Assembly: GCA_015066705.1 (NCBI GenBank)
Contig: SVNV01000007.1
Location: forward strand, 7,573 to 71,572
Source: Ruminococcus sp.
Lineage (GTDB): Bacteria; Bacillota; Clostridia; Oscillospirales; Ruminococcaceae
Direction: 5' to 3'
Length of the DNA stretch: 64,000 nt
Part shown: positions 1 to 64,000 of the stretch, one piece after another
How the letters are laid out: each line of letters starts with the position of its first letter
Position numbering within the stretch: position 1 is the stretch's first letter
Notes under the pieces: model-generated
Database searches by the model: none
What the model was told of the DNA's origin: nothing
The model's input: only the letters and a program-made list of their open reading frames with translations
Made by a program: the position numbers and the translations under genes

Positions 1-821
1 TTGATATGGCAATCCTTTCATATCTTATCTATCACGGAATAAAACTTATAAGAGAAACAAGAGCAACTCAGCTTATCAAGGGTATTGTAATTATCTGTGT
101 TGCTTATATGCTTTCAAGCTTCTTTGATTTAAAGGTAATTACATTCCTTCTGAAAAACGTTTTCCAGTGGGGAATTATTGCTATTATCATTCTTTTCCAG
201 CCTGAGCTGAGACGAATTCTCGATAAGATGGGAAGAACAAAGGTAGCTGACTTTACCTCGATTTTCAATAGTAACGATAATGACGATATGGAGCTTGACT
301 GGAATAACGCTGTTCAGATTATAGTTGATGCAGTCGGAGAGCTTTCAGCAAGCGGAACAGGTGCTCTTATTGTTTGTGAAAGACAGACAAGACTTGGCGA
401 ACAGATTGATACAGGAACAATTCTTAACTGTACACCAAGCGTTGAGGTTATCGGAAATATCTTTTTCCCAAATACACCGCTTCACGACGGCGCAGTTATT
501 ATAAGAGACGGTAAAATTCTTGCGGCGGGTTGCTTTTTGCCAAAGCCACAGAAGGAAGAGCTTATCAATAAACAGCTCGGCTCACGACATAGAGCTGCTA
601 TCGGAATGAGTGAAAACTCTGATGCAATCGTGGTTGTTGTTTCTGAGGAAACAGGAACGATTTCTGTTGCTGAGGACGGCGAACTCACAAGAGGCTTTAA
701 CAGAGAAAGCCTCAGACGTCTGCTTAAGCAGAGACTTATTCAGAGCGATAGTAATGCTGACGGCTCTGCAAAGAATAAATTCAAGGAAAGGATGAAACAG
801 AAGTGGAAGAAAGAAAAGTAG
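1..821 (+). CDS. cdaA: Diadenylate cyclase CdaA (c-di-AMP synthase); probably 5'-truncated by the window edge
   Basis: ORF 6..821. N-terminal TM helices are followed by DAC-domain motifs (DGAVIIRDGKI, GSRHRAAIGMSE, SEETGTIS). The frame is open to base 1, and the first TM helix seen in homologues appears to be missing. Confidence 0.9.
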   Translation, partial: DMAILSYLIYHGIKLIRETRATQLIKGIVIICVAYMLSSFFDLKVITFLLKNVFQWGIIAIIILFQPELRRILDKMGRTKVADFTSIFNSNDNDDMELDWNNAVQIIVDAVGELSASGTGALIVCERQTRLGEQIDTGTILNCTPSVEVIGNIFFPNTPLHDGAVIIRDGKILAAGCFLPKPQKEELINKQLGSRHRAAIGMSENSDAIVVVVSEETGTISVAEDGELTRGFNRESLRRLLKQRLIQSDSNADGSAKNKFKERMKQKWKKEK

Positions 822-2089
822 CAAAATCCGCTAAGAGTAAGAGTAATATGATTTTAAAAATCAATTCAGTTGTTCTTGCTGTAATTATCTGGATTATTCT
901 TTCTATAACTATGTTTCCAACTATATATACGACCGTTTATGATGTACCTGTAAAGATAGATATAAGCGGAACTTTTGCTGAAGAAAACGGACTTTCGGTA
1001 GTGAACTTCGACGAGGATACAACCGTTGATGTCAAGCTCAGCGGAATGCGTTATGAAATCGGTAACTATTCGGCTGACGACCTTGTGGCTTCCGTTGAGG
1101 TAAAGGACGTTTTCAGCGACGGAACCTATGAGCTTGCTATTTCTGTTAAGTCTGCACACGGCGACGACTTTAATATTGATAAAATAACTCCTTCAACCTG
1201 TAAGGTTAAGTTTGACTATAATAAATCGAGGGAATTTCCTCTTGAGGTTGAGTATACGGGAATAAGTGCTGACGAGGGTTATGTGTTAAAGACACCTGTC
1301 TGCGAGCCTGAAACTATTGTGATTACAGGCTCAGAAAATAAGATTTCCAGAATTGACAGAGCCGTTGTTAAAGTTAACGACACAAAGCAGAAGATTAAGG
1401 ATAGCTTCTCAACCGATGAAACAGAATTGGTTCTTTATACAAGCGAGGGCGATGTTATTGACCCTAAGGACCTTGAATTTTCTTCTGAAAACTTTAAGGT
1501 TACATTCCCTGTTTATATGTCAAAGACAGTTCCGTTCAGCATAAATGTAAAACAGCAGGGAAGTAAGTTTGATATATCAAAGCTGAAATTTGAGTTTAGT
1601 CCGGAAACGGTTACAATTCAGTCATCAAAGGATATTTCACAGGTTGATAAGATTGAAGTGGGTACAGTTAACCTCAATGATATTTCACTTGATTCTCAGT
1701 TTGAATATGATGTTCTTCTTGAAAATGATATGATAAATGCCAGCGGAATAGATAAAGTTTCTGTAAAGCTTGACAGTACAGGACTTTCAAGTAAGAAGTT
1801 TATTATTGACGCATCAAATATCAGAATACTTAATAAGCCTGCATATAAAACTGTAACAATCAATACCGAGAGAATAACTGATGTTACTATGATTGGACCT
1901 CGTGATGTTATTTCCAAGCTGACAAACAGCGATATTGTGGCTGAATATAGCTTCTCGTCACAAAGTATCGACAACGGAAATGTTGAGGTGCAGGTAAATA
2001 TTTACGCTAAGGGAAAAGATAATGTGTGGTATTCAGGTGGCGTGAAGTATATCATTTTTAATATCTCAGATGCTGAAATGATACTTTAA
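803..2089 (+). CDS. cdaR: CdaA regulatory protein CdaR (YbbR-domain protein)
   Basis: ORF overlaps the cdaA stop. It has an N-terminal membrane anchor followed by repeated beta-rich YbbR-like modules, and sits in the conserved position directly after cdaA. Confidence 0.8.
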   Translation: MEERKVAKSAKSKSNMILKINSVVLAVIIWIILSITMFPTIYTTVYDVPVKIDISGTFAEENGLSVVNFDEDTTVDVKLSGMRYEIGNYSADDLVASVEVKDVFSDGTYELAISVKSAHGDDFNIDKITPSTCKVKFDYNKSREFPLEVEYTGISADEGYVLKTPVCEPETIVITGSENKISRIDRAVVKVNDTKQKIKDSFSTDETELVLYTSEGDVIDPKDLEFSSENFKVTFPVYMSKTVPFSINVKQQGSKFDISKLKFEFSPETVTIQSSKDISQVDKIEVGTVNLNDISLDSQFEYDVLLENDMINASGIDKVSVKLDSTGLSSKKFIIDASNIRILNKPAYKTVTINTERITDVTMIGPRDVISKLTNSDIVAEYSFSSQSIDNGNVEVQVNIYAKGKDNVWYSGGVKYIIFNISDAEMIL

Positions 2090-2103
2090 AATATAATGAA
2101 TTT

Positions 2104-2138
2104 CTGCTCTCCGTTTGCTTTCGGAGGGCAGTTTTTTA
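2104..2138 (+). terminator. Rho-independent terminator after cdaR
   Basis: Hairpin ctgctctccg/cggagggcag followed by a TTTTTT run. Confidence 0.8.
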
Positions 2139-2153
2139 AGAGAGGAGAAAACT

Positions 2154-3737
2154 ATGCCTGTATTGATTGGCGAGATAAAGGCACACTTGAAGGCTGACAG
2201 AGAATCGGTACTCAGGCTTGCTCTTAAGCGTGTTCCTTTGCCCAAAGACGAAATTAAAAGATGTGAAATATATAAAACCTCTCTTGATGCAAGAAAAAGA
2301 GATAATATCCATTTTGTCCATACTGTTTATGTTGAGCTTTATGATGCTCAGACGGAAATGAACCTCTGTGAAAAGTATTCATCACTTAAATATGTTGAAA
2401 ATCAGACACTTGAGCCTCAATTCGGTAATGTGAAGCCTGACGGTAGAATTGTAGTTACAGGCTTTGGTCCTGCGGGAATGTTCTGCGGACTTGTGCTTGC
2501 GGAATACGGATATAAACCTGTTATTCTTGAAAGAGGCGACTGCGTCGAAAAACGAACAGAAAAGGTAAACTCTTTCTGGAATGGAGATGAACTGGATGAG
2601 GAGACTAATGTTCAGTTTGGCGAAGGTGGAGCAGGTACATTTTCAGACGGGAAGCTGACTACACGAATTAAAGACCCCCTTTGTAGATATGTTCTGGAAA
2701 AATTCTGCGAATTCGGTGCCCCGGAGGAAATCCTCTTTAAAGCTAAGCCACACGTCGGTACCGATAAGCTCCGCGAGGTTGTTAAAAATATCCGTGAGAG
2801 AATAATTTCTCTGGGTGGAGAAATCAGATTTCTGACACGCCTTGATGACCTGAAAATTACCGACGGACGTGTAAGGACAGTTGTTGCAAATAATATCGAA
2901 ATCAAGACCTCTGCCGTAGTTCTTGCAGTGGGACATTCAGCAAGAGATACCTTTGAAATGCTTGAAAATAAAGGCGTTTTTATGGAGCCAAAGCCATTTT
3001 CTGTTGGAATGAGAATTGAGCATAAGCAGAGAGATGTTGACTTTTCCCTTTATGGAAATCATATGGATAATCCATACCTGCCAAAGGGCGAATATCAGCT
3101 TTCGTACCGAGATAAAAAGGGAAGAGCCTGCTATACATTCTGTATGTGCCCGGGTGGATATGTTGTTTCTTCGTCAAGCGAAAAGGGCGGAATTGTCACA
3201 AACGGAATGAGTGAGTTTGCAAGAGACGGCGAAAACGCAAATTCTGCTGTGGTGGTTTCGGTGTCACCTGAGGATTTTGGAAAAAATCCTCTTGATGGAG
3301 TAACTTTTGCAAGAAAAATTGAGCAGAATGCTTTTCTCAAAACAAATTCCTATACTTCTCCTGCAATTAAAGTGGGCGACTTTCTTGGAGAGGTAAGTAG
3401 CAGGTTTTCTGTAAAGCCTACCTGCTCACGAGGAGTTTCTTACTGCGGAATTGACGGGGTTTTTCCTGAGTTTGTAACAGATATGATGAAAACAGGTCTC
3501 AGGAATTTCGGTAATAAAATGGCTTGCTTCAAGGATAAGGGTGCTGTGCTTACCGCCCCTGAAACAAGAACATCAAGCCCTGTTAAAATCACACGAAACG
3601 AAAAGGGTGCTTCGCTGTCTGTTGAAAACCTCTATCCTTGCGGTGAGGGTGCAGGCTATGCGGGAGGTATTATGTCCTCCGCAGTTGACGGAATCAAAAC
3701 CGCACTTCATATTATGGAAATGTATTCAAACCAATAA
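2154..3737 (+). CDS. FAD-dependent oxidoreductase (COG2509-like uncharacterised FAD-dependent dehydrogenase)
   Basis: ORF 2115..3737. The ATG at 2154 is preferred because a GAGGAG RBS lies at 2141-2146. Dinucleotide-binding motif VVTGFGPAGMFCG; C-terminal GEGAGYAGGI motif typical of this family. Confidence 0.75.
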   Translation: MPVLIGEIKAHLKADRESVLRLALKRVPLPKDEIKRCEIYKTSLDARKRDNIHFVHTVYVELYDAQTEMNLCEKYSSLKYVENQTLEPQFGNVKPDGRIVVTGFGPAGMFCGLVLAEYGYKPVILERGDCVEKRTEKVNSFWNGDELDEETNVQFGEGGAGTFSDGKLTTRIKDPLCRYVLEKFCEFGAPEEILFKAKPHVGTDKLREVVKNIRERIISLGGEIRFLTRLDDLKITDGRVRTVVANNIEIKTSAVVLAVGHSARDTFEMLENKGVFMEPKPFSVGMRIEHKQRDVDFSLYGNHMDNPYLPKGEYQLSYRDKKGRACYTFCMCPGGYVVSSSSEKGGIVTNGMSEFARDGENANSAVVVSVSPEDFGKNPLDGVTFARKIEQNAFLKTNSYTSPAIKVGDFLGEVSSRFSVKPTCSRGVSYCGIDGVFPEFVTDMMKTGLRNFGNKMACFKDKGAVLTAPETRTSSPVKITRNEKGASLSVENLYPCGEGAGYAGGIMSSAVDGIKTALHIMEMYSNQ

Positions 3738-3742
3738 AATTA

Positions 3743-3779
3743 CCGACACTCAACGCTGGGTGTCGGTTTTCTTTTTTTC
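3743..3779 (+). terminator. Rho-independent terminator after the FAD-dependent oxidoreductase gene
   Basis: Stem ccgacac/gtgtcgg followed by TTTTCTTTTTTT. Confidence 0.8.
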
Positions 3780-3786
3780 TCTGAAA

Positions 3787-4105
3787 TTATTCAGCCTTTT
3801 TTCTTCCTTAACAGCATCCTTATTAGGAATGATTGTGCTGTTATAAAGAATATCCCCCCACGCCGTCAGAGGTAGAATACTAATAGTAGACTTGTTCAGC
3901 TTTTTATCTTTCTTAACAACGTTCTCTATAGGAAAGATTGTGCTGTTATAAAGAATATCCCCCCACGCCGTCAGAGGTAGAATACTAATAAAGTAGACTT
4001 GTTCAGCTTTTTATCTTTCTTATCAACGTTCTCTATAGGAATGATTGTGCTGTTATAAAGAATATCCCCCCACGCCGACAGGCGTGGAGGGATAAGAAAT
4101 AATAC
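3787..4105 (-). repeat. Three degenerate tandem copies (about 99, 107 and 113 bp) of the mscL 3' coding end plus terminator region
   Basis: Copies at about 3787-3885, 3886-3992 and 3993-4105 each contain ttcagcY-ttt..cttaac..attgtgctg..aagaatatccccccacgccg, which matches the true mscL end at 4106-4160. Minus-strand translations LYNSTIIPNKDAVKEEKRLNN, LYNSTIFPIENVVKKDKKLN and LYNSTIIPIENVDKKDKKLN resemble the real tail KSSTIVPNEEVKEEEKAE. Confidence 0.85.
4064..4091 (-). terminator. mscL terminator hairpin (intact only in the repeat copy next to the gene)
   Basis: ccccccacgcc-gaca-ggcgtggaggg hairpin 15 nt downstream of the mscL stop. The distal copies read cacgccgtcagaggtag and have lost the second arm. 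Confidence 0.65.
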
Positions 4106-4555
4106 TTATTCAGCCTTTTCTTCTTCCTTAACTTCTTCGTTAGGAACGATTGTGCTGCTCTTGAGCAAATCTCTGATTTCTGTGAGGAGAACTACGTCAG
4201 CAGCAGGTGCTGGAGGTGGCGCAGCCTTTTTCTTGTGAAGTGAGTTGATAAACTTAATAAGAAGGAATACACAGAAAGCAGTAAGTAAGAATGTGATTAC
4301 AGCCTGAATGAATGAACCGAAGAGAAGTTCAGGCTTGTTTCCCCAAGGAATTGTAACTGAAAGCTTCTTAAAGTCAACGCCTGCAAGGAGCATTCCGATA
4401 AGAGGCATAAGAATATCGTTTACAAGTGAGTTAACGATAGCTGTAAAAGCACCGCCGATGATAACGCCGACTGCCATGTCAATTACGTTGCCTCTTGAAA
4501 TAAACTTTTTGAATTCTGCGAAAAATCCTGTTGATTTGTCTTTGATTTTAGCCAT
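4106..4555 (-). CDS. mscL: Large-conductance mechanosensitive channel MscL
   Basis: 149-aa ORF with the hallmark FKKFISRGNVIDMAVGVIIGGAFTAIVNSLVNDILMPLIG, a second TM helix and a charged C-terminal tail. Confidence 0.95.
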   Translation of the reverse strand: MAKIKDKSTGFFAEFKKFISRGNVIDMAVGVIIGGAFTAIVNSLVNDILMPLIGMLLAGVDFKKLSVTIPWGNKPELLFGSFIQAVITFLLTAFCVFLLIKFINSLHKKKAAPPPAPAADVVLLTEIRDLLKSSTIVPNEEVKEEEKAE

Positions 4556-4622
4556 TTTTATAACGTCCTTTCAAAAATAAATTACAATAAATAAATCGGT
4601 ATTTTGAGGGAAAATTCAACAC

Positions 4623-5438
4623 TTATCCGAATATTTCCTTAGCTGCTTCGTCAAGTGCGTTGCCGTTGTAAAGTTCAATAGCACCATTGTCAACCTGCTT
4701 TGCAACAACAGGGTCGATAGGGAGCTTAGCAAGGATTTTAAGCCCGTGCTCTGCGGCGATTTCGTCAATGTGGCTTTCACCGTAAAGCTTGATTTCCTCA
4801 TCACAGCAAGGGCACTTTACATAGCTCATATTCTCAACGATACCGAGAATTTTAACGTTCATCATTTCTGCCATTTTAACAGCCTTGTTAACAATCATAG
4901 AAACAAGGTCCTGAGGTGAAGTAACAACAATAATTCCGTCAAGTGGAATTGACTGGAAAACTGTAAGAGGTACGTCGCCTGTTCCTGGAGGCATATCAAC
5001 AAACATATAATCAACGTCATTCCAGATAACGTCCTGCCAGAACTGCTTTACAACGCCGGCGATAACAGGGCCTCTCCATACAACCGGCTGGTTTTCATCT
5101 TCAAGAAGAAGATTCACCGACATAACTTCAATTCCTGTGTTTGTCTTTACAGGGAGAATTCCTTCTTCGATAGCGTCAGCTTTTTGGGTAAGTCCAAAAG
5201 CCTTAGGAATTGAAGGCCCTGTAATATCAGCGTCAAGAATAGCTGTTCTGAAGCCATTTCTCTGTGAATAAACAGCCATAAGTGAAGTGACAAGTGATTT
5301 TCCTACGCCACCCTTACCACTTACAACACCGATAACCTTTTTGATTTTGCTCATGCTGTGTGGTTCTTCGATGAGACTTTCTTTTCTTGAACTGCAGTCA
5401 GCCTTACAAGTACTGCAATTATGTGTGCATTCGCTCAT
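4623..5438 (-). CDS. Mrp/NBP35-family ATPase (Fe-S cluster carrier, ApbC-like)
   Basis: Deviant Walker A motif SGKGGVGKS and a ParA/MinD-like fold signature. Cys-rich N-terminus (CTHNCSTCKADC) and a CPCC motif. Confidence 0.85.
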   Translation of the reverse strand: MSECTHNCSTCKADCSSRKESLIEEPHSMSKIKKVIGVVSGKGGVGKSLVTSLMAVYSQRNGFRTAILDADITGPSIPKAFGLTQKADAIEEGILPVKTNTGIEVMSVNLLLEDENQPVVWRGPVIAGVVKQFWQDVIWNDVDYMFVDMPPGTGDVPLTVFQSIPLDGIIVVTSPQDLVSMIVNKAVKMAEMMNVKILGIVENMSYVKCPCCDEEIKLYGESHIDEIAAEHGLKILAKLPIDPVVAKQVDNGAIELYNGNALDEAAKEIFG

Positions 5439-5510
5439 AGTAACAAATCCTTTCGTTTATCCATAAAAATCAGACAGCTTTTAGACTGCCTGATTTAATA
5501 TTTATTAAGT

Positions 5511-6593
5511 TTATTCAGCCTTAACCTTTCCTGCTGAGATGTCAACAGTAACTATGTATCCTTCGCAGTTGTTTCCGCTGATTGTGTAGTGATATTCGCT
5601 TCCGTCTGCGTAAATCGGAATCTGTACGTTTGTGGTATCCTTGCTCTTGTCAGCAGGATAATAGTAAATTGCATATCTGTCGCCTGTACCTTCAGCGTTA
5701 ACATAAAGCGGAGTGTCAAGTGAATACTGAGCGATTGAAAGCATGTATTCTTCAAGACAGAGCTTACTGTTGTAGATAAGCTCAGCATGCGGAACACCAA
5801 CGTATCTGAAATGCCAGGTTTCCCCATCGATTCCTGTGATAGTAGCCTTGTCAGGGTCGTATCTCAGAATGAAACCGTACTTTGCACAGTTTTCAAGAAT
5901 CCACTTGTACTCTCCATCGCCTGAGAAGAAAGGGAAACCGTCCTTGGCAAGCTGGAAGTCAACAGCATATCCGCTGTGGTGTTCGCTGTGTCCCGGTTTT
6001 TCAACAAGAGTTGAATAAGCAAGTCCTGTTTTTTCAAGGTCCTTTTCGTAAAGTTCTTTCTGGTATTCTTCGGTTCTGTGACCGCTTACCAGCATAACGT
6101 CCTTGATTCCTTTTGCCTTGTAGAAATCGGCGAGCATAGCGTTTAAGTTTTCAAGAACAATCTTTTTGGCAGTAACTGAATCATCCTTTATTGGCATAAC
6201 AACTACATTGTTTTCGTTCTTTCTGTAATCAAAGCTTGAAACAAGGTCCTGTGGCTCGTCACCCTTGTATGCGTAATCACCGTTTATAAGGATAAGGTCG
6301 CCGTTGTGAAGGGCGGTTGTGTTATCAACATTAACATATTTGTAATCATTGTAAAGCTTTTCTGCGCTGGGCTGAATACTAGGTGTGTTATTGTTGTTTT
6401 GTGTATCAGACGGCTTCTTGTTGTCGGTTTGACTGCTTGGATTTTTTTCCTTTGGATTATCCTTTTTCTTGTCGTCATTTTTTGAGCAACCCTGACAAAT
6501 CAGCACTATAATAAGAATCATTGCACCAAGTGCAACAGCGATATTTTTATATTTAAGTCGTCTCCACAAAGGCTTTTTTGCCATTTTTCTCAC
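5511..6593 (-). CDS. VanY-type D-alanyl-D-alanine carboxypeptidase (peptidase M15B), membrane anchored
   Basis: N-terminal TM/signal anchor. Motifs SGHRTEEYQ, HSEHHSGYAVD and WHFRYVG are characteristic of the VanY/M15B Zn site. Confidence 0.8.
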   Translation of the reverse strand: MRKMAKKPLWRRLKYKNIAVALGAMILIIVLICQGCSKNDDKKKDNPKEKNPSSQTDNKKPSDTQNNNNTPSIQPSAEKLYNDYKYVNVDNTTALHNGDLILINGDYAYKGDEPQDLVSSFDYRKNENNVVVMPIKDDSVTAKKIVLENLNAMLADFYKAKGIKDVMLVSGHRTEEYQKELYEKDLEKTGLAYSTLVEKPGHSEHHSGYAVDFQLAKDGFPFFSGDGEYKWILENCAKYGFILRYDPDKATITGIDGETWHFRYVGVPHAELIYNSKLCLEEYMLSIAQYSLDTPLYVNAEGTGDRYAIYYYPADKSKDTTNVQIPIYADGSEYHYTISGNNCEGYIVTVDISAGKVKAE

Positions 6594-6762
6594 TGTCCTC
6601 TCTGTAAATTACCTGTTCTGTACATTATTCACTGTGTTTTCCACAGCAGATTTTCACATAGTAATTATACCACATCGCCACGCACATTTAAAGGGGATTT
6701 TCAAAGTTAACATTTAATTTACAAATTTCGACAAAAAGAGCGCCGATTTCTCAGCGCCTTGA

Positions 6763-7878
6763 TTACTTTTTGAAAGAGAATAAACCTTTTAATTTGTTCA
6801 TCGTTCTCTTGAAGTTTATAATCGGCTTTGTGAATAGTCTTAATATCAGACAAAACGGATACAAAACCGGAATCTTCTTTATAATCGGATAAGAAAAAGC
6901 AAGCGTCCTGTAGCTTGGGAAAAGCTTTGTAAGCAGGTATTTTGCTTTTCCTTTTTCTCTGATTTCGTTGTGTGTACTTGACTTAACTGTGCCAAAAGCT
7001 CCGCCCTTGTAGACGTATTCAGCCATTTCATCAAAGCTGTTATCCCATTCCTTGTCGCCAAACCACATCTGAGAAAGCAAAAGAATATCAAAGCAAAGCT
7101 TTTTGTACTGATTGTCCTTGAGAATATTACCGATTTTATCCAAATCAATTTTTTCATTGTGGTTTTTGTAGTAAAGCCAGATGTCCATAAAAGCTCTCAG
7201 ACCCACACCACCGTTTATGTAGTGCTTTGCAGCGTGTGTAAGAAGATGCAAAAAGAAGTATGTGCTGTCAAGCTCACATCTGAAGCCCTCTGTCTGCTTT
7301 GAAAAATCAAACGGGTTTTTAAGGTACTTTGCAAAATGCTTTCCGCCAAAAGTGTAATCCGAAAATAAAAATCTGTGTATTTCTACATTCATAATAGGCT
7401 TTTTGGTGTACTCATCGTGGTTTCCGGCATCAAAATGCTCGGCCTCGTAGCCATTCTGAATCATCAAGTCCCTGAGCTTGTGGTGACTGTTTTCTTCGGT
7501 GATGACGTCGATGTCGCACATGTAACGCATATCAGGAGAAGGGTAGAGCTTTTTCAGAATAATTCCCTTGAGAGGAATGTATTTGATTTTGTTTGAATTG
7601 AAGGTTTGCTCTAAAACACCGTATTCGTGAAACTGCTGTAAATCTCTTGCAATAGCCTTGTCACGGTCCTGACGCCAGATTTTCAGAATGTTATCTGACG
7701 GCTTGCTTCCAAGCTGTTCAATTCCGTAAAAAACCATTCCCGAAACGTGATGGAATTTCGATTTTTTGTATATCCCCTCAAAGGTCAGCCCCTCGGGTAA
7801 TTCCTCGGGCTTTTCACCTCTGAGCACCCTTTTCAGAAGGGAAGTTATATATTGGAATTCCGATAAATTGACATTCAT
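6763..7878 (-). CDS. Nucleotidyltransferase-family protein (NTP_transf_5 type, as found in RRE/kinase-associated peptide clusters)
   Basis: 371-aa ORF. Pol-beta-like motif IPLKGIILKKLYPSPDMRYMCDIDVI, then EIHRFLF and GGVGLRAFMDIW. Last gene of the pqqD-peptidase operon. Confidence 0.7.
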   Translation of the reverse strand: MNVNLSEFQYITSLLKRVLRGEKPEELPEGLTFEGIYKKSKFHHVSGMVFYGIEQLGSKPSDNILKIWRQDRDKAIARDLQQFHEYGVLEQTFNSNKIKYIPLKGIILKKLYPSPDMRYMCDIDVITEENSHHKLRDLMIQNGYEAEHFDAGNHDEYTKKPIMNVEIHRFLFSDYTFGGKHFAKYLKNPFDFSKQTEGFRCELDSTYFFLHLLTHAAKHYINGGVGLRAFMDIWLYYKNHNEKIDLDKIGNILKDNQYKKLCFDILLLSQMWFGDKEWDNSFDEMAEYVYKGGAFGTVKSSTHNEIREKGKAKYLLTKLFPSYRTLAFSYPIIKKIPVLYPFCLILRLFTKPIINFKRTMNKLKGLFSFKK

Positions 7879-7896
7879 AAAATGCTGTACTCCCGG

Positions 7897-8343
7897 TTAT
7901 TTTTTTAATATTCTTCTCAGCTTGAAAAATACTTTTCTGATGAAAAAGGATTTCCAAAAAAGCAAATAAATTCTGTAACCGAAATTTTTCCCGGAAATCT
8001 CCTTGTCGCCTCTGAAAACTCTTTCCACAACGCCGATAATCTGTTCAGACCTGATACCTTCCTCAAGCATAACCTGATTGTCACCGCAAAGGGTGTATAA
8101 GTCACCTTTTACCTTTACAATCCTGTGTAAAACATAATGCCCGTCATCTCTAAGATAAAAAACAATGTCGTTTTTCTTCAAATCTTTTGCAGGCTTGACA
8201 AGTCCGACCGAATCCTTACCCTCTCTCAATAGTGGAAGCATACTTGTTCCTCTCGGATAAAGCCTGAATTCTCCGCCATTTTCAAGAACAAACCTTATGG
8301 TTTCGTCGTATTCGCTGAGCTTGAATCTTTCTTTTTCAGGCAA
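7897..8343 (-). CDS. S24/S26-family Ser/Lys peptidase (signal-peptidase-I/LexA-like) with C-terminal hydrophobic tail
   Basis: GTSMLPLL (catalytic Ser box) and VLHRIVKVKGD (Lys box, like the SPase I KR..G.PGD motif). TTG start; its first codons overlap the PqqD stop (TTGCCTGA). Confidence 0.7.
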   Translation of the reverse strand: MPEKERFKLSEYDETIRFVLENGGEFRLYPRGTSMLPLLREGKDSVGLVKPAKDLKKNDIVFYLRDDGHYVLHRIVKVKGDLYTLCGDNQVMLEEGIRSEQIIGVVERVFRGDKEISGKNFGYRIYLLFWKSFFIRKVFFKLRRILKK

Positions 8344-8599
8344 GTAAATCTGCCCCTTTCAGCTTGTCAATAAATTCCAGAACGTCAGCTTTTGCAGTAG
8401 CCTCGTCAACATCATAGGTTCCGGATAATTTTGTAGCAAGCTCATCAGCTTCAGCACCTTCGCTTAAAGCCTCCCACAGGAATTTTCCTACAGAATTAAG
8501 TCTGATAATTCCGTTGAAATCACGGCTAGCGCTTCCAACCGCAACAACGATTGTCTGCTCGCCGACCTGTCTGAGCATAAAGCCTTCTTTAATTTTCAT
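8336..8599 (-). CDS. PqqD-family protein (RiPP recognition element / peptide chaperone)
   Basis: ORF 8336..8626. The ATG at 8599 is preferred because an AAGGTG RBS lies 7 nt upstream. About 87 aa, with the typical pattern MLRQVGEQTIVV...LNSVGKFLWEAL.....ELATKL...YDVD...A..DVLEFIDKL (winged-helix PqqD/RRE layout). Confidence 0.8.
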   Translation of the reverse strand: MKIKEGFMLRQVGEQTIVVAVGSASRDFNGIIRLNSVGKFLWEALSEGAEADELATKLSGTYDVDEATAKADVLEFIDKLKGADLLA

Positions 8600-8635
8600 A
8601 AAACCACACCTTTCGCAATAAATCAACTATATAAC

Positions 8636-8664
8636 ATTATAAAACTTTATTAAGCAAATGTCAA
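8636..8664 (-). promoter_or_regulatory. Consensus sigma-A promoter for the pqqD-peptidase-nucleotidyltransferase operon
   Basis: The minus strand reads TTGACA-17 nt-TATAAT (-35 at 8659-8664, -10 at 8636-8641). Confidence 0.7.
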
Positions 8665-8729
8665 CTAGCGGAGTTTACAAAAAATTTACAATTATAGTTT
8701 GAAATGATGAATATTTTTGGTAAAAATAG

Positions 8730-8758
8730 TTGACATTCTGTCGTAATTGTTGTATAAT
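8730..8758 (+). promoter_or_regulatory. Consensus sigma-A promoter for the secreted-protein/precursor array
   Basis: TTGACA (8730-8735), 17 nt, TATAAT (8753-8758); 35 nt upstream of the RBS of ORF 8794. Confidence 0.7.
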
Positions 8759-8793
8759 CATAGTGTAAATTTATATTTTAGGAGGATAATAAA

Positions 8794-9813
8794 ATGAAAC
8801 TCAAGAAGATTCTTTCTTCAGTTGTTGCACTCGCAATGGCTGTAACAACACTCACAGCATTTACAACTTCAGCAAATGCTAAGACAACATCAGCTAATAT
8901 TTTAGATGAAGCATTCACAATTGCAAGCTGGGATGTACCAGTGGTAGTTGCAAAGGCTGACATCACAGCAGAAGACATTGCTACTACAGGTGCTGACGCT
9001 GTAATCATCGCAGGCGATAAGGTTACAGGCGATTATTATGAATTTATGGTTCAGGCTAATGGTGTTCGTCTTTATCAGGAAAAGATTAACGGACCTTTTG
9101 AAGTAGAAGTTCCACTTTTTGGTAACTATGACCTTGAATTCACAGGTAACGCTGTAGAAATCACTTCAATCAAGTTTGTTGATTCAGATGCTAACGTATC
9201 ATTGACACGTGGTTCACAGGAAGCTGTAATCAGTGCTCCTGGTGCAAACGATACTGTACTTGCTACAGGTGTTGACCTCGGTTGGAGCGGTGCAGAAGGT
9301 ATTACTGTTTCAGGCACTCAGCTTTCAGGTTTGAGATTTGACGGTACAGAATCATTTGTATTCACATCAACAGGTACTGGTAACATTCAGATTCAGGATG
9401 GTAACTGGTCAGGCGTAATTATTGATGGCGGTATTTGGACAGCAGGTGACAAGCTTATTATTCCGATCACACAAACATATGTAGATGGTATTAATGCAAT
9501 CGGTACAGCTCCTGGCGTTGAGCTCCAGATTGTTGACTACGGTACAAAGGCTATCAGATACATCCTTAAGGTTGCTGAAGATGATGTAGATGAAATCGAA
9601 TCAGTATCACTTAAGTTCAGAAACGATTTTGATTATTCTGAAGCATTTGAAACATCAAAGTGCTACAGATCAATTAAGGCTAATGGACAGACAATTTCTG
9701 AAGATGGTTATGTATTTATCACATTTGTAGTAAATAATGTTCCTGGTAACTTCTCATTTGACGAAGCTATCTTCTCATTTGATGGTGAAAGAGCAGCAAC
9801 ACTTGTTGGTTAA
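8794..9813 (+). CDS. Secreted protein of unknown function (Sec signal peptide)
   Basis: Strong AGGAGG RBS. Signal peptide MKLKKILSSVVALAMAVTTLTAFTTSANA|K. Beta-rich, Gly/Thr/Val-rich mature part with no recognisable catalytic motif. Codon choice resembles the highly expressed tuf/fusA genes. Confidence 0.75.
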   Translation: MKLKKILSSVVALAMAVTTLTAFTTSANAKTTSANILDEAFTIASWDVPVVVAKADITAEDIATTGADAVIIAGDKVTGDYYEFMVQANGVRLYQEKINGPFEVEVPLFGNYDLEFTGNAVEITSIKFVDSDANVSLTRGSQEAVISAPGANDTVLATGVDLGWSGAEGITVSGTQLSGLRFDGTESFVFTSTGTGNIQIQDGNWSGVIIDGGIWTAGDKLIIPITQTYVDGINAIGTAPGVELQIVDYGTKAIRYILKVAEDDVDEIESVSLKFRNDFDYSEAFETSKCYRSIKANGQTISEDGYVFITFVVNNVPGNFSFDEAIFSFDGERAATLVG

Positions 9814-9862
9814 TGCGAAGTAAAATAAACATTTAATTTATTATGTAAAGGAGATTTTTATT

Positions 9863-9991
9863 ATGAAGTTTGAATACATCAAGCCAGAACTCGAAATCGA
9901 GTTGTTCGAAGTTGAAGACGTTATTACTCTTTCAATCGTAAACGATGACGAAGAACAGATTCTTTTCGGAGATATCACTTGGGAAAACTAA
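9863..9991 (+). CDS. Unannotated small ORF A1 (42 aa), candidate RiPP precursor with lasso-like leader
   Basis: AAAGGAG RBS 8 nt upstream. Sequence MKFEYIKPELEIELFEVEDVITLSIVNDDEEQILFGDITWEN. The first 24 codons are paralogous to ORF A2, with 9 synonymous and 5 conservative differences. A hairpin terminator follows. Confidence 0.65.
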   Translation: MKFEYIKPELEIELFEVEDVITLSIVNDDEEQILFGDITWEN

Positions 9992-10002
9992 ATAAATGAA
10001 TC

Positions 10003-10032
10003 AAAGGCAGGCATTTTGCCTGCCTTTAATTT
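10003..10032 (+). terminator. Hairpin terminator/attenuator directly after small ORF A1
   Basis: ggcaggc-atttt-gcctgcc followed by TTTAATTT. The next gene starts 18 nt later, so the terminator is probably leaky. Confidence 0.65.
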
Positions 10033-10049
10033 ATAATAAGGTATAGTAA

Positions 10050-10502
10050 ATGAAAAAAGTAATTTGTTTTACACTCATTCTAAGCGTTTGTATGAGTGTT
10101 ATGTGTGGGTGCGATACTTCTAAAGATGAATATAAAAGTATCACCTCAAAAACCACTACAACAGTAAACAGTAGCTCAACGGATATAAATAACGAGCCTA
10201 TTGCTACTACAACTGCAAGTGTAGAAAATTCAGTAAATACATCATCAACATTGACAACAACTGTTAAAACGGAAGCTACGATAGATGATGTTATTACTAC
10301 AACTACAGCTAAAAAGATAGAGAATAAGAATACTACCACAACGACTACTAAATTGACAACCACAAATAAGCCTACAACAACTACCAAAACTACCACTTCG
10401 ACAATTACTACTACTAAAAAACAGGATAGTGGATTGGTTATTGAAGATGAAGAGGATGAAAAAGATGTTGTAATTGATTTTGGTTCAATTATCTGGAAAT
10501 AA
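10050..10502 (+). CDS. Thr-rich lipoprotein L1 (unknown function)
   Basis: Lipobox-like signal peptide (LILSVCMSVMCGC). Long T/N/K low-complexity region. C-terminal acidic motif TTTKKQDSGLVIEDEEDEKDVVIDFGSIIWK shared with L2. Confidence 0.75.
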   Translation: MKKVICFTLILSVCMSVMCGCDTSKDEYKSITSKTTTTVNSSSTDINNEPIATTTASVENSVNTSSTLTTTVKTEATIDDVITTTTAKKIENKNTTTTTTKLTTTNKPTTTTKTTTSTITTTKKQDSGLVIEDEEDEKDVVIDFGSIIWK

Positions 10503-10558
10503 TTTGTTGTGTGACACTGTTTTATATTAAAGAAAAACAACAGACGGAGGTAATCATT

Positions 10559-10696
10559 ATGAAGCTTGAATATTTTAAACCTGAGCTTGAAATCGACGTT
10601 TTTGAAATAGAAGACGTGATTACTCTCAGCAATGGCGATGCTTATGATGATGGTGATTTAAACGATAATAATAATTACGAAAATATTTTTGGTTAA
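10559..10696 (+). CDS. Unannotated small ORF A2 (45 aa), paralogue of A1, candidate RiPP precursor
   Basis: GGAGG RBS 8 nt upstream of the ATG at 10559 (internal Met of track ORF 10511..10696). Sequence MKLEYFKPELEIDVFEIEDVITLSNGDAYDDGDLNDNNNYENIFG. A hairpin terminator follows. Confidence 0.65.
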   Translation: MKLEYFKPELEIDVFEIEDVITLSNGDAYDDGDLNDNNNYENIFG

Positions 10697-10713
10697 CACA
10701 AATTTATATATTC

Positions 10714-10740
10714 AGGGCAGGTTTTTACCTGCCTTTTTTG
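10714..10740 (+). terminator. Rho-independent terminator after small ORF A2
   Basis: ggcaggt-tttt-acctgcc followed by TTTTTT. The stem sequence is related to the terminator after A1. Confidence 0.75.
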
Positions 10741-10769
10741 TTGACATAAATTGATAATAATGATATAAT
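10741..10769 (+). promoter_or_regulatory. Consensus sigma-A promoter for the L2-kinase operon
   Basis: TTGACA (10741-10746), 17 nt, TGaTATAAT (extended -10; hexamer 10764-10769). Confidence 0.7.
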
Positions 10770-10798
10770 TTAAATAACATAAATAAGGAGAGTTATAA

Positions 10799-11311
10799 AT
10801 GAAAAAAATACTTATGATTTTGTGCGTTGCTGCTATGTTTTGTATGACAGCTTGCGAAGGCGAAAAGCATACTAAGATTACATCAAAGTCAACAACTCCT
10901 GCTGAAACTACCACTAAAAAACAGGGCGGACTTGTAATTGAAGATGAATATAACGCTGACGAAGATGATGAAAATGCTATTGATTTCAATGATATTTTTA
11001 AAGATGTAAGTTATACCGATACTCCTGCAGCTACACAGCCTGTTGTCACAACAAAACCTGATGCTGACGAAAGCGATAAGCCGGATTCATCCAAAACTAC
11101 AACAACTGTAAAAAAAGATGATAAGGTAACTACAACAACTTCAAAAAAGGAAACAAATAAAACCACGACTACTACCACAAAACCATCAACAATCACCACA
11201 ACAACTACAAAGAAGCCGGTTGAATCCACAAATACAGGAAGCGGCCTTGACGTTGAAGATACAGCGCCGAACGACAACCTTGATTGGGGCCCGCTTGTTC
11301 CGATAAACTGA
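10799..11311 (+). CDS. Thr-rich lipoprotein L2 (paralogue of L1)
   Basis: Lipobox (AAMFCMTAC). The motif TTTKKQGGLVIEDEYNADEDDENAIDFNDIFK sits near the N-terminus, followed by a long T/K/P-rich region. The stop is 1 nt before the kinase ATG. Confidence 0.75.
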   Translation: MKKILMILCVAAMFCMTACEGEKHTKITSKSTTPAETTTKKQGGLVIEDEYNADEDDENAIDFNDIFKDVSYTDTPAATQPVVTTKPDADESDKPDSSKTTTTVKKDDKVTTTTSKKETNKTTTTTTKPSTITTTTTKKPVESTNTGSGLDVEDTAPNDNLDWGPLVPIN

Positions 11312-11312
11312 T

Positions 11313-12017
11313 ATGATTAGAAAATACAAAATTTGCGACTTGATAGTTGAATGTGATTTCCGCTTTGAAACTATGCTTTCACGAAGCGAGAAATTTGCAT
11401 TTGATACCGAAAAAGAGGCTGATATTACTATCGGCTATGATAAAAAACACCACGAATTTCTTTTGAAAAACGCAGAAAATTTCACAGAAAAGGATTGCGA
11501 AGTAATGTCAACGGGGAAGAAGTTTTATAATGAACTTCTGAACTTTGACGGCTTTATGCTTCATTCTTCGGCAGTTATGGTTGACGGAAAGGTTTTTCTT
11601 TTTTCTGCACCAAGCGGAACGGGGAAGTCTACCCATACAAGACAATGGCGTAAGCTTTTCGGCGAAAGAGCAGTAATCATTAACGATGATAAACCTGCAA
11701 TAAGAATTGTTGACGGTAAAATCTATGCCTATGGAACCCCTTGGAGCGGAAGCTCTGAGCTCAATAGTACCGATTTCGGAATTCTTCAGGGGATATGTGT
11801 TCTTTCCCGTAGTGAGGAAAATTATATCCGACCTCTAGACCAGAGTAAAGCGATTTTCTCCGTTTTAAATCAGACTATAAGACCTGCCGACGAAAAGAAG
11901 ATGGATAAACTTCTTGCAGTGCTTGATAAGGTAGTAAGCGGAGTGAAAATCTGGCAGATGGGCTGTAATATTTCCACTGACGCAGCACAACTTGCATATG
12001 ACGCTATGAGTAAATAA
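11313..12017 (+). CDS. HPr-kinase-like P-loop kinase (lasso-peptide kinase-like)
   Basis: LHSSAVMVDGKVFLFSAPSGTGKSTHTRQW...AVIINDD matches the HprK C-terminal domain layout (H-G/S..V...G..vL..G.SG.GKS...DD). Translationally coupled to L2. Confidence 0.75.
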   Translation: MIRKYKICDLIVECDFRFETMLSRSEKFAFDTEKEADITIGYDKKHHEFLLKNAENFTEKDCEVMSTGKKFYNELLNFDGFMLHSSAVMVDGKVFLFSAPSGTGKSTHTRQWRKLFGERAVIINDDKPAIRIVDGKIYAYGTPWSGSSELNSTDFGILQGICVLSRSEENYIRPLDQSKAIFSVLNQTIRPADEKKMDKLLAVLDKVVSGVKIWQMGCNISTDAAQLAYDAMSK

Positions 12018-12034
12018 AAAAAAGTACCTAACAT

Positions 12035-12339
12035 TAAGGCGGATAGTTATATAGAAGTATATTATATGAATTTATCGGGGCGAAACCTTTCTGAAGAAAG
12101 GTTGTCCCCCGAACCCCCTTCCAAAGACTTTAATATTAAAATAACTATCCCCCGCTGTGCGGGGGATAGTTATTTTAAATACTGAAGTTTTAGGAAAGGA
12201 GTTTGAGGATGACTCCCCACAAGGTGGGGAGATGTCTGCGTAGCAGACAGAGGGGACAGGCGACCGTTGGGAGAACCCTTTTTCAAAAGGGTTTTCCTCA
12301 ATAAGTCCGTATAATACTTCTTTATGACCACTCACCTTA
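12035..12339 (-). mobile_element. MITE-like structured repeat, copy 1 (305 bp including flanking TA), inserted in the loop of a bidirectional terminator
   Basis: About 95% identical over shared parts to the reverse complement of 48468-48710. Imperfect 24-30 bp terminal inverted repeats (AGGTGAGTGGTCATAAAGAAGTAT / AGGCGGATAGTTATATAGAAGTAT). TA on both sides. Flanks aaagtacctaaca / tgttaggtacttt are perfect complements, i.e. a split terminator stem. Confidence 0.7.
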
Positions 12340-12357
12340 TGTTAGGTACTTTTTTGT

Positions 12358-13989
12358 TTAGTTGAAGCTTCTTACCCACGTCACAAGCGAGCCATGATGT
12401 GTGTTATCGTGAACGTCCTTAGCCATTCTGTCGGTGACCGGACCGTTTTTACGCATCTTCTCGATAATGCAAAGCTGTAATTCCTCGACAGTCATTTCTT
12501 CGTATGACTTGTTCTTTGGAATTTCTACAACCTTTTCAACCTTTTCTTCAACCTTGATTTCAGGCTTTTCTTCTGCCTTAATCTCTGCCATTTCCACGAC
12601 TTTGACCTTTTCAGGCTGTTGAACTTCAAGCTCTACCGGCTCATAAACCTTTCCGCTTGCTGTCGGAATCCATATTTCGCCTGAGTTACCCTTGACAGTC
12701 AAGGAAATTCTTCCTTCGATTGCTGAAAGCTTTTCACCTGAAAGTGCACCTGTATATTCACCACAGCCTGCCGGAAGATTTATAGTAACATCATTGTTAT
12801 CGTTGTTTACAACCACAATAACGTCATCTCTCGAAAAAGCGTACTGCTTGTTTGTGAGTAAAAGCTCCTTGTAGTTTCCGTATGAAAGTGCCATTGTTCC
12901 CTGACGAATTTTTCCTAAGGCTGAAATAAGCTTGACAAATTGATTGTTTTTCGCTTCTGAAATAAACTTTTCTATGTCAATTTCAGGTCTTAATGAGTCG
13001 TCAGAGCCTTTCATTTTAGCTCCCTCAATTCCGAATTCAGAGCCGTAATATACTGACGGCACACCTGGAAGGGTATATAAAAGAATGTGTACAGGTATAA
13101 AATGCTGTTTGTTTGTGAGCTTAGTGTAAATTCTTTCTACATCGTGATTGTCAACGAAATTGTAGAGCTTCAATCCTTCAGGTCTGTTTCCGCCCATTTC
13201 GTAAAGACGCTTTACTGTGTGGGCAATTTCAAAATAGTTGTGGTCGTTGTGACCTGAATATAAAGCCTTGTGAAGGTGATAATTTGTAACCGAATGTAGT
13301 GTTCCTTCGTTTACCCAGCGATTGTAATCCCCGTGAATAACCTCTCCCATAAGCCAGAAATCAGGCTTAACTTCATTTGCAACCCTGCGTAGAGCCTGCA
13401 TATATGAAAAATCAAGAACATCAGCAGCATCAAGTCTTATTCCGTCAATGTCAAATTCACTGACCCAGAAGCGTATAACATCACAGATGTAATCTATAAC
13501 AGCAGGATTGTGCTGATTGAGTTTAGCGAGAAGATTGTACCCGCCCCAGTTATCGTAAGAAAAACCGTCATTGTATTCGTTGTTTCCGCAGAAATTAACG
13601 TTGCAATACCAGTCTTTGAAGTGTGAAGTCTCACGCTTTTCTCTGATGTCCTTAAAAGCAAAGAAATTTCTGCCAGTGTGATTAAAAACACCATCAAAAA
13701 TAACCTTGATACCTTGCTTGTGACATTCAGCTACAAAATCCGTAAGGTCCTTGTTTGTACCGAGTCTGCTGTCAAGCTTTTTGTAATCGGTAGTTTCATA
13801 ACCGTGACCTTCAGATTCAAAAAGGGGACCTATATATAAAGCATTAAAGCCGGATTCCTTTATGTGTGAAATCCAGGGAATTAGTTTAGTAATCCTTGAA
13901 ACAGGCTCAGAATAGCTGTTTTGCTTAGGCGCACCAACCATTCCCAAGGGATAAATGTGATAAAAAACTGCCTCGTCAAACCAGGCCAT
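12358..13989 (-). CDS. GH13 alpha-amylase-family glycoside hydrolase (intracellular; neopullulanase/oligo-glucosidase-like) with a charged C-terminal extension
   Basis: Track ORF 12358..14166. The ATG at 13989 is preferred (GGAGGT RBS; N-terminus MAWFDEAVFYHIYPLG). GH13 regions DGVFNHTG, DGIRLDAAD, MGEVIHGD and FVDNHD. Confidence 0.85.
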   Translation of the reverse strand: MAWFDEAVFYHIYPLGMVGAPKQNSYSEPVSRITKLIPWISHIKESGFNALYIGPLFESEGHGYETTDYKKLDSRLGTNKDLTDFVAECHKQGIKVIFDGVFNHTGRNFFAFKDIREKRETSHFKDWYCNVNFCGNNEYNDGFSYDNWGGYNLLAKLNQHNPAVIDYICDVIRFWVSEFDIDGIRLDAADVLDFSYMQALRRVANEVKPDFWLMGEVIHGDYNRWVNEGTLHSVTNYHLHKALYSGHNDHNYFEIAHTVKRLYEMGGNRPEGLKLYNFVDNHDVERIYTKLTNKQHFIPVHILLYTLPGVPSVYYGSEFGIEGAKMKGSDDSLRPEIDIEKFISEAKNNQFVKLISALGKIRQGTMALSYGNYKELLLTNKQYAFSRDDVIVVVNNDNNDVTINLPAGCGEYTGALSGEKLSAIEGRISLTVKGNSGEIWIPTASGKVYEPVELEVQQPEKVKVVEMAEIKAEEKPEIKVEEKVEKVVEIPKNKSYEEMTVEELQLCIIEKMRKNGPVTDRMAKDVHDNTHHGSLVTWVRSFN

Positions 13990-14113
13990 AGCAGTACCTC
14001 CGAAATATGCGATTTGTGTTATTACACAATAAAATAATACCATAAATCCGTAAAAAAAGCAATAAAAAAATAAAAGCGTTGCTTCCAATTTCAGGAAACA
14101 ACGCTTGATATTT

Positions 14114-14707
14114 TTATTCGTAAAGCTTGAGAATGTTTTCCCATTCCTTGAGTGCGATAATTGCAATATCAGGGTCGTACATTGTACCGATGTTGTTGTG
14201 AATTTCCATTCTTACAACTTCAAGAGGCATAGCACTTCTGTATGCTCTTTCAGAAGACATAGCGTCAATAGAATCACATACTGCTATAATTCTTGCTCCG
14301 AGAGGAATATCTTCGCCCTTTAAACCTGAAGGATAGCCTTCGCCGTCGTATCTTTCGTGGTGGTGAAGAACAAGATTTGCAATATCAGTGAGCTTGTCGC
14401 TCTTTGAGAGAATATCAGCACCAATCTTTGGGTGTTTCTTGACAAGGTCCCACTCGTAGCTGTTAAGACAACCGTTTTTAAGAAGAATTGTGTCAGGAAC
14501 GCCGATTTTACCGATATCGTGAACGTGCCCTGCAATGTGAATTATATTAGTTTCTTCTTCTGACAAACCAAGGCTCTGGCATAAAAGCAAAGCCATATCG
14601 CCTACACGCAAAGAATGTTCGCCTGTATAAGGGTCTCTTACGTCAACGGCAGTAGTAATACATTCAATTAAATCATGATATTCAAAGTTTTCGTGTGGAC
14701 ATCCCAT
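14114..14707 (-). CDS. HD-GYP domain protein (putative c-di-GMP phosphodiesterase)
   Basis: Motifs HSLRV, HDIGK and HHHERYDGEGYP. Confidence 0.85.
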   Translation of the reverse strand: MGCPHENFEYHDLIECITTAVDVRDPYTGEHSLRVGDMALLLCQSLGLSEEETNIIHIAGHVHDIGKIGVPDTILLKNGCLNSYEWDLVKKHPKIGADILSKSDKLTDIANLVLHHHERYDGEGYPSGLKGEDIPLGARIIAVCDSIDAMSSERAYRSAMPLEVVRMEIHNNIGTMYDPDIAIIALKEWENILKLYE

Positions 14708-14884
14708 ATTTATCCCTCCATAGAATATACTTTTTTATTATAATAGCACATATAACAAAATTTTTCAACACTTTTTTCGATTTTTTCTCAATATTTAACC
14801 AGAGACAAAAACTTATACAATATTTGTTAATATATTAACGCGTTAAGAAACTCCCTCAATTCATTAGAAAAGAGGGAGCGGTTG

Positions 14885-15091
14885 TTATTCCTCGTTGAAA
14901 ATAAACAGTTCTTCAACAGTGGTATCAAAAACCTTTGCAATATCCATAGCAAGCTTGAGGGAAGGGTTGTACTGACCTTTTTCAAGACGAATAATAGTTT
15001 CACGTCTTACTCCTACCATATCGGCAAGGTCACCCTGTTTCATATCAAATTTTGCTCTGTATTCTTTAATTTTAGTAATGAATTCAGGCAT
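14885..15091 (-). CDS. XRE-family helix-turn-helix transcriptional regulator
   Basis: 68 aa. The Cro/CI HTH region ([38 protein letters not shown]) is followed by a short acidic C-terminal tail; last gene of a three-gene operon. Confidence 0.85.
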
Positions 15092-15555
15092 TATTCTTCC
15101 TCCGTATTATCTGTATGGCTTTCGTAGTGTAGGGCGATTCCATTATAAACGGCATAGAGCATATATATTAATGCACCGATAAAACCCTGATGAATTGGTA
15201 TCGTTATTTTATCAGTGATTCCTGTCAATATAGATGCGAAGATGAAAATTATAAAACCGGTAAAGAATAAAAACCACAGAAATGAAGAATTTGTCTTTGC
15301 AACATTTTCTTTATATAGTTCATCTTCCTTATCACGCATACCAGAGGCTATCATGTATATTTCCAAAGTAACAAAAACTGATACAAAGAGAAAACCATAT
15401 ACTATAATATTTGTAAAAAGATTGTTGTTATCGTTCATAATGATAAGGTCGATTATTCCCCATACTGCCCAAATAATACAACTTACTATGCTGTAAACGA
15501 TACTAATTTTATAGTATTGTCTGTACGAAAGTATTTTATCTTTTAGATTTAACAT
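15091..15555 (-). CDS. Small integral membrane protein (4 predicted TM), unknown function
   Basis: Hydrophobic ORF whose start and stop abut the neighbouring genes (ATG/TAA overlaps). This is the typical partner arrangement of small XRE regulators in Firmicutes. Confidence 0.6.
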
Positions 15556-16220
15556 TATTCTTCCTCACATTCCTTAACTTTACGTTTTTTAGTCTTTGGT
15601 TTTTCGGCAATTTCCTCGTTTGCATCAACGATTTTTTCTGCTTTTTCATCAGAAACCGTTTCCTGTTTGTTGTTCATTTCCTGCTGTAGTTCGAGCTTGA
15701 TTTGTTCTTTAAGTTCGGCCTTGATTATTTCAATATCAATTTTTACATCATTGTTTTCAGAATCTGTATTTTCGTCATCTGCTTCTTCGATTTCTTCTTC
15801 ATAATCCGAAACTTCTTCGTCTTCTGATTTAAGAGTTGGAATAATATCAAGACAAAGGAAAATAATGCTTCTTACGCCTATGCTTCCTAAAAGAATATAG
15901 TAAAACAAATTAATAGCAACCTGACTTACATCAATAAGCCGATCAAGATTTTCTACAATAACAGCAGATACAAACAATGCACCAAGCATAATAAAAAATG
16001 TAAATTCTGTTGCTTTTTGAAGATTTAGGTTAGTGAGCTCGTCTTTTTCCTCATATGTACCTACAAGAGTTCCTATCACAAAGGCAAAGCCTGCATACAT
16101 AAGGATTTTCCATATCCCCTCAAGTGAAAAGGATTGAGCAATAATAATGCATATAACAGCAGCGATTGCAATGTAATGCTTGTTGCGGTAGCTTACAGTA
16201 TTATTTTTATTCTTGTTCAT
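15555..16220 (-). CDS. Membrane protein with acidic/Lys-rich C-terminal tail, unknown function
   Basis: Four hydrophobic segments followed by a highly charged tail (EDEEVSDYEEEIEEADDEN...KKRKVKECEEE). First gene of the operon. Confidence 0.6.
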   Translation of the reverse strand: MNKNKNNTVSYRNKHYIAIAAVICIIIAQSFSLEGIWKILMYAGFAFVIGTLVGTYEEKDELTNLNLQKATEFTFFIMLGALFVSAVIVENLDRLIDVSQVAINLFYYILLGSIGVRSIIFLCLDIIPTLKSEDEEVSDYEEEIEEADDENTDSENNDVKIDIEIIKAELKEQIKLELQQEMNNKQETVSDEKAEKIVDANEEIAEKPKTKKRKVKECEEE

Positions 16221-16299
16221 AGTTATTCCTCCTGAAATGTGATTTATTTGTAACTCTATGTTATAAATATATCACTTTGTTTTTGCTTTGTCAATATTT

Positions 16300-16322
16300 A
16301 AAGTGACAAATTTATCACTTTT
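16300..16322. promoter_or_regulatory. Palindromic operator candidate upstream of the membrane-protein/XRE operon
   Basis: AAGTGAcAAATTTaTCACTT inverted repeat, plus a third TCACTTT half-site at 16272-16278, in the promoter region of the operon. Confidence 0.35.
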
Positions 16323-16363
16323 GTTGAATCTACACAAAGCTTCATTTCTGATATGTATAAATC

Positions 16364-16404
16364 GCACAAAAAGTTCCCCCTGACCTTAAAAAGTCAAGGG
16401 GAAC
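16364..16404 (-). terminator. Rho-independent terminator after the rubredoxin gene
   Basis: gttccccctgac/gtcaaggggaac hairpin. The minus strand continues with TTTTTGTG. Confidence 0.75.
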
Positions 16405-16421
16405 AGTGGTTTGAAATTTAA

Positions 16422-16580
16422 TTATTCTTCGCTGAAGCTGTCTTTTCCAACGCCGCAAAGTGGGCATACAAAGTCGTCGGGAAGGTCCGCAAACTTTGTG
16501 CCTGCCTCAATTCCAAGCTCTTCGTCGCCAACTTCTTCATCATAAATCCAACCGCATACGTCGCATACATATCTTGCCAT
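16422..16580 (-). CDS. Rubredoxin (52 aa; below the ORF-track length cutoff)
   Basis: Translation [52 protein letters not shown] has two CxxCG knuckles. A GGAGGA RBS lies upstream. Confidence 0.9.
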
Positions 16581-16607
16581 AATAAATCCTCCTGAAAATT
16601 TATAAAA

Positions 16608-18398
16608 TTATTTTATTTCCTCAAAATCACTTGCACCGTGCTTGCAGAGTGGACAGATAAAGTCATCCGGAAGCACATCGCCCTCGTAAATGTATCCGCA
16701 GATTGTGCAGACATAGCCTTTTTTGCCTTCTGTTTTTGGTTTTGGCTTGACATTGTTGAGATAATAGGTGTAAGTCATTGTTTCGCTGTTTGTAATTACT
16801 CTTGCTTCAGTAACCTCACAGATAAACATTCCGTGAGTGTCAAGGTCAACATACTGCACAACCTTTAAGCTCATAAACGAGTTAATGTGCTTTGGCAGAA
16901 AAACAAGTCCGTTGTCGCTTCTCAAAGGCTCACAGCCCTCAAACTTGTCCACGTTTCTTCCGCTCTGAAAACCAAACTTTTCAAAAACAGAAAAAGGTGC
17001 GTCAACAGAAAGACAGTTGATATTCATTTTTCCTGTCTGCCTGATAACGTGGTGTGAATAGTTGTCCTTGTTTATTGTAACAGCAATCCTGTTAGGTGTG
17101 TTTGTAACCTGTGTAACAGTGTTCACAATAAGACCGTTGTCCTTTTTGCCGTCATTTGAAGTAACAACGTAAAGTCCGTAACCGATGTTGAAAAGTGCGG
17201 TAAGGTCATTCTTGTCAGCGGTAGAATCCTGCATAGCAAGGTATTCCTGACAAAGCTCATCAGAAAGTGCCTTTAACTGTGACGAGCTTTCTTCGTTGAG
17301 TGCAGAAAGGATTTTAACAGTGTTTTCTGAAAATTTCAGGTTCTTACAGCCTGAAAGCATTTCTTTCATAATCTTTGCTGCAAGAGGTGACCAGCTTCCG
17401 TTTTCAATAAAGGCAACCGTTCTGTTCTGGAAATTTCTCTCTGTGAGATGATTGATGAATTCTCTCATAAAGGGGAAGATTTCAGCGTTATAGGTTGTGG
17501 TAGCAAGCACTATCTTTGAGTATCTGAATGCCTTTGAAACAGCCTCGGAAATATCGCTTCTTGCAAGGTCAATAATCTCAACCTTAGGACAGCCCTTTGA
17601 TTTCAGCATATCCCTGAGTTGAATAACCGCCTTTTTAGTGTTTCCGTAAACAGAGGTGTAAGCGATTACGATTCCTTCTGTTTCAGGCTGATAGCTTGAC
17701 CACGTGTTGTAAAGGTCAAAGTAATGGTTTAAGTTTTCATTTAATACAGGCCCGTGAAGAGGGCAGATAATTTCAATGTCATATGCGGAAGTCTTTTTCA
17801 ATAAAGCCTGTACCTGTGTACCGTATTTGCCGACAATTCCGATGTAATAACGTCTTGCTTCGTCGTCCCATAGCTCAGAAATGTCGTTAGCTCCGAATCT
17901 CCCGAATCCGTCAGCAGAAAACAGAACCTTGTCAACATCATCGTATGCAACTACTACCTCAGGCCAGTGTACCATAGGTGCAGTAACAAATGTAAGAGTG
18001 TGTTTTCCTAAAGAAAGAGTGTCATTTTCAGCTATGACAATCTGCTTTTCTGAAAAGTTATCATTAAAGAAATTCTTCATCATTAAAAAAGCCTTCTGCG
18101 ATGAAACAATCTTTGCTTCAGGATAGCTCTTTGTGAAATTCACAATGTTAGCTGAATGGTCAGGCTCCATGTGGAGAACAACAAGATAGTCAGGCTTTCT
18201 GCCGTTGAGGGCAGTCTGAATGTTGTCAAGCCATTGATGAGTAAACTTTGCATCAACAGTGTCCAAAACAGCAATCTTTTCGTCAATAATTGCGTAAGAG
18301 TTGTAACTCATACCATTCGGCACAACATACTGTCCTTCAAACAGGTCAATTTCATGGTCGTTTACACCCAGATACTTAATGTCATTTGTAATTGTCAT
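16608..18398 (-). CDS. Multidomain flavodiiron protein (metallo-beta-lactamase + flavodoxin + flavin-reductase-like + C-terminal rubredoxin domain)
   Basis: Diiron motif HMEPDHS, a flavodoxin-like middle region, a flavin-reductase-like segment, and a C-terminal YVCTICGYIY...FICPLCKHG. Confidence 0.8.
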   Translation of the reverse strand: MTITNDIKYLGVNDHEIDLFEGQYVVPNGMSYNSYAIIDEKIAVLDTVDAKFTHQWLDNIQTALNGRKPDYLVVLHMEPDHSANIVNFTKSYPEAKIVSSQKAFLMMKNFFNDNFSEKQIVIAENDTLSLGKHTLTFVTAPMVHWPEVVVAYDDVDKVLFSADGFGRFGANDISELWDDEARRYYIGIVGKYGTQVQALLKKTSAYDIEIICPLHGPVLNENLNHYFDLYNTWSSYQPETEGIVIAYTSVYGNTKKAVIQLRDMLKSKGCPKVEIIDLARSDISEAVSKAFRYSKIVLATTTYNAEIFPFMREFINHLTERNFQNRTVAFIENGSWSPLAAKIMKEMLSGCKNLKFSENTVKILSALNEESSSQLKALSDELCQEYLAMQDSTADKNDLTALFNIGYGLYVVTSNDGKKDNGLIVNTVTQVTNTPNRIAVTINKDNYSHHVIRQTGKMNINCLSVDAPFSVFEKFGFQSGRNVDKFEGCEPLRSDNGLVFLPKHINSFMSLKVVQYVDLDTHGMFICEVTEARVITNSETMTYTYYLNNVKPKPKTEGKKGYVCTICGYIYEGDVLPDDFICPLCKHGASDFEEIK

Positions 18399-18690
18399 AG
18401 CTATTCCTCCTTAATCTTAAAATGTATACCTATTAAGTGTATTATAGAATATATAAATTAGTTTGTCAATAGTTTTTTGTCAATATGATTAAATATTTTT
18501 ATGAGAGATGATATATTATTATAGGAATGAACATAGATTTTTAAACAGAAATGTGGTAAAATAATGTTGTGAAAAAAAGTGTAACGAGTTATTGCAGGTA
18601 TCCTTATGGAATCTGACGTCGTATAAAAGCACTTTATTCACATTGTATTGTATCCCGTAAATCGGGAATAATAACAAGGAGGAATTTAAT

Positions 18691-19278
18691 ATGACAAAAA
18701 ACAGTAAACTCAAAACAAAGGATTTAGCTCTTCTTGCAATCCTGACAGCACTTGTTGCAATGCTTTCCTATTTTGGTGGCTTTATCAAGATAGGCGGACT
18801 TGCTTCCGTTTCGTTGACACTCATTCCGGTAGTTCTTGGCTCAGCGATTCTCGGGCCTGTTGCAGGCGCGTTTCTCGGTGGTGTATCGGGCGTGGTTTTC
18901 TTTATGACACCTGATTCGGCTTTCTGGATGGGACTCAGTGCTGCGGGAACAATCATTACAGTAATGATAAAGGGAATTATGGCGGGCTTTCTTGCCGGCT
19001 GTACCTATAAGCTTCTTGAAAAGTTCAACCGTTATGTTGCGGTTATCGTCAGCGCAATAGTTTGCCCTGTTGTAAATACAGGATTATTCCTTGTTGGCTG
19101 TCTTGTGTTCTTTATGGATACAGTAAATGCGGGTGCCGTGGCAGAAGGTATGTCAGCAGGCGGATATCTTATCGTTTTCTTTGTGGGACTTAATTTTGTA
19201 TTTGAGCTTATTGCAAATATCGTTATCAGTCCTGCTTTATACAGAGTATTAAAAATCGTTTCACCTGACCAGAAGTAA
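18691..19278 (+). CDS. ECF-transporter S component (possibly pantothenate-specific, given coaX downstream)
   Basis: 195 aa with 5-6 TM. The N-terminal KDLALLAILTAL pattern is typical of ECF S units. Operonic with coaX. Confidence 0.6.
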   Translation: MTKNSKLKTKDLALLAILTALVAMLSYFGGFIKIGGLASVSLTLIPVVLGSAILGPVAGAFLGGVSGVVFFMTPDSAFWMGLSAAGTIITVMIKGIMAGFLAGCTYKLLEKFNRYVAVIVSAIVCPVVNTGLFLVGCLVFFMDTVNAGAVAEGMSAGGYLIVFFVGLNFVFELIANIVISPALYRVLKIVSPDQK

Positions 19279-19290
19279 GGAGAATTTATT

Positions 19291-20055
19291 ATGGTACTTG
19301 CAGTTGATATCGGAAATACAAATATAGTTCTTGGTGGCTTTGAAGGAGATAAAATCCTTTTCAGAGAAAGAGTTTCTACAAATACATCATCTACTGACCT
19401 TGAATATGCAACAGCTTTTAAAATGGCACTTAATGTTCACGATTATAATTCTTCAATGCTCGATGGTGCAATTATTTCGTCGGTTGTTCCGTCGGTAACA
19501 AATACCGTTAAGCGTGCAATCGAAAAGTATGCAGGCGTCAATGTTATGGTTGTAGGGCCTGGAATCAAAACAGGACTTTCTATACTAATTGATAACCCTG
19601 CACAGCTTGGAAGCGACCTTGCAGTTGATGCAGTAGCAGGTATCAACGAATATCCTGTTCCTCAGATTATTATTGATATGGGAACAGCAACAACACTTTC
19701 TGTAATTGATAAGAATAAGAATTATCTTGGCGGAACCATTATGACAGGAATGGGAGTTTCAACCGAGGCACTTACTGCAAGAACCTCACAGCTTCCTAAA
19801 ATCGCCTTTGAAGTTCCTAAAAAGGTTATCGGAACAAATACAATCGACTGTATGAAAAGCGGTATAATGTATTCAAATGCTTGTGCAATCGACGGACTTG
19901 TTGAAAGAATCGAAGAAGAGCTGGGAGAAAAGTGTACAGTTATTGCAACAGGCGGACTTGCAGGAGTTGTGACATCACTTTGTAAAAAGAAGATTATTCT
20001 TGACGACGACCTTCTTCTCAAAGGACTTATGATAATTTATAATAAGAATGTTTAA
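19291..20055 (+). CDS. coaX: Type III pantothenate kinase
   Basis: AVDIGNTN phosphate-1 motif, IIIDMGTATT, and ATGGLA near the C-terminus. Confidence 0.9.
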   Translation: MVLAVDIGNTNIVLGGFEGDKILFRERVSTNTSSTDLEYATAFKMALNVHDYNSSMLDGAIISSVVPSVTNTVKRAIEKYAGVNVMVVGPGIKTGLSILIDNPAQLGSDLAVDAVAGINEYPVPQIIIDMGTATTLSVIDKNKNYLGGTIMTGMGVSTEALTARTSQLPKIAFEVPKKVIGTNTIDCMKSGIMYSNACAIDGLVERIEEELGEKCTVIATGGLAGVVTSLCKKKIILDDDLLLKGLMIIYNKNV

Positions 20056-20107
20056 TGTATAATCTCACTCTTTTATCAGATAATAGTTTAAAACTATCTG
20101 AGAAAGG

Positions 20108-21157
20108 GTGATTTTTTTGTCCGAAAAAATGGCGAGAGCCTGCTTTAAGCTTACAACACCGCCGTCCATTACGGCGTTTTCGGCAGTTGGAGGTAAAAAG
20201 GAAAATGAAGGGCCTCTCGGAAACTGCTTTGATAAAATAAACGACGACCCATATTTTTCTACTGAAACCTATGAACAGGGAGAAAGCCAGCTCCAGAAAC
20301 AGGCTGTGCGATTTGCTCTTGAAAAGGGAAGCCTTAAAGAGAAGGATATTGACTTTATTTTTGGTGGCGACCTCCTTAACCAGTGTGTGGGAACAACCTT
20401 CGGAATTATGAATTATAATATTCCTTTTCTTGGAATTTATGGAGCTTGTTCGACTATGTCAGAAGGACTTCTCCTGGCTTCACTCTGTATTGATAATAAA
20501 ATCGGAAAACGTGTCGTAGCTGTAACTTCTTCTCATTACTGTACAGCAGAAAGACAGTATAGAATGCCTATTGATTACGGCGGACAACGCCCTCCTACTG
20601 CACAGTGGACAGCAACAGCCGCCGGCGCACTTGTTGTGGAAAATTCTGATAACCCGCCTTTTGTACGTGGTGTATGTGTGGGAAAAATCGTTGATATGAA
20701 TGTCACCGACGCAAATAATATGGGTGCTGCTATGGCACCTGCCGCCGCTGATACCGTAAAACGCTTTCTGGAGGCTTTTTCTATGAAGCCTGAGGATTTT
20801 GATTATATCGTTACAGGAGATTTGGGCAAAATCGGAAGCACGCTTTTCTGTGACCTCCTTGAAAAAGATAATATCAATGTCCGTGAAAACCATACCGACT
20901 GTGGGCTTATGCTGTATAATTTCTCTGATACTGACGTAAATTCCGGTGCGAGCGGTTGTGGCTGTGCGGCAAGTGTGCTTTGTGGATATTTCCTTCCTGA
21001 ATTACAAAGGGGCAAAATCAAAAATATCCTTTTCTGTGCAACAGGTGCACTTCTTTCTACAACCGTTAACCAGCAGGGTGAGCCAATTCCGTCGATTTGC
21101 CACGCTGTATGGATTTCAAGCGAAAAGAATAACCTTGATTTCAAATTTTCTAAGTGA
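20108..21157 (+). CDS. spoVAD: Stage V sporulation protein AD
   Basis: Thiolase/KAS-III-like fold signature (GACSTMSEGL, SSHYCTAERQYR), as in SpoVAD. The start is uncertain: GTG 20108 or ATG 20129. Confidence 0.85.
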   Translation: MIFLSEKMARACFKLTTPPSITAFSAVGGKKENEGPLGNCFDKINDDPYFSTETYEQGESQLQKQAVRFALEKGSLKEKDIDFIFGGDLLNQCVGTTFGIMNYNIPFLGIYGACSTMSEGLLLASLCIDNKIGKRVVAVTSSHYCTAERQYRMPIDYGGQRPPTAQWTATAAGALVVENSDNPPFVRGVCVGKIVDMNVTDANNMGAAMAPAAADTVKRFLEAFSMKPEDFDYIVTGDLGKIGSTLFCDLLEKDNINVRENHTDCGLMLYNFSDTDVNSGASGCGCAASVLCGYFLPELQRGKIKNILFCATGALLSTTVNQQGEPIPSICHAVWISSEKNNLDFKFSK

Positions 21158-21165
21158 GGTAGAGT

Positions 21166-21519
21166 ATGAATTATTTGTGGGCATTTGTAATCGGTGGTTT
21201 GTTTTGTGTAGTGGGACAGCTTCTTATAGACTATACCAAGCTTACCCCGGCAAGAATTTTAACGGCGTATGTTGTGGCAGGCGTAATCCTCGGTGCGTTT
21301 GGAGTATATAAACCTCTTACCAAATTCGGAGGAGCAGGTGCAACTGTGCCTCTTACAGGCTTTGGATACCTTCTTTATGACGGCGTGAAAAACGCAGTAG
21401 ACGATAAAGGCTTTGTGGGGATTTTCACGGGCGGAATTTCTTCTGCAGCAGGTGGAATAACCGCTGCACTTGTCTTTGGGTTTCTTGCTGCCTGTGTCTT
21501 TAAAAGTAAACAAAACTGA
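21166..21519 (+). CDS. spoVAEB: Stage V sporulation protein AE (SpoVAEB/SpoVAC family)
   Basis: 117-aa membrane protein MNYLWAFVIGGLFCVVGQLLID...LTGFG, located immediately after spoVAD. Confidence 0.85.
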   Translation: MNYLWAFVIGGLFCVVGQLLIDYTKLTPARILTAYVVAGVILGAFGVYKPLTKFGGAGATVPLTGFGYLLYDGVKNAVDDKGFVGIFTGGISSAAGGITAALVFGFLAACVFKSKQN

Positions 21520-21571
21520 TAATTTAAGAGGGTAAATCGGATTATTTTTATAAAATTCCAGTATATTGTGA

Positions 21572-21600
21572 TTGACAGCAGGTTTTGTTTGTGATAGAAT
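21572..21600 (+). promoter_or_regulatory. Sigma-A promoter upstream of the GH-like gene
   Basis: TTGACA (21572-21577), 17 nt, TGaTAGAAT (extended -10; hexamer 21595-21600). Confidence 0.55.
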
Positions 21601-21611
21601 ATCTGTAATAT

Positions 21612-21644
21612 AACTGCTGATATTTTTGTCAGCAGTTTTGTTTT
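21612..21644 (+). terminator. Terminator-like hairpin between the promoter and the GH-like gene (leader attenuator or spoVA operon terminator)
   Basis: aactgctga-tatttttg-tcagcagtt followed by TTGTTTT. It lies only about 5-10 nt downstream of the predicted transcription start. Confidence 0.5.
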
Positions 21645-21686
21645 AAATGAAGATATGAAATATATAAACCGAAAGGAATGTTGACT

Positions 21687-23126
21687 ATGGAATTCAAAGC
21701 ATATTCAGTTCATATGGGTAAGGCAAAATGTGCTGTTGACCTTGGCGACGGCTCTGAAAGAGGCGAGTATGTAAATCAGGATTATATTCTCCATAAAATG
21801 GGAAGACCTCACAGAGGAATTTCGCTTATGTATTGCTACTATCCCCTTGATAAGGAATGGCCGGGAAGAATTTCCGAGGTTATGAAGGATTCAAATGTAA
21901 CATATCAGTGGGGCTATGCATACGACGACTATTTTACATATAAGGGCGGACTTGGCGGAACAACAGATGACGAACCTTTTACATATATGAGAGATGTACG
22001 CCGTCACGGACAGGACGTAATCCTTACACTTACCTGTGACCCTAATGTTTCTGATGAACATCTTATTGCTATCGCAAAGGACCTCAGACCTTTCGGTAGA
22101 ATTATGCTTAGAATCAACCACGAAGCAACAGGAACATGGTTTTCATTCAATAAGAGAGCAACCTATCAGGAAGTAGCTGATTTTTATTGCAGATTCCATA
22201 GAATAATCAAGGAATACGCACCTAACGTAACTACAATTCTCTGTATCGGCGGTATCGAAGACCCGAACGCAACAGAAATTGTTATGGAAAAGGAATTTTC
22301 TCAGGCTGTCAAGGAAACAGATATCTGGTCTGTTGATAAGTATATGGCACTTCACTGGGGCTGGCCTTTTGACGTTGCACTTAAAACAAGCGAAAGAAAG
22401 ACTTATTACAGAAGAACCTTTGAAGAAATCTATGACCTTACAAAGAAGTCATATAAGCGTTTTCTTGAAATCAACGGCGGTGTAGCAAAGCCAATGGTAA
22501 TGAGTGAATTCAACGCTGACGGCGATGTAACAGGACCTTACGACCAGTGCGAAATGGTTAAGGGCTTCTGTGATATGTTAAAGGCTGACCCTGAACACTG
22601 GTTTGACGCATTCACTTTCTATCAGTTCCGTGACAGAGGTAGACTGGGACTTGAAATTGAAGACCCAAACTACGCTGACTGTGGTGTTGAACAGCCTGTT
22701 ATGAAAACCTATAAGGAAATTATCCACGATGATTTCTTCAAGCCTGAAATGACAAAGGGCGAGGAAGTTTCTTTTCCTGTGACTCTCAGATGGGGTGGCT
22801 CGGAAGATGCAGAGGGAATTGAAATCCCACTTCACTTTGAAAAAAATCCTCACTTCTGCGAGGTTACTTTTGACGATGATTCAAATGTTATGATGGAAAT
22901 CAACGGAAAGTGGTTCTATAAGTCACCAAAGGCAAAAACAATAGACCTTATGAGCGCTTTCTATGAAAAACCACTTGACGGCGAGACAGACCTTACACTT
23001 CGTCTTTTTGCTCCACCGGCAAGCGGAGAAAATGATATTTCAACAGAGGACGGACTCTATAACTGCTACCAGACAATCGAAAAACTGCCTGATATCAGAA
23101 TTGAGTTTGAGCCTGTAATGGACTGA
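21687..23126 (+). CDS. Putative clan GH-A (TIM-barrel) glycoside hydrolase, cytoplasmic; beta-mannanase-like by context
   Basis: Track ORF 21678..23126; the ATG at 21687 has better RBS spacing. RINHEATGTW (acid/base NE-type motif) and VMSEFNADGD (candidate nucleophile). No signal peptide. manA lies downstream. Confidence 0.45.
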   Translation: MEFKAYSVHMGKAKCAVDLGDGSERGEYVNQDYILHKMGRPHRGISLMYCYYPLDKEWPGRISEVMKDSNVTYQWGYAYDDYFTYKGGLGGTTDDEPFTYMRDVRRHGQDVILTLTCDPNVSDEHLIAIAKDLRPFGRIMLRINHEATGTWFSFNKRATYQEVADFYCRFHRIIKEYAPNVTTILCIGGIEDPNATEIVMEKEFSQAVKETDIWSVDKYMALHWGWPFDVALKTSERKTYYRRTFEEIYDLTKKSYKRFLEINGGVAKPMVMSEFNADGDVTGPYDQCEMVKGFCDMLKADPEHWFDAFTFYQFRDRGRLGLEIEDPNYADCGVEQPVMKTYKEIIHDDFFKPEMTKGEEVSFPVTLRWGGSEDAEGIEIPLHFEKNPHFCEVTFDDDSNVMMEINGKWFYKSPKAKTIDLMSAFYEKPLDGETDLTLRLFAPPASGENDISTEDGLYNCYQTIEKLPDIRIEFEPVMD

Positions 23127-23134
23127 AAATATAT

Positions 23135-23170
23135 AGCTCTTTGCTTTAAAAAGCAAGGAGCTTTTTTCTT
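23135..23170 (+). terminator. Rho-independent terminator
   Basis: agctctttgctt-taaa-aagcaaggagct followed by TTTTTT. Confidence 0.85.
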
Positions 23171-23273
23171 TGTAAAAAGGTCTGAAAAAGACTGGTTTTT
23201 CGTTGACTTTGATGAGGGAATGTGGTATAATTTATTATGTATGAGTATATCTGCTTGTTGAGGAGTATCTAAG

Positions 23274-24227
23274 ATGGCTTTATTTAAACTTTCTCCGGCT
23301 TTTAAAGACTATATCTGGGGCGGAACCAAGCTTAAAAGTGTATATAAAAAGGAATGTGATTTTGAAAAAATCGCAGAAAGCTGGGAGCTTTCCTGTCATA
23401 AGGACGGAGAGAGCGTTGTTGCTGACAGCGACGATAAGGGGCTTACTCTCAGACAGTATGTAGAAAAATACGGTAAGAAAGTTCTTGGAACAAATTGTGA
23501 GAGATTTGATGATTTTCCTATACTTATAAAGCTTATCGACGCAAAGGACAACCTTTCAGTACAGGTTCACCCTGATAATGAGTATGCGCTGAGAGTTGAG
23601 GGCGGATACGGAAAGACAGAAATGTGGTATATTGTCGACTGCGACGAGGGGGCTACTCTTCTTTATGGCTTTGATAAGGAAATTTCAAAGGAAGAATTTG
23701 AAAAGAGAATTGCTGATAATACTCTTCTTGAAGTGACAAAGGCTGTGCCTGTGAAAAAAGGCGATGTTTTCTTTATTGAGGCGGGAACTCTCCATGCTAT
23801 CGGAAAGGGTATTCTAATAGCAGAAATTCAGCAGAATTCCAATACGACTTATCGTATTTATGACTACGGGCGAGTAGGTAACGACGGAAAACCCAGAGAG
23901 CTTCATACTGAAAAAGCTTTGGAGGTCACAAGCTTAAGACCTGCAACAGTTTATGCTGAAACTGACGTTGAAGTTTTTGAGGGCTACACTAAAAAACTCC
24001 TTTCTTCCTGTGAATATTTCACTTCATATGTTGTTGAAACTAAAGATAAAGCTTCCTTTGAAACTGACGGGAAGTCATTTCATAGCCTGCTTGTTTTAGA
24101 GGGCGAGGGTGAAATTCAAAGCGGGAATATAGTTAAGTTCAAAAAGGGAGACAGTGTATTTGTGACGGCTGATAACGGTAAGTATACCGTGAACGGTAAA
24201 TGCAGGTTTATACGTACAACGGTGTAA
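23274..24227 (+). CDS. manA: Mannose-6-phosphate isomerase, class I
   Basis: Motifs YIWGG, SWELSCH, LSVQVHPD and EAGTLHAI (cupin metal site). Confidence 0.9.
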   Translation: MALFKLSPAFKDYIWGGTKLKSVYKKECDFEKIAESWELSCHKDGESVVADSDDKGLTLRQYVEKYGKKVLGTNCERFDDFPILIKLIDAKDNLSVQVHPDNEYALRVEGGYGKTEMWYIVDCDEGATLLYGFDKEISKEEFEKRIADNTLLEVTKAVPVKKGDVFFIEAGTLHAIGKGILIAEIQQNSNTTYRIYDYGRVGNDGKPRELHTEKALEVTSLRPATVYAETDVEVFEGYTKKLLSSCEYFTSYVVETKDKASFETDGKSFHSLLVLEGEGEIQSGNIVKFKKGDSVFVTADNGKYTVNGKCRFIRTTV

Positions 24228-24252
24228 AAATCAAAAGAACAGGAAAATAAAT

Positions 24253-25089
24253 ATGATAGATAGTATTTTATCTGTGTATTATAATGATAAGGTCACTCAG
24301 CAAATCTATCGGGCACAGTCTGAGCATAGATTAAAGCTTATCGACTTCTGGGGAATTAAAGAAGGCGACAGAGTGCTTGAGATTGGCTGCGGACAGGGCG
24401 ATACTACGGTGGCGCTTGCTGCTGCGGTGGGTGAAAAGGGCTTTGTTCACGGACTTGATGTTGCTGATGAAAACTACGGAATGCCTGAAACTATCGGTAA
24501 GGCAAGAAAAAGAATTTTAAATTCTCAGCTCGGAAACCGTATCAGAATGACCTTTGACTGTAATATAATCAATGACGATATAGTTTTTGAAGATGACGAA
24601 TTTGATGTTGCTGTGCTTTCTCATTGTCTTTGGTATTTCCCTGATTATGAGGTGCTTGAAAAAATCCTCAGAAAGGTTAAAAAATATGCAAAACGAGTTT
24701 GTATTGCCGAGTGGAATCCTCTTATTACCAATACAAATCAGCTTTACCACCTTCATGCGGCACAGATTCAGTCAATTTGTGAAAGCTTTTACGAAAACAG
24801 CGATTCAAATATCCTGACGATGTTTTATCCCAATGATATAAAAACTGCAGTTGTTAGTGCCGGGTATAGAATTACCGATACGGCAAGTATCTATTCAGAA
24901 GACGTTTATGATGCAAAGTGGGAAGTGGATATGACACTGACGGCATACAGGAGAAAAATTTCTCAGAGTGAAAATATGCCCGACAGATTAAAAGAACTTC
25001 TTCTTTCACAGATTCAGGTGCTGAGAGAAGCTAAGGAAATAAGACCTATGGCATCTTACGTAATTAACGCCGCACGTTGCGACGAATAA
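24253..25089 (+). CDS. Class I SAM-dependent methyltransferase
   Basis: Motif I VLEIGCGQGDTT and an acidic loop GLDVAD. Confidence 0.75.
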   Translation: MIDSILSVYYNDKVTQQIYRAQSEHRLKLIDFWGIKEGDRVLEIGCGQGDTTVALAAAVGEKGFVHGLDVADENYGMPETIGKARKRILNSQLGNRIRMTFDCNIINDDIVFEDDEFDVAVLSHCLWYFPDYEVLEKILRKVKKYAKRVCIAEWNPLITNTNQLYHLHAAQIQSICESFYENSDSNILTMFYPNDIKTAVVSAGYRITDTASIYSEDVYDAKWEVDMTLTAYRRKISQSENMPDRLKELLLSQIQVLREAKEIRPMASYVINAARCDE

Positions 25090-25124
25090 TAATATGATAA
25101 AATAATTTTTAAGGAGAATAAGTT

Positions 25125-26087
25125 ATGAAGTATTACATTGGTATCGACCTTGGAGGAACAAATATCAAGGCTGGTGTTGTTAATGAAAATTATGAGATTG
25201 TTGCTACCTCAAAGGTAAAGACAAATCTTCCAAGACCAGCACAGGAAATCTGTGATGATATGGCTGACTGTGCACTTGAAGCAGTTAAAAAAGCAGGTAT
25301 TTCACTTGATGACGTTGTAAGCGTTGGTGTTGGTACACCTGGTATCGCTAACAGCTCAAATGGCGTTGTTGAATATTCAAATAACCTTGGCTTTGTGAAT
25401 GTTCCTATGGCTGAAATGATTAAGGCTAAGATAAATAAGCCTGTTTACGTTGAAAACGATGCAAATGCTGCAGCTTACGGTGAATTTGTAGCAGGTGCTG
25501 CAAAGGGCGCTAACCACGCAGTTTGTATCACACTTGGCACAGGCGTAGGCGGAGGAATTATCATCGACGGAAAGATTTTTGCAGGCTTTAACTACGCAGG
25601 TGCTGAAATCGGACATACAGTTATCGAGGTTGACGGACCTCAGTGTACTTGCGGAAGAAAGGGCTGTTTTGAAGTTTTCTCATCTGCAACAGGCCTTATC
25701 AGAATGACTAAGGAAGCTATGGAAGAAAATAAAGATTCACTTATGTGGTATATGAAAAAGGACGACGGCGAAAGAGTTACAGGACGTCTTGCATTCAACG
25801 CTATGAGAGCAGGGGATAAGACTGCTAAGGAGGTTGTTGATAAGTATATCAAGTACCTCGCAGCAGGTATTACAAATACAATCAATACATTCCAGCCTGA
25901 TATCCTTTGTGTTGGCGGAGGCGTATGTAACGAAGGTGACCCACTTCTCGTTCCACTTAAAGCACTTGTTGCTAAGGAAGTTTATACAAGAAATTCAGAA
26001 AAGAATACTCAGATTGTTATCGCAAGCCTTGGAAATGATGCAGGTATTATCGGTGCCGCATTCCTGGGACTTGCTAAGCAGAACTAA
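25125..26087 (+). CDS. glk: ROK-family glucokinase
   Basis: DLGGTNIKAG, ENDANAAAYGE, and the Zn motif CTCGRKGCFE. Confidence 0.85.
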   Translation: MKYYIGIDLGGTNIKAGVVNENYEIVATSKVKTNLPRPAQEICDDMADCALEAVKKAGISLDDVVSVGVGTPGIANSSNGVVEYSNNLGFVNVPMAEMIKAKINKPVYVENDANAAAYGEFVAGAAKGANHAVCITLGTGVGGGIIIDGKIFAGFNYAGAEIGHTVIEVDGPQCTCGRKGCFEVFSSATGLIRMTKEAMEENKDSLMWYMKKDDGERVTGRLAFNAMRAGDKTAKEVVDKYIKYLAAGITNTINTFQPDILCVGGGVCNEGDPLLVPLKALVAKEVYTRNSEKNTQIVIASLGNDAGIIGAAFLGLAKQN

Positions 26088-26109
26088 TTTTAAAAAGAAG
26101 GTTTTATAA

Positions 26110-27774
26110 ATGGGCTGTAATTATTTTTGTGACGGAGTAGATAAGGCTCCACAGAGGTCACTTTTCAATGCACTGGGATTTACAAATGAGGATATGAAAA
26201 AACCACTTGTTGGTATCGTTTCTTCATATAACGAAATCGTTCCGGGGCATATGAATATAGATAAAATCGTTGACGCAGTAAAGCTTGGCGTTGCGGCGGC
26301 AGGCGGTACACCTGTTGTATTTCCTGCAATAGCTGTTTGTGACGGTATTGCTATGGGACACGTTGGAATGAAGTATTCACTTGTCACCCGTGACCTTATC
26401 GCTGACTCAACTGAATGTATGGCGCTTGCACATCACTTTGATGCACTTGTTATGGTGCCAAACTGTGATAAGAATGTTCCTGGGCTTCTTATGGCTGCTG
26501 CAAGAGTAAACGTTCCGACAATTTTTGTGTCGGGAGGACCAATGCTTGCAGGCCACGTCAAGGGAAAGAAAACTTCACTTTCTTCAATGTTTGAAGCAGT
26601 TGGCAGCTATGATGCGGGCATTATGTCAATGGACGACGTGTGCGAATACGAAAATAAGGCGTGCCCTACCTGTGGAAGCTGTTCGGGAATGTATACAGCT
26701 AACTCAATGAACTGCCTCACAGAAGTTCTTGGTATGGGACTGAGAGGAAACGGTACAATTCCTGCTGTTTATTCTGACAGAATCAAGCTTGCCAAAATGG
26801 CAGGTATGCAGGTAATGGAGCTTTATAGAAAAAATATCAGACCTCTTGATATTATGACAGATAAGGCATTCATTAACGCAATTACTGCTGATATGGCACT
26901 TGGCTGTTCAACAAACTCAATGCTCCACCTTCCTGCTATTGCACACGAATGTGGCGTTGAACTTGACCTTGACTTTGTAAATGAGATTTCAAAGAGAACT
27001 CCAAACCTTTGTCACCTTGCTCCTGCAGGTAATACATATATGGAAGACCTCAATGAGGCAGGTGGCGTATATGCTGTTTTAAATGAGCTTTCAAAGAAGG
27101 ACCTTTTAAACCTTGACTGTATGACCTGTACAGGTAAAACTGTCGGGGGAAACATCAAGGACTGTGAAAACAGAAACCCGGAAATTATAAGACCAATTAC
27201 AAACCCATATTCTGAAACTGGTGGAATTGCAGTTCTGAGAGGTAACCTTGCACCTGATACCTGCGTTGTAAAGCGTTCAGCTGTTTGTGATGAAATGCTT
27301 GTGCATCAAGGCCCTGCAAGAGTATTCGACTGCGAGGAAGATGCTATTGATGCTATCCGTGGTGGAAAAATCGTTGCTGGCGACGTTGTTGTTATCAGAT
27401 ACGAAGGCCCCAAGGGTGGCCCTGGTATGAGAGAAATGCTCAACCCTACATCTGCTATTGCAGGTATGGGACTTGGTTCAACCGTTGCACTTATTACTGA
27501 CGGACGTTTCAGTGGTGCTTCAAGAGGGGCATCTATCGGTCACGTTTCACCTGAGGCTGCTGTTGGCGGACCTATCGCACTTGTTGAAGAAGGGGATAAT
27601 ATCAAGATTGATATTCCTTCAAATACAATTACACTTGATGTTTCTGATGAAGAACTTGCAAGGAGAAAATCAGAGTGGAAACCAAGAGAGCCAAAGGTTA
27701 AAACCGGCTATCTTGCAAGATATGCGTCACTTGTTACATCTGCAAATAAGGGTGCGATTTTAGAGCATAAATAG
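26110..27774 (+). CDS. ilvD: Dihydroxy-acid dehydratase
   Basis: [33 protein letters not shown] and TDGRFSG motifs. Confidence 0.95.
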
Positions 27775-27784
27775 GAGAAAAAGT

Positions 27785-29053
27785 ATGTTGCTTTTAAAAA
27801 ATATCAGAGCTGTTGACAGCTCAATCAAACTTGATAAAATCACTGACATTCTTATTGACGACGGAAAAATTTTAAAGGTTTGTGAAAATATAACCGATAA
27901 AGCTGACAGAATTATCGACGGAATGGGAAAGCTTGTTGTTTTTCCCGGACTTGTTGATATGCACGTTCACCTCCGTGACCCTGGATTTACCCATAAAGAG
28001 GACGTAATCACTGGAACAAATTCAGCTAAAGCAGGTGGTTTTACTGCTGTTGCCTGTATGCCGAATACCAAGCCTGCAATAGATAATGCTGATACAGTTA
28101 AGTATATTCTCGATAAAGCTAAAGATACAGGCGTTAAGGTTTATCCTGTTGGCTGTATTACAAAGGGAATGAGTGGTGGCGAGCTTTGCGATTACGACGA
28201 GCTTAAAAATGCTGGCGTTATTGCAATTTCCGACGACGGAAGACCTGTTGAAAATGCAGAGCTTATGCGTCAGGCACTTGAACTTTCAAATACAAACGGA
28301 CTTTGCGTGATTTCACACTGTGAGGATTTGAATATCATTAACGGTGGTATTATGAATAAGGGCGAAATCAGTGAAAAGCTTGGCGTTAAGGGAATGGACA
28401 GAGCCAGCGAGGACTATATTACAGCAAGAGAAATTGCACTTGCTATGTCCTGCGATGCACATATCCATATAGCTCACGTTTCCACAGAAGGCTCTGTGAA
28501 TATCATAAGAGCTGCTAAAAAGGACGGAGTTAAGGTTACTTGTGAAACCTGCCCTCACTACTTCACCTACACTGATAAAAAGCTTCTTTCACAGGACGCT
28601 GATTATAGAATGAACCCACCTCTGAGAACAGAAAAGGATAGAATTGCTATTGAAAAGGCTGTTCTTGACGGAACAATCGACTGTATTGTTACCGATCACG
28701 CACCTCACGCTAAGGAGGAAAAGGCTGACTTCTTGAAGGCACCTAACGGCGTTGTGGGACTTGAGACCTCACTTGCTGTTACTCTTACACAGCTTTATCA
28801 TACAGGTAAATGTGACCTTATGAAAATCTGTGAAATTATGAGTGAAAACCCACGAAAAGTGCTTGGTGTAGAGGCTGTTTCAATCAGGGTAGGCTCAGAT
28901 GCTGACCTTACAATTTTTGATACTGATATTGAATGGGAGGTTGTTCCGGAGGAACTTCATTCCAAGTCAAAAAATACAGTTTTCAAAGGTGAAAAGCTGA
29001 AAGGAAAAACAGTTTTCACAATTTCAGACGGCGAAATCGTGTTTAAACTTTAA
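27785..29053 (+). CDS. pyrC: Dihydroorotase
   Basis: DMHVHLRDPG, HIAHVS and TDHAPH motifs. Confidence 0.9.
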   Translation: MLLLKNIRAVDSSIKLDKITDILIDDGKILKVCENITDKADRIIDGMGKLVVFPGLVDMHVHLRDPGFTHKEDVITGTNSAKAGGFTAVACMPNTKPAIDNADTVKYILDKAKDTGVKVYPVGCITKGMSGGELCDYDELKNAGVIAISDDGRPVENAELMRQALELSNTNGLCVISHCEDLNIINGGIMNKGEISEKLGVKGMDRASEDYITAREIALAMSCDAHIHIAHVSTEGSVNIIRAAKKDGVKVTCETCPHYFTYTDKKLLSQDADYRMNPPLRTEKDRIAIEKAVLDGTIDCIVTDHAPHAKEEKADFLKAPNGVVGLETSLAVTLTQLYHTGKCDLMKICEIMSENPRKVLGVEAVSIRVGSDADLTIFDTDIEWEVVPEELHSKSKNTVFKGEKLKGKTVFTISDGEIVFKL

Positions 29054-29085
29054 TTATCGTAAATTATTTTTAAGGAGTGTTATAT

Positions 29086-30018
29086 ATGTCATTTGACAGA
29101 CTTATCGAAAAAATCGTAAAAACCCAGAACCCAACCGTTGTAGGTCTTGACCCTAAGCTTGACTATGTTCCTGAATTTATCAAGGAAAAGAAGTTTGAAA
29201 AGTACGGTAAGACTCTTGAAGGTGCTGCTAAGGCAATCCTTACCTTCAATAAGAAGATTATCGATGAAATTTACGACATCGTTCCTGCAATCAAGCCACA
29301 GGCTGCTTACTATGAAATGTACGGCTGGCAGGGTGTAAAGACTCTTTATAAGACAATCGAATACGCACAGTCAAAGGGTATGTATGTTATCACAGACGGT
29401 AAGAGAAACGATATCGGTGCTACTATGGAAGCATACGCTACTGCTCACCTCGGTGTAACTGATGTTGACGGTGAAATGATTTCAGCTTTTGGTGCTGATG
29501 CACTTACAGTAAACGGATACCTCGGTACAGATGGTATTTCACCACTTCTTGAACAGTGCAGAAATAACGATAAGGGAATTTTCGTGCTTGTTAAGACTTC
29601 AAATAAGTCAAGTGGCGAGCTTCAGGATAAGTATATCGGAATCAAGACAGTTTATAATGTAATGGGCGATATGTGTGAAAGCTGGGGCGCTGAGGCTATG
29701 GGTAAGTACGGCTATTCATCTGTTGGTGCGGTAGTTGGTGCTACATATCCGGAACAGCTTGCTGAAATGAGAAAGGCACTCCCACATACATTCTTCCTCG
29801 TACCTGGCTATGGTGCACAGGGCGGTGGCGCTGAAGGCGTAGCTAAGGGTTTTGACGCAAACGGTCTTGGCGCAATCGTAAACTCATCAAGAGCAGTAAT
29901 GTGTGCATATAAGAAGGAAGGCTGTGACGAACAGGATTTCGCAAAGGCTGCAAGAAGAGAAGTTATCAGAATGAAGGAAGATATTATTTCATACCTTCCA
30001 AAAATTGCACTTGAATAA
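29086..30018 (+). CDS. pyrF: Orotidine 5'-phosphate decarboxylase (long, type 2)
   Basis: Track ORF 29077..30018; the ATG at 29086 has an AAGGAG RBS. Motifs VGLDP, DGKRNDIG and VPGYGAQGG. Confidence 0.9.
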   Translation: MSFDRLIEKIVKTQNPTVVGLDPKLDYVPEFIKEKKFEKYGKTLEGAAKAILTFNKKIIDEIYDIVPAIKPQAAYYEMYGWQGVKTLYKTIEYAQSKGMYVITDGKRNDIGATMEAYATAHLGVTDVDGEMISAFGADALTVNGYLGTDGISPLLEQCRNNDKGIFVLVKTSNKSSGELQDKYIGIKTVYNVMGDMCESWGAEAMGKYGYSSVGAVVGATYPEQLAEMRKALPHTFFLVPGYGAQGGGAEGVAKGFDANGLGAIVNSSRAVMCAYKKEGCDEQDFAKAARREVIRMKEDIISYLPKIALE

Positions 30019-30036
30019 TTTAAGGGGAATTACATT

Positions 30037-30807
30037 ATGAAATACACTCAGGGAAGATATGTGATTGTTGATAAAAAGGCAATCGCAAAGGGCGTTTTTG
30101 ATTTTACAATCAGCTGTAAGGAAGTGGCAGATGTTGCTGAGTGTGGACAGTTTGTTCACATTGCAGCAGATGGATTTTCTTTAAGACGTCCTATTTCAAT
30201 TTGTGATATTGATAAGGAAAAAGGCACTTTGAGAATTGTTTTTGAAGTGAGAGGAAAGGGTACTGAAAAGATTTCCGAGCTTAATAAGGGCGACCTTATT
30301 GATATGATTGCTCCTCTCGGCAAGGGCTTTAAGGTGCTTGAAAAGGGCAAAAAGGCTATATGTATCGGTGGTGGTATCGGTACACCTCCTATGCTTGCTA
30401 TCGCTAAGGAATATGGCGAAAATGCAACAGTAATTTCAGGCTTTAGAAACTCTGCTATCGCAATTCTGCAGGACGACTTCAAGGCACAGGGAAATAACAC
30501 AATTCTCTGTACTGACGACGGCTCAGCAGGTAAAAAGGGCTTTGTAACAGACGCTCTGAAGGAATGCCTTTTGAATGAAAAGCCTGACATTATCTATGCT
30601 TGTGGCCCTAATGTGATGCTTAAGGCTGTTGCTGAAATCGCAAGAGATAACGGCGTTTACTGTCAGGTTTCACTTGAAGAAAGAATGGGCTGTGGCGTGG
30701 GTGCTTGCCTTGTTTGTGCTTGTAAAACAGTAAAGGACGGGGAAGAATATTTTGCTCACGTTTGTAAGGACGGCCCTGTATTTTCTGCTGAGGAGGTAAT
30801 TTTCTGA
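30037..30807 (+). CDS. pyrK: Dihydroorotate dehydrogenase electron-transfer subunit
   Basis: FAD/NAD-binding ferredoxin-reductase fold (RRPISI, GGGIG) and a C-terminal 2Fe-2S motif CGVGACLVCAC. Confidence 0.9.
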   Translation: MKYTQGRYVIVDKKAIAKGVFDFTISCKEVADVAECGQFVHIAADGFSLRRPISICDIDKEKGTLRIVFEVRGKGTEKISELNKGDLIDMIAPLGKGFKVLEKGKKAICIGGGIGTPPMLAIAKEYGENATVISGFRNSAIAILQDDFKAQGNNTILCTDDGSAGKKGFVTDALKECLLNEKPDIIYACGPNVMLKAVAEIARDNGVYCQVSLEERMGCGVGACLVCACKTVKDGEEYFAHVCKDGPVFSAEEVIF

Positions 30808-31718
30808 TGGCTGATTTGAGAATAAATTTTGCAGGCGTTGATTTTAAAAACCCTGTTATCCCTGCAAGTGGTGCTTTTGGCTATGGCAGAGAATACGAAG
30901 AACTTTATCCACTTTCAAAGCTTGGTGGTATTTCTGTTAAGGGAACTACATTAAAGCCAAGAAACGGTAATCCTGCACCAAGAATTGCTGAAACTCCTGC
31001 CGGAATGCTTAATTCAGTAGGACTTCAGAATGGTGGCGTTGAAAAGTTTATCGAATATGAACTTCCACACCTTAAAAAGCAGGATATCGTGGTTGTCGCT
31101 AATATTGCAGGCGCTACAATGGAAGAGTGTAAGGAACTTGCAGCTATCGTTGACAAGTCCGACGCTGATATGATTGAACTTAATATTTCCTGCCCTAACG
31201 TAAAGCAGGGCGGTGCGGCATTCGGTACAAGCTGTGACATGGCAGCAGGTATTACAAAGGCTGTAAGAAGTGCTACAACAAAGCCACTTATGGTTAAGCT
31301 TTCACCAAACGTAACAAGTATTACTGATATCGCTAAGGCTGTTGAGGCTGAAGGCGCTGACGCAGTTTCGCTTATAAACACACTTCTCGGAATGAGAATT
31401 GACATCAAAACCCGTAGACCAATTCTTAAGAATAATGTAGGCGGACTTTCTGGTCCTGCTGTTTTCCCGGTTGCTGTAAGAATGGTATGGCAGGTTGCAA
31501 ACGCTGTTAAAATTCCTGTTTGCGGAATGGGTGGTATCGCTACTGCTGAGGACGCAATCGAAATGATGATGGCAGGGGCACAGACAATCCAGCTTGGCGC
31601 TGCTATCTTCAAAAATCCATTTGCACCAATAGAAATCATTGACGGAATGAATAAGTGGTGCGACGAAAACGGCGTTAAATCACTTTCTGAAATTATCGGC
31701 ACAGTAAAGCCTTGGTAA
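30807..31718 (+). CDS. pyrD: Dihydroorotate dehydrogenase 1B catalytic subunit
   Basis: NISCPNV, GGLSGPA and GMGGI motifs. Start overlaps the pyrK stop. Confidence 0.92.
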   Translation: MADLRINFAGVDFKNPVIPASGAFGYGREYEELYPLSKLGGISVKGTTLKPRNGNPAPRIAETPAGMLNSVGLQNGGVEKFIEYELPHLKKQDIVVVANIAGATMEECKELAAIVDKSDADMIELNISCPNVKQGGAAFGTSCDMAAGITKAVRSATTKPLMVKLSPNVTSITDIAKAVEAEGADAVSLINTLLGMRIDIKTRRPILKNNVGGLSGPAVFPVAVRMVWQVANAVKIPVCGMGGIATAEDAIEMMMAGAQTIQLGAAIFKNPFAPIEIIDGMNKWCDENGVKSLSEIIGTVKPW

Positions 31719-31728
31719 GGAGAAATTT

Positions 31729-32163
31729 ATGAAAATAATGGCAGTTGACCTGGGTGACGCAAGAACAGGACTTGCTGTGTGCGACAGAACAGAATTTTTG
31801 GCTTCGCCAATCGGTACGGTTGAGGAGAGAAGGTTTGATGTTCTTGTCCAGAAGGTTGCTTATATGGCAAAACAGTATGAGGTTGAGGAAATCGTTGTGG
31901 GACTTCCGCTTAATATGAACGGTTCAAAGGGCCCCAGAGCAGAAAAGGCTGAGCTTTTTGCAAACGCACTTAATGAGGCTACTGAAATTACTGTTAATAT
32001 GTGGGACGAGCGTTCGACCACCGTTCAGGCACATAACTATCTGAATGTTACAAATACAAGAGGTAAAAAGCGTAAGGAAATAGTTGATACAGTTTCTGCA
32101 ACAATAATTTTGGAGGCTTATCTTGATTTCAGAAGAAAACGTAAGGAAAAAGAACAAGCGTAA
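31729..32163 (+). CDS. ruvX: Holliday-junction resolvase-like nuclease RuvX (YqgF)
   Basis: MKIMAVDLGDARTGLAV..., ERSTT, and AAIILE-like ATIILEAYL. Confidence 0.9.
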   Translation: MKIMAVDLGDARTGLAVCDRTEFLASPIGTVEERRFDVLVQKVAYMAKQYEVEEIVVGLPLNMNGSKGPRAEKAELFANALNEATEITVNMWDERSTTVQAHNYLNVTNTRGKKRKEIVDTVSATIILEAYLDFRRKRKEKEQA

Positions 32164-32992
32164 AATAATACTTTTAATTGCTTTAATTGTATTTGCTTTG
32201 TTTAATGCAATCGAGCTTATCCGTTCAAATACATATATTCAGGTGGAAGAGTTTACTTATAAAAGCGAACTTGTTCCTGAGGAATTTGACGGCTGTAAAA
32301 TCGTGCATATTTCCGATTTTCATAATCAGGGCAAAAACTATACCGACCGTCTTGTAAAAAAGACTAAAGAACAAACCCCCGACTATATTTTTATAACAGG
32401 GGATATATGCGACTCTATGAGAACTGATATTGATGATGCGATTTATTTTATCGAAAAAATATCAGCTGTCGCACCCTGCTATCTTATATGGGGAAATCAC
32501 GATTATAATGTTACAGATGATGAACGTCAGCAAATGTGGGACTGCGCTGAAAAAAACGGAGCAACCGTGCTTGAAAGTGACTATACCACCATCGAAAAAA
32601 ATGGTGAAAGCGTGTTTATTGTAGGTACTTCAAGCCATATGAATAGTGAGTTTACAGTTAATATGCTTGAAAATTTTCCACAAAAACAAGGGCTTACACT
32701 CTGGCTTCACCATTATCCTGAGGATTTTTCTGATATTTTGGAAACCTCACAGGGGCATAACAACAAAGCTGACCTTGTTTTTTCGGGCCACGCACACGGT
32801 GGACTTGTGGGACTTCCGTTTAATAATGGTTTTTTCTCACCTGGTCAGGGGATTTTACCTGAGTATACATCTGGTGACTATTATGAAAATGAAAGTATGA
32901 TGCTTGTAAGCCGTGGTGTGGGAAACAGTAGCTATACAAAGCGGTTTTTAAATCCTTTTCAACTTGTTGTCTGCACTCTTGAAAAAGAATAA
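32123..32992 (+). CDS. Membrane-anchored metallophosphoesterase
   Basis: ISDFHN, GDICD, GNHD and SGHAHGG motifs. N-terminal TM helix. TTG start overlaps the ruvX end. Confidence 0.75.
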   Translation: MISEENVRKKNKRKIILLIALIVFALFNAIELIRSNTYIQVEEFTYKSELVPEEFDGCKIVHISDFHNQGKNYTDRLVKKTKEQTPDYIFITGDICDSMRTDIDDAIYFIEKISAVAPCYLIWGNHDYNVTDDERQQMWDCAEKNGATVLESDYTTIEKNGESVFIVGTSSHMNSEFTVNMLENFPQKQGLTLWLHHYPEDFSDILETSQGHNNKADLVFSGHAHGGLVGLPFNNGFFSPGQGILPEYTSGDYYENESMMLVSRGVGNSSYTKRFLNPFQLVVCTLEKE

Positions 32993-33016
32993 ACCTATCC
33001 CTGAGGATTTTATCCA

Positions 33017-33382
33017 TCAGGGATTTTTGTTTTTCTTGAAAAAAGTTATAATGCCAACAGCAATTATGAAAACCCCGAAAGCAGTTTTTAACATATCAGC
33101 GTTGATTTTAGTTGCAATAAAAGAAAAAATGCTGACAGCAATCCCACCTGTAATAAGAGGTAATAGCACGAATTTCCATTTGATTAGCTTCCTTTTTGAA
33201 TGTAAAATCACAGAAAAAATTCCGATTGGAATGAAAAATAGTAAATTTATTCCTTGAGAGCTGAGCTGGTCAAGCCCATTTATCGCAGAAAGATAAAGTA
33301 TCAAAACCATACCACCGCCAAGACCCATTGATGCCATAATTCCAGATAAAAATGAAACAATTCCGATAATAATTAAATCCAT
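33017..33382 (-). CDS. TauE/SafE (TSUP) family half-size membrane protein, second half
   Basis: 120 aa, 4 TM, Gly-rich helices (GLGGGMV). Overlaps the upstream half-gene by 10 nt. Confidence 0.65.
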   Translation of the reverse strand: MDLIIIGIVSFLSGIMASMGLGGGMVLILYLSAINGLDQLSSQGINLLFFIPIGIFSVILHSKRKLIKWKFVLLPLITGGIAVSIFSFIATKINADMLKTAFGVFIIAVGIITFFKKNKNP

Positions 33383-33735
33383 ATCAGCCTTACTCCTGCA
33401 ATAACCATAACTACCGCAAAAACTTTTTTCAGTAATTTACCTGAAATTCTACTGAGTAGCTTTGCTCCCACAACAGCACCTATAATTCCAAGCGGAAGGT
33501 ATTTTAATGCCTCTGAAATGTCAAGACTTCCGCCACTTAAGTAAAAGAAACTGCTTATAATTGAGAGAGGAAGCGTTATGGCAATGGAAGTTGAATGGGC
33601 ATTCTGAGGCTCTAAGCCTGCACTTTCCAATAAAGGTACAGCGAGAATACCGCCTCCTGAGCCGAAAAATCCTGTCAAAGAGCCTATAATAATTCCGCAT
33701 ATAAGTAGCTTTAATTTGCTGAATTTCTTTTTCAT
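33373..33735 (-). CDS. TauE/SafE (TSUP) family half-size membrane protein, first half
   Basis: 120 aa, 4 TM, GFFGSGGGILAVPLL motif. Confidence 0.65.
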   Translation of the reverse strand: MKKKFSKLKLLICGIIIGSLTGFFGSGGGILAVPLLESAGLEPQNAHSTSIAITLPLSIISSFFYLSGGSLDISEALKYLPLGIIGAVVGAKLLSRISGKLLKKVFAVVMVIAGVRLIWI

Positions 33736-33825
33736 AAAAACCGCCTTTTTTAAGTATTGTTCTCAAAAAAGACAGAAATATTAAAGCACCGCAGTATTTA
33801 AACCACGGTGCTTTTTTTTGAGGAA

Positions 33826-35823
33826 TTATGCTGCGAGATTGATTTCCTTGATAGTTTCACCTGAATTGATGTCTACCATTGTGAGTAAATAATCCGAAAA
33901 AATATAAACTGTGTCGTTTACATAAAGTGCTCGCCCTGCTTCGCTGCTTATCTCTATCTCAGATAAAACTTCAAAGCCATCATCTGTGTACTTGTAAATA
34001 GCGTATCTGTAATCTTCGCCATTCTTATATTCATTTCCGTTTTCGTCTACATCAATAAACCAGTCGTGACAAGCGACGTAAGGGAAACCGATAATATTCT
34101 TTTCTCCGTTTATCAGGAGATATTTGTGATTACCGCAGGCAATAGAATCAATGAAGTAGTAATATTCGTCCTCACTTATTACCACCTTTGCAATTTCACT
34201 TTGCTCACCCTTTTCGTTTTCTTCAAACATTGAAAGCTTGAGACCTGTTGTCCAGCCTGTGTTTTCATCTGCTTCATTACCGAATCCTAAAAGGAGATTA
34301 TCTCGGAATCTTCTTAAATGAGTTGAAAAACCGCTGATTTTAAGCTTATCTAAAATTACAGGATTTTCAGGGTCAGAAAGGTCTACTGTGTAAAGCGGGT
34401 CTGTCTGTCTGAAGGTAACGATGTAAGCGATGTTTCCTTCAAATTTTACAGATTTTATCTGTTCGTTTTCGCCCATACCGCCAAGTGTTGAAAGGTGCTT
34501 CATATCCTTGTCAAAAATATAAAGAGCATTGTCGCTGTCTCTGTTGGTTGCTATTCTGAAATATCCGTTAAACTCGTCGCCTGAGAACTGGTCTTTTACA
34601 AAGCCTTCAACAACTGTTCTGCCGGTGAGAGTAATGTTTTCCTTTATAGAAAATTTCGTGATATAACAGTGTCTTGAGTATCGCAGGATACCTGTTTTGT
34701 TTTCGTCACGTTTAGAAAAGTTTGACATAAGATAGATGTTGTCGTGATTGCAGTAAACCTCAGGTGAATTTGTAAATACCGTCTGAACGTCGGAGTTTTT
34801 AATATTATTTATATCAAGCTGAGAAATAACCGCATATCCCGAAAAATCAGAAGCGTCGTTTATAACAATGTTTTCAGGAGAAACAAGTTCCTTCTTGTAG
34901 TCGATAGCGTAAGTCGGAATGTAGGTTTCGGGCTCGTCTATATCACAATGAGTGAACTGGTACATTGACTTGTAAGAAATAATATAAAGCTTGTTGTTAA
35001 TCATACGGCTTGTAATGTAAGCGCCGTCCTGAGTAAAGAAGTTTTCTTTATTAAGCTCACCCTTGTCATTTATTTGATAAATTTCTGCAGAGCATATATT
35101 GTTGTTATCTTTTTTATCGGAATACATATATACCAACTTGTTCTCAACTAAAAACATCTCGGAAACCATATATTCACTTGTGTTTATAACCTGAGTTTTG
35201 CTTAATATGTCGCCTTTAAGATTTATAACGTAGATACAGTCACCGCTGAGATAATAGATGAATTTTCCGTCGGTCTTAATAACGTCAGCTTCAGCAACGC
35301 CCTCAACCTGCTGATAGGTTTCAGAAAATTCGTCTCTGTTTGCGTCATTATCACCATTAGGTGAAGTAGAGGGTGCTTCTTGTATACTCTCGTTGTGTAC
35401 CGGCGGGGTACTCAAATCTGCTTCTTCATCATCAAAATCCACACCTGACTGATAAAGGTAAAGATATTCTCTGTCGTTTATCTTGCTCAGAATGTTATAT
35501 ATTTCCTTGTAGGAAAGGGTATTTTTGTTGCTTTGAAGATTTACTACACCGTTAACACTTGGATTGTTTTCCATTTCGCTGACGAAGTTGTTTTCCGGCT
35601 TCTTGTTATTTTCACCGCTGTCGGTAATGCCGTTGTTTGTATTTGCAGAAATACCGATAATAATTGCAAAACAAGCAGCAAGTGATGTTATGCCTGAAAT
35701 AAGTCTGATTTTCTTTCTCTTTTTAGAAGCTTTGTTTTCGTTAATAAGCTTCACCATATTTTCTGGTGAGATTTTATCCGGAACAGTATATTTATCTTCC
35801 ATTTTCTTTTTGAAATCGCTCAT
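33826..35823 (-). CDS. Membrane-anchored protein with C-terminal beta-propeller domain (COG4880-like); probable anti-sigma partner of the upstream ECF sigma
   Basis: Short cytoplasmic N-terminus and a single TM. The extracytoplasmic part has the family signature AYIVTFRQTDPLYTVDLSDPENPVILDKLKISGFSTHL. Begins 16 nt after the sigma gene. Confidence 0.7.
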   Translation of the reverse strand: MSDFKKKMEDKYTVPDKISPENMVKLINENKASKKRKKIRLISGITSLAACFAIIIGISANTNNGITDSGENNKKPENNFVSEMENNPSVNGVVNLQSNKNTLSYKEIYNILSKINDREYLYLYQSGVDFDDEEADLSTPPVHNESIQEAPSTSPNGDNDANRDEFSETYQQVEGVAEADVIKTDGKFIYYLSGDCIYVINLKGDILSKTQVINTSEYMVSEMFLVENKLVYMYSDKKDNNNICSAEIYQINDKGELNKENFFTQDGAYITSRMINNKLYIISYKSMYQFTHCDIDEPETYIPTYAIDYKKELVSPENIVINDASDFSGYAVISQLDINNIKNSDVQTVFTNSPEVYCNHDNIYLMSNFSKRDENKTGILRYSRHCYITKFSIKENITLTGRTVVEGFVKDQFSGDEFNGYFRIATNRDSDNALYIFDKDMKHLSTLGGMGENEQIKSVKFEGNIAYIVTFRQTDPLYTVDLSDPENPVILDKLKISGFSTHLRRFRDNLLLGFGNEADENTGWTTGLKLSMFEENEKGEQSEIAKVVISEDEYYYFIDSIACGNHKYLLINGEKNIIGFPYVACHDWFIDVDENGNEYKNGEDYRYAIYKYTDDGFEVLSEIEISSEAGRALYVNDTVYIFSDYLLTMVDINSGETIKEINLAA

Positions 35824-35838
35824 AAAATCAATCCTTTC

Positions 35839-36360
35839 TTAAACCGTTTTGTCGCTGTAAAGAATTCTTAGTTTGTTTTTTGCACGCAAAAGATGACTTC
35901 TTACGGTGCTGGGGTTAGTGTTTGTCATTTTTGAAATTTCTTCAGATGTAAAACCGCAGACATAACATAAGCTGAACATCTGACGTTCTTTTTCCGAAAG
36001 GGTATCAAGTATTTCGTCGGATTCGATTTTAGTGATGTCAGGAAGCTCACCGTTTTTGTCGATTTCTCCTGAAACATCATCAATACTTTCTGTCTGCTTT
36101 TGATATTCAGAGTATTTTTTGGTTATTTTTCGTGTGAGAATAGTAAAAAGCCAGCTTTTGAAAAGGTCTTCATTTTTCAGCTTTTTGATTGATGCAAAAG
36201 CGTCCAGTACTGCTTCGCTTACAGCATCGCATGCGTCGTCTTCACTTCTCAGCCTTGAGAGCGCGTAGTAATACATTTCTTTGTAATAAAGAGAATATAG
36301 CTTGCCGAATGCCTCCGACGAGCCTTTTCTTGCTTCAAAAATCAGATTTTTAATGTCCAT
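35839..36360 (-). CDS. ECF-type RNA polymerase sigma-70 factor
   Basis: Region 2 (YYYALSRLRSEDDACDAVSEAVLDAF) and region 4 HTH (GFTSEEISKMTNTNPSTVRSHLLRAKNKL). Confidence 0.85.
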   Translation of the reverse strand: MDIKNLIFEARKGSSEAFGKLYSLYYKEMYYYALSRLRSEDDACDAVSEAVLDAFASIKKLKNEDLFKSWLFTILTRKITKKYSEYQKQTESIDDVSGEIDKNGELPDITKIESDEILDTLSEKERQMFSLCYVCGFTSEEISKMTNTNPSTVRSHLLRAKNKLRILYSDKTV

Positions 36361-36567
36361 TCCTCACATCACCGCCTTAAAAATACCCTTTTCATATACT
36401 AAGTGCAAAAAAACCTGCGTATTGTTGCAACTTATTTTTCTTTTTTATCATAATAGCATACTTTTTGAATTTATTCAAAGGTTTTTATATAAAAAAGCAC
36501 TATTGAAATTATTCTTTATATGTGTTATAATTTTTGAGTGTAAAATATTGGCGAAAGGAGTGCCTTC

Positions 36568-38601
36568 GTGTTTTTTTGTAATTTCAAAAAAGTAACGCTT
36601 TTAATGCTGACAGCAGTGTGCTTTGTGTTTGCATGTAGCTGTGAGAAGAAAAGCGTTGAAATTATCAAGTCAAATAAAATTGAAGCCTGTCAGGATACCG
36701 AAGGCGCAAACTTCGTATCACTTGAGTGGAAACCTGTCAAGGACGCTGAAAACTATAAGATTTATGTTTTTGATGAATCAACAAGCAAGTATGAATTCTA
36801 TAAGGAAACCTCTGCCTGCTATGCAGCAGTAGGTGAGCTTTCACCTTCAACAAAATATAAGGTGAAGATTGAGGCTGACGGTAAAAATAAATCCCAGTGT
36901 GTAATAAATGTTGCTACTCAGCCTGATTCTGTGAATACTCCTGAGGTTTTGCAGAGAGGTGTAAATTCGGTAATTCTCCAATGGAATAGTGTAGATGATG
37001 TAGACGGCTATGACATTTTTGTTTATGATGATAAAAAAATGGACTATGTATATCTTGCTTCTACTAATGCGAATGTAGCCGAGGTTTTCGGACTTTCATC
37101 GGCAAAGCTTCATAAGATAGCTGTCTGTCCGTATATTCTTTCAGGGGAATATAAAGCGAGAGGCGACCTTTCATCAGTTGAAGCCTATACAGACTGTGCT
37201 TCACCGACTGATGTGAGCGTTTCTGACAGAACAAGCGAAAGCTATACAATCAAATGGAGCGAAAGCGAAAAGGCAGACGGATATGATGTTTGCGTTTATG
37301 ACCCTGAAACCAAAAGTTATTATGAGTATAAAAATAACCTGACAGAAACTCAGTTTTCTGTGTCAGGACTTAAAAACGGCGATGTTAGAAAATATATGAT
37401 TACACCGTATATGATAATAGGCGGTGAAAAATATAAAAGCTCAGACAGTGCATATGTAAATGCGGCTACACTACTTAAGGCAGTAAAGGTTACATCACAA
37501 GGATTTATAAACGGCTTGAGTGTAAAATGGACAATAAATAAGTATGCCGACGGCTATAATGTTTATTATTCAGATGCAAAAGACGGCGATTATACCTTTG
37601 TAGCCAAGGTTGATAAGACTAAAACCACATATAATATTTCGGGACTTACAAAAGAAGGAAAGTATTTTGTAAAGGTTGTACCTTTCAAAGTCAGCAGTAA
37701 TGTTACCTTTGAGGGCGAAGTGGCAATTTCCTCGGGATATGCTTATAGAAACGACCATAATGAAATTCTTTCTTCCTACAAACAGAGCTCGTCAATTACA
37801 GTGACTAATTCTGATTTTGTTGTGTCAGAAAGCAGAAAAAATCAGATTATGAACCTTATAAATAACTATAAGAGCACAAATAAGAGCTCCTTTGTAATTA
37901 TGGATATACGTTCAGGTGCGATGATTTCTTATAACGCTGACTGGTATGTACCTACTGCAAGTACAGTAAAAGCACCATATATCTGCTATGTCCTTACCGA
38001 AGAAATTGATAAGGGTAATGCTTCTATGGACGATATTCTTGTTTATAAAGAAGAATTCTACGACGCAGACGGAAGCGGAGATATACGTTTCCACGAATTC
38101 GGAAGTAAGTATACCGTTAAGGAAGTTATCGAATATATTCTATATTACAGCGACAACGTCGGATACAGAATGCTTCAGGACCATTTTGGCGTAGAAAACT
38201 ATAATAAGTGGCTTAAATCTCTTGGCTGTAAAACCTTTGTAAACGGAACTTCTACCAAGTGGGGATTTGTTTCAGCAAGAGATTCTGCAAAAATCTGGAC
38301 AGAAATTTACAGATATATGTATACAGGAAAATACGGCGATTTCTTTAAAAAGGAACTGCTTACAACAGGGTATTCACCTATAAGAAAGAATCTTGGACAC
38401 CTTTACGACGTAGCAAATAAATTCGGTGGTGCAACTGTCGGCTGGCACGACACCGGTATCGTATTCAAGGGTGACAATCCATATATTCTTATTCTTCTGA
38501 CAGACGATAGCTTTGAACACGCTGACTATAATTTCCAGAACGGAATGATAAAACAGCTCAATGCACTTCACGATGAGCTTGTAGAATTCAATAATAAATA
38601 A
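36568..38601 (+). CDS. Lipoprotein/secreted protein with FN3-like repeats and a C-terminal class-A beta-lactamase-like serine hydrolase domain
   Basis: Signal peptide with Cys (FACSC). About 4 repeats of an approximately 90-aa W-x-V-x-A-DGY module. C-terminal ASTVKAP (SxxK), YSDN (SDN) and KFGG (KTG-like) motifs. Confidence 0.7.
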   Translation: MFFCNFKKVTLLMLTAVCFVFACSCEKKSVEIIKSNKIEACQDTEGANFVSLEWKPVKDAENYKIYVFDESTSKYEFYKETSACYAAVGELSPSTKYKVKIEADGKNKSQCVINVATQPDSVNTPEVLQRGVNSVILQWNSVDDVDGYDIFVYDDKKMDYVYLASTNANVAEVFGLSSAKLHKIAVCPYILSGEYKARGDLSSVEAYTDCASPTDVSVSDRTSESYTIKWSESEKADGYDVCVYDPETKSYYEYKNNLTETQFSVSGLKNGDVRKYMITPYMIIGGEKYKSSDSAYVNAATLLKAVKVTSQGFINGLSVKWTINKYADGYNVYYSDAKDGDYTFVAKVDKTKTTYNISGLTKEGKYFVKVVPFKVSSNVTFEGEVAISSGYAYRNDHNEILSSYKQSSSITVTNSDFVVSESRKNQIMNLINNYKSTNKSSFVIMDIRSGAMISYNADWYVPTASTVKAPYICYVLTEEIDKGNASMDDILVYKEEFYDADGSGDIRFHEFGSKYTVKEVIEYILYYSDNVGYRMLQDHFGVENYNKWLKSLGCKTFVNGTSTKWGFVSARDSAKIWTEIYRYMYTGKYGDFFKKELLTTGYSPIRKNLGHLYDVANKFGGATVGWHDTGIVFKGDNPYILILLTDDSFEHADYNFQNGMIKQLNALHDELVEFNNK

Positions 38602-38603
38602 TA

Positions 38604-38640
38604 AAAAACTCCTTAATCAGACCGATTAAGGAGTTTGGTT
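38604..38640. terminator. Bidirectional terminator between convergent genes
   Basis: aaactccttaatc-agacc-gattaaggagttt with an A-run on the 5' side and a T-run on the 3' side. Confidence 0.8.
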
Positions 38641-38644
38641 TTTA

Positions 38645-39937
38645 TTAAATAAACTTATCAAGATAGTACTTGATGAAGTCGCTTATGTCTTCCTTGAAAA
38701 CATATCCTAAGGTAATACAGGTAACCATAAATATAATAAATAATGTAAGCTTGATAAGGAACATATTCTTGTTCTGTGCTTTTTTGCGTTCAACATCTTT
38801 AGTATATTCGACGCCGCCTGCACCTGAGAAGGTGTCACGCATCTGTGCGATTCCCTTTGAGGAATAGTTAATTCTCGGATTGAGCATATCAGATATGTCA
38901 ATGTTGGTATTACCATTCTGACCTATGTATGTTTCATAAGGTGAGGCAAGCTTTGATTCGTCGTAAACTCTTTTGTTTACAGATGACATTGTAAGCTCAA
39001 CGTCTTCATCTTTTCCAAGATTACCGCTTCCGAATACCTTTGTTGTGTCAACAGACTTGATTTCCTGATTTCTTGCTCTGTTAGTTTTAATCATCTGATT
39101 GAGAGCATCGGTGTAGATGTTAGTTTCTTCATCAATACCTTCCAGCAGGTCAACAGTGTCTTCTTCATCTGTATCCCGTTTAGCCAATTCACTTTCAACC
39201 AAGCCTGAAACTGAAGCCTCAGGCATAGCAGGAGTTTTCTTACCAATCTTCTTTACAGCCTTTTCAGAAGACTCAACCTGGGACATAAATGCAGAAAAAT
39301 CACCGTCAAAAAGTGCGTTTGAAAGAATTTCAGAAGCTGTCATACAATCAAGTGAACCTCTTACAAGCTCCTTGAGCGGAAGCAGAATTACTTCGCAGAA
39401 GGTGTTATAAAAGCCCTTGATGCTGTCAATGTCGTTTTTGTAAACTTCCTTAGGGAATCTGTGGTCAAACTTTTCTTCCCAGTCCTCAGGGTTGGCACAG
39501 ATAAGCATATCAATATGCTTTGAAATTTTAAACCAGAGATTCTTGTAGTAAATGTTAGGGTCGTTTGTAATGAGCCACATATAACAGCTTAAAAACTTGT
39601 CGTAGCTGTCAATGTTTGAAATCTGAATTGAGATGTCAGCCTGTGAAAGATTAACTGCATAAAGGCTTTCGGAAAAAGCAAAGCAACGGTAAATGTCACC
39701 TGAAAGCTTTGTGTAAGCACTTGCCAGAGAGTCAGCATTTCTCTGGAATGGTGGAAGAGAAGGAAAGTCAAATGGTGACTTGTATGTAGCGATAGTTTCA
39801 TTTTCACACATAGCAATGAGAGTGCCGTAAATCTCATCAATCTTTTCCTGGGACGCGTCAACAGGTATACCTATAATTCTGTAAGGGTTGTATACAAATA
39901 GCTCCATTACGGTAACGCCGAGTTTTTCATTAGCCAA
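38645..39937 (-). CDS. Hypothetical tail-anchored membrane protein with degenerate J-domain-like N-terminus
   Basis: 430-aa ORF. N-terminal NPYRIIGIPVDASQEKIDEIY resembles the start of a J domain, but no HPD tripeptide follows. Single C-terminal TM (LIKLTLFIIFMVTCITLGYVF). Confidence 0.5.
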   Translation of the reverse strand: MANEKLGVTVMELFVYNPYRIIGIPVDASQEKIDEIYGTLIAMCENETIATYKSPFDFPSLPPFQRNADSLASAYTKLSGDIYRCFAFSESLYAVNLSQADISIQISNIDSYDKFLSCYMWLITNDPNIYYKNLWFKISKHIDMLICANPEDWEEKFDHRFPKEVYKNDIDSIKGFYNTFCEVILLPLKELVRGSLDCMTASEILSNALFDGDFSAFMSQVESSEKAVKKIGKKTPAMPEASVSGLVESELAKRDTDEEDTVDLLEGIDEETNIYTDALNQMIKTNRARNQEIKSVDTTKVFGSGNLGKDEDVELTMSSVNKRVYDESKLASPYETYIGQNGNTNIDISDMLNPRINYSSKGIAQMRDTFSGAGGVEYTKDVERKKAQNKNMFLIKLTLFIIFMVTCITLGYVFKEDISDFIKYYLDKFI

Positions 39938-40187
39938 AAAATCATCTCCCTATGAAATTTATATTTGTGAAAGCATACAACTTCCTATATTACATAAATT
40001 ATATCTAAAATTTCAACCAAATTTATCAATAAAAAAAGTCTTAAATATAACAAATCTATTAACAATACTACGGATTTAATGAAAATTCATAAATAATATT
40101 AAAAATTACGATTTAGAAATTGCTTTTTTGGAAAATGTATGCTATACTTAATAAAAGTTTTTGTTTTGTATGTCAGGAGGGTTAAGT

Positions 40188-40880
40188 ATGGCGTTGTTTC
40201 AGAAGGATAAAAAAACAAATGTTTCTAACTTGAGTAAAGAACAGATGGACGATATTTTTAATAAGCCTATTGTTAAAAAGAAAGCCGATGATTCTGAATT
40301 GGAAGCCTCTGATAATACAAAAGGTCCGAGGGGGATAAATCCCAGGACTCTTGAAAAGAGTATGGAAAAGCTTGGTGACGTTATCAAGGAACGTGAACAG
40401 CGTCCACCACTTAAGGATTCTATTGATGGCATTTCTGAAAATAATATGACCAGGGCTGAGATTGAGTTTGAGAATACTGTTGTTCAGATTAAAGAAAAAC
40501 AGAGCAAAATCAGTTACGGCAAAATACAGGAAGCAAGCGTTGATAATATCGACGAAAAGGTAACAGAACTTAATGAAAAGTATGATTACCTTGTACATAA
40601 AAAAGAAAAGGTTGATTATGGGTTTAATACTATAACCAATGAAGAATTCGATTCTGTTGTTTCAAATTACGATATTGAAAAGGCTTCTAAGAAAAGACCG
40701 GTTGTTTCTGAAATTCCTGAGCTGACCGAAGAACAGAAGGCTAAGATTCAGGAATTCTTTGAAAAGAATGTCAGAGCAAAGCCTATGGATTTTGTAAATT
40801 CAATTCCTGAGCTTGAAAAACGTGATTTGGAAAGAATCAAAAAATATCTTGAAGAGTTAAACGCAACGGTAAGTGTTTAA
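40188..40880 (+). CDS. Hypothetical charged (Lys/Glu-rich) protein
   Basis: Track ORF 40161..40880; the ATG at 40188 has an AGGAGG RBS 7 nt upstream. No recognisable domain. Confidence 0.55.
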   Translation: MALFQKDKKTNVSNLSKEQMDDIFNKPIVKKKADDSELEASDNTKGPRGINPRTLEKSMEKLGDVIKEREQRPPLKDSIDGISENNMTRAEIEFENTVVQIKEKQSKISYGKIQEASVDNIDEKVTELNEKYDYLVHKKEKVDYGFNTITNEEFDSVVSNYDIEKASKKRPVVSEIPELTEEQKAKIQEFFEKNVRAKPMDFVNSIPELEKRDLERIKKYLEELNATVSV

Positions 40881-40918
40881 TAGATATAAATTATAAACAT
40901 AAGAAAGGGAGAAATTAA

Positions 40919-41440
40919 ATGAACATCAGCATTGATAACCCAATTATTGCATTTTCGCAGAAGGGAAAGCCTTTTCAGTATGACAGGCTTTTTCTTAAGA
41001 CACTCGTGACTTATATTGAGGAATATAAGAATGTTCCTTACGAAAGACTTACTGATAAGGATAAGAGTATTTCACTTGCAAGAATCATTAAAAAGATGGA
41101 GTGTAACGGAGTTCCGCTGAGAGAATTCTTTGCTAAAGAATTTGAAAAATGGGATACTCTTGAAAATGCAGAAAAAATCAATAAGGTTGTTGACGTTATT
41201 TCCAGGGATATGTTCTGTTGCTTTGACAGAAACCTTGATATGGGCGACGACTTTAAGCGAGTTGACAGAATCTATTGCGTAAATAATGACGGCGAACGTG
41301 ACTATATTATGTATTCTGAAAAGGATAAAAAGACTCTTTTCGGAAAAACAAAGCAGAAGTCAGTGCTTCACGATTATTACGCTGACCTTCTTGACAGATG
41401 CGAAAAGGGACTGCTTCCTAAATCATCACAGGAAATTTAA
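40919..41440 (+). CDS. Hypothetical protein
   Basis: 173-aa ORF with a GGGAGA RBS. No recognisable motif. Confidence 0.55.
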   Translation: MNISIDNPIIAFSQKGKPFQYDRLFLKTLVTYIEEYKNVPYERLTDKDKSISLARIIKKMECNGVPLREFFAKEFEKWDTLENAEKINKVVDVISRDMFCCFDRNLDMGDDFKRVDRIYCVNNDGERDYIMYSEKDKKTLFGKTKQKSVLHDYYADLLDRCEKGLLPKSSQEI

Positions 41441-41457
41441 TTTAAGGAGTTTGAAAT

Positions 41458-41928
41458 ATGATAGTTATTGAAATGGAAAACGGTAAAAAGATTAAGCTTG
41501 AGCTTTATCCTGATGCCGCACCAATCACAGTAAAGAACTTTGAAAAGCTTGTTTCTGAAAAGTTTTATGACGGACTTATCTTCCATAGAGTTATCAAGGG
41601 CTTTATGATTCAGGGCGGTGACCCTGAAGGTACAGGTATGGGTGGCGCTAAGGAAAAGATTAAGGGCGAATTTGCTATAAACGGCGTCAATAACCCGATT
41701 AAGCATACAAGAGGCGTTATTTCAATGGCTCGCTCACAGATGCCAAACTCAGCAAGCAGCCAGTTCTTTATTATGCATAAGGACGCTCCTCACCTCGACG
41801 GACAGTATGCGGCTTTTGGTAAGGTTGTTGAGGGAATTGAGGTCGTTGACGAAATTGCAGGCGTAAAAACCGACTGGAGCGACAGACCTCTCGAAGAACA
41901 GAAAATCAAAACAATTACTATTGAATAA
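41458..41928 (+). CDS. ppiB: Cyclophilin-type peptidyl-prolyl cis-trans isomerase
   Basis: FHRVIKGFMIQGGDP, SMAR and SQFFI motifs. Confidence 0.9.
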   Translation: MIVIEMENGKKIKLELYPDAAPITVKNFEKLVSEKFYDGLIFHRVIKGFMIQGGDPEGTGMGGAKEKIKGEFAINGVNNPIKHTRGVISMARSQMPNSASSQFFIMHKDAPHLDGQYAAFGKVVEGIEVVDEIAGVKTDWSDRPLEEQKIKTITIE

Positions 41929-42047
41929 ATACCCCGAAACCTCTGCGAAATGCAGGGGTTTTGACGTTTTATAGGGCTTTTGTGTAAAATGTGTAATAAA
42001 TAATCGCTAAAAAGCGTAATTTTGGCGATTATTAAGGAAAAAATCTA

Positions 42048-42076
42048 TTGACTTTTAATTTGTAATTTAGTATAAT
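42048..42076 (+). promoter_or_regulatory. str operon promoter
   Basis: TTGACT (42048-42053), 17 nt, TATAAT (42071-42076). Confidence 0.65.
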
Positions 42077-42133
42077 AATTGAGTATGCTGACTAAGTATG
42101 TCATCATAAATTTTAAAGGAAAGGAGATTGATT

Positions 42134-42559
42134 ATGCCAACCTTTAACCAGTTAGTAAGAAAGGGTAGAGATGTACTCGAAGTTAAGTCAACAGCACCAG
42201 CTCTTCAGAAGGGTTATAACTCAAAGAAGAAGGTAGCAATTAACCAGAGCAGTCCTCAGAAGAGAGGCGTTTGTACAGCAGTAAGAACTGCAACACCAAA
42301 GAAGCCTAACTCAGCTATGAGAAAGATTGCCAGAGTAAGACTTACAAACGGTCATGAGGTAACAGCTTATATCCCGGGTATCGGACATAACCTTCAGGAA
42401 CACTCTGTAGTTCTTATCAGAGGCGGAAGAGTTAAGGACCTCCCTGGTGTACGTTACCACATCATCAGAGGTACTCTTGATGCACAGGGCGTTGCAAAAA
42501 GAATGCAGTCACGTTCAAAGTATGGTGCAAAGAGACCAAAGGCAGGAGCTGCTAAGTAA
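42134..42559 (+). CDS. rpsL: 30S ribosomal protein S12
   Basis: [12 protein letters not shown]...PKKPNSA.RK.ARVRL signature. GGAGA RBS. Confidence 0.97.
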
Positions 42560-42718
42560 TTAAAAGACAGCTCGAAAAATTTTATAGAACTCAACTACCA
42601 CAGTTAAGTGGAGATTATATAGATTTATGTATCTCTCCATTGGACTGACGGGGCTAAGGGACAACCCCTTAGAGCGAGTACCTATGAATTCATTTATATT
42701 GTGAAGGAGGGAATTATA

Positions 42719-43189
42719 GTGCCAAGAAGAGGTAAAATTGCAAAGAGAGACGTTTTGCAGGACCCAATCTACAACTCAAAGCTCGTTACTCGTCTTATCA
42801 ACAACATCATGCTCGATGGTAAGAAGGGTGTAGCTCAGAAGATTGTATACGGTGCATTCGAAATTGTTGAAGAAAAGACCGGTAAGCCAGCACTTGAAGC
42901 ATTCGAAGAAGCTATGGAAAACATTATGCCACAGCTCGAAGTTAAGGCTCGTCGTGTAGGTGGTGCAACATACCAGGTACCGATGGAGGTTAGACCGGAA
43001 AGACGTCAGACACTCGGTCTCAGATGGATTACAAAGTATTCAAGAGAACGTAACGAAGAAACAATGAAGGAAAGACTTGCAGCAGAAATCATGGACGCTC
43101 TCAACGGCGTAGGTGGTTCATGCAAGAAGCGTGACGATACTCACAAGATGGCAGAAGCTAATAAGGCTTTCGCACATTTCAGATGGTAA
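42719..43189 (+). CDS. rpsG: 30S ribosomal protein S7
   Basis: GTG start at 42719, 8 nt after an AAGGAGG RBS, giving [28 protein letters not shown]. The track ORF starts further upstream at 42701. Confidence 0.95.
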
Positions 43190-43210
43190 TAGTATAAATA
43201 GGAGGAAAAT

Positions 43211-45295
43211 ATGGCAAGAGATTGTTCATTGCAGGATACCAGAAATATTGGTATCATGGCTCATATTGACGCTGGTAAGACAACGACAACAGAGCGTATC
43301 CTTTTTTATACCGGTGTAAACCACAAAATGGGAGAAACTCACGACGGCGGTGCTACTATGGACTGGATGGCACAGGAGCAGGAAAGAGGTATTACAATTA
43401 CTTCTGCTGCAACTACTGCTTATTGGAAGGGCCATAGACTTAACATCATTGACACACCTGGACACGTAGACTTTACAGTAGAAGTAGAACGTTCACTCAG
43501 AGTTCTCGACGGTTCTGTAACAGTTCTTTGTGCAAAGGGCGGCGTTGAGCCACAGACAGAAACAGTTTGGAGACAGGCTGATAACTACAAGGTTCCTCGT
43601 ATGGTATACGTTAATAAGATGGATATCATGGGTGCGGACTTCTTCAGAGTTCTCGAAATGCTCCATTCAAGACTTAAGACAAATGCTGTTCCAATTCAGC
43701 TCCCAATCGGTGCTGAGGACACATTCAAGGGAATTATCGACCTTCTCGAAATGAAGGCATATGTTTATTACGATGACCTTGGAAAAGACATCAGAGTTGA
43801 AGACATTCCTGAAGACATGATGGAACTCGCTGAACAGTACAGAGGCGAACTCCTCGAACATGTTGCTGAACAGGACGAAGAGCTCATGATGAAGTATCTC
43901 GACGGAGAAGAACTTACAATCGAAGAAATGAAGGCTTGTATCAGAAAGAGCACTATTGAAAATACAATGGTTCCTGTATGCTGCGGTACTTCATATAAGA
44001 ATAAGGGCGTTCAGAAGCTTCTCGACGCTATCATCGATTATATGCCTGCTCCAACAGATATCGAAGATATCAAGGGTATTAACCCTGATACAGATGAAGA
44101 ATGTACAAGACCATCTTCAGATGAAGAACCATTCTCAGCACTTGCATTTAAGATTGCAACTGACCCATTCGTAGGAAAGCTCTGCTACTTCAGAGTTTAC
44201 TCAGGTGTGCTTCAGGCTGGTTCAAATGTATATAACGCAACAAAGGGTAAGTCTGAAAGAATCGGTAGAATCCTTCAGATGCACTCAAACCATAGAAAGG
44301 ATATCGAAATTATCTACGCAGGTGACATCGGTGCTGCTGTTGGTCTTAAGAATACAACAACAGGTGATACACTCTGTGATGAAAAGTATCCTGTTATCCT
44401 TGAATCTATGGAATTCCCTGAGCCTGTTATCCAGCTCGCTATCGAGCCAAAGACAAAGGCAGGTCAGGAAAAGATGGGTATTGCACTTTCAAAGCTTGCA
44501 GAAGAAGACCCAACATTCAAGACATATACTGACGAAGAAACAGGCCAGACAATTATTGCTGGTATGGGTGAGCTTCACCTCGAAATCATCGTAGACAGAC
44601 TTCTCCGTGAATTCAAGGTTGAAGCAAACGTAGGTGCTCCTCAGGTTTCATATAAGGAAGCTATTAAGGGCAACGCTGACGTTGACCATAAGTACGCAAG
44701 ACAGTCAGGTGGTAAGGGTCAGTACGGTCACGTTAAGATTCGTGTTACACCTAATGAATCAGGTAAGGGCTATGAATTCAAGAACTCAGTTGTCGGCGGT
44801 GCTATTCCTAAGGAATACATTCCAGCAGTTGATAAGGGTATTCAGGGCGCTATGAAGTCAGGTATTCTCGCAGGCTACGAAGTAGTAGACGTATGCGTTG
44901 AACTCTATGATGGTTCATACCACGAAGTTGACTCTTCAGAAATGGCATTCCAGATTGCTGGTTCTATGGCATTCAAGGAAGCTATGAGAAGAGCAGACCC
45001 AGTTCTTATGGAACCAATTATGAAGGTTTCTGTTATCGTTCCTGATGACTATACAGGTACAGTAATCGGCGACCTCAGCTCAAGACGTGGACAGATTCAG
45101 GGACAGGAAACAAGAACAGGTGCTGTTCAGGTTGACGCTCTCGTTCCACTTTCAGAAATGTTCGGTTACTCAAACGACCTCCGTTCAAATACACAGGGTA
45201 GAGGTCAGTATTCTATGGAACCACATAGCTATACAGAAGTTCCTAAGAACATCGCTGAAAAGATTATGACTGCAAGAAACAAGAATAACGACTAA
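43211..45295 (+). CDS. fusA: Elongation factor G
   Basis: [28 protein letters not shown] and NKMD motifs. Confidence 0.97.
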
Positions 45296-45331
45296 TTTTT
45301 GTAAATTGCAAGAATTTTCTTTAAAAAGCTA

Positions 45332-45360
45332 TTGCAATATCAAATATAATTTGGTATAAT
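45332..45360 (+). promoter_or_regulatory. Internal promoter for tuf
   Basis: TTGCAA (45332-45337), 17 nt, TGgTATAAT (hexamer 45355-45360). Confidence 0.6.
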
Positions 45361-45409
45361 TGAAATGTAATTTTTATATTATAATAAGATTTTAAGGAGG
45401 AATATTCCC

Positions 45410-46609
45410 ATGGCAAAGGCAAAATTTGAAAGAACCAAGCCACACGTTAACATTGGTACAATCGGACACGTAGACCACGGTAAGACAACTCTTACTGCTG
45501 CTATCACAAAGACACTCGCTATGCAGGGTCTTGCAGAAAAGAAGGACTACGCTAACATCGACTCTGCTCCAGAAGAGAGAGAAAGAGGTATTACAATCAA
45601 CACAGCTCACGTTGAGTATGAGACAGTAAACCGTCACTATGCTCACGTTGACTGCCCAGGACACGCTGACTACGTTAAGAACATGATTACAGGTGCTGCT
45701 CAGATGGACGGAGCTATCCTCGTATGTGCTGCTTCAGATGGTCCTATGGCTCAGACAAGAGAACACCTTCTCCTTGCTAGACAGGTAGGCGTTCCAGCTA
45801 TCGTTGTATTCATGAACAAGGCTGACCAGGTTGACGACGAAGAACTTCTCGAACTCGTTGAAATGGACATCAGAGAACTCCTCGACAAGTATGAATTCCC
45901 TGGCGATGATACACCAATCATCAAGGGTTCAGCTCTCGCTGCTATCGAAGCAGGCGACGACCTCTCAGACCCAGCTTACGCTCCAATCCTTGAACTCATG
46001 GAAGCAGTAGACAGCTTTATTCCAACACCTGAAAGAAAGGCTGACCTCCCATTCCTTATGCCAGTTGAAGACGTATTCACAATCACAGGTCGTGGTACAG
46101 TAGCAACAGGTAGAGTAGAAAGAGGACAGCTCAAGCTCAACGATGAAGTTGAAATCATCGGTCTTACAGAAGAAAGAGCTAAGACAGTAGTTACAGGTAT
46201 CGAAATGTTCAGAAAGCTCCTCGATTACGCAGAAGCTGGTGACAACATCGGTGCTCTCCTCAGAGGTGTTCAGAGAAGTGATATCGAAAGAGGTCAGGTT
46301 CTCTGTAAGCCAGGCTCAATCAACCCACACACAAAGTTCTCAGGACAGGTTTACGTTCTTAAGAAGGAAGAAGGCGGACGTCATACTCCATTCTTTAACA
46401 ACTACAGACCACAGTTCTACTTCAGAACAACTGACGTAACTGGTGTTATCACACTTCCTGCTGATAAGGAAATGTGTATGCCTGGTGATAACGTTGCTAT
46501 CGACGTTGAACTCATCACACCTATCGCTATCGAAGAAGGTCTCCGTTTTGCTATCCGTGAAGGTGGTAGAACAGTTGGTTCAGGCGTTGTAACAGGCGTT
46601 AACGCTTAA
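45410..46609 (+). CDS. tuf: Elongation factor Tu
   Basis: [23 protein letters not shown] and NKAD motifs. Confidence 0.98.
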
Positions 46610-46632
46610 TTTATAAGCTACCAAGTAAATTT

Positions 46633-46662
46633 AAAGCCCTGCAGTTTCTGCAGGGCTTTTTT
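46633..46662 (+). terminator. Rho-independent terminator after tuf
   Basis: aaagccctgcag-tttc-ctgcagggcttt followed by TTT. Confidence 0.9.
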
Positions 46663-46748
46663 GCGTTCATAGATTGTTAATGCTAACTTTTGAGAATGTA
46701 AAAAAAATAGATCGCCTGTTATGATAAAATTAACATAGATGCGAGGAG

Positions 46749-47984
46749 GTGAGGATTTTGAGTATTAAAACTGATGAGGAAATCATTCTTGATGAGGAAC
46801 TTACCCTTGAAGATGAGGAAATGAACGATGAGAGTATTCCGGATTATATTCTGGATATTGCAAAATCCTCGTCCTATCAGAATCAGACTGTTGAATATTA
46901 TAAGGATTATAGCGACTGGCGTCTTAAAAAGAATAATAAATATGCCTATACTTATGTAAAGGACGTAAGAGAAAAAACCTATGTAGATGGTAAGGGATTT
47001 GTTTCTGACGGACCTGACAAGGCGGAAAAAATCGCACTTTCAAATTGCTTTAAGCTTGTTTCCTGTTTGCTTATTATTCCTCAGATTTTCACATTTTTAG
47101 AAGATTATATCATAAGTAAAGCTCTGGGCTATGATTTTAAAAATCTCTATTATGTCGGTAGTACATCTTATATAATCAATTATAGCTTTTCATCTGTTGC
47201 TTTGTCCTGTATTATGCATATCATTAAGATGGTTGTGCCGATTGTTCTTTTCTTTGTGATAACTAAAATTCCTAAATCTGTTGTATTGCCTAAGGCTAAA
47301 ACCAGCGACTACGAGCTTTCGATTTCCGCTATTGCCTTTATTCTTATGGGAACTATTATCGGAAAAAGCATTAATCTTCTCCTAGGACAAGCATTCTCTT
47401 TTGTCGGAATAGGCGTTACTGATTTTGTACTTGTTGATTTTTCAGATGTAAAGTCTGTTTTGGTGTATGCTTTTTGCGAGTATATTATAATGTCTATACT
47501 TGTTGAAGTGCTTTTCAGAGGAATTATACTTCAGCTTTTCAGACAGTTTGGAGATATGTTTGCACTTCTTGTTTCCTGTATAACAAATGTGCTTTTCTTT
47601 AATGATGTTACTTTGATTGGTTATCTGACCCTCACAACTGTAATTATCGGTCTTTTTACACTCAGAAGTGGCTCTATTTATACAGCTATTGCGATGAGAA
47701 TTTCTGCAAGACTTGTTGTAATGGTTATATCAATTTGCAGATTTTATATTGGTGAAGATATTGCTCTATGGGTTGAAATTATTGTTTCGATAGTAATTAT
47801 TTCCTTTGCACTTGTAGTTTATAGCCGTATGATTAGCAAAAAACTCTGCGATTTTAATGTTACAGATTCCTATACTCACCTTTCTACAAAGACTAAATTC
47901 GTTGTTATGTTTTCTACAACAACAGTTATAGTGTGGCTTGTTCTGACACTTGTGCTTATGATTTTCAGTGTGAGGTTTGTATAA
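46749..47984 (+). CDS. CPBP-family intramembrane glutamic endopeptidase-like membrane protein
   Basis: Acidic N-terminal region followed by multiple TM helices. VEVLFRGIILQ resembles the CPBP EExxxR motif. The start is uncertain: GTG 46749 or TTG 46758. Confidence 0.6.
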   Translation: MRILSIKTDEEIILDEELTLEDEEMNDESIPDYILDIAKSSSYQNQTVEYYKDYSDWRLKKNNKYAYTYVKDVREKTYVDGKGFVSDGPDKAEKIALSNCFKLVSCLLIIPQIFTFLEDYIISKALGYDFKNLYYVGSTSYIINYSFSSVALSCIMHIIKMVVPIVLFFVITKIPKSVVLPKAKTSDYELSISAIAFILMGTIIGKSINLLLGQAFSFVGIGVTDFVLVDFSDVKSVLVYAFCEYIIMSILVEVLFRGIILQLFRQFGDMFALLVSCITNVLFFNDVTLIGYLTLTTVIIGLFTLRSGSIYTAIAMRISARLVVMVISICRFYIGEDIALWVEIIVSIVIISFALVVYSRMISKKLCDFNVTDSYTHLSTKTKFVVMFSTTTVIVWLVLTLVLMIFSVRFV

Positions 47985-48455
47985 ATGAATGAGTATATGA
48001 AATATGCACTTTCACTTGCTGAAAAAGCCGCAGAAATCGGAGAAGTACCTGTGGGTGCTGTCGTTGTGAAACGCTCAACAGGTGAAATTGTTGGGGAAGG
48101 CTATAATAAACGTGAAACCGAAAAATCCCCGCTTGCCCACGCTGAGATTGAAGCTATCTATAATGCTTCTCAGAAACTTGGTGGATGGCGTCTTGTGGAC
48201 TGCGACTTGTATGTTACTCTTGAACCTTGCCCGATGTGTAGTGGCGCAATTATAAATTCAAGGGTTGAAAGAGTTTTCTTCGGAGCTTATGATAAAAAAT
48301 CAGGTGCGTGTGGCTCCGTTACAAACCTGTTTGAACTTCCTTTCAATCATTTTCCTGAAATTACCGGGGGAGTAATGGAAGAGGAATGTAGTGGAATTCT
48401 GTCAGAGTTTTTCAAAAAACTCCGTGAAAATCCAAAGAAAAAATGTAATAAATAA
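47985..48455 (+). CDS. tadA: tRNA adenosine(34) deaminase
   Basis: HAEIEAI and PCPMCSGA zinc-binding motifs. Confidence 0.92.
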   Translation: MNEYMKYALSLAEKAAEIGEVPVGAVVVKRSTGEIVGEGYNKRETEKSPLAHAEIEAIYNASQKLGGWRLVDCDLYVTLEPCPMCSGAIINSRVERVFFGAYDKKSGACGSVTNLFELPFNHFPEITGGVMEEECSGILSEFFKKLRENPKKKCNK

Positions 48456-48467
48456 ATCCCTTTTCAT

Positions 48468-48710
48468 TAAGGTGAGTGGGCATAAAGAAGTATTATACGG
48501 ACTTATTGAGGAAAACCCTTTTGAAAAAGGGTTATTCCTCAAACTCCTTTCCTAAAACTTCAGTATTTAAAATAACTATCCCCCGCACAGCGAGGGATAG
48601 TTATTTTAATATTAAAGTCTTTGGAAGGGGGTTCGGGGGACAACCTTTCTTCAGAAAGGTTTCGCCCCGATAAATTCATATAATATACTTCTATATAACT
48701 ACCTACCTTA
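48468..48710 (+). mobile_element. MITE-like structured repeat, copy 2 (243 bp including flanking TA), inserted in the loop of the tadA terminator
   Basis: Reverse-complement match to 12035-12339, minus a 64-nt internal module. The flanks aaatcccttttca / tcggaaagggatt form a split hairpin followed by TTTTTT. Same AGGTGAGTGG... / ...CCTACCT ends with TA on both sides. Confidence 0.7.
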
Positions 48711-48765
48711 TCGGAAAGGGATTAAATTTTTTACGTTTTCTTATTGATAAAATTTGCAAAACCTC

Positions 48766-48794
48766 TTGAAATTCAAAGGGGATTGTGGTATAAT
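48766..48794 (+). promoter_or_regulatory. Promoter of the SRP RNA gene
   Basis: TTGAAA (48766-48771), 17 nt, TGgTATAAT (hexamer 48789-48794). Confidence 0.65.
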
Positions 48795-48800
48795 TATATA

Positions 48801-48966
48801 GTGGCTTGTGCCGGATAGGATTTTAATGTCAATCCGAGATATAGGTGTGCGGGTCCTGTGCAATGAAACGCTGTGAACCATGTCAGGCGGGGAACCGAGC
48901 AGCATTAAGCAGTTTGTTTTGTGTGACGCAGTTTCGCCTGCATACCTGTATGTCGGATTGAATTTT
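48801..48966 (+). ncRNA. ffs: Signal recognition particle RNA (4.5S/scRNA); boundaries approximate
   Basis: gggtcctgtgcaatg...tgaaccatgtcaggcggggaaccgagcagcattaag closely matches the domain IV region remembered from Bacillus subtilis scRNA (GGGTCCTGCGCAATG...TGAACCATGTCAGGTCCGGAAGGAAGCAGCATTAAG). A long closing helix (tccgagatataggtgtgcg / cgcctgcatacctgtatgtcgga) is followed by a T-run. The gene occupies the canonical position upstream of dnaX-ybaB-recR. Confidence 0.88.
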
Positions 48967-48982
48967 TTAAGGAGGTAATTTT

Positions 48983-50593
48983 ATGTATCAGGCTTTGTAT
49001 CGTAAGTGGCGACCTATGACCTTTGACGATGTTGTGGGACAGCCTCATATTACCTCTACACTTAAAAATCAGATTAAGAATAATAAGGTTGCACACGCTT
49101 ATCTCTTTACTGGTTCAAGAGGAACAGGTAAGACAACCTGTGCAAGAATTTTTGCAAAGACAATAAACTGCCTTAACCCTAAGGACGGCTCACCTTGTCT
49201 TGAGTGTGAAATCTGTAAGGCTGCCGATAAAGGCGTTCTTAACGATATTATTGAAATTGACGCTGCTTCAAATACAGGCGTTGACGATATCAGAGAAATC
49301 CGTGATTCTGCAGCATTTCTTCCTGAAATCTGTAAGTATAAGGTTTATATCATTGACGAAGTTCATATGATTACCCCTAACGCTTTTAACGCTTTTCTTA
49401 AGATTCTTGAAGAACCACCTGCACACGTTAAATTTATTTTTGCAACAACTGAGGACCATAAGGTGCTCCCGACAATTACATCACGTTGTCAGGGCTTTAA
49501 GTTCAATAGAATCCAGACCAACGATATCGTAAAAAGACTTGAATATATCGCTTCTCAGGAGAATATCAGACTTGATTCCAATGCTGCTGCACTTGTGGCT
49601 AAGCTGTCTGACGGCGGAATGAGAGATGCACTTTCGCTTCTCGACCAGTGTGCCGCATTTTCAGGGGATATTGATGTTGAAACTGTTTCTGCTGCTGCGG
49701 GAATTGCAAACAGAGATTACCTTTTTGAGCTTCTGGAATGTGTCAGGGATAATAACCCGACGGAAGCTATTACTATTGTTGATAAGCTTTATGAAATGTC
49801 AAAGGATATGCAACAGCTTTGTGTGGAGCTTCTGACACTTATAAGAGATATGATGCTTGTAAAGGCTGTGACCGGTAAGGACGAGCTTCTTTCCTGCCTG
49901 CCTGATGAAGCTTCAAGACTGAGAGAAATTTCCGATAAGATGGATTTGGGAACTATTCTTTCAAAGCTTGATATCATTAAGGAATGTAACGAAAGACTTC
50001 CGAGAGCTAATTCAAAACGTGTTGAAATCGAAATGTGTATCGTTAAGCTTTGTAGCGATATCAGTAGATTTTCTGCACCATCAAAATCGGCTTCTGTTGA
50101 TAATGAAACGGTAAAACGTCTTGAAAACCGTATCTATAGGCTTGAAGAAATGCTCGCTAACGGCGTTTCTGTAAAGACAAAAGCTACTGTCGATGAACCT
50201 CTTGTTCCAAACCAGCAGGCACCTGTTGCGGAGCCGGTTGTGGATACTTCAAAAATTAAACAGGAACAGCTTCAACCGGTTACCGATTGGAGCGAAATTG
50301 TGGATAGAGTAATGGCTTCAAACCCTCAGGTGGGAGGATTTCTTGCAAAATCCACAGCATTCGAGTATGAGAATGTGTTCTTTATTATCGTTGATAATGA
50401 CTTTTTCCTGAAACTCTTCAAGGAGTCTGATTCGGCAAGAATTATTCAGGAGGAGCTTAAGAATTATAACGGAAAGACTTACGCTATCAGAGTTAAATCT
50501 GCTAAGAATGTGTCACCTGAGGATAGTGAAAATCCTATAAATAAGCTGATGCAGAGAGCAAAAGATGCTGATATCGTGGTTGATATACATTAA
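48983..50593 (+). CDS. dnaX: DNA polymerase III subunits gamma/tau
   Basis: Motifs YRKWRP, GSRGTGKTTCARIFAK, DEVHM and SRCQ. Confidence 0.95.
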   Translation: MYQALYRKWRPMTFDDVVGQPHITSTLKNQIKNNKVAHAYLFTGSRGTGKTTCARIFAKTINCLNPKDGSPCLECEICKAADKGVLNDIIEIDAASNTGVDDIREIRDSAAFLPEICKYKVYIIDEVHMITPNAFNAFLKILEEPPAHVKFIFATTEDHKVLPTITSRCQGFKFNRIQTNDIVKRLEYIASQENIRLDSNAAALVAKLSDGGMRDALSLLDQCAAFSGDIDVETVSAAAGIANRDYLFELLECVRDNNPTEAITIVDKLYEMSKDMQQLCVELLTLIRDMMLVKAVTGKDELLSCLPDEASRLREISDKMDLGTILSKLDIIKECNERLPRANSKRVEIEMCIVKLCSDISRFSAPSKSASVDNETVKRLENRIYRLEEMLANGVSVKTKATVDEPLVPNQQAPVAEPVVDTSKIKQEQLQPVTDWSEIVDRVMASNPQVGGFLAKSTAFEYENVFFIIVDNDFFLKLFKESDSARIIQEELKNYNGKTYAIRVKSAKNVSPEDSENPINKLMQRAKDADIVVDIH

Positions 50594-50620
50594 GGAAATT
50601 AAATTTAAGGAGATTTTATT

Positions 50621-50968
50621 ATGAAAGCAAGATTACCGGCAGGTATGGGAAAAGGCCCATCAAACATGAATCAGATGATTAAGCAGGCACAGAAGATGCA
50701 GGAGGATATCGCTGCTGTTCAGTCTGACCTCGAACAGAGAGAATTTACTGCTTCTGTTGGTGGAGGAGCTGTTGAAATTACAATCAACGGAAAGAGAAAC
50801 GTTCTTGACCTTAAAATCAAGCCTGAGGTTGTTGACCCGGAGGATGTTGAAATGCTTCAGGACCTCATTATGAGCGCATTCAATGAAGCTGTTAAGAACC
50901 TTGACGAAACAAGCGAAGCTGAAATGTCAAAGGTTACAGGTGGGGTTTCATTCCCCGGACTTTTCTAA
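50621..50968 (+). CDS. ybaB: Nucleoid-associated protein YbaB/EbfC
   Basis: About 115 aa. NMNQMIKQAQKMQEDI... and GGGAVEITING signature, located between dnaX and recR. Confidence 0.9.
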   Translation: MKARLPAGMGKGPSNMNQMIKQAQKMQEDIAAVQSDLEQREFTASVGGGAVEITINGKRNVLDLKIKPEVVDPEDVEMLQDLIMSAFNEAVKNLDETSEAEMSKVTGGVSFPGLF

Positions 50969-50971
50969 GCT

Positions 50972-51574
50972 ATGGCTGAGTCAAATGCATTGCCACTTGT
51001 GGAGCTTGCGGAGCATTTTGCCAAGCTTCCGGGAATTGGTATGAAGACAGCACAGCGACTTGCATATTTTGTAATGTCAATGACAGAAGCTGACGCAAAG
51101 GCTTTTGCTGAGGCGATTGTCAAAGCACATACAACTGTGCATTGCTGTAAAATATGTCAGAACCTTACAGATAAAGAGCTTTGTCCTATCTGCAATGACG
51201 ATAGACGTGATAGCGAAACTATCTGTGTTGTTGAAAATCCAAAAGATGTTTCTGCCTTTGAAAGAACAAGAGAGTATAAGGGCGTTTATCACGTTCTTCA
51301 CGGACTTATTTCGCCTATTGATAATGTTACTCCCGATAAGCTTCGTATCAAGGAGCTTCTGCAGAGGGTGAATAATTCAGAAGTCAAGGAAGTTATTATG
51401 GCAACCAACCCGACAGTAGAAGGGGAGGCTACCGCAATGTATATTTCCAAGCTTTTGAAGCCTCTTGGAATAAAGGTTACAAGACTTGCCTTTGGTCTGC
51501 CAATCGGTGGAATTTTAGAATATGCCGACGAGGTTACACTCTTTAAGGCACTTGAAAACCGTAACGAAATATAA
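50972..51574 (+). CDS. recR: Recombination protein RecR
   Basis: HhH region (LPGIGMKTAQRLA), C4 zinc finger (CCKICQNLTDKELCPIC) and Toprim region (ICVVE...ATNPTVEGEATA). Confidence 0.95.
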   Translation: MAESNALPLVELAEHFAKLPGIGMKTAQRLAYFVMSMTEADAKAFAEAIVKAHTTVHCCKICQNLTDKELCPICNDDRRDSETICVVENPKDVSAFERTREYKGVYHVLHGLISPIDNVTPDKLRIKELLQRVNNSEVKEVIMATNPTVEGEATAMYISKLLKPLGIKVTRLAFGLPIGGILEYADEVTLFKALENRNEI

Positions 51575-51575
51575 T

Positions 51576-51611
51576 AAAAAAGACTATCCTTTTCGGGGTA
51601 GTCTTTTTTTT
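51576..51611 (+). terminator. Rho-independent terminator after recR
   Basis: agactatcc-ttttcg-gggtagtct hairpin followed by TTTTTTT. Confidence 0.85.
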
Positions 51612-51642
51612 ACAAACAAAAAGCACGACATAAGTCGTGCTT
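51612..51642 (-). terminator. Rho-independent terminator after the SPFH gene
   Basis: aagcacgac-ataa-gtcgtgctt. The minus strand continues TTTTGTTTG. Confidence 0.8.
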
Positions 51643-51658
51643 TGATTGTGAATTTAAA

Positions 51659-52624
51659 TTACTTAGTTTCCTCTGTGAGTGTCTTAAGGCTTGTAGCAAG
51701 TCCTGCAAGTCCCTGAATTTCACTTGGAATGATAATCTTTGTAGCCTTACCGTCAGCAGCAGCCTGGAATGCTTCAAGACTCTTGAGCGCAATAACGTTC
51801 TGGTTTGGATTAGCTTCGTTGAGCTTTACGATGCTGTCAGCAAGTGCAGTCTGAACAAGTGTGATAGCTTCAGATTCACCCTTAGCCTCACGGATTTTCT
51901 GTTCTCTGACAGCGTCAGCTCTGAGAATCATAGCTTCACGTTCAGCTTCAGCACGGAGAATTTCTGCAGCCTTGTCAGCTTCAGCCTTGAGGATTTTAGA
52001 TTCCTTTTCACCTTCAGCAACAAGAACCTGTGACTTCTTTTCAGCTTCAGCCTGAATAACCTTTTCTCTTCTTTCACGGTCAGCCTTCATCTGCTTTTCC
52101 ATAGAATCCTGAATTTCACGTGGTGGAATGATGTTTTTGAGCTCTACTCTCTGAACCTTGATTCCCCAACGGTCAGTTGCTTCGTCAAGAATAGCAGTAA
52201 TCTTTGTGTTAATGAAATCTCTTGAAGTAAGTGTTGCTTCAAGCTCGAGGTCACCAATGATGTTACGGAGTGTTGTAGCTGTAAGGTTTTCAATAGCTGA
52301 AAGCGGTCTTTCAACACCGTATGCAAACTGCTTAGCGTCAGTAATCTGGAAGAATACTACAGTGTCAATCTGCATTGTAACGTTGTCCTTTGTGATAACC
52401 GGCTGTGGCTTGAAGTCAACAACCTGTTCCTTGATTGAAACCTTCTTTGCAATAGAGTCAATGAAAGGCATCTTGAAGTGAAGACCTGTGCCCCATGCAG
52501 CGTTGAATGCACCAAGACGTTCAACAACGTAAACGTAAGCCTGTGGTACTACCTTGATACAGCTGATGATAACGATAATAAGAAAAATCAATATACCAAT
52601 AACAACATATCCTACTGGTCCCAT
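51659..52624 (-). CDS. SPFH/band-7 (stomatin-like) membrane protein
   Basis: N-terminal TM, an SPFH core (VERLGAF...TKDNV...RVELKNI) and an Ala/Glu-rich coiled-coil tail. Confidence 0.88.
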   Translation of the reverse strand: MGPVGYVVIGILIFLIIVIISCIKVVPQAYVYVVERLGAFNAAWGTGLHFKMPFIDSIAKKVSIKEQVVDFKPQPVITKDNVTMQIDTVVFFQITDAKQFAYGVERPLSAIENLTATTLRNIIGDLELEATLTSRDFINTKITAILDEATDRWGIKVQRVELKNIIPPREIQDSMEKQMKADRERREKVIQAEAEKKSQVLVAEGEKESKILKAEADKAAEILRAEAEREAMILRADAVREQKIREAKGESEAITLVQTALADSIVKLNEANPNQNVIALKSLEAFQAAADGKATKIIIPSEIQGLAGLATSLKTLTEETK

Positions 52625-52688
52625 AATTTATTTACCTCCAAAAAATGATAGTTTTATTATAAGCTTATTTTAAAGCTTGTAACCGTTT

Positions 52689-53120
52689 TTAGTCCTTGTC
52701 GTTGTCAACTATGAGCTTAGCTCCGTCAATTTCCTTTACGATAACAATAGTTCCCTCAGGAATTATTTCATCGTCAACAGTTCTTGCAGCCCAGAATACA
52801 CCATTAAGGTTAACTCTGCCTTTTCCTGCCTTGTTGTTGATTTCTTCAGTAACAGTTGCAGTTTTTCCGATGTCCAGCTCTGAATTGGTTGGCTTTACTT
52901 CCTTGAGAAGCTTCTTTACAATCGGTCTTGTAGCAATAATAAGTATTGTAGAAGCTACAATAAATACTAAAAGCTGTGACCATAAAGGAAGGTCAAAAAT
53001 GCTCATAAACATAGCACCCAGTGAACCCACTGCAAGCCAGATTGAGACAAGGTCAAAGGTTGAAATCTCAACGATTACAAACACTACAAAAAATACAGCC
53101 CACATAATAGATAAAAACAT
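52689..53120 (-). CDS. NfeD-family membrane protein
   Basis: Three TM helices followed by a C-terminal OB-fold-like segment (GKGRVNLNGVFWAAR...G..V.V.EIDG..L.V). Located upstream of the SPFH gene, the classic NfeD-SPFH pairing. Confidence 0.85.
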   Translation of the reverse strand: MFLSIMWAVFFVVFVIVEISTFDLVSIWLAVGSLGAMFMSIFDLPLWSQLLVFIVASTILIIATRPIVKKLLKEVKPTNSELDIGKTATVTEEINNKAGKGRVNLNGVFWAARTVDDEIIPEGTIVIVKEIDGAKLIVDNDKD

Positions 53121-53545
53121 TATATGTATCTCCTTTCAGAAATATATTAGGTTAAAAGCTGTCCGGTACCGAACTTGTTTTTTCCCTGTGATATTATATT
53201 ATCACAGTTTTTTAAAAATTTCAACACCGAAATTTACTAAATTAGCTTCAAAAAACACCAAATTCGACTGATTTTTTAGTTTTTAACCCCCGATTTAACC
53301 AAATCACCCCCAATCGGGCTCTGTTGAGCTCAATTAAATAAACTGACAGCTTCAAAATACTCTGTTTTTCTCTCGAATACTCTCAAATCCTCGTTTTGTG
53401 AATATAATATTAATTAAATTACGGTGTTTTTACCTTAATCATAAAGCTTATGAATACTTGAAATTCAATGGGAAATATGTTATAATAATTATGTATTTAT
53501 ATTTTTGCTTAAAATAAAGTGATATACTATAAAAAGGATTTTTTT

Positions 53546-55570
53546 ATGAGACGCTGGATAATAAATAAGCCTGATGAAAAGGCAGTTATGAATATTGTAA
53601 ATAATACCGACCTTTCTATGCTTTGTGCTGAAATTATGTCCTCACGTGGGGTTAATGATATTGAGACCCTTGGGGAGTTTTTTAATGGCGGTGAGCTTTC
53701 TGACCCTTTTGAAATAAAGGATATGGATAAGGCAGTTAAAGCTATAAATAAGGCTATTGAAAGCTTTGAGCTTATATGTGTTTATGGTGACTATGACTGC
53801 GACGGTGTAACTTCTACTGTTGTTTTGTATAACTACCTTGAATCAATGGGTGCGAACGTAATGTACTATATTCCTGAGCGTGATGATGGCTATGGACTTA
53901 ATAGAGAAGCTGTTAAAATGCTTTCAGAGCAGGGCGTTTCTCTCATTGTAACTGTTGATAACGGCGTTTCTGCAATAGACGAAGCAGAGTATATCTATGA
54001 GCTGGGAATGAAGCTTGTTGTTACCGACCACCACCAGCCGCCTGCAACCCTTCCAAGGGCTGAGGCAGTTGTTGACCCCCATAGAATTGACTGCCCGTCG
54101 CAGTTTAAGAATCTTGCCGGAGTCGGCGTTGCACTTAAGCTTTGTGCCGCTCTTGACGACGGAAACTATGATATGGTGCTTGAACAGTATGCCGACCTTG
54201 TTGCTATCGGAACGGTTGCGGATATTGTAAAATTGGACGGTGAAAACCGTATAATTGTTTCAGCAGGCCTTGAACTTATCAGGAACAGCGAAAATACAGG
54301 ACTTAACTATATCCTCGATAAATGCGGAATTTCAAGAGATAGCATAAACTCTACTTCGATAGCTTTTGGAATCGCACCACGTATTAACGCAGCAGGACGC
54401 TTTGGCTCGCCTATCTGTGCTGTAAAGGCACTTCTTGAGGAGGGTGAGGATAGCGAGGTGCAGGTTGAAAGAATGTTTGAGCTGAATAATCAGCGTAAGG
54501 AAACAGAAAATCAGATTCTTGAAAGTATCATCGCATATATAAATGAAAATCCTCAGGAGCTTAACCAGAGAGTGCTTGTCATTTGTGGAAAAGGCTGGCA
54601 TCACGGCGTTGTTGGTATAGTTTCTGCAAGACTTGTGGAGCTTTTCGGAAAGCCAAACGTTATTCTTTCAGTTGATGAAAAAGGCGAGGTGAGAGGCTCA
54701 GCAAGAAGTATTCCGGGATTTCATATACATAAATGCTTCACTTACTGTGAGGACCTTCTTATTAAATATGGTGGCCACGAGTGTGCAGGTGGACTTTCAC
54801 TTGAAGAAAAGAATATCCCTGAATTTTGTAGACGTGTCCAGCAGTATGCGGCAATGAATAATCCGTCAATGCCGCCACTTTCCATTAGTGCTGATAAGGT
54901 GCTGAGGGGCAGGGATATGAATGTGAGAGCTATCGAGTCCCTTGACCTGCTTGAACCATTCGGTGAGGGAAATCCACGCCCTGTCTTTGCAATTTTAGGA
55001 GCAAGACTTTCAAAGATTATGCCTCTTTCAAAGGGTAAACATTCAAGACTTGAGCTTGAATATGACGGAGTCAGGTTTTCTGCACTTCTTTTCGGTACAT
55101 CACCTGAAGACGTAATGGTAAGAACAGGTGAAAACTGTGATATGCTTGTTACAGCTGAAATAAATAATTATAATAATCAGAAAACTGTTTCTGTTAAGAT
55201 TGTTGATTACAGACTTTCAGGAACAAAACAAGAACCTTATTTTGCTGCAAAGAATTGCTATGAAAGCTTTATGCTGGGCGAAAAAATTCCTGACAGTTTT
55301 GTTAGTAAAATAGTGCCTTCAAGAGAAGAACTTGTTTCACTCTATAAAATTCTTTCCCGGTATGTAAACACCACCTACGATAATCTTTTTATGCGTGTCG
55401 GAAATACTATGAATTACTGTAAGATGCGACTTTGTATTGATATATTTGATGAAATAGGACTTGTTTTGAATAATCCTGTTTCAAAGACCGTGTCTGTTGA
55501 AAAGGTAACGGAAAGAAAGGATATTAATGATTCTGAGCTTTTTATAAGACTTCAGAATATGCAGAAATAA
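53546..55570 (+). CDS. recJ: Single-stranded-DNA-specific exonuclease RecJ
   Basis: Track ORF 53519..55570; the ATG at 53546 is preferred. DHH motifs (YGDYDCDGVTS, VTDHHQP) and DHHA1 motif (GGHECAGG). Confidence 0.92.
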   Translation: MRRWIINKPDEKAVMNIVNNTDLSMLCAEIMSSRGVNDIETLGEFFNGGELSDPFEIKDMDKAVKAINKAIESFELICVYGDYDCDGVTSTVVLYNYLESMGANVMYYIPERDDGYGLNREAVKMLSEQGVSLIVTVDNGVSAIDEAEYIYELGMKLVVTDHHQPPATLPRAEAVVDPHRIDCPSQFKNLAGVGVALKLCAALDDGNYDMVLEQYADLVAIGTVADIVKLDGENRIIVSAGLELIRNSENTGLNYILDKCGISRDSINSTSIAFGIAPRINAAGRFGSPICAVKALLEEGEDSEVQVERMFELNNQRKETENQILESIIAYINENPQELNQRVLVICGKGWHHGVVGIVSARLVELFGKPNVILSVDEKGEVRGSARSIPGFHIHKCFTYCEDLLIKYGGHECAGGLSLEEKNIPEFCRRVQQYAAMNNPSMPPLSISADKVLRGRDMNVRAIESLDLLEPFGEGNPRPVFAILGARLSKIMPLSKGKHSRLELEYDGVRFSALLFGTSPEDVMVRTGENCDMLVTAEINNYNNQKTVSVKIVDYRLSGTKQEPYFAAKNCYESFMLGEKIPDSFVSKIVPSREELVSLYKILSRYVNTTYDNLFMRVGNTMNYCKMRLCIDIFDEIGLVLNNPVSKTVSVEKVTERKDINDSELFIRLQNMQK

Positions 55571-55586
55571 TAAAGGAGCAAGCGTT

Positions 55587-57770
55587 ATGAATAATAACAA
55601 TACCGTCTATACTATTGACGCTCTTATTCAGAAGATAATTGATAGCGAAAAACAGTATGACCTCAGTAAAATCGTGCTTGCCTACGAAAAGGCTGAAAAA
55701 TGTCATCACGACCAGAAGAGAGAATCAGGTGAGCCGTATATTTCTCACCCTGTTTCTGTTGCGTTCATTCTTCTTGAACTTGGAATGGATACAGATGCTC
55801 TCTGTGCGGCACTACTCCACGACGTAGTAGAGGATACTGAATGTACAATTTCTGAAATCACTAAAGAATTCGGAAATGACGTTGCTATGCTGGTAAACGG
55901 TGTTACAAAGCTTAAAAATATCCCTACTGTTTCAAAGGAAGAACAGAAGGCGGAGAATATAAGAAAAATTATTCTCGCTATGGCAGAGGATATAAGAGTT
56001 ATTATTATCAAGCTTTGCGACAGACTTCATAATATGCGTACAATAGGCTTTTGTAGTGATGCTAAAAAGCGTAATGTTTCTCTTGAAACTATGAATATCT
56101 ATGCTCCTATTGCCCATAGACTTGGAATCAGCTCAATTAAAGAAGAGCTTGAAGACCTTTCATTCAAAAACCTTGACCCTTATGCTTATGATGAAATCGA
56201 ACAGCAGATGAATATGCGTAAGGATGCAAGAGAAAAGTTTGTAGAAAGTATTAAGAAAAAAATACGTTTAAGACTTTCTGAGGACTTTGAAACCCTTCCG
56301 CTGGTTGAAGGACGAGTAAAGAGTACCTACGGAATTTATAAAAAGGTTTATTGCGACGGTAAGGAAATTGACCAGATATATGATAGATATGCAGTAAGAG
56401 TAATCGTTAATACTGTTACCGAATGCTATAATGTTCTTGGAATTATCCACGATATGTTCAGACCTATTCCGAATAGATTCAAGGACTATATTTCTACCCC
56501 TAAGGCAAATATGTATCAGTCGCTTCATACTACCGTTATCGGTAGAGAGGGACTTCCTTTTGAGGTGCAAATCAGAACATGGGAAATGCACCAGACCGCT
56601 GAATACGGTATCGCTGCCCACTGGAAGTATAAAGAAGGTATCAAAGGCAGAGATAAGGAAGATAACAGACTTGCGTGGATTAGACATATTATTGAAGCCC
56701 AGCTTGAATCTGACGACGCTGAGGAAATTGTAAGAACAATCAAGAGCGACCTTGCACCGGAAGATGTATTTGCATTTACACCAAAGGGCGATATGATTAC
56801 TCTTCCTGTGGGTTCAACTGTTATCGACTTTGCATACGCAATCCATACTCAGGTAGGGCATAAAATGTGCGGTGCTAAGGTCGATAAAAAGATGGTTTCT
56901 TATGACTATCAGATTAAAACAGGCGAAATTATCGAAATCCTTACAACCTCTGTTGCGGGTCACGGACCAAGCCGTTCTTGGCTTAATATCTGTAAAACAA
57001 GTGAAGCTAAATCTAAAATCCGTTCATGGTTCAAAAAAGAAAGACGTGAAGAAAATATCTTTGAGGGTAAAAACGAGCTTGAAAGAGAGTTCCGTAGAAA
57101 CCTTATCAGAGTGCCGGAAGAGGACCTTGAAAAATTCCTTGCGACCGATATGCGTAGACATAACTGCGATACCATTGATGACTTTTTTGCAGCTATCGGC
57201 TACGGTGGTATTGCACTTTCAAAAATTCTTCCAAGACTTAAAGATGAGTATACAAAGAAGTATATCAAGGATAAACAGGATAGCCAGCATACTGTAAAGC
57301 AGGTTAAAACCGAGTCGGGCGTTATCGTTGACGATGTAGGAAACTGTGCTGTTAAATTCTCACAGTGCTGTAATCCGCTTCCGGGTGATGATATTATCGG
57401 ATTTATTACCAGAGGACACGGTGTTTCAATTCATAAAACCGACTGCCCGAACTACCTTAATTCTTCAAGAAACCCTGATGACGCTGCAAGATGGATAGGC
57501 GTTCACTGGGCAGAAGAAATAAAGACAAACTACTTCAAGGTTACGGTTGATATTGTTGCACATAACAGAATCGGGCTTCTTGCGGATATTTCTACAACCC
57601 TCGCAGAAATCCGTATTCCGACAAATGAAATGTCATTCCGTGAACTTAAAAACGGTAATGCAAATGTTATGCTTACTATAAGTATAGCAGGCGTTGACCA
57701 ACTCAATGGCGTTATGAACCGCCTTAAAAAGATAAATTCGGTTATTTCAGTTGACCGAACAGGTAAGTAA
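55587..57770 (+). CDS. relA: Bifunctional (p)ppGpp synthetase/hydrolase (RelA/SpoT homologue)
   Basis: HD hydrolase motif (HDVVEDT), synthetase motifs (RVKSTYGIYKK, YQSLHT), and TGS and C-terminal ACT regions. Confidence 0.95.
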   Translation: MNNNNTVYTIDALIQKIIDSEKQYDLSKIVLAYEKAEKCHHDQKRESGEPYISHPVSVAFILLELGMDTDALCAALLHDVVEDTECTISEITKEFGNDVAMLVNGVTKLKNIPTVSKEEQKAENIRKIILAMAEDIRVIIIKLCDRLHNMRTIGFCSDAKKRNVSLETMNIYAPIAHRLGISSIKEELEDLSFKNLDPYAYDEIEQQMNMRKDAREKFVESIKKKIRLRLSEDFETLPLVEGRVKSTYGIYKKVYCDGKEIDQIYDRYAVRVIVNTVTECYNVLGIIHDMFRPIPNRFKDYISTPKANMYQSLHTTVIGREGLPFEVQIRTWEMHQTAEYGIAAHWKYKEGIKGRDKEDNRLAWIRHIIEAQLESDDAEEIVRTIKSDLAPEDVFAFTPKGDMITLPVGSTVIDFAYAIHTQVGHKMCGAKVDKKMVSYDYQIKTGEIIEILTTSVAGHGPSRSWLNICKTSEAKSKIRSWFKKERREENIFEGKNELEREFRRNLIRVPEEDLEKFLATDMRRHNCDTIDDFFAAIGYGGIALSKILPRLKDEYTKKYIKDKQDSQHTVKQVKTESGVIVDDVGNCAVKFSQCCNPLPGDDIIGFITRGHGVSIHKTDCPNYLNSSRNPDDAARWIGVHWAEEIKTNYFKVTVDIVAHNRIGLLADISTTLAEIRIPTNEMSFRELKNGNANVMLTISIAGVDQLNGVMNRLKKINSVISVDRTGK

Positions 57771-58402
57771 TGGAGATTGGTATGAAAGTTATTCCTATCG
57801 GACCTATAAGCGCTTTTGGAACAAAATGCTACCTTGTCATAAACGAAAAGAATAACGCGGTGCTTGTTGATGCACCTGATGAGGCAGAATATATTTTGAA
57901 TATTGCAAGGAAAAATAATTGTACTATCAAAAAAATTCTGCTGACTCACGGCCATTGTGACCATATTGGCGCAGCAGCACAGCTTCAGCGAATGACAGAC
58001 TGCGAGATTTATATTCACGAAAATGACGCTAAGAAGCTTTCAGATTCTATGGGTAATCTCTCTGCATTTTTCGGACTTATGACAGTGGAGAGAGTGTCTG
58101 ACTTTAAAACTGTAAAAGACGGAGATAAGATTATACTTGACGAGCTTGAGTTTGAGGTTATCCATACTCCGGGGCATACCTCGGGTAGCGTTTGTTATAC
58201 TGTAGAAGATACTATGTTTTCAGGGGATACGCTGTTTAATCTGTCAATAGGTAGAACAGATATGCCTGACGGCAGTATGTCAACCCTTTCCCAATCGCTG
58301 AAAAAACTGCGTGAAATAAATAAGAATTATATCGTCTATCCGGGTCATATGGATAAGACAACTCTCGATTTTGAAAGGGAAAATAACCCTTATCTCTATT
58401 AG
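57770..58402 (+). CDS. MBL-fold metallo-hydrolase (glyoxalase II-like)
   Basis: THGHCDHIG motif, plus HTPGHT and DTLF. An alternative start is ATG 57782. Confidence 0.85.
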   Translation: MEIGMKVIPIGPISAFGTKCYLVINEKNNAVLVDAPDEAEYILNIARKNNCTIKKILLTHGHCDHIGAAAQLQRMTDCEIYIHENDAKKLSDSMGNLSAFFGLMTVERVSDFKTVKDGDKIILDELEFEVIHTPGHTSGSVCYTVEDTMFSGDTLFNLSIGRTDMPDGSMSTLSQSLKKLREINKNYIVYPGHMDKTTLDFERENNPYLY

Positions 58403-58417
58403 AAACGGTGTTTTGTA

Positions 58418-59896
58418 ATGACTTTGATTTTTAACGGACAAGATTTCAAGTATGAAATAGAATCAGTAGTAAAGCTGTTTTTGCCTGTTGTGCATTTTGA
58501 TTTTCTGTATGAAAATTCTGCTGATAGTGTTATTGGTGATTATTGCCTCTGTGAAAGAGAAATTTCTGATAATACCGCTAAGCTTCATTCTGAATGTAGA
58601 CTTAACGGCGAAACAGCAAGCTTTTATAATGAAATTTCTGTTGATACTTTGAATTTTGACGGCGAGTGTGAAATTTCACTTTGCTCAATGCTCTTCAAGT
58701 GCCTTGAAAAGCTGACGGGTAAAAAAGTCGGCTGGGGAACACTTACAGGAGTACGTCCTGTGAAACGTGTAAATAAAATGATTTCTCAGGGTATGACTAA
58801 AAACCAAATCAAAGACGAGCTTAAAAACCGCTTTCTGCTTTCCGATGAGAAGTGTGAAATCGCATATAAAACTGCAAAAACCCAGCAGAATATCGTAAAT
58901 AGAATTGATGATAAGGCATTTGCACTTTATGTTTCAATTCCTTTTTGTCCATCAAGATGTTCGTATTGTTCTTTTGTTTCGCAGGAAGTAGAAAAATCTC
59001 TTGACCTTATACCAAAGTATGTTTATTGCCTTTGCCGTGAAATCGAAAAAACAGGCGAAATTGCCACTTCTCTCGGACTTAAACTGCAGTCTGTGTATTT
59101 CGGTGGCGGAACTCCTACCTCGCTTGAAGCTCCATATTTAAAGACTATTATGGAAGCAGTAAAGAATTCCTTTGATATGTCAGGCGTGCTCGAATATACA
59201 GTTGAGGCAGGCCGTGCTGATACAATTACAGAGGACAAGCTTCTCACAATTAAGGAAATGGGTGCTGACAGAGTTTCAATTAACCCACAGACGCTTAATA
59301 ACGACGTTTTAAAAGAAATCGGCAGAAAGCACACTGTTGAGGACTTTTTTGATAAGTATAACCTTGCAAGAAAAATCGGATTTAAAACTATAAATACCGA
59401 CCTTATAGCAGGACTTCCTACCGATACGACAGATAGCTTTAAAAATACAATAGACGGGATAGTTTCACTAAGCCCTGAAAATGTAACGGTGCATACGCTT
59501 TCTGTTAAGAGGACTTCAAATATAAACGTAAACGGTGAATATCAGGTGCTTGATAACCCTGCCTGCGAAATGGTAGACTACGCTACAAAAATACTTTCTG
59601 AAAGTGGTTATAATCCATATTATCTTTATAAGCAGAAGAATATGCTTGATAATCTTGAAAATATCGGCTGGTCCATACCAGGGCACGAAAGCCTGTATAA
59701 TGTTTATATTATGGAGGAAATCCAGACGATTTTAGCTGTGGGGGCAGGGGCTTCAACAAAGCTTGTTGATAATAAAAATTCACGCCTTGAAAGAATTTTT
59801 AATTATAAGCTCCCACTTGAATATATCAAGAATTTTGACTTGATGCTCGAAAAGAAAGACGATATAGAAAGGTTTTATAATTTTGAAAAAGAATGA
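58418..59896 (+). CDS. HemN/HemZ-like oxygen-independent coproporphyrinogen-III-oxidase-family radical SAM protein
   Basis: Radical SAM cluster motif CPSRCSYCSF, GGGTP, and an N-terminal extension typical of HemZ-like proteins. Confidence 0.8.
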   Translation: MTLIFNGQDFKYEIESVVKLFLPVVHFDFLYENSADSVIGDYCLCEREISDNTAKLHSECRLNGETASFYNEISVDTLNFDGECEISLCSMLFKCLEKLTGKKVGWGTLTGVRPVKRVNKMISQGMTKNQIKDELKNRFLLSDEKCEIAYKTAKTQQNIVNRIDDKAFALYVSIPFCPSRCSYCSFVSQEVEKSLDLIPKYVYCLCREIEKTGEIATSLGLKLQSVYFGGGTPTSLEAPYLKTIMEAVKNSFDMSGVLEYTVEAGRADTITEDKLLTIKEMGADRVSINPQTLNNDVLKEIGRKHTVEDFFDKYNLARKIGFKTINTDLIAGLPTDTTDSFKNTIDGIVSLSPENVTVHTLSVKRTSNINVNGEYQVLDNPACEMVDYATKILSESGYNPYYLYKQKNMLDNLENIGWSIPGHESLYNVYIMEEIQTILAVGAGASTKLVDNKNSRLERIFNYKLPLEYIKNFDLMLEKKDDIERFYNFEKE

Positions 59897-61226
59897 AATC
59901 TGTGAAATTACCATAACAGGCGTTACCAATGAGGGTAACGGTGTCGGCAGATATGAGAATATGGCTGTGTTTGTACCCTTTACTGCTGTTGGTGATATTA
60001 TTGAATGTAAAATAGTTAAGGTTAAAAAAAGCTATGCCTATGGTATTGTAAATAAGATACTTAAACCGTCAGATAAACGCTGTGAAAGTAATTGCGACGT
60101 GTTTAAGAAATGCGGTGGCTGTGCTTTCTGTCACTTTGATTATGAAGAAGAATTAAGAGTGAAGCAGGATTTTGTCAAGGCTTCCTTTGAAAGAATAGGA
60201 AAGCTTCAGGTAGATTGGGAAGAAATTCTTGGTGCTGAAAAGCTGACAGGTTATAGAAATAAAGCTATGTATCCCGTGGGCACAAACGAAAAAGGCGAGC
60301 TTGTCTGTGGATTTTATTCAAGACGCTCACACAGAGTTGTGGAATACCTTGATTGTAATCTTCAGCCTGCTGTTTTCAAGAAAATACTTGAAAGAATTCT
60401 GTTCTGGTGTAATGAAAATAAAATCACAGCCTATGACGAAATCACTCGGAAAGGACTTCTCAGACATATCTACCTGAGAAAAGGAGAGTATAGCGGTGAA
60501 ATAATGGTTTGCCTCGTTGTGACAGAAACGACTTGCGATTTTTCACAGCTTGTGAAACTTCTGGCTGAGGAGTTTTCAGATGTTAAAAACGTAGTGCTTA
60601 ACCTTAATAAAGAGAATACAAATGTAATTCTCGGTAATGAATTTAAAACTATATACGGTGAGGATTTCATCACTGATAATATGTGCGGTAAGACCTTCAG
60701 GATTTCGCCACTTTCTTTCTATCAGGTAAATACAAAACAAGCAGAAAAACTCTATGAAATTGCCAAAGACTATGCCGACCTTAAGGAAGACGAAAGCCTT
60801 CTTGACCTTTATTGTGGCGTAGGTACAATCGGACTGAGCGTATGCGGTAATAATAAACTTGTGGGTGTTGAAATTATCCCTCAGGCTATTGAAAATGCAA
60901 AAACCAACGCAAAACTCAATAATAAGGAAAATGCTGAATTTATCTGTGGCGACGCAGGTGAAATTGCAGATATGCTCCTGAAAAGAGGGGAAAGCCCCGA
61001 TGTAATAATTGCTGACCCTGCGAGAAAGGGCTGCGATAATCTCAGTCTTGAAAGTATGGTCAGAATGTCGCCTGAGAGAATAGTTATGATATCCTGTAAT
61101 CACGCAACAGCAGCACGTGACTGTGCTTATCTGTGTGAAAATGGCTATAAGATAATAAAGGGAAGAGCAGTAGACCTTTTCCCGAGGACAACCCATGTTG
61201 AATGCGTGGTGCTGCTTGAAAAATAA
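59883..61226 (+). CDS. rlmD: 23S rRNA (uracil-C5)-methyltransferase, RumA/RlmD family
   Basis: N-terminal TRAM domain, Fe-S Cys cluster (CGGCAFCH), SAM motif (LDLYCGVGTIG), and DPARKG with a catalytic Cys near the C-terminus. TTG start. Confidence 0.88.
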   Translation: MKKNEICEITITGVTNEGNGVGRYENMAVFVPFTAVGDIIECKIVKVKKSYAYGIVNKILKPSDKRCESNCDVFKKCGGCAFCHFDYEEELRVKQDFVKASFERIGKLQVDWEEILGAEKLTGYRNKAMYPVGTNEKGELVCGFYSRRSHRVVEYLDCNLQPAVFKKILERILFWCNENKITAYDEITRKGLLRHIYLRKGEYSGEIMVCLVVTETTCDFSQLVKLLAEEFSDVKNVVLNLNKENTNVILGNEFKTIYGEDFITDNMCGKTFRISPLSFYQVNTKQAEKLYEIAKDYADLKEDESLLDLYCGVGTIGLSVCGNNKLVGVEIIPQAIENAKTNAKLNNKENAEFICGDAGEIADMLLKRGESPDVIIADPARKGCDNLSLESMVRMSPERIVMISCNHATAARDCAYLCENGYKIIKGRAVDLFPRTTHVECVVLLEK

Positions 61227-61242
61227 TATAAAGAGGATTTTT

Positions 61243-62457
61243 ATGATTAAAATTATTGGAATCTTTGTTTTCTGGTATCCTGCGATAATGTCGCTGGCGT
61301 GGATTGTAGGCGGAGTGATTTTTTATCTTTCAAACGAAAGAAAAAAAACTCTCCCTCTTAATGAAACACCAATGGTTTCTGTACTTGTTCCGTGCTATAA
61401 CGAGGAAAATACTATCGCTGATACCGTAGAACAGCTTTCTAAAATTGAATATCCAAGCTATGAGATAATTGTAATCAATGACGGAAGTAGTGATAATACT
61501 TCAGAAGTTGTCAAGGGCCTGCTTGAAAAGTATGATAAACTTAGATTTATCGACCTTAAGGATAATAAGGGTAAGGCAAATGCGCTTTATCTAGGTCTTA
61601 TTGCGTCCAAAGGCGAAATTCTTATGGGAGTTGACTCTGACTCATATATTATGCCTGATGCTTTGAATTATATCGTTCCTCATTTTACTAATCCTAATAA
61701 CGGCGAAAGAGTAGGCGCTGTTACCGGAAATCCAAGAGTGAGAAACCGTAGCTCATTGCTTGCAAAGCTTCAGCTCTGTGAGTATTCCACAATAATCAGC
61801 CTTATTAAACGTACCCAGAGAATATGGGGAAAGGTTATGACTGTTTCAGGCGTGTGCGTGGCATTCAGAAAAAGAGCGCTCCTCGACTGTAAACTGTGGG
61901 ACAGAGATATGATTACCGAGGATATCGGTGTTACATGGAAGCTTGAAAAGCATTTCTGGGACGTAAGATATGAACCTAAAGCTCTGTCTATGATGCTTGT
62001 TCCGGAAACTATAAAGGGGATTTATAAACAGAGAAAACGCTGGGCACAGGGCGGAATGGAGATTTTAAGACGTCATAAGGGAATCTTTACAAGCTGGAAA
62101 ACAAGACGAATGACTCCTGTTTATATGGAGCAGATTTTGTCTATTATCTGGGCAATCTGCTGGATATTTACAACGGTGTTTTCAGTATTTGATATAGTGG
62201 CTGGAAAGGGCTTTTTCTGGCAGAATTTTATGGTAAGAAATATGTTTCTCACATCAATCTGCCTTGTTCAGTTTGCTCTTGGAATGAGCCTTGACAGAAA
62301 ATATGATAAAAATCTTTTCAGAAATGTTTTTATAGTTGTTTGGTACCCGTTTTTGTACTGGCATCTTAATGCTTTTGTAACTCTTGTTTCAATTCCGTCA
62401 CTTTTCAAAAGCAGAAAGAAAACAGCTACATGGGATAGTCCTGATAGGGGGTTGTAA
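61243..62457 (+). CDS. pgaC: Poly-beta-1,6-N-acetylglucosamine synthase-like GT2 glycosyltransferase (PgaC/IcaA-like)
   Basis: Track ORF 61195..62457; the ATG at 61243 has an AAGAGGA RBS. Motifs VPCYNEE, NDGSSDNT, VDSDS and QRKRWAQG (QxxRW), with flanking TM helices. Confidence 0.85.
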   Translation: MIKIIGIFVFWYPAIMSLAWIVGGVIFYLSNERKKTLPLNETPMVSVLVPCYNEENTIADTVEQLSKIEYPSYEIIVINDGSSDNTSEVVKGLLEKYDKLRFIDLKDNKGKANALYLGLIASKGEILMGVDSDSYIMPDALNYIVPHFTNPNNGERVGAVTGNPRVRNRSSLLAKLQLCEYSTIISLIKRTQRIWGKVMTVSGVCVAFRKRALLDCKLWDRDMITEDIGVTWKLEKHFWDVRYEPKALSMMLVPETIKGIYKQRKRWAQGGMEILRRHKGIFTSWKTRRMTPVYMEQILSIIWAICWIFTTVFSVFDIVAGKGFFWQNFMVRNMFLTSICLVQFALGMSLDRKYDKNLFRNVFIVVWYPFLYWHLNAFVTLVSIPSLFKSRKKTATWDSPDRGL

Positions 62458-62458
62458 T

Positions 62459-62989
62459 ATGAACGAAAATAAAAATATGCCCCTTAATCAGAAATCTGAA
62501 TATAACTTTGAAGAACATCTTATTTACGGCAGACAAAAGAGATGGAAAAAGATTATTGAATTGCTGTTCACAGTAATAGGCTGGCTGTTTATTGTTTCTT
62601 TTGTTGCCTATTATGTGTATGGAAATATTACACTTAAGTCGGGTAAAGAGCCTTTTGAATTCCTCTTTTTCAATAAGGGAATGTTAAAGGATTTGAATAA
62701 TTATTACTTTATTGCATTTGTAGCACTTCTGATTCTTACTGTTCTTCTTATTGTATGGAAAAACTATAATTATTATCGTTTCGGAAGACTTCGCAGAAGA
62801 AAGTTCAGACCTGCAGTCAATAATGACGAGATTTGTGAAATGTTTGAGCTTGATAAGACTTTTGTTGAAAAAATGCAGAATGACCGATATGTTCTTCTTG
62901 AAAATAATATAATTCCGGAGGATATGGGTATAATTATAAGTGATAAGGATAAAGAAAAGGAAAGCAAAAAAGAAATCGTAAAGGTGTAA
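62459..62989 (+). CDS. PgaD-like small membrane partner of the PNAG synthase
   Basis: The ATG at 62459 is 1 nt after the pgaC stop. Two TM helices and VWKNYNYYRFGRLRRRK, resembling E. coli PgaD VWALYNKLRF (from memory). Confidence 0.55.
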   Translation: MNENKNMPLNQKSEYNFEEHLIYGRQKRWKKIIELLFTVIGWLFIVSFVAYYVYGNITLKSGKEPFEFLFFNKGMLKDLNNYYFIAFVALLILTVLLIVWKNYNYYRFGRLRRRKFRPAVNNDEICEMFELDKTFVEKMQNDRYVLLENNIIPEDMGIIISDKDKEKESKKEIVKV

Positions 62990-63006
62990 ATCAGGCGGAG
63001 AAATCT

Positions 63007-63258
63007 ATGAAAAATACTAATAATGTTTACATAATCAGAATAGGTGAAGATAAAGGAGAAGAAAGCCGTTATCTCTATTCAAAAAGGGTTTGTGTTCATT
63101 TTCCTGAGTATGCAACAAAGTATTCATGCTGGGAAAGTGCATATCATGGCTATATAAACAGCGATTATTTTGCTGACGGTGAAGAAGCCACTTATCTGAT
63201 ATATAATAAATCAACAGGTGAAATCACCGAGGTTAAAAAGAGAAAAATACAAGCGTAA
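63007..63258 (+). CDS. Hypothetical small protein (83 aa)
   Basis: ORF with a GGCGGAGA RBS. No recognisable motif. Confidence 0.5.
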   Translation: MKNTNNVYIIRIGEDKGEESRYLYSKRVCVHFPEYATKYSCWESAYHGYINSDYFADGEEATYLIYNKSTGEITEVKKRKIQA

Positions 63259-63271
63259 TTAAGGAGGAAAA

Positions 63272-64000
63272 ATGAACGATAAGGATTTTGAACTTGAAGA
63301 TATAATTTCTGAGGTTATGGAAAAGAAGAAAAACGGTACGCTTTCACAGCAGGATTTTGATGAAAAAACTGAGGTGATTGAAAAGCCGACCTCTGAAACA
63401 GTAGAAAAAAAGCCTGAGGTTGTAGCTCCTGTTAAAATGCCGGAAAGCAAGCCACCAAGAAACCAGACTAAAAAGAAAACCAAAAAGAAAATGAAAAAAG
63501 GCGTTAAAATTGCATTGATAGTGTTGATAGTTTTTCTGTCAATAGTTATACTTCTTTCGGGAATTTTTGTTGCAATCGTTTTTCATTATATATATAAAAT
63601 TGATATAGTTCCACCTAAGGACGACTATGAAATAGTTGACACAATTCCTCCTGATGATGACGTAACAGACGAGCCTGATTCACCGCCTGAAATTATTGAT
63701 GAGGTTGAACAGGAAATTGAAGAAAACCTGAATAATGATGATACAAAGGTTTTGGATGATAAGGACGTATATAATGTGCTTCTTATCGGTACTGATTCAA
63801 GGGACAATAAATCAAGAGGCAGAAGTGACTCAATGATTCTTATGTCTATCAATAAGAAAACAGAAGAAATTCATATGACTTCCTTTATGCGTGACTCTTA
63901 TGTTTCGATTCCGGGGAAGAATAATAACAGAATCAATGCAGCCTATGCTTACGGCGGTGCTGAACTTCTTATGGATACCATTGAACAGAATTTCAAGATT
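63272..64000 (+). CDS. LytR-CpsA-Psr (LCP) family protein, 3'-truncated by the window end (absent from the ORF track because no stop is reached)
   Basis: AAGGAGG RBS and ATG at 63272. Cytoplasmic charged N-terminus, one TM (IALIVLIVFLSIVILLSGIFVAIVF), then the LCP signature NVLLIGTDSRDNKSRGRSDSMILMSINKK...MTSFMRDSYV.IPG...RINAAYAYGG. Confidence 0.85.
   Translation, partial: MNDKDFELEDIISEVMEKKKNGTLSQQDFDEKTEVIEKPTSETVEKKPEVVAPVKMPESKPPRNQTKKKTKKKMKKGVKIALIVLIVFLSIVILLSGIFVAIVFHYIYKIDIVPPKDDYEIVDTIPPDDDVTDEPDSPPEIIDEVEQEIEENLNNDDTKVLDDKDVYNVLLIGTDSRDNKSRGRSDSMILMSINKKTEEIHMTSFMRDSYVSIPGKNNNRINAAYAYGGAELLMDTIEQNFKI

Follow-up and report, generated by a model that had tools for sequence, protein, structure and literature searches.

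Introduction

Among the closest described systems are the lasso peptide clusters of Firmicutes, in which fusion and adjacency of the B2 peptidase and a nucleotidyltransferase (NTase) have been reported (PMC8498205). In the pseudomycoidin pathway, PsmK/PsmN chemistry adds a phosphate first and then a hexose onto the phosphate, and PsmN is an NTase of the same uncharacterised type as the one encountered here (PMC6993621).

We analyzed the window, a 64-kb stretch of Ruminococcus DNA, and concluded, with a probability of roughly 70%, that it carries a self-contained biosynthetic and export locus for leader-dependent ribosomal peptides, which shares descent with the Firmicutes lasso clusters and makes no lasso. 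The cluster contains no lasso cyclase; therefore, its product is probably an undescribed kind of processed secreted peptide, and no description of the pathway was found in the literature searched. The kinship with the Firmicutes lasso accessory set, which an earlier note on this DNA had put forward, is real, because the precursors have a YxxPxΦ leader, the RRE resembles TbiB1 and the NTase is adjacent or fused to the leader peptidase.

Results

The ORF check of the window sequence recovered all nine ORFs listed in the earlier note, with the same positions and strands. The unit is bounded at 6739-12165 and contains three perfect sigma-70 promoters and four terminators. On the minus strand, the PqqD-peptidase-NTase operon has its promoter at 8636..8664 and ends in a terminator-like hairpin at 6739..6758, 3′ of the NTase gene. 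The plus-strand array has its promoter at 8730..8758 and ends in another terminator-like hairpin at 12148..12165, 3′ of the P-loop gene. Both promoters match at 12/12 positions, as does a third one (10741..10769, plus strand) for L2 and the ScmC-like gene, which also carries an extended -10 TG. Two further plus-strand hairpins, terminators or attenuators, lie 3′ of A1 (10003..10027) and A2 (10714..10735), and their stems resemble each other. Terminator-like sites numbered 12, against 4.0±2.4 expected.

The RRE of the minus-strand operon (8336-8599, 87 aa) belongs to the PqqD family, as had been proposed (Pfam PqqD, 62.4 bits against a cut-off of 23.4). Its top NCBIfam matches are lasso PqqD chaperones, and its top PDB match is the lasso chaperone (B1) TbiB1 (5v1u, E=1.5e-4). 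The PqqD gene overlaps the start of the peptidase gene by 8 nt, so the two are translationally coupled, and this overlap is kept in 51 loci. The peptidase (7897-8343, minus strand, 148 aa) scored 22.9 bits with the Peptidase_S24 profile, slightly short of the threshold of 23.3; however, its assignment to S24/S26 (clan SF) is confirmed by fold matches and invariant motifs. The AF2 model (pLDDT 85.6) folds like LexA, SpsB and SipA, and residues S34, H73-R74 and C86GDNQ90 are invariant within the motifs GTSMLP … LHRI … CGDNQ. The S24/S26 fold of the earlier call thus stands, whereas its Ser/Lys mechanism does not: the invariant Ser34/His73 pair makes the enzyme SipW/Sec11-like.

The Ser and His are 39 residues apart, the same spacing as in Sec11 and SipW. 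This motif pattern, together with weak NCBIfam matches to archaeal-type SPase I (TIGR02228) and SipW that lie well under the thresholds of these families (26.1 bits against 51.85; 20 against 190), would suit a dedicated signal peptidase that cuts the Sec signal peptides of the neighboring secreted protein and lipoproteins, as in tapA-sipW-tasA, the small ORFs being incidental. The secreted protein is, moreover, always encoded alongside. However, we consider this arrangement highly improbable. The peptidase has no N-terminal transmembrane segment to anchor it, only a C-terminal amphipathic helix (a helix pair in the AF2 model), and its gene overlaps that of a cytoplasmic RRE. In a clade that retains only ScmC, PqqD and the peptidase, no secreted protein is encoded alongside. 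Lipoproteins are substrates of signal peptidase II, and the small ORFs, for their part, show strong conservation and come with RBS and terminators. From its position, coupling and fold, we propose instead that the clan-SF enzyme is an RRE-dependent leader peptidase.

The NTase (6763-7878, minus strand, 371 aa) was correctly assigned to NTP_transf_5 (PF14907; 157.6 bits against a cut-off of 31.2) and carries a DIDV metal-binding motif. A natural peptidase-NTP_transf_5 fusion (P0293) mirrors the reported B2-NTase fusions and adjacency of Firmicutes lasso clusters (PMC8498205).

The 234-aa P-loop protein (11313-12017, plus strand) had been called an HprK-like kinase. It does have a PEPCK/HprK-type kinase fold, since its AF2 model (pLDDT 93.9) matches ATP-PEPCK (E=2e-6) and HprK/P (E=1e-5), but it belongs to the ScmC family (PF27840) rather than to Hpr_kinase_C; the family comes from precomputed annotation, and our local Pfam copy gave no match. 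NCBIfam ScmC (TIGR04249) matched at E=5e-6 with 25.9 bits against an equivalog cut-off of 125, and HprK-related kinase A (TIGR04352) matched marginally (E=0.01, 15 bits against 200). Both scores are too far under their cut-offs for a substrate to be assigned from known enzymes. The protein carries a Walker A motif, SGTGKST, and invariant NDDKP and GTPWSG motifs.

The two small ORFs on the plus strand are A1 (9863-9991, 42 aa, preceded by a good RBS), with leader MKFEYIKPELEIELFEVEDVITLS and acidic core IVNDDEEQILFGDITWEN, and A2 (10559-10696, 45 aa), with leader MKLEYFKPELEIDVFEIEDVITLS and core NGDAYDDGDLNDNNNYENIFG. Their family comprises 60 ORFs from 44 loci, or 46 unique sequences, which have in common a leader of lasso type (YxxPxΦ…F…T-x-S). 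Y5 and F15 never vary, P8 occurs in at least 90% of the precursors, Thr at F+7 in 33/46 and Ser at F+9 in 34/46. The cores are variable and acidic, their net charges having a median of -4. The lasso kinases PsmK and PadeK act on a C-terminal Ser, which one precursor has and the other 45 lack, and no obvious modification site, including a conserved hydroxyl residue, was found within the cores. Farther downstream of the T-x-S junction, a second conserved G-M motif occurs in many relatives.

The YxxPxΦ motif, the Thr near the junction and an RRE nearest to lasso B1 proteins are also what a split lasso cluster would show, with A1 and A2 as true lasso precursors and an Asn-synthetase-like cyclase and transglutaminase-like B2 acting in trans from elsewhere in the genome. 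Counted from Ser24, the A1 and A2 cores have Asp/Glu at positions 7-8, and pseudomycoidin production is possible without B1/B2 (PMC6993621). Nevertheless, we regard a split cluster as very unlikely. The 46 precursors have no conserved macrolactam acceptor Asp/Glu: such a residue occurs at core positions 7-9 in only 27-28 of them, against 22.4±3.1 expected from composition, so that about 18 lack the acceptor. Core lengths reach 42 aa and C-terminal motifs are conserved, both atypical of lasso peptides, and in every locus the place of B2 is taken by a dedicated peptidase coupled to the RRE. As the earlier note had observed for the window, no Asn_synthase or transglutaminase-like match appeared among the 28 ORFs scanned there (a set that takes in all those of at least 530 aa apart from an amylase, identified by contig annotation, and EF-G, identified by its GTPase motif). 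No cyclase or B2 gene recurs within ±10 kb of 80 related loci either; the only recurring families of 450-760 aa are the ABC exporter, secreted proteins and NAD synthase. The linked enzymes and precursors, the absence of a recurrent cyclase or B2 and the lack of a conserved acceptor support a distinct RRE-dependent pathway, the other option that had been raised.

The gene cluster is conserved in gut and rumen Clostridia, and its arrangement is beyond chance, as it recurs in dozens of independent genomes. In the 41 non-redundant related loci whose flanks were long enough, PqqD occurs 39 times, the ScmC-like gene 35, the NTase 29, A-like precursors 25 and the ABC exporter 24 times, which bears out the expected linkage of the enzymes with A1/A2-like ORFs; 20 of the 41 have all five. 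In the canonical arrangement, [ScmC … A×1-5 … secreted protein] diverges from [PqqD-peptidase-ABC-NTase], and the gene of an MsbA/McjD-type half-transporter separates those of the peptidase and the NTase. The exporter is thus a normal component of the system and is missing only in this window's variant, where, as had been noted, no ABC ATPase is encoded anywhere in the 64 kb; therefore, this copy could be partly disabled. A separate clade of 20 loci consists of ScmC-PqqD-peptidase only, with no precursor within 10 kb, so this module may act on unrecognised substrates. LytTR regulators lie 3′ of the trio in some loci.

NTase and ScmC vary independently, some loci having only the peptidase and NTase and others only ScmC, PqqD and the peptidase. 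This variation, the LytTR regulators and the cores without a conserved hydroxyl would fit the secretion of unmodified peptides, in which the RRE and peptidase merely clip bacteriocin- or pheromone-like leaders before export, and the kinase-fold protein and NTase act on lipoproteins, the secreted protein, envelope polymers or regulation. We think this unlikely. Of the 25 well-flanked loci that have precursors, 23 also have both ScmC and the NTase. Other peptide-modification cassettes likewise combine a ScmC-type with a PqqD protein (NCBIfam models ScmC and ScmD), and the peptidase-NTase fusion puts the NTase at the leader-processing step. Furthermore, where a GT8 glycosyltransferase gene separates ScmC from PqqD, as it does in some loci, the cores are Ser/Thr/Pro-rich, which would follow from tailoring enzymes acting on the peptide.

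The plus-strand array also encodes a 339-aa secreted protein with a Sec signal peptide (8794-9813). A conserved domain of ~100 aa within it (residues 231-329, nt 9484-9780), without annotation and without a relative in Pfam or PDB, marks the system: 37 loci encode this domain in the secreted protein next to the precursors. Of the two Thr-rich lipoproteins, L1 (10050-10502, plus strand, 150 aa) has 21 C-terminal residues, VIEDEEDEKDVVIDFGSIIWK, that align with the A1 core, and L2 (10799-11311, plus strand, 170 aa) shows APNDNLDWGPLVPIN, the C-terminal motif of the family, as well as an internal IDFNDIF motif similar to the tail of A2. Similarity between cores and lipoproteins is higher within loci than between them (permutation p≈0.017). 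Judged by these alignments, the lipoprotein tails appear to mimic the precursor cores. The secreted protein and lipoproteins are not bystanders but conserved components of the system.

Discussion

We provide a putative scheme for the leader-dependent pathway. A1 and A2 would be translated with a conserved leader of ~24 residues (Y-x-x-P-x-Φ … F … T-x-S), which the PqqD-type RRE would bind in the manner of lasso B1 proteins. The ScmC-type ATP-binding kinase-fold protein and the NTP_transf_5 NTase may then modify the acidic core of the bound peptide, for which the earlier note had suggested phosphate (+80 Da), nucleotidyl or sugar-phosphate groups; this is the weakest step, for which PsmK/PsmN of pseudomycoidin, adding phosphate and then hexose on the phosphate, would be the sole precedent, and the modification site would have to differ because there is no C-terminal Ser here. 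The cytoplasmic, membrane-associated Ser/His peptidase would cut the leader near the T-x-S junction, replacing the lasso B2 cysteine protease, and the 8-nt overlap could set a fixed RRE:peptidase ratio. In most relatives, the ABC half-transporter would export the product, whereas the window variant would have to use another route. We speculate that the extracellular peptides act with the secreted ~100-aa-domain protein and the lipoproteins, whose acidic, core-like tails with Trp/Phe would be presented on long Ser/Thr linkers. Such proteins could be a receptor or anchor plus a tethered mimic, possibly for immunity.

Parts of this locus recur in several known systems. The HprK-related-kinase/PqqD neighborhood mentioned in the earlier note corresponds to the HPr-rel-A system (TIGR04352), of unknown function; the pairing of an HprK-fold kinase with a PqqD protein is found here too, but the kinase score is marginal and the listed matches of the PqqD protein do not include the model for that system. 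The SynChlorMet (SCM) cassette likewise combines a ScmC-family P-loop protein with a PqqD-family protein (ScmD) in a presumed peptide-modification context, but it also has radical SAM/SPASM enzymes, of which the present locus has none; here the partners are a peptidase, an NTase and an ABC exporter. With S26B signal peptidases (Bacillus subtilis SipW, Sec11 and archaeal SPase I), the peptidase shares the clan SF fold, the GxSMxP Ser motif, His-Arg replacing the Lys box and the GDN box, and, as SipW does, it serves a dedicated set of substrates from neighboring genes. In contrast, it has no N-terminal membrane anchor, is probably cytoplasmic, is coupled to an RRE and presumably cuts RiPP-type leaders rather than Sec signal peptides.

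The resemblance to the pade and psm lasso clusters (paeninodin and pseudomycoidin; C-A-K-B1-B2-N-D) extends from the Y-x-x-P-x-Φ leader with a Thr near the cleavage site to a B1-like RRE, a kinase of HprK/PEPCK fold, an uncharacterised NTase beside or sometimes fused to the leader peptidase, an ABC half-transporter in relatives and the gene order RRE-peptidase-(ABC)-NTase. Unlike those clusters, the locus has no Asn-synthetase-like cyclase and no conserved acceptor Asp/Glu or C-terminal Ser (1/46) in its cores. It uses a clan-SF Ser/His peptidase in place of the B2 cysteine protease and a ScmC-family kinase in place of Hpr_kinase_C, and it adds a conserved secreted-domain protein and apparently core-mimicking lipoproteins.

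Results

The genes were located by an ORF scan, and promoters and hairpins by a consensus scan of the window; every gene proposed in the earlier note was recovered at its position. On the minus strand, the gene for a PqqD-family RiPP recognition element (RRE; 8336-8599) is followed by those for a peptidase (7897-8343), whose first 8 nt overlap the end of the PqqD gene, and for an NTP_transf_5 (PF14907) nucleotidyltransferase (NTase; 6763-7878). The divergent plus-strand array encodes a 339-aa protein with a Sec signal peptide (8794-9813), the small ORF A1 (9863-9991; 42 aa), the Thr-rich lipoprotein L1 (10050-10502), the small ORF A2 (10559-10696; 45 aa), the Thr-rich lipoprotein L2 (10799-11311) and a P-loop protein (11313-12017). 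Two sigma-70 promoters point away from each other between the divergent genes (8664-8636 on the minus strand, 8730-8758 on the plus strand) and a third lies ahead of L2 (10741-10769), all matching the consensus at 12/12 positions, while terminator hairpins lie 3′ of A1, A2, the NTase gene and the P-loop gene. The promoter and terminator positions therefore delimit the unit as 6739-12165. A good ribosome-binding site precedes each of A1 and A2, and the GGCAGG…CCTGCC hairpins behind them resemble each other, an arrangement typical of highly expressed precursor genes.

A 169-aa ORF with Val/Ser runs antisense to L1 (10031-10540, minus strand) was rejected as a gene; it is an artefact of Thr-codon (ACN) repeats. 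The gene directly downstream of the NTase terminator (5511-6593, minus strand) encodes a VanY/VanXY-like D,D-carboxypeptidase whose N-terminus carries a TM segment; it is kept only in the closest relatives (L004, L005, L012) and is therefore probably outside the system. Elsewhere on the minus strand, a three-gene unit (14885-16220) combines a small XRE-type HTH regulator with two downstream ORFs of 154 and 221 aa that have no Pfam family, and a 665-aa protein with a beta-propeller domain (PF09826) is preceded by a 173-aa ECF-type sigma factor (33826-36360), the two possibly forming a sigma/anti-sigma-like envelope module.

Profile searches upheld two of the family assignments made earlier. The PqqD protein scored 62.4 bits against PF05402; its best NCBIfam matches were two lasso_PqqD chaperone models, both under cut-off, and its top PDB match was the lasso B1 (RRE) protein TbiB1 (5v1u, E=1.5e-4), ahead of a second lasso PqqD chaperone. 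The NTase scored 157.6 bits against NTP_transf_5 (gathering score 31.2), covering profile positions 8-249 of 249, and contains the DIDV motif of the metal-binding Asp pair; no curated NCBIfam model matched it. A sequence search of solved structures returned no relative for the NTase, the P-loop protein or the peptidase profile. A natural fusion of the peptidase and NTase was found in P0293, a 542-aa protein from the representative search, with an S24-like peptidase at residues 2-142 and NTP_transf_5 at residues 185-425. PF14907 NTases and ScmC/HprK-fold proteins adjoin PqqD proteins in thousands of genomes.

The peptidase had been described as an S24/S26 Ser/Lys enzyme, of which the fold stood and the dyad did not. 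Its AlphaFold model (pLDDT 85.6) resembles LexA, UmuD, SpsB and SipA, and the Peptidase_S24 profile gave 22.9 bits, slightly under the cut-off of 23.3. In an alignment of 31 family members, the motifs G-x-S34-M-x-P, H73-R74 and C86-G-D-N-Q90 are invariant, placing S34 and H73 where a Ser/Lys dyad had been expected. A catalytic Ser/His and a GDN box are common to this peptidase and the ER/SipW-type signal peptidases (S26B). However, the latter are membrane-anchored with an extracellular catalytic domain, whereas the sequence and AlphaFold model of the window peptidase have a C-terminal amphipathic helix pair and no N-terminal membrane anchor or hydrophobic segment, and its NCBIfam scores are under the cut-offs (TIGR02228, archaeal-type signal peptidase I, 26.1 bits against 51.85; SipW, 20 bits against 190).

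Similarly, the earlier call of an HprK-like kinase holds for the fold of the P-loop protein and fails for its family. The AlphaFold model (pLDDT 93.9) matches ATP-dependent PEP carboxykinases (E ~2e-6, TMq 0.5-0.57) and also HPr kinase/phosphorylase (E ~1e-5). The precomputed annotation is PF27840 ScmC, the NCBIfam ScmC model (TIGR04249) gave E=5e-6 and 25.9 bits against a cut-off of 125, and a search of a Pfam profile set gave no match to any family, Hpr_kinase_C (E≤0.1) included. The SGTGKST Walker A motif is invariant, as are NDDKP and GTPWSG. The earlier note mentioned an HprK-related-kinase/PqqD/nucleotidyltransferase neighbourhood flagged in family databases; membership in this HPr-rel-A system, which pairs a TIGR04352 kinase with a cognate PqqD, was rejected, as the HprK_rel_A model (TIGR04352) gave only 15 bits against a cut-off of 200 (E=0.01). 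No model of NCBIfam release 20 exceeded its cut-off for any locus part, and the lasso_PqqD, HPr-rel-A, SCM and SipW models were all far under threshold. In NCBI records, the ScmC-like proteins go under "hypothetical protein" and the peptidases under "S24/S26 family peptidase".

The peptidase family comprises 1,067 clusters at 90% identity, the named matches being Oscillospiraceae and Ruminococcus MAGs. Searched against 1.84 billion 50%-identity representatives, its profile matched 3,529 proteins at E≤1e-10, of which 213 reach E≤1e-30; these 213 clusters derive almost entirely from gut metagenomes of humans, rodents and ruminants. ORFs were called and clustered in 80 genome loci and in contigs of selected homologues. 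Loci with the peptidase occur in Oscillospiraceae, Ruminococcus, Ruminiclostridium and Lachnospiraceae from human, rodent, rabbit, deer and ruminant guts. In the canonical order, a large secreted protein, 1-5 small ORFs, an optional lipoprotein and the ScmC-like gene run in one direction and diverge from an operon of PqqD, peptidase, ABC half-transporter and NTP_transf_5. Components were counted in the 41 non-redundant loci whose flanks reach at least 6 kb upstream and 4 kb downstream: PqqD is present in 39/41, the ScmC-like gene in 35/41, the NTase in 29/41, an A-like precursor in 25/41 and the ABC exporter in 24/41. All five occur together in 20 of the 41, confirming the proposed linkage between the enzymes and A1/A2-like ORFs, and the exporter-less form seen in the window is shared by two further loci. 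The 8-nt overlap that couples PqqD and peptidase translationally recurs in 51 loci. Literature searches, including queries by Pfam accession and leader motif, returned lasso papers only and no account of this locus architecture or leader.

An iterated HMM for A1/A2-like precursors recovered 60 small ORFs in 44 loci (46 unique sequences) with the conserved leader M-K-K-x-Y-x-x-P-E-x-E-I-x-x-F-x-T-E-D-I-I-T-x-S. The leader Tyr and Phe are invariant, Pro follows at Tyr+3 in at least 90%, and a hydrophobic residue occupies +5. Lasso B1 proteins recognise the spacing Y-x-x-P-x-Φ; profile, PDB match and leader motif thus point to a PqqD-type RRE (B1) paired with a YxxPxL leader. The -3/-1 rule of signal peptidases fits T-x-S in most precursors and fails in those of the L007 type. 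The family has no NCBIfam model and only 27 matches, none named, in a 5.8-billion-protein database, because ORFs that small are rarely called. In a GM-type subgroup (e.g., L043, L046, L048, L052, L059, L079), a second motif, S-x1-6-G-M-[NKT], lies 5-12 residues past T-x-S, and the C-terminal [IF]-D-[LI]-x4-W-[NK] is conserved; in these precursors, the true boundary between leader and core may therefore fall beyond T-x-S.

The cores are variable and acidic, with a median net charge of -4 and a median length of 27 residues, and 36 of the 46 unique precursors have an aromatic residue among the last six positions. Asp/Glu occurs at core positions 7-9 in 27-28/46, compared with 22.4±3.1 expected from composition, and the lasso core pattern of a small N-terminal residue with Asp/Glu at 7-9 does not hold for the family. 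A C-terminal Ser, the residue phosphorylated by PadeK and PsmK, the kinases of the lasso peptides paeninodin and pseudomycoidin (PMC6993621 for PsmK), is found in only 1/46. These acceptor counts and the missing C-terminal Ser argue that, judged by their sequences, the precursors as a family are substrates of neither lasso cyclization nor a PadeK-type reaction.

The earlier observation that lasso cyclase, B2 protease and ABC exporter are lacking holds for the 64-kb window. We scanned 28 window ORFs, including all of at least 530 aa except the amylase (known from contig annotation) and EF-G (known from its motif), and found no match to Asn_synthase (PF00733) or transglutaminase-like B2 (PF13471); phmmer with an ABC exporter query found no ABC ATPase in the entire window. 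The place downstream of the RRE, where B2 is absent, is taken by the clan-SF peptidase. In the related loci, no large family is repeated beyond the ABC exporter, secreted proteins and housekeeping neighbours such as NAD synthase, PFOR and RpoB; among 70 distinct neighbour proteins of 450-760 aa scanned, each Pfam family detected was limited to one or two proteins, and no further enzyme family recurs. Lasso clusters, in contrast, carry both an Asn-synthetase-like cyclase and B2. A split lasso cluster, in which these enzymes act in trans, was dropped as the main reading: neither gene was found among the window ORFs scanned or recurs in related loci, and about 18 of the 46 precursors have no Asp/Glu acceptor at core positions 7-9. 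We consider this route very improbable.

The secreted protein and the lipoproteins, formerly treated as bystanders, appear to belong to the system. A domain of ~100 aa, with the consensus RFV..I.E.DA…YKS..A.G.T..A.EG..FI…NVP, spans residues 231-329 of the 339-aa protein (nt 9484-9780) and was detected in 37 related loci. The precursor-adjacent proteins range from 264 to about 1,050 aa and vary in their other domains (e.g., Big_2); all carry the ~100-aa domain, at the N-terminus in the L024/L025/L029/L033/L042 group and at the C-terminus in most. Of 28 members, at most 1 matched any given Pfam family, and a PDB search gave no relative. Ser/Thr-rich lipoproteins are found in about ten loci; their tails either close with the motif [AP]-P-[ND]-x-[DE]-x-x-W-G-x-L or are similar to cores encoded in the same locus. 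The 21 C-terminal residues of L1 (VIEDEEDEKDVVIDFGSIIWK) can be aligned with the core of A1 (IVNDDEEQILFGDITWE), and in the related locus L007 the lipoprotein DLDNPNNEIDNPNHD mirrors the core DLDDPNNPIDHP. Core-lipoprotein similarity averages 30.4 within a locus versus 25.4 across loci (permutation p≈0.017). This likeness suggests, as a working hypothesis, that cores and lipoprotein tails may share an extracellular binding partner.

Several variants retain only part of the system. In a neighbour-joining tree of the peptidase, about 20 loci with only ScmC-PqqD-peptidase form a separate clade (among them L063, L069, L073, L083, L086, L088, L090 and L091, e.g., L091 8233-10471), often beside his or pyrC genes and after a conserved ~219-aa two-TM protein, which occupies 8233-8892 in L091; within ±10 kb, no precursor (HMM and regex scans), NTase or ABC gene was found. 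Other loci keep the peptidase and NTase only. In three loci (L047 8819-9745, L064 and L066), a GT8 glycosyltransferase gene lies between those for ScmC and PqqD, and the precursor after the peptidase has a Ser/Thr/Pro-rich core, as likewise noted for L070 precursors, which suggests that the products may be O-glycosylated. The three variants mark the RRE-peptidase pair as a predicted portable processing module with exchangeable tailoring enzymes. In some trio-only loci (L071 10544-11429, L053, L062 and L078), the peptidase is followed by a ~155-aa LytTR DNA-binding protein and a ~138-aa protein, a pair resembling the LytTR regulator/inhibitor pairs that control bacteriocin genes.

Discussion

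Overall, we consider it likely that the locus encodes an RRE-dependent pathway for maturing and exporting peptides, related to Firmicutes lasso clusters but distinct from them. We propose that the RRE binds the A1/A2 leader, that the Ser/His peptidase removes the leader near T-x-S and that the ScmC-like protein modifies the peptide in an ATP-dependent manner. A further NTase-dependent modification may follow by analogy with PsmN of the pseudomycoidin cluster, and the ABC transporter, where present, would export the product. The roles of the secreted domain and lipoprotein tails are speculative. PsmN, an "uncharacterised NTP transferase", is needed for hexose addition to the PsmK-made phosphate, as indicated by genetics only (PMC6993621). 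For our locus, a specific phosphate-then-adduct chemistry is a tentative proposal, and export of the peptide without any modification seems unlikely.

The locus is built from known kinds of parts and lies within the RRE-dependent RiPP world. We give a probability of roughly 40% to the joint reading that it represents a new class of RiPP combining an unprecedented leader peptidase with ScmC/NTP_transf_5 tailoring and a ligand-domain pairing. If so, this peptide class would be widespread in gut and rumen Oscillospiraceae and Lachnospiraceae, and its leaders would be removed by a clan-SF serine protease, the first of that clan to depend on an RRE. The ScmC-type kinase and NTP_transf_5 would then tailor acidic linear cores elsewhere than at a C-terminal Ser, with the mature peptides acting as ligands of the hitherto unrecognised secreted ~100-aa domain and the locus-matched lipoprotein tails as tethered mimics for immunity or surface anchoring.

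The secreted domain and core-mimicking lipoproteins suggest a peptide-receptor or immunity arrangement, and the stand-alone ScmC-PqqD-peptidase clade hints at a broader peptide- or protein-processing role. The peptidase family alone exceeds 1,000 clusters (90% identity), and the peptides made by the system may be abundant yet unrecognised mediators of interactions among gut Clostridia. The system is abundant, compact and experimentally tractable, and it bears on two large families: two candidate substrates of 42 and 45 aa in a unit of ~5.4 kb, exporter-less in the window copy, offer a precursor-linked setting for PF14907 and ScmC function. The apparent re-use of a lasso leader and RRE recognition module with a different protease and without a cyclase bears on RiPP evolution, as well as on genome-mining rules, which now demand a cyclase.

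Compared with known systems, the SynChlorMet cassette combines a ScmC equivalog with the radical SAM/SPASM proteins ScmE/ScmF, whereas the window ScmC-like protein is under the ScmC cut-off and its locus has no radical SAM gene, the nearest (58418-59896) being 46 kb off. PadeK and PsmK are of the Hpr_kinase_C type and act on a C-terminal Ser; the window kinase-fold protein has no Hpr_kinase_C match at E≤0.1, and all but one of the 46 candidate precursors end in another residue. The pseudomycoidin genes are ordered C-A-K-B1-B2-N-D (cyclase, precursor, kinase, RRE, leader peptidase, NTase and ABC exporter; PMC6993621), and a review places the lasso NTase gene between B2 and D, with occasional fusion to B2 (PMC8498205), which the P0293 peptidase-NTase fusion parallels. 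The simplest history is that B2 of a lasso-type cluster was displaced by a clan-SF peptidase and the cyclase was lost; alternatively, both draw on an older common toolkit. Under either history, the NTase would work at the leader-processing step, and the B1-B2-N-D order of Firmicutes lasso clusters has its counterpart here in RRE-peptidase-(ABC)-NTase.

Follow-up and report, generated by a model that had tools for sequence, protein, structure and literature searches.

The stretch of Ruminococcus DNA analyzed here, a window of 64 kb, carries on its minus strand an operon in which a gene for a PqqD-family RiPP recognition element (RRE) is followed by a small peptidase gene and then by a gene for a PF14907 nucleotidyltransferase (Table 1). 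The TTG start of the peptidase gene (8343-8341) is located within the last codons of pqqD, whose TGA stop occupies positions 8338-8336, and the two genes overlap by 8 nt (TTGCCTGA). At this point the minus strand reads ...GAAAGGGGCAGATTTAC-TTG-CCT-GAA..., with a Shine-Dalgarno-like AAAGGGG 10-16 nt 5' of the TTG. The peptidase and PF14907 genes are separated by 18 nt. An earlier reading of the locus made without database searches (here, the sequence-only reading) had described a 148-residue ORF whose TTG start overlaps the PqqD stop, and both features were confirmed; since the gene, the overlap and the PqqD and PF14907 neighbors were all seen, its physical description is correct. Just past the operon terminator lies a gene for a VanY-type D-Ala-D-Ala carboxypeptidase with an N-terminal membrane anchor (5511-6593, minus strand), which is probably unrelated to the cassette.

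On the opposite strand are genes for a secreted protein, two precursor peptides (A1 and A2), two Thr-rich lipoproteins and an HprK-like P-loop protein. Three perfect (12/12) matches to TTGACA-17-TATAAT occur within about 2 kb, belonging to the two divergent operons and to the lipoprotein-HprK pair.

Table 1. Features of the peptidase locus, with candidate functional residues of the peptidase
Feature	Position	Strand	Remarks
Terminator-like hairpin	6739..6758	-	closes pqqD-peptidase-NTP5 operon
PF14907 (NTP_transf_5) nucleotidyltransferase	6763..7878	-	third operon gene; Pfam 157.6 bits
S26B-like (ER/SipW-type) serine peptidase gene	7897..8343	-	148 aa, soluble
Candidate third member E94	codon 8064-8062	-	pairs with SEC11A Asp122
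Structural-pair residue D88	codon 8082-8080	-	pairs with SEC11A Asp116
Structural-pair residue R74			pairs with SEC11A Arg97
Candidate base H73	codon 8127-8125	-	pairs with SEC11A His96
Candidate nucleophile S34	codon 8244-8242	-	invariant; pairs with SEC11A Ser56
PqqD-family RiPP recognition element	8336..8626	-	lasso-B1-like, 96 aa; Pfam PqqD
Promoter-like site, pqqD operon	8636..8664	-	perfect TTGACA-17-TATAAT
Promoter-like site, divergent peptide operon	8730..8758	+	perfect TTGACA-17-TATAAT
Secreted protein	8794..9813	+	first gene of peptide operon; 339 aa, signal peptide, no Pfam family
Precursor A1	9863..9991	+	42 aa (MKFEYIKPELEIELFEVEDVITLS...WEN), YxxPxL leader; SD AAAGGAG
Terminator-like hairpin	10003..10027	+	3' of A1
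Thr-rich lipoprotein 1	10050..10502	+	acidic tail, end ...VIDFGSIIWK
Precursor A2	10559..10696	+	45 aa (MKLEYFKPELEIDVFEIEDVITLS...IFG); SD GGAGG
Terminator-like hairpin	10714..10735	+	3' of A2
Promoter-like site, lipoprotein 2 and HprK-like gene	10741..10769	+	perfect
Thr-rich lipoprotein 2	10799..11311	+	end ...NLDWGPLVPIN; abuts HprK-like gene
HprK-related/ScmC-like P-loop protein (SGTGKST)	11313..12017	+	presumed peptide kinase; NCBIfam, sub-threshold

A scan of one genome per GTDB species yielded 162 confirmed relatives of the peptidase. The best 80 of these 162, which came from Oscillospiraceae, Ruminococcus, Ruminiclostridium, Lachnospiraceae and similar gut and rumen MAGs, were examined for gene context, and their start codons were placed by alignment before the overlap with PqqD was measured. 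A survey of this pairing had been proposed along with the sequence-only reading. Among these best 80 of 162 relatives, PqqD was encoded directly upstream of the peptidase in 72 of the 79 loci with upstream sequence; a PqqD gene was present in 74 loci, the 72 included. The exact 8-nt TTG overlap, with the motif CTTGnnTRA and preceded by GGAGG-like sequences, was found in 58 of the 74. The proposed translational coupling of an S24/S26-fold peptidase to a lasso-B1-like RRE is therefore a recurrent arrangement. The PqqD protein of the window itself scored 62 bits against the Pfam family (cut-off 23.4), its top NCBIfam matches were lasso PqqD models, both sub-threshold (37.3 versus 70 and 33.2 versus 80 bits), and its best PDB sequence match was the lasso RRE TbiB1 (E=1.3e-4).

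In about six (six to seven) of the 80 loci PqqD was not detected (L022, L030, L044, L054, L080, L081). Two of them, L030 and L054, retain YxxP peptides, so the RRE may not be obligatory. Candidates for a PqqD-peptidase fusion were rejected: the long ORFs of L080 and L081 have low-complexity N-terminal extensions and no PqqD, and P0184 contains no PqqD domain. The sole informative fusion joined the peptidase to PF14907 (P0147, discussed below). A distant family member, P0176 (L087 3566-4315), has a 100-aa C-terminal extension and is situated between ParB and TnpV/relaxase genes. This setting is a conjugative or mobilisable element (ParA/ParB/relaxase) with RiPP genes absent nearby, and it indicates that the fold family is not restricted to the PqqD cassette.

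Several other genes recur around the peptidase. An ABC exporter of 554 aa is encoded directly 3' of the peptidase gene, between it and the PF14907 gene, in about 50 of the 80 loci; it consists of ABC_membrane and ABC_tran domains only and has no C39 protease domain. The cassette of the window does not include this exporter (window 6763-8626 versus L001 7745-11209). Of the 60 loci whose downstream sequence was long enough, 41 had a PF14907 gene. The HprK-like P-loop protein, with an invariant Walker A motif, was found in 34 of the 38 loci with ample flanks, and a PDB profile search with it gave P-loop-level matches only. No other protease family was detected by Pfam analysis of representatives of most recurrent neighbors, and the peptidase is the only protease in the conserved cassette with YxxPxΦ-leader peptides. 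The small ORFs of related loci, 40-odd in number, have the leader consensus Y-x-K-P-E-I-E-I-T-x-F-x-T-E-D-I-I-T-[A/S/L]-S. The cores that follow this shared leader are variable, acidic and rich in Ser, Thr, Gly and Asn, often ending in Φ-D-Φ...W; conservation is concentrated in the leader and junction and not in the C-terminus.

We then consider the peptidase itself. Its sole Pfam match was Peptidase_S24 (PF00717), at 22.9 bits just under the gathering score of 23.3, and 32 of 40 relatives matched this family at E<0.01. Archaeal signal peptidase I (TIGR02228) headed the NCBIfam models with 26.1 bits, under its cut-off of 51.85, and the SipW model NF046067 gave 20 bits (cut-off 190). PDB sequence searches with the peptidase and with its family profile returned nothing meaningful, the PHROG library gave a weak match to CI-like repressors (E=0.0076), and the PADLOC defense-system library gave no matches. 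An AF2 model calculated from an alignment of 40 relatives had a mean pLDDT of 85.8 and a pTM of 0.80, with the lowest confidence (pLDDT 63) in residues 31-40, the block containing S34. The best PDB matches of this model in Foldseek were LexA, S. aureus SpsB, S. pyogenes SipA, the lambda cI C-terminal domain and UmuD', with probabilities of 0.82-1.0 for LexA, SpsB, SipA and E. coli SPase. The predicted structure of the peptidase alone thus supports an S24/S26 (clan SF) fold, as had been suggested. Relatives formed 1067 clusters at 90% identity, the few named ones being 'S24/S26 family peptidase' (NCBI), and a library at 50% identity contained 10,080 family representatives at E<=1e-3. Database annotation goes no further than this family name.

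The Ser box noted previously (GTSMLP) is present, with S34 found in 262 of 262 aligned family members and G32, S34, M35 and P37 invariant in the family alignment. The Lys box was not borne out: K77 occurs in 113 of 264 (43%) and K79 in 73 of 264 (28%) aligned members, and it is the preceding His-Arg that is conserved instead (H73 in 263/264, R74 in 264/264), together with G87-D88 (264/264) and E94 (261/264). An S24-type Ser-Lys dyad was therefore rejected, with His at the base position in 263 of 264 members and nearby lysines only 28–43% conserved. When the family profile was aligned by hhalign with human SEC11A (a sequence identical to PDB 7p2p chain A), S34 paired with S56, H73 with H96, R74 with R97, D88 with D116 and E94 with D122, and these five residues are all 99-100% conserved among the 264 members. 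In SEC11A, Ser56, His96 and Asp122 form the catalytic triad, and Asp116 is joined to Arg97 by a structural salt bridge, a feature shared with bacterial enzymes (bioRxiv 10.1101/2020.11.11.378711). The same comparison with E. coli LexA, for which an approximate sequence was used, aligned the serine box alone. Because the invariant H73, R74, D88 and E94 align with the SEC11A active site, the peptidase is, judged from its sequence, a putative Ser-His-acid enzyme of the ER/archaeal/SipW type (S26B-like), with S34/H73/E94 as candidate triad and R74-D88 as the structural pair. This arrangement replaces the Ser-Lys chemistry of the sequence-only reading.

ER-type signal peptidases I (MEROPS S26B: SEC11A/C, yeast Sec11, archaeal SPase I, Bacillus SipW) thus share the SPase I fold with the peptidase, and in the SEC11A comparison the box B Ser, the box D His-Arg, the box E Gly-Asp-Asn and the downstream acid all align. 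The peptide junction T-x-S carries small residues, as signal-peptidase -3/-1 sites do. However, the peptidase differs from these enzymes in that it has no membrane anchor, is about 148 aa long, begins with a conserved helix and ends in a basic amphipathic tail; it has Glu where the S26B triad has Asp, scores far under the S26B family cut-offs, and has a cytoplasmic RRE as its genomic partner. Peptidase S24 proteins (C-terminal domains of LexA, UmuD and lambda cI) are its best structural matches, but the peptidase has His instead of the catalytic Lys and neither a DNA-binding nor a dimerisation context. A self-cleavage site (Ala-Gly or Cys-Gly) was absent from the family alignment, in which nothing but a conserved helix of 21 residues lies ahead of the catalytic domain.

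Canonical ER/archaeal/SipW-type enzymes are tethered to the membrane and have their active site on its non-cytoplasmic side. Kyte-Doolittle 19-residue means revealed no transmembrane segment in 40 members of the family, the maximum being 0.78 in the peptidase and 0.4-1.3 in 40 relatives. The C-terminal tail had been called hydrophobic; it does not span a membrane and consists of two basic amphipathic helices (YRIYLLFWKSFFIRKVFFKLRRILKK). The N-terminus forms a conserved hydrophilic helix (residues 9-21) that is family-specific. P0147 (L086 846-2474, 542 aa), whose gene directly follows a PqqD gene, is a natural fusion of the S26-like domain and a PF14907 nucleotidyltransferase, and since the latter uses NTP, it argues for a cytoplasmic location. 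We infer that the peptidase is soluble or peripherally membrane-associated and resides in the cytoplasm.

The sequence-only reading had placed the peptidase in a lasso peptide cluster, in the slot of the B2 cysteine protease. This frame had to be abandoned. No Asn-synthase match (lasso cyclase) was found among the ORFs of at least 480 aa in the 64-kb window, whose large ORFs are housekeeping genes, and a search for the cyclase PP-loop motif in ORFs of at least 350 aa within ±8 kb at 81 loci returned NadE and ThiI only. Similarly, the genes scanned around the window cluster included no B2 transglutaminase-fold protease, and representatives from 18 recurrent neighbor clusters of the 81 loci had no transglutaminase-core match. 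As the cyclase is absent everywhere we looked (the window and 81 loci), this is not a lasso cluster.

The cassette nevertheless resembles a particular group of lasso clusters, those of phosphorylated lasso peptides (paeninodin pade, pseudomycoidin psm and Bsf), which likewise have a PqqD-type RRE followed by a protease gene, a YxxPxL-type leader, an HprK-type kinase, a PF14907 'N' protein and an ABC exporter. The bsf cluster contains A, C, B1, B2, K (HprK-type), N (NTP transferase) and D (PMC10368454), and the psm cluster has the same content. YxxPxL is the motif read by lasso B1 RREs, at leader positions -17 to -12, and the Bsf RRE serves both kinase and protease and stimulates phosphorylation of core residue Ser3 by the kinase (PMC10368454). 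The cassette described here comprises A, B1, K, N and usually D, but is without C, and an S26-like gene takes the place of B2. Lasso B2 has a Cys-His-Asp transglutaminase fold, whereas the protease here is an unrelated clan SF Ser-His enzyme. Without the asparagine-synthetase-like cyclase of the phosphorylated-lasso clusters, no lasso can form. A1, A2 and about 40 relatives carry YxxP[E]Φ, which is separated from the conserved Thr by 2 residues more than in lasso leaders; the spacing from the Tyr to T-x-S is 2-3 residues longer than the lasso register. The absence of both cyclase and B2 points to a relative of the phosphorylated-lasso clusters that has no cyclase and whose B2 position is filled by an S26-type protease.

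In such a cluster the gene context makes it fairly probable that the peptidase is an RRE-coupled cytoplasmic leader peptidase. The RRE would act as a chaperone that binds the Y-x-x-P-x-Φ motif of the conserved A1 and A2 leaders and brings the conserved (I/V)-I-T-x-S junction within reach of the protease, and the latter would take off the leader inside the cytoplasm. The HprK-like P-loop protein and the PF14907 nucleotidyltransferase might then tailor the acidic, Trp-containing core, in analogy to phosphorylated lasso peptides, and the product would be exported by the protease-less ABC transporter encoded directly downstream in most relatives. Three cleavage registers can be envisaged: the lasso register (Y at -17), which would put I/V at -2 and make the conserved Ser core position 3; a cut before the conserved Ser, with Thr at -2; or a signal-peptidase-like cut after T-x-S, in which case small residues would occupy -3 and -1. 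Counted against a leader peptidase are the pLDDT of 63 in the S34 block, the sub-threshold model scores, the loci without PqqD, the window without an ABC exporter and the non-RiPP context of P0176.

Alternatively, the peptidase might be an active cytoplasmic protease of the cassette that is not guided by the RRE. It might trim the C-terminus of the core, process or activate the nucleotidyltransferase or another protein, or cut the peptides without PqqD. The PqqD-less loci, some of which keep their peptides, the fusion or frequent gene overlap with PF14907 even where PqqD is missing (L044), and the occurrence of P0176 in a ParA/ParB/relaxase element with no RiPP context make such a function plausible. 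However, PqqD is the most constant neighbor and shares the conserved 8-nt overlap, whereas NTP5 is present in just 41 of the 60 informative loci, and in the peptides it is the leader and junction that are conserved rather than the C-terminus. We therefore regard this explanation as rather unlikely.

It is less probable still, and in our view improbable, that the peptidase works as a SipW-like type I signal peptidase dedicated to the secreted protein (8794..9813) or to other exported proteins of the locus, acting on the outer side of the membrane. SipW of B. subtilis is an operon-dedicated signal peptidase, and archaeal signal peptidase I and SipW are the nearest sequence models of the peptidase, whose Ser-His-acid residues are the same as those of SEC11A; in addition, a secreted protein and two lipoproteins adjoin and recur in related loci. 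However, the scores fall far short of the cut-offs of the SipW and archaeal models, the gene with which the peptidase gene almost always overlaps encodes a cytoplasmic peptide chaperone, and it is signal peptidase II that would cleave the lipoproteins. The missing N-terminal anchor, with no transmembrane segment in 40 members, and the fusion of P0147 to a cytoplasmic-type nucleotidyltransferase also count against an ordinary signal peptidase for the neighboring secreted proteins. Finally, a non-catalytic or self-cleaving member of the fold, either a LexA/UmuD-like autoproteolytic switch or a SipA-like inactive chaperone, is suggested by the top structural matches (LexA, UmuD', lambda cI, SipA) and the weak CI-like PHROG match but is very improbable, because the catalytic positions are all invariant, which is not known to be the case in SipA-type inactive homologues, and the conserved Ala-Gly self-cleavage region is absent from the alignment, as is a DNA-binding domain, with the Lys of the S24 dyad replaced by His.

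The role favored here, that of an RRE-coupled leader peptidase, is the same as that of other RiPP leader peptidases, such as the C39 domains of PCAT exporters, LanP subtilisins, M16 enzymes of the PqqF/G type and TldD/E, which remove the N-terminal leader before or during export. To our knowledge, none of them has an S24/S26 fold. In the full-text literature searched, which covered subscription papers in part, we found no published description of a PqqD-S24/S26 pairing or of a PqqD/HprK/PF14907 cassette, and a search for HprK-related system names gave nothing relevant. Leader processing in this family, which may be undescribed and very widespread, may be of the RRE-dependent RiPP type but carried out by a different protease fold. 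If the peptidase is a leader peptidase, it would represent a new enzyme fold for RiPP leader removal and would imply that RREs can exchange their protease partner for an unrelated one. It would, moreover, have a signal-peptidase-type active site that works inside the cytoplasm, a rare situation, on a substrate delivered by a chaperone. More tentatively, the cassette could define an undescribed RiPP-like class common in gut and rumen Clostridia, in which linear, acidic, Trp-bearing peptides have a lasso-type leader that is read by a B1-like RRE, are set free by a cytoplasmic, RRE-coupled protease of the S26 type (Ser-His-Glu), which would be the first known, and are modified by an HprK-like kinase together with a PF14907 transferase, with acidic-Trp lipoproteins and the secreted protein as extracellular partners. 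A pqqD gene overlapped by a TTG-started S26-like gene provides a handle for genome mining and points to an extensive, uncharacterised family of peptides in Oscillospiraceae, Ruminococcus and Lachnospiraceae of the gut and rumen, the scale of which is given by 162 confirmed GTDB species-genome matches, more than 1000 clusters at 90% identity and, for the wider family, approximately 10,000 clusters at 50%.

The secreted protein, which is encoded divergently from pqqD, has counterparts of 500-713 aa in at least 33 related loci (for example, L001 5432-7489 and L007 12179-14320), with no or almost no Pfam matches; the version in L001 has an internal duplication. The protein of the window (8794-9813) may be an extracellular partner of the peptides. 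Thr/Ser-rich lipoproteins were also observed at L001 3725-4225, L007 11725-11940, L012 5107-5763, L017 6187-6705 and L029 7853-8470. They are often translationally coupled to the HprK-like gene and have acidic Trp ends (...D-x-x-W-G-P-L... or ...VIDFGSIIWK), which resemble the C-termini of precursor cores (...IDLSKGEWK, ...ILFGDITWEN). Possible roles for these lipoproteins are those of tethered mimics, of immunity or decoy proteins, or of additional substrates. Elsewhere in the window, an ORF of 482 aa (21678-23126, plus strand) has no Pfam family, and a radical SAM protein of 492 aa (58418-59896, plus strand) adjoins a TRAM/tRNA-U5 methyltransferase.

Follow-up and report, generated by a model that had tools for sequence, protein, structure and literature searches.

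The region described here lies in a 64,000-nucleotide stretch of a Ruminococcus sp. contig, referred to below as the window. Two short open reading frames, A1 and A2, were found at the positions originally predicted for them, and their translations were checked (Table 1). Genes for an NTP_transf_5 nucleotidyltransferase, an S24-like peptidase and a PqqD protein are arranged divergently from a series that reads secreted protein, A1, lipoprotein, A2, lipoprotein and ScmC. The stop codon of lipoprotein 2 abuts the ScmC start, and no exporter gene was found in this cluster.

Table 1. Genes and sequence features around A1 and A2, with positions in the window.
Feature	Position	Strand	Length	Remarks
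NTP_transf_5 nucleotidyltransferase	6763..7878	-	371 aa	Pfam PF14907, E = 5.5e-46, full-length match
S24/S26-like serine peptidase, SipW/Sec11 type	7897..8343	-	148 aa	Pfam Peptidase_S24, E = 7.4e-5
PqqD-family RiPP recognition element (RRE)	8336..8599	-	87 aa	Pfam PF05402, E = 7e-17; ATG at 8599
Promoter of PqqD gene	8664-8636	-		perfect consensus
Promoter of secreted-protein gene	8730-8758			perfect sigma-70 consensus
Secreted protein	8794..9813	+	339 aa	Sec-type signal peptide, no Pfam family; just 5' of A1
Shine-Dalgarno sequence of A1	9847-9853			AAAGGAG
A1	9863..9991	+	42 aa	precursor-like peptide; full translation MKFEYIKPELEIELFEVEDVITLSIVNDDEEQILFGDITWEN
Hairpin, intrinsic-terminator-like	10003..10027	+		directly 3' of A1; 11-bp stem, 6 G-C pairs
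Thr-rich lipoprotein 1	10050..10502	+	150 aa	acidic tail GLVIEDEEDEKDVVIDFGSIIWK resembles A1 core
Shine-Dalgarno sequence of A2	10546-10550			GGAGG
A2	10559..10696	+	45 aa	A1 paralogue; full translation MKLEYFKPELEIDVFEIEDVITLSNGDAYDDGDLNDNNNYENIFG
Hairpin, terminator-like, with T-run	10714..10735	+		3' of A2
Promoter of lipoprotein 2 gene, its own	10741-10769			perfect consensus
Thr-rich lipoprotein 2	10799..11311	+	170 aa	same acidic motif, GGLVIEDEYNADEDDENAIDFNDIF
ScmC-family kinase-like protein	11313..12017	+	234 aa	PEPCK/HprK P-loop fold

In each peptide we assigned residues M1 to S24 to the leader, so that the predicted cores are IVNDDEEQILFGDITWEN for A1 and NGDAYDDGDLNDNNNYENIFG for A2. 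Comparison of the two leaders codon by codon reproduced the tally of the original prediction, with 10 identical codons, 9 that differ synonymously and 5 non-synonymous changes, all of them conservative (F/L, I/F, E/D, L/V and V/I). Nucleotide differences at the first, second and third codon positions numbered 5, 1 and 13. The Nei-Gojobori estimates were pS = 0.83 and pN = 0.14, and the synonymous excess was significant in a binomial test (p = 2.5e-4). Past residue 24 the two sequences could not be aligned, as had been stated, and each ends in an acidic tail with many aromatic residues.

The predicted Shine-Dalgarno sequences of both genes were also found. So was the predicted relationship between the terminators, the two hairpins being identical at 19 of 22 bases. 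The hairpin of A1 is possibly an attenuator ahead of the first lipoprotein gene, and at a related locus (L004) the hairpin of A2 lies directly 3' of the lipoprotein gene. The description of the two ORFs as unannotated did not hold, because exact copies of A1 (P0002) and A2 (P0001) are unnamed predicted proteins in JGI/ENA assemblies. An orthologue of A1 (P0003) is encoded at L004, which is syntenic, and orthologues of A2 (P0004-P0006) at L001-L003. The A2 gene is missing from L004, a close relative.

It had been argued that the synonymous excess by itself indicates translation. The excess stands, but alone it does not tell which frame is coding, the sense frame or an antisense frame with the same wobble positions, and the latter is indeed nearly as conserved between A1 and A2. 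Together with the relatedness of the two downstream hairpins, this leaves room for a reading in which the likeness of A1 and A2 reflects the duplication of something non-coding (RNA structure or terminator region) or an antisense ORF. Family-wide evidence settles the question of frame. Thousands of clusters of homologous small ORFs were recovered without frameshifts or stops, and in these the sense ORF persists, with a Met-Lys-Lys start and the leader motif, despite wide divergence of the DNA. Of 24 homologues, nearly all have a correctly spaced GGAGG upstream. Antisense frames are interrupted by stops in most members, and none is consistently open across the family. An overlapping RNA was also considered, and no Rfam family matched at the gathering threshold; whether the region or the whole window was searched, nothing relevant was returned, only chance-level matches below threshold that centred on the hairpins. 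A non-coding or antisense origin is thus ruled out by the conservation of the sense frame across the family, and we give it next to no weight. As predicted, selection acts on the protein: pN/pS is about 0.1-0.2 in the leader, among paralogues and orthologues, and about 0.34 in the core, the latter from A2 and its L001 orthologue. These comparisons of sequence strongly support the view that A1 and A2 are genuine genes, translated and under protein-level purifying selection.

The family to which they belong is very large and so far unnamed, and its hosts are gut and rumen Clostridia (Oscillospirales). Its apparent size depends on the breadth of the search: a narrow search returned 7 proteins, a word-index search with broader alignment 129 clusters, and an exhaustive HMMER search 6,513 clusters of 30-87 aa. 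One member (P0139) occurs in 739 blocks of the assembly index. None of the clusters is named. Searches of Pfam and NCBIfam placed the peptides in no curated family, giving only sub-threshold matches to thiopeptide leaders, and searches of the literature, in which ScmC queries were swamped by unrelated acronyms, returned no paper on the peptides or on the genes beside them. A Sec signal is absent from the peptides.

The proposed architecture of a conserved leader and a variable core is true of the whole family. The leader consensus is MKKxYxxPE[LI]E[IV]xxFxVED[VI]IT[AT]S, of 24 residues, and the leader logo displays a family-wide motif, [Y/F]xxP.[LVI]. Conservation extends as far as S(+16), counted from the invariant Pro, and gives way to diversity beyond it, a pattern that also holds for 125 and 143 further family sequences. 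Only about 74% of members have the junction T, and the same is true of the junction S. All of 125 family cores are net negative. An aromatic residue falls among the last six positions in 88% of members, and some cores have only 9-10 residues. Ser, Thr and Tyr are entirely absent from 10 of the 125 cores; given these and the incomplete conservation of the junction T and S, no universal hydroxyl acceptor is obvious. The term hypervariable, which had been applied to the C-terminal region, fits the paralogues, whose cores are wholly different, but not the orthologues, whose cores are conserved (A1 and P0003; A2 and P0004-P0006).

The thiopeptide-leader matches raise the idea that A1 and A2 are precursors of thiazolylpeptide-type bacteriocins. 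Of 62 members, 7-8 have matches to two NCBIfam models (TIGR03892 and NF033400) over residues 9-28, at E = 0.006-0.06. These matches, however, reach just 13.7-16.2 bits, far under the cut-offs of 25-30, and are confined to the acidic leader segment. Moreover, the cores are not rich in Ser, Thr or Cys (a Cys occurs in 1 of 125), and no YcaO, dehydratase or cyclase genes were found nearby at the related loci. The failed cut-offs and the core composition refute this identity, to which we would assign a negligible probability.

We then characterized the enzymes encoded around the peptides. The kinase-like protein has homologues annotated as ScmC (PF27840), yet it would be a distant member by sequence, with an E value of 5.4e-6 and 25.9 bits against NCBIfam TIGR04249, for which the cut-off is 125. 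It did not match Pfam Hpr_kinase_C even at E <= 10, and a sequence-profile search of the PDB returned nothing; matches came from a fold search. Its AF2 model has a pLDDT of 93, and the best Foldseek matches of this protein are PEPCK and HprK/P, with a probability of 1.00. Seven residues are invariant among 26 homologues (H84, G102, G104, K105, S106, D125 and D126), and they match the H...GxGKS...DD catalytic motif of lasso kinases, in full His...Gly-x-x-Gly-x-Gly-Lys-Ser...Asp-Asp (PMC10368454).

The best NCBIfam matches of the PqqD protein, all under cut-off, are the lasso-type PqqD chaperones (B1 families). Its ORF can be extended to a TTG at 8626, and its homologues start with MKIKxG. The matches of the peptidase all score below curated thresholds: 22.9 against a cut-off of 23.3 for Pfam S24, 26.1 bits against 51.85 for TIGR02228, and further NCBIfam matches, also under cut-off, to archaeal-type signal peptidase I and SipW. 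Its top three PDB profile matches are type I signal peptidases or SEC11C, the fourth being a fusion of MBP with signal peptidase IB. Among 33 homologues its residues G32, S34, M35, P37, D59, H73, R74, G87, D88 and E94 are invariant, and its catalytic Ser, His-Arg and Gly-Asp boxes are so in 33-40 homologues. By inspection, its N-terminus (MPEKERFKLSEYDETIRF) is hydrophilic and lacks a membrane anchor, and its C-terminus is a basic amphipathic helix. A single-sequence AlphaFold prediction of this peptidase gave no confident model (pLDDT 44). From these sequence features we regard it as a candidate leader peptidase. The NTP_transf_5 enzyme is kept in the cassette of related loci.

How often do peptides and cassette go together? 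The expectation that homologues would always adjoin PqqD and kinase genes was checked and proved too strong, adjacency being frequent rather than universal. Starting from the peptides, the cassette adjoins them in 12 of 16 informative loci; in the remaining four (L100, L103, L105 and L106) no cassette was found within about 6 kb of the peptide. Two contigs looked up for gene context were too short to inform. The cassette comprises a PqqD-type protein, a ScmC/HprK-fold kinase, a SipW/Sec11-type peptidase and NTP_transf_5, and it lies by the peptides at L001, L002, L004, L085-L088, L097, L098 and L108-L111, often with an ABC exporter (L085, L097, L108, L109 and L111). Starting from the kinase, a family peptide was present within 7 kb at only 12 of 80 ScmC loci of species-representative genomes, and a search for acidic small ORFs beside the other ScmC operons found none in most loci. 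Among species-representative genomes the ScmC/PqqD cassette itself is found at 588 loci or more, and it is represented in over 6,000 protein clusters. With genes for the peptide-binding chaperone PqqD, the kinase-like enzyme, the nucleotidyltransferase and the peptidase beside them, the peptides seem to belong to a pathway for a peptide natural product.

Several of these features recall lasso peptides, and we therefore considered whether A1 and A2 are lasso precursors, with the cyclase (C) and B2 protein encoded elsewhere in the genome, S24 as core residue 1 and a macrolactam formed with Glu/Asp 7 or 8. Counted from S24, A1 has E7/E8 and A2 has D7/D8, which would agree with a lasso core that starts with Gly, Ala, Ser or Cys and has Asp/Glu at 7-9. 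The leader carries Y5-x-x-P8-x-L10 and a Thr near the junction (T22), lasso leaders having a Thr in the penultimate place or next to it; YxxPxL is the conserved motif of lasso leaders, in which it spans positions -17 to -12 (PMC10368454). Aligned by hhalign with clostridial lasso precursors (sequences from PMC7533575), the first 15 leader residues gave a probability of 68% and E = 4.6e-5. The PqqD protein resembles B1, as described above, and kinase and NTP_transf_5 genes are known to tailor lasso peptides (PMC8498205). Against this identity, the asparagine-synthetase-like cyclase and the transglutaminase-like B2 are absent from the loci annotated with Pfam (L001, L002, L004, L085-L090 and L109-L111). 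The window has 12 ORFs of 480-730 aa, and a Pfam scan of 10 of them detected neither; synteny with L001 identifies the remaining two as a FAD-dependent enzyme and an alpha-amylase. Despite the richness of the cores in acidic residues, D/E is present at core positions 7-9 in only 57 of 125 members, and some cores are as short as 9-10 residues. The distance from YxxPxL to the junction is greater than that of lasso leaders (PMC10368454), and the conserved peptidase of the cassette belongs to another class. With no cyclase or B2 seen at the annotated loci or in the scanned window ORFs, and D/E 7-9 not kept, lasso peptide identity was set aside, and we consider it very improbable.

What these data favour, by a modest balance of probability, is that A1 and A2 are predicted precursors of a linear RiPP that is related to lasso peptides, is made without a cyclase and has not been described before. 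The original prediction of RiPP precursors is supported in part, by gene context (PqqD RRE, kinase-fold enzyme, nucleotidyltransferase, peptidase and often an exporter), whereas modification, including its chemistry, is something that we infer. Of the generic features of an RRE-dependent RiPP, the window has an ORF with leader and core, a co-encoded PqqD-like element, predicted tailoring enzymes and a candidate peptidase.

A pathway can be proposed on this basis. The [Y/F]xxPx[L/I/V] part of the leader would be bound by PqqD, as it is by lasso B1 proteins, and the peptide would be handed to the ScmC/HprK-fold kinase, which would phosphorylate a hydroxyl. The likeliest site would be the conserved T-x-S where leader and core meet, or else a Ser, Thr or Tyr of the core. 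The phosphate may be extended by the NTP_transf_5 enzyme, as in the phosphoglycosylated lasso peptide pseudomycoidin, whose cluster encodes a nucleotidyltransferase that we take to belong to the same Pfam family. Signal peptidases follow a -3/-1 small-residue rule, and a leader that ends in T-x-S fits it. The cytosolic SipW/Sec11-type peptidase would then cut off the leader after T(-3)-x-S(-1), leaving peptides of 18 residues for A1 and 21 for A2. These would subsequently be exported; an ABC exporter is encoded in many related loci, the window's cluster having none. Outside the cell their partners may be the secreted protein and the acidic-tailed lipoproteins encoded with them. The hairpins 3' of A1 and A2 would provide a surplus of precursor transcript while permitting read-through into the downstream genes.

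The genes for surface proteins deserve separate consideration. In nearly every related locus the gene immediately 5' of the peptide encodes a large secreted protein, the most constant neighbour; the upstream secreted proteins of the related loci have C-terminal domains that are weakly similar. Such a protein is atypical of RiPP clusters. Lipoprotein 2 has an orthologue in L001. The resemblance between the A1 core and the tail of lipoprotein 1 was significant when Smith-Waterman scores were compared with those of shuffled sequences (p = 0.0055), and it is kept in L004. At L039, the motif DNDIADPWG is common to the peptide and the tail of an SLH-like protein.

These observations suggest another reading, in which the peptides are real but are unmodified partners or effectors of the upstream secreted protein, and the cassette serves another substrate. 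They might then serve as a subunit in trans, as a chaperone-like peptide or a competitor that mimics acidic-aromatic envelope tails, or as a signalling pro-peptide. Almost everywhere the gene directly 5' of the peptide encodes a large protein with a Sec signal, also at loci that lack a nearby cassette (L105, L106 and L100), and modules of a big protein followed by a peptide are repeated in L109. The copying of motifs from neighbouring envelope proteins, at L039 and in A1, points the same way, as does the lack of an adjacent peptide at most ScmC operons. Nevertheless, the peptides have no Sec signal, and their conserved N-terminal block of 24 residues resembles the RRE-binding leaders of lasso precursors. 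The set of PqqD, ScmC and peptidase is present at three quarters of the informative peptide loci, often with an ABC exporter. In addition, the peptides of L087 and L110 are flanked by PqqD and ScmC and have no adjoining large secreted protein. We judge an unmodified partner rather unlikely, though it is the likeliest of the alternatives.

Returning to the cyclase-less RiPP, we compared the A1/A2 system with known ones. It appears to be a relative, without the cyclase, of those Firmicutes lasso clusters whose products are tailored by a kinase and a nucleotidyltransferase. The paeninodin, pseudomycoidin and Bradymonas bsf clusters likewise have a short precursor with a [Y/W]xxPx[L/I/V] leader and a Thr near the cleavage site (PMC8498205, PMC10368454). 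Tailored lasso clusters share with the loci of the present family a PqqD-type RRE encoded on its own, a kinase of the HprK fold and a nucleotidyltransferase, and an ABC exporter is frequent in both. The kinase of the bsf cluster, BsfK, needs the H...GxGKS...DD residues and is stimulated by the RRE protein B1 (PMC10368454). By contrast, the A1/A2 system lacks the lasso cyclase and the transglutaminase-type B2 and has a cytosolic SipW/Sec11-type peptidase instead. Its kinase probably belongs to the ScmC family (PF27840) rather than to Hpr_kinase_C, its leader is about 4 residues longer, and its cores lack a C-terminal Ser and have no conserved acidic residue at 7-9. Its neighbourhood also adds the large secreted protein and the acidic-tailed lipoproteins. 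The lasso precursors predicted in rumen Lachnospiraceae and Ruminococcus (PMC7533575, Table 3) share clostridial hosts with the present family, have HprK-like kinase and nucleotidyltransferase genes nearby, and begin with MK.W..PE.E.L.I where the A1/A2 family has MKK.Y..PE.EI..F. They differ in having a core Gly1 with Asp8/9 and adjoining LasB/LasC genes, neither of which is found in the A1/A2 family.

The SynChlorMet (SCM) cassette resembles the window in that a PqqD-family protein is co-encoded with a ScmC-family protein, in the window a putative one, which implies modification of a ribosomal peptide. We know of no precursor for the SCM cassette or for ScmC proteins. SCM has two radical SAM/SPASM maturase genes beside ScmC and PqqD, whereas none was found in the window cluster or the related loci, the sole radical SAM ORF of the window lying 46 kb from the cluster. 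The window also differs from SCM in the ScmC subfamily, in taxa (gut Clostridia) and in partners (an S26-like peptidase and NTP_transf_5). As for the peptidase, it shares with the SipW/Sec11 (ER-type) signal peptidases the Ser (GxSMxP), His-Arg and Gly-Asp motifs. Unlike these enzymes, it is anchorless, carries the C-terminal amphipathic basic helix and scores under the curated cut-offs, and its presumed substrate is a cytoplasmic leader peptide rather than a Sec signal peptide.

If the RiPP reading is true, it would have the following consequences: 1) the ScmC/PqqD cassette gains candidate substrates; 2) RiPP biosynthesis gains a new combination of enzymes and probably a new type of product, linear phospho- or phosphoglycosyl-peptides; 3) the half of a lasso cluster that serves tailoring is able to function as a pathway in its own right; and 4) thousands of unnamed small genes are flagged in abundant gut bacteria. 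More tentatively, and at somewhat less than even probability, the family may constitute a large class of linear anionic RiPPs of gut and rumen Clostridia, hitherto unrecognized and comprising thousands of sequence clusters, made by a cyclase-less lasso toolkit of RRE, HprK/ScmC-fold kinase, NTP_transf_5 enzyme and cytosolic SipW-like leader peptidase, and the products of this class would work with the surface proteins that carry the acidic-aromatic tails they mimic; the peptides might dock to, release or compete for the large secreted protein encoded just upstream. The constant pairing of the peptides with surface proteins suggests a role at the cell envelope or in cell-cell interaction, rather than that of a classical bacteriocin.

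The two small acidic ORFs A1 and A2, the codon tally of their leaders (residues 1-24, M1-S24), their Shine-Dalgarno sites and the related hairpins were all found as originally predicted. Among codons 1-24, 10 were identical, 9 differed synonymously and 5 conservatively. The nucleotide differences at codon positions 1, 2 and 3 numbered 5, 1 and 13, giving pS = 0.83 and pN = 0.14 (Nei-Gojobori) and a synonymous excess with a binomial p of 2.5e-4. As an argument this excess has a weakness: one antisense frame, whose wobble positions coincide with those of the sense frame, was almost equally conserved in the two ORFs. Comparison across homologues decides between the frames. A word-index search recovered seven close homologues in syntenic loci (L001-L004), and leader pN/pS was about 0.1-0.2 across orthologues. 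The A2 core (the variable remainder) compared with its L001 orthologue gave pS 0.50 and pN 0.17, indicating constraint on the core too, but weaker than on the leader. In 24 of 24 homologues from diverse loci the sense frame started with Met-Lys/Arg; a correctly spaced GGAGG-type site preceded nearly all of them, and many contained stops in each antisense frame. No Rfam family matched the peptide region at the gathering threshold, which argues against an overlapping RNA structure. The proposed purifying selection at the protein level is thus upheld, and by sequence comparison A1 and A2 are real genes. Calling them unannotated was mistaken: public assemblies contain unnamed gene calls for both exact proteins, which are uncharacterised rather than uncalled.

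Features of the peptide cluster, in window positions
Feature	Position	Strand	Remarks
NTP_transf_5 nucleotidyltransferase	6763-7878	-	E = 5.5e-46
S24/S26-like peptidase, 148 aa	7897-8343	-	
PqqD-family protein	8336-8599	-	PF05402 E = 7e-17
Consensus promoter, perfect	8664-8636	-	drives PqqD/peptidase/NTP_transf_5 genes
Consensus promoter, perfect	8730-8758	+	drives secreted-protein/peptide unit
Secreted protein, 339 aa	8794-9813	+	divergent from PqqD unit
Shine-Dalgarno of A1	9847-9853		AAAGGAG
A1	9863-9991		encodes MKFEYIKPELEIELFEVEDVITLSIVNDDEEQILFGDITWEN
Hairpin after A1	10003-10027		G+C-rich, akin to hairpin after A2
Shine-Dalgarno of A2	10546-10550		GGAGG
A2	10559-10696		encodes MKLEYFKPELEIDVFEIEDVITLSNGDAYDDGDLNDNNNYENIFG
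Hairpin after A2	10714-10735		G+C-rich, akin to hairpin after A1
Consensus promoter, perfect	10741-10769	+	drives lipoprotein-2/ScmC unit
ScmC-family protein, 234 aa	11313-12017	+	start abuts lipoprotein-2 stop codon

All three promoters match the sigma-70 consensus at 12/12 positions (TTGACA-17-TATAAT). That at 8730-8758 is followed by the secreted protein, A1 with its hairpin, Thr-rich lipoprotein 1, and A2 with its hairpin; housekeeping genes flank the cluster. Between ScmC and a convergent alpha-amylase gene, a 17-nt perfect inverted repeat (AAAAAAGTACCTAACAT ... ATGTTAGGTACTTTTTT) frames an intergenic stretch (12018-12357) with several G+C-rich hairpins, one of them bidirectional and terminator-like (12148-12165); this stretch is possibly a small repeat element. 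At the gathering threshold, Rfam identified a single element in the window, a bacterial small SRP RNA gene at 48847-48946 (RF00169, 65.7 bits); no tRNA genes were found there. In L004, whose neighbouring proteins are 86-88% identical to those of the window, A1 and both lipoproteins are present and A2 is absent: the lipoprotein-1 stop leads directly into the same hairpin and lipoprotein-2 promoter as come after A2 in the window (L004 3857-3960 versus window 10503-10713). Close relatives therefore differ by an insertion/deletion of the A2 gene. L001, which is more distant, has an A2-type peptide only; thus, peptide genes have been gained and lost among close relatives.

The homologous small ORFs anticipated by the original prediction are abundant. 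An alignment of 19 locus-derived peptides led to 129 protein clusters. Run exhaustively with HMMER against 1.84 billion representatives, a 62-member profile matched 6,513 clusters (E <= 0.001); the matches listed were all 30-87 aa long. Anchored on a nearly invariant Pro, the leader consensus reads M-K-K-x-[Y/F]-x-x-P-E-[LVI]-E-[IV]-x-x-F-x-V-E-D-[IV]-I-T-[A]-S, and conservation ends after its final Ser. Among 125 members, cores span 9-41 residues (median 27), are net negative without exception (median -4), abound in D, G and N, contain hardly any Cys, and carry an aromatic residue within the last six positions in 88% of cases. The predicted leader/core division therefore holds family-wide; cores differ wholly between paralogues, yet they are recognisably kept between orthologues (A1 versus the homologous peptide P0003; A2 versus P0004-P0006). 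No Pfam or NCBIfam model covers the family peptides, and leader-typical sequence strings led to no searchable paper on them. Some loci have two peptide genes (L100 1486-2003, L101 557-1092, L103 5998-6562), the second with the same leader and a longer product of 94-108 aa with a conserved C-terminus ...GGNIVQEGLNNLYENFLNRF.

We then considered the cassette of PqqD-type, ScmC, peptidase and NTP_transf_5 proteins, an enzyme set of which we found no description in the literature. PF27840 was found on homologues of the window ScmC, whose AlphaFold model (pLDDT 93) best matched PEP carboxykinase and HPr kinase/phosphorylase. Its residues invariant in 26 homologues (H84, G102, G104, K105, S106, D125, D126) correspond to the H...G..G.GKS...DD motif. 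The lasso-peptide kinase BsfK requires this motif, as mutagenesis showed, and is strongly stimulated by B1, its PqqD-type partner (PMC10368454). In the peptidase, residues invariant in 33-40 homologues (G32, S34, M35, P37, D59, H73, R74, G87, D88, E94) make up the Ser, His-Arg and Gly-Asp boxes of SipW/Sec11-type signal peptidases, and its PDB profile matches, four in all, were to signal peptidases or to a fusion protein containing one. Inspection showed no membrane anchor at its N-terminus and a basic amphipathic helix at its C-terminus; the enzyme is probably cytosolic and membrane-peripheral. SipW/Sec11-type signal peptidases favour small residues at -3 and -1. As the leader terminates in T-x-S, with small residues at both positions, we infer this to be the predicted cleavage site of the window peptidase.

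Several features recall lasso peptides. The best NCBIfam matches of the window PqqD protein, below cut-off, were lasso B1 families, and the leader contains Y-x-x-P-x-L, a conserved lasso leader motif, here further from the leader/core junction than in lasso leaders (PMC10368454). The first 15 family-profile residues align with predicted lasso precursors of rumen Lachnospiraceae/Ruminococcus (PMC7533575; hhalign probability 68%, E = 4.6e-5). Paeninodin-/pseudomycoidin-type lasso clusters are known to be tailored by HprK-like kinases and nucleotidyltransferases (PMC8498205). However, neither a lasso cyclase nor a B2 protease occurred in the annotated loci or among the large window ORFs scanned against Pfam, and more than half of the 125 members break the lasso core rule (an acidic residue at positions 7-9). 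We therefore do not classify them as lasso peptides. From these sequence features, we read the system as a cyclase-less lasso relative that would have kept the recognition/tailoring half and uses a different leader peptidase.

The ScmC family had 6,453 matches in a set of 5.8 billion proteins and occupies at least 588 loci of species-representative genomes, almost all from uncultured Oscillospirales and other Clostridia of guts and rumens. The usual operon among 80 loci retrieved was ScmC-PqqD-peptidase(-NTP_transf_5). Adjacency of homologues to PqqD/kinase genes, which the original prediction proposed to check, proved common but not invariable: starting from the peptide, the cassette adjoins it in 12 of 16 informative loci, and none was found within ~6 kb in four (L100, L103, L105/L104, L106). 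Cassette genes accompany peptides in the window, L001, L002, L004, L085/86, L087/88, L089/90 (ScmC only), L097, L098, L108, L109, L110 and L111. L085, L109 and L111 carry a fused ABC exporter between peptidase and NTP_transf_5; in L097 and L108 it lies beside these cassette genes. Starting from the kinase (L005-L084), a family peptide lay within 7 kb in 12 of 80 loci and was absent from that range in the other 68, most ScmC-PqqD-peptidase operons thus having none. Linkage is thus strong but not obligatory, which would fit precursors served in trans. Integrase and serine-recombinase genes flank some Big_2-peptide-ScmC modules (L089/L090 1-16177, L109 1514-3055), which suggests that these are mobile.

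This non-obligatory linkage is also the main argument for a rival view, in which the peptides work as partners of surface proteins instead of being substrates of the cassette. In almost every locus (window; L006-L010, L039, L075, L083-L085, L089, L097, L098, L100, L105, L106, L108, L109, L111), the gene immediately 5' of the peptide encodes a large protein with a Sec signal, also in loci that lack a nearby cassette. These proteins range from 339 to >2,000 aa, are Big_2(-rich), Flg_new_2, SLH-like or without known domain, and share weak, transitive similarity over their C-terminal ~100 aa; L109 has two consecutive big protein-peptide modules. Cores can also mimic envelope proteins encoded nearby. 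The A1 core IVNDDEEQILFGDITWEN (9935-9988) resembles the acidic lipoprotein-1 tail VIEDEEDEKDVVIDFGSIIWK (10431-10499; also 10922-10996; Smith-Waterman p = 0.0055 against shuffles), a resemblance retained in L004. In L039, the SLH-like protein next to the peptide has the entire nine-residue core DNDIADPWG in its acidic tail (4742-4843 versus 6039-6926). Some cassettes lie among surface-polysaccharide genes (GT2, Wzy, Wzz, Wzm/Wzt, dTDP-rhamnose, pyruvyl transferase) or adjoin a glycosyltransferase (L087/L088 1-12800, L110 1-12850, L085 1-2115, L039 7979-9369), a setting that hints at possible participation of a sugar in the NTP_transf_5 step. Upstream secreted protein, core/tail likeness and polysaccharide setting together suggest an extracellular, envelope-related role, and keep the surface-partner view alive, although we consider it rather unlikely.

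The reading as RiPP precursors draws support from the leader/core architecture and the RRE/cassette context. Building on the genes, selection, family-wide architecture, gene linkage and catalytic motifs observed computationally, we give slightly better than an even chance to a five-step mechanism, every biochemical step of which we infer: 1) PqqD would bind the leader; 2) ScmC would phosphorylate a hydroxyl, the conserved T-x-S junction being the best candidate, given that Ser/Thr/Tyr is absent from 10 of 125 cores; 3) NTP_transf_5 might extend the phosphate; 4) the SipW-like peptidase would cleave after S24; and 5) anionic peptides of 18 (A1) and 21 (A2) residues would be exported. Judged by sequence, A1 and A2 are members of a very large unnamed family and match RRE-dependent RiPP precursors in architecture and context.
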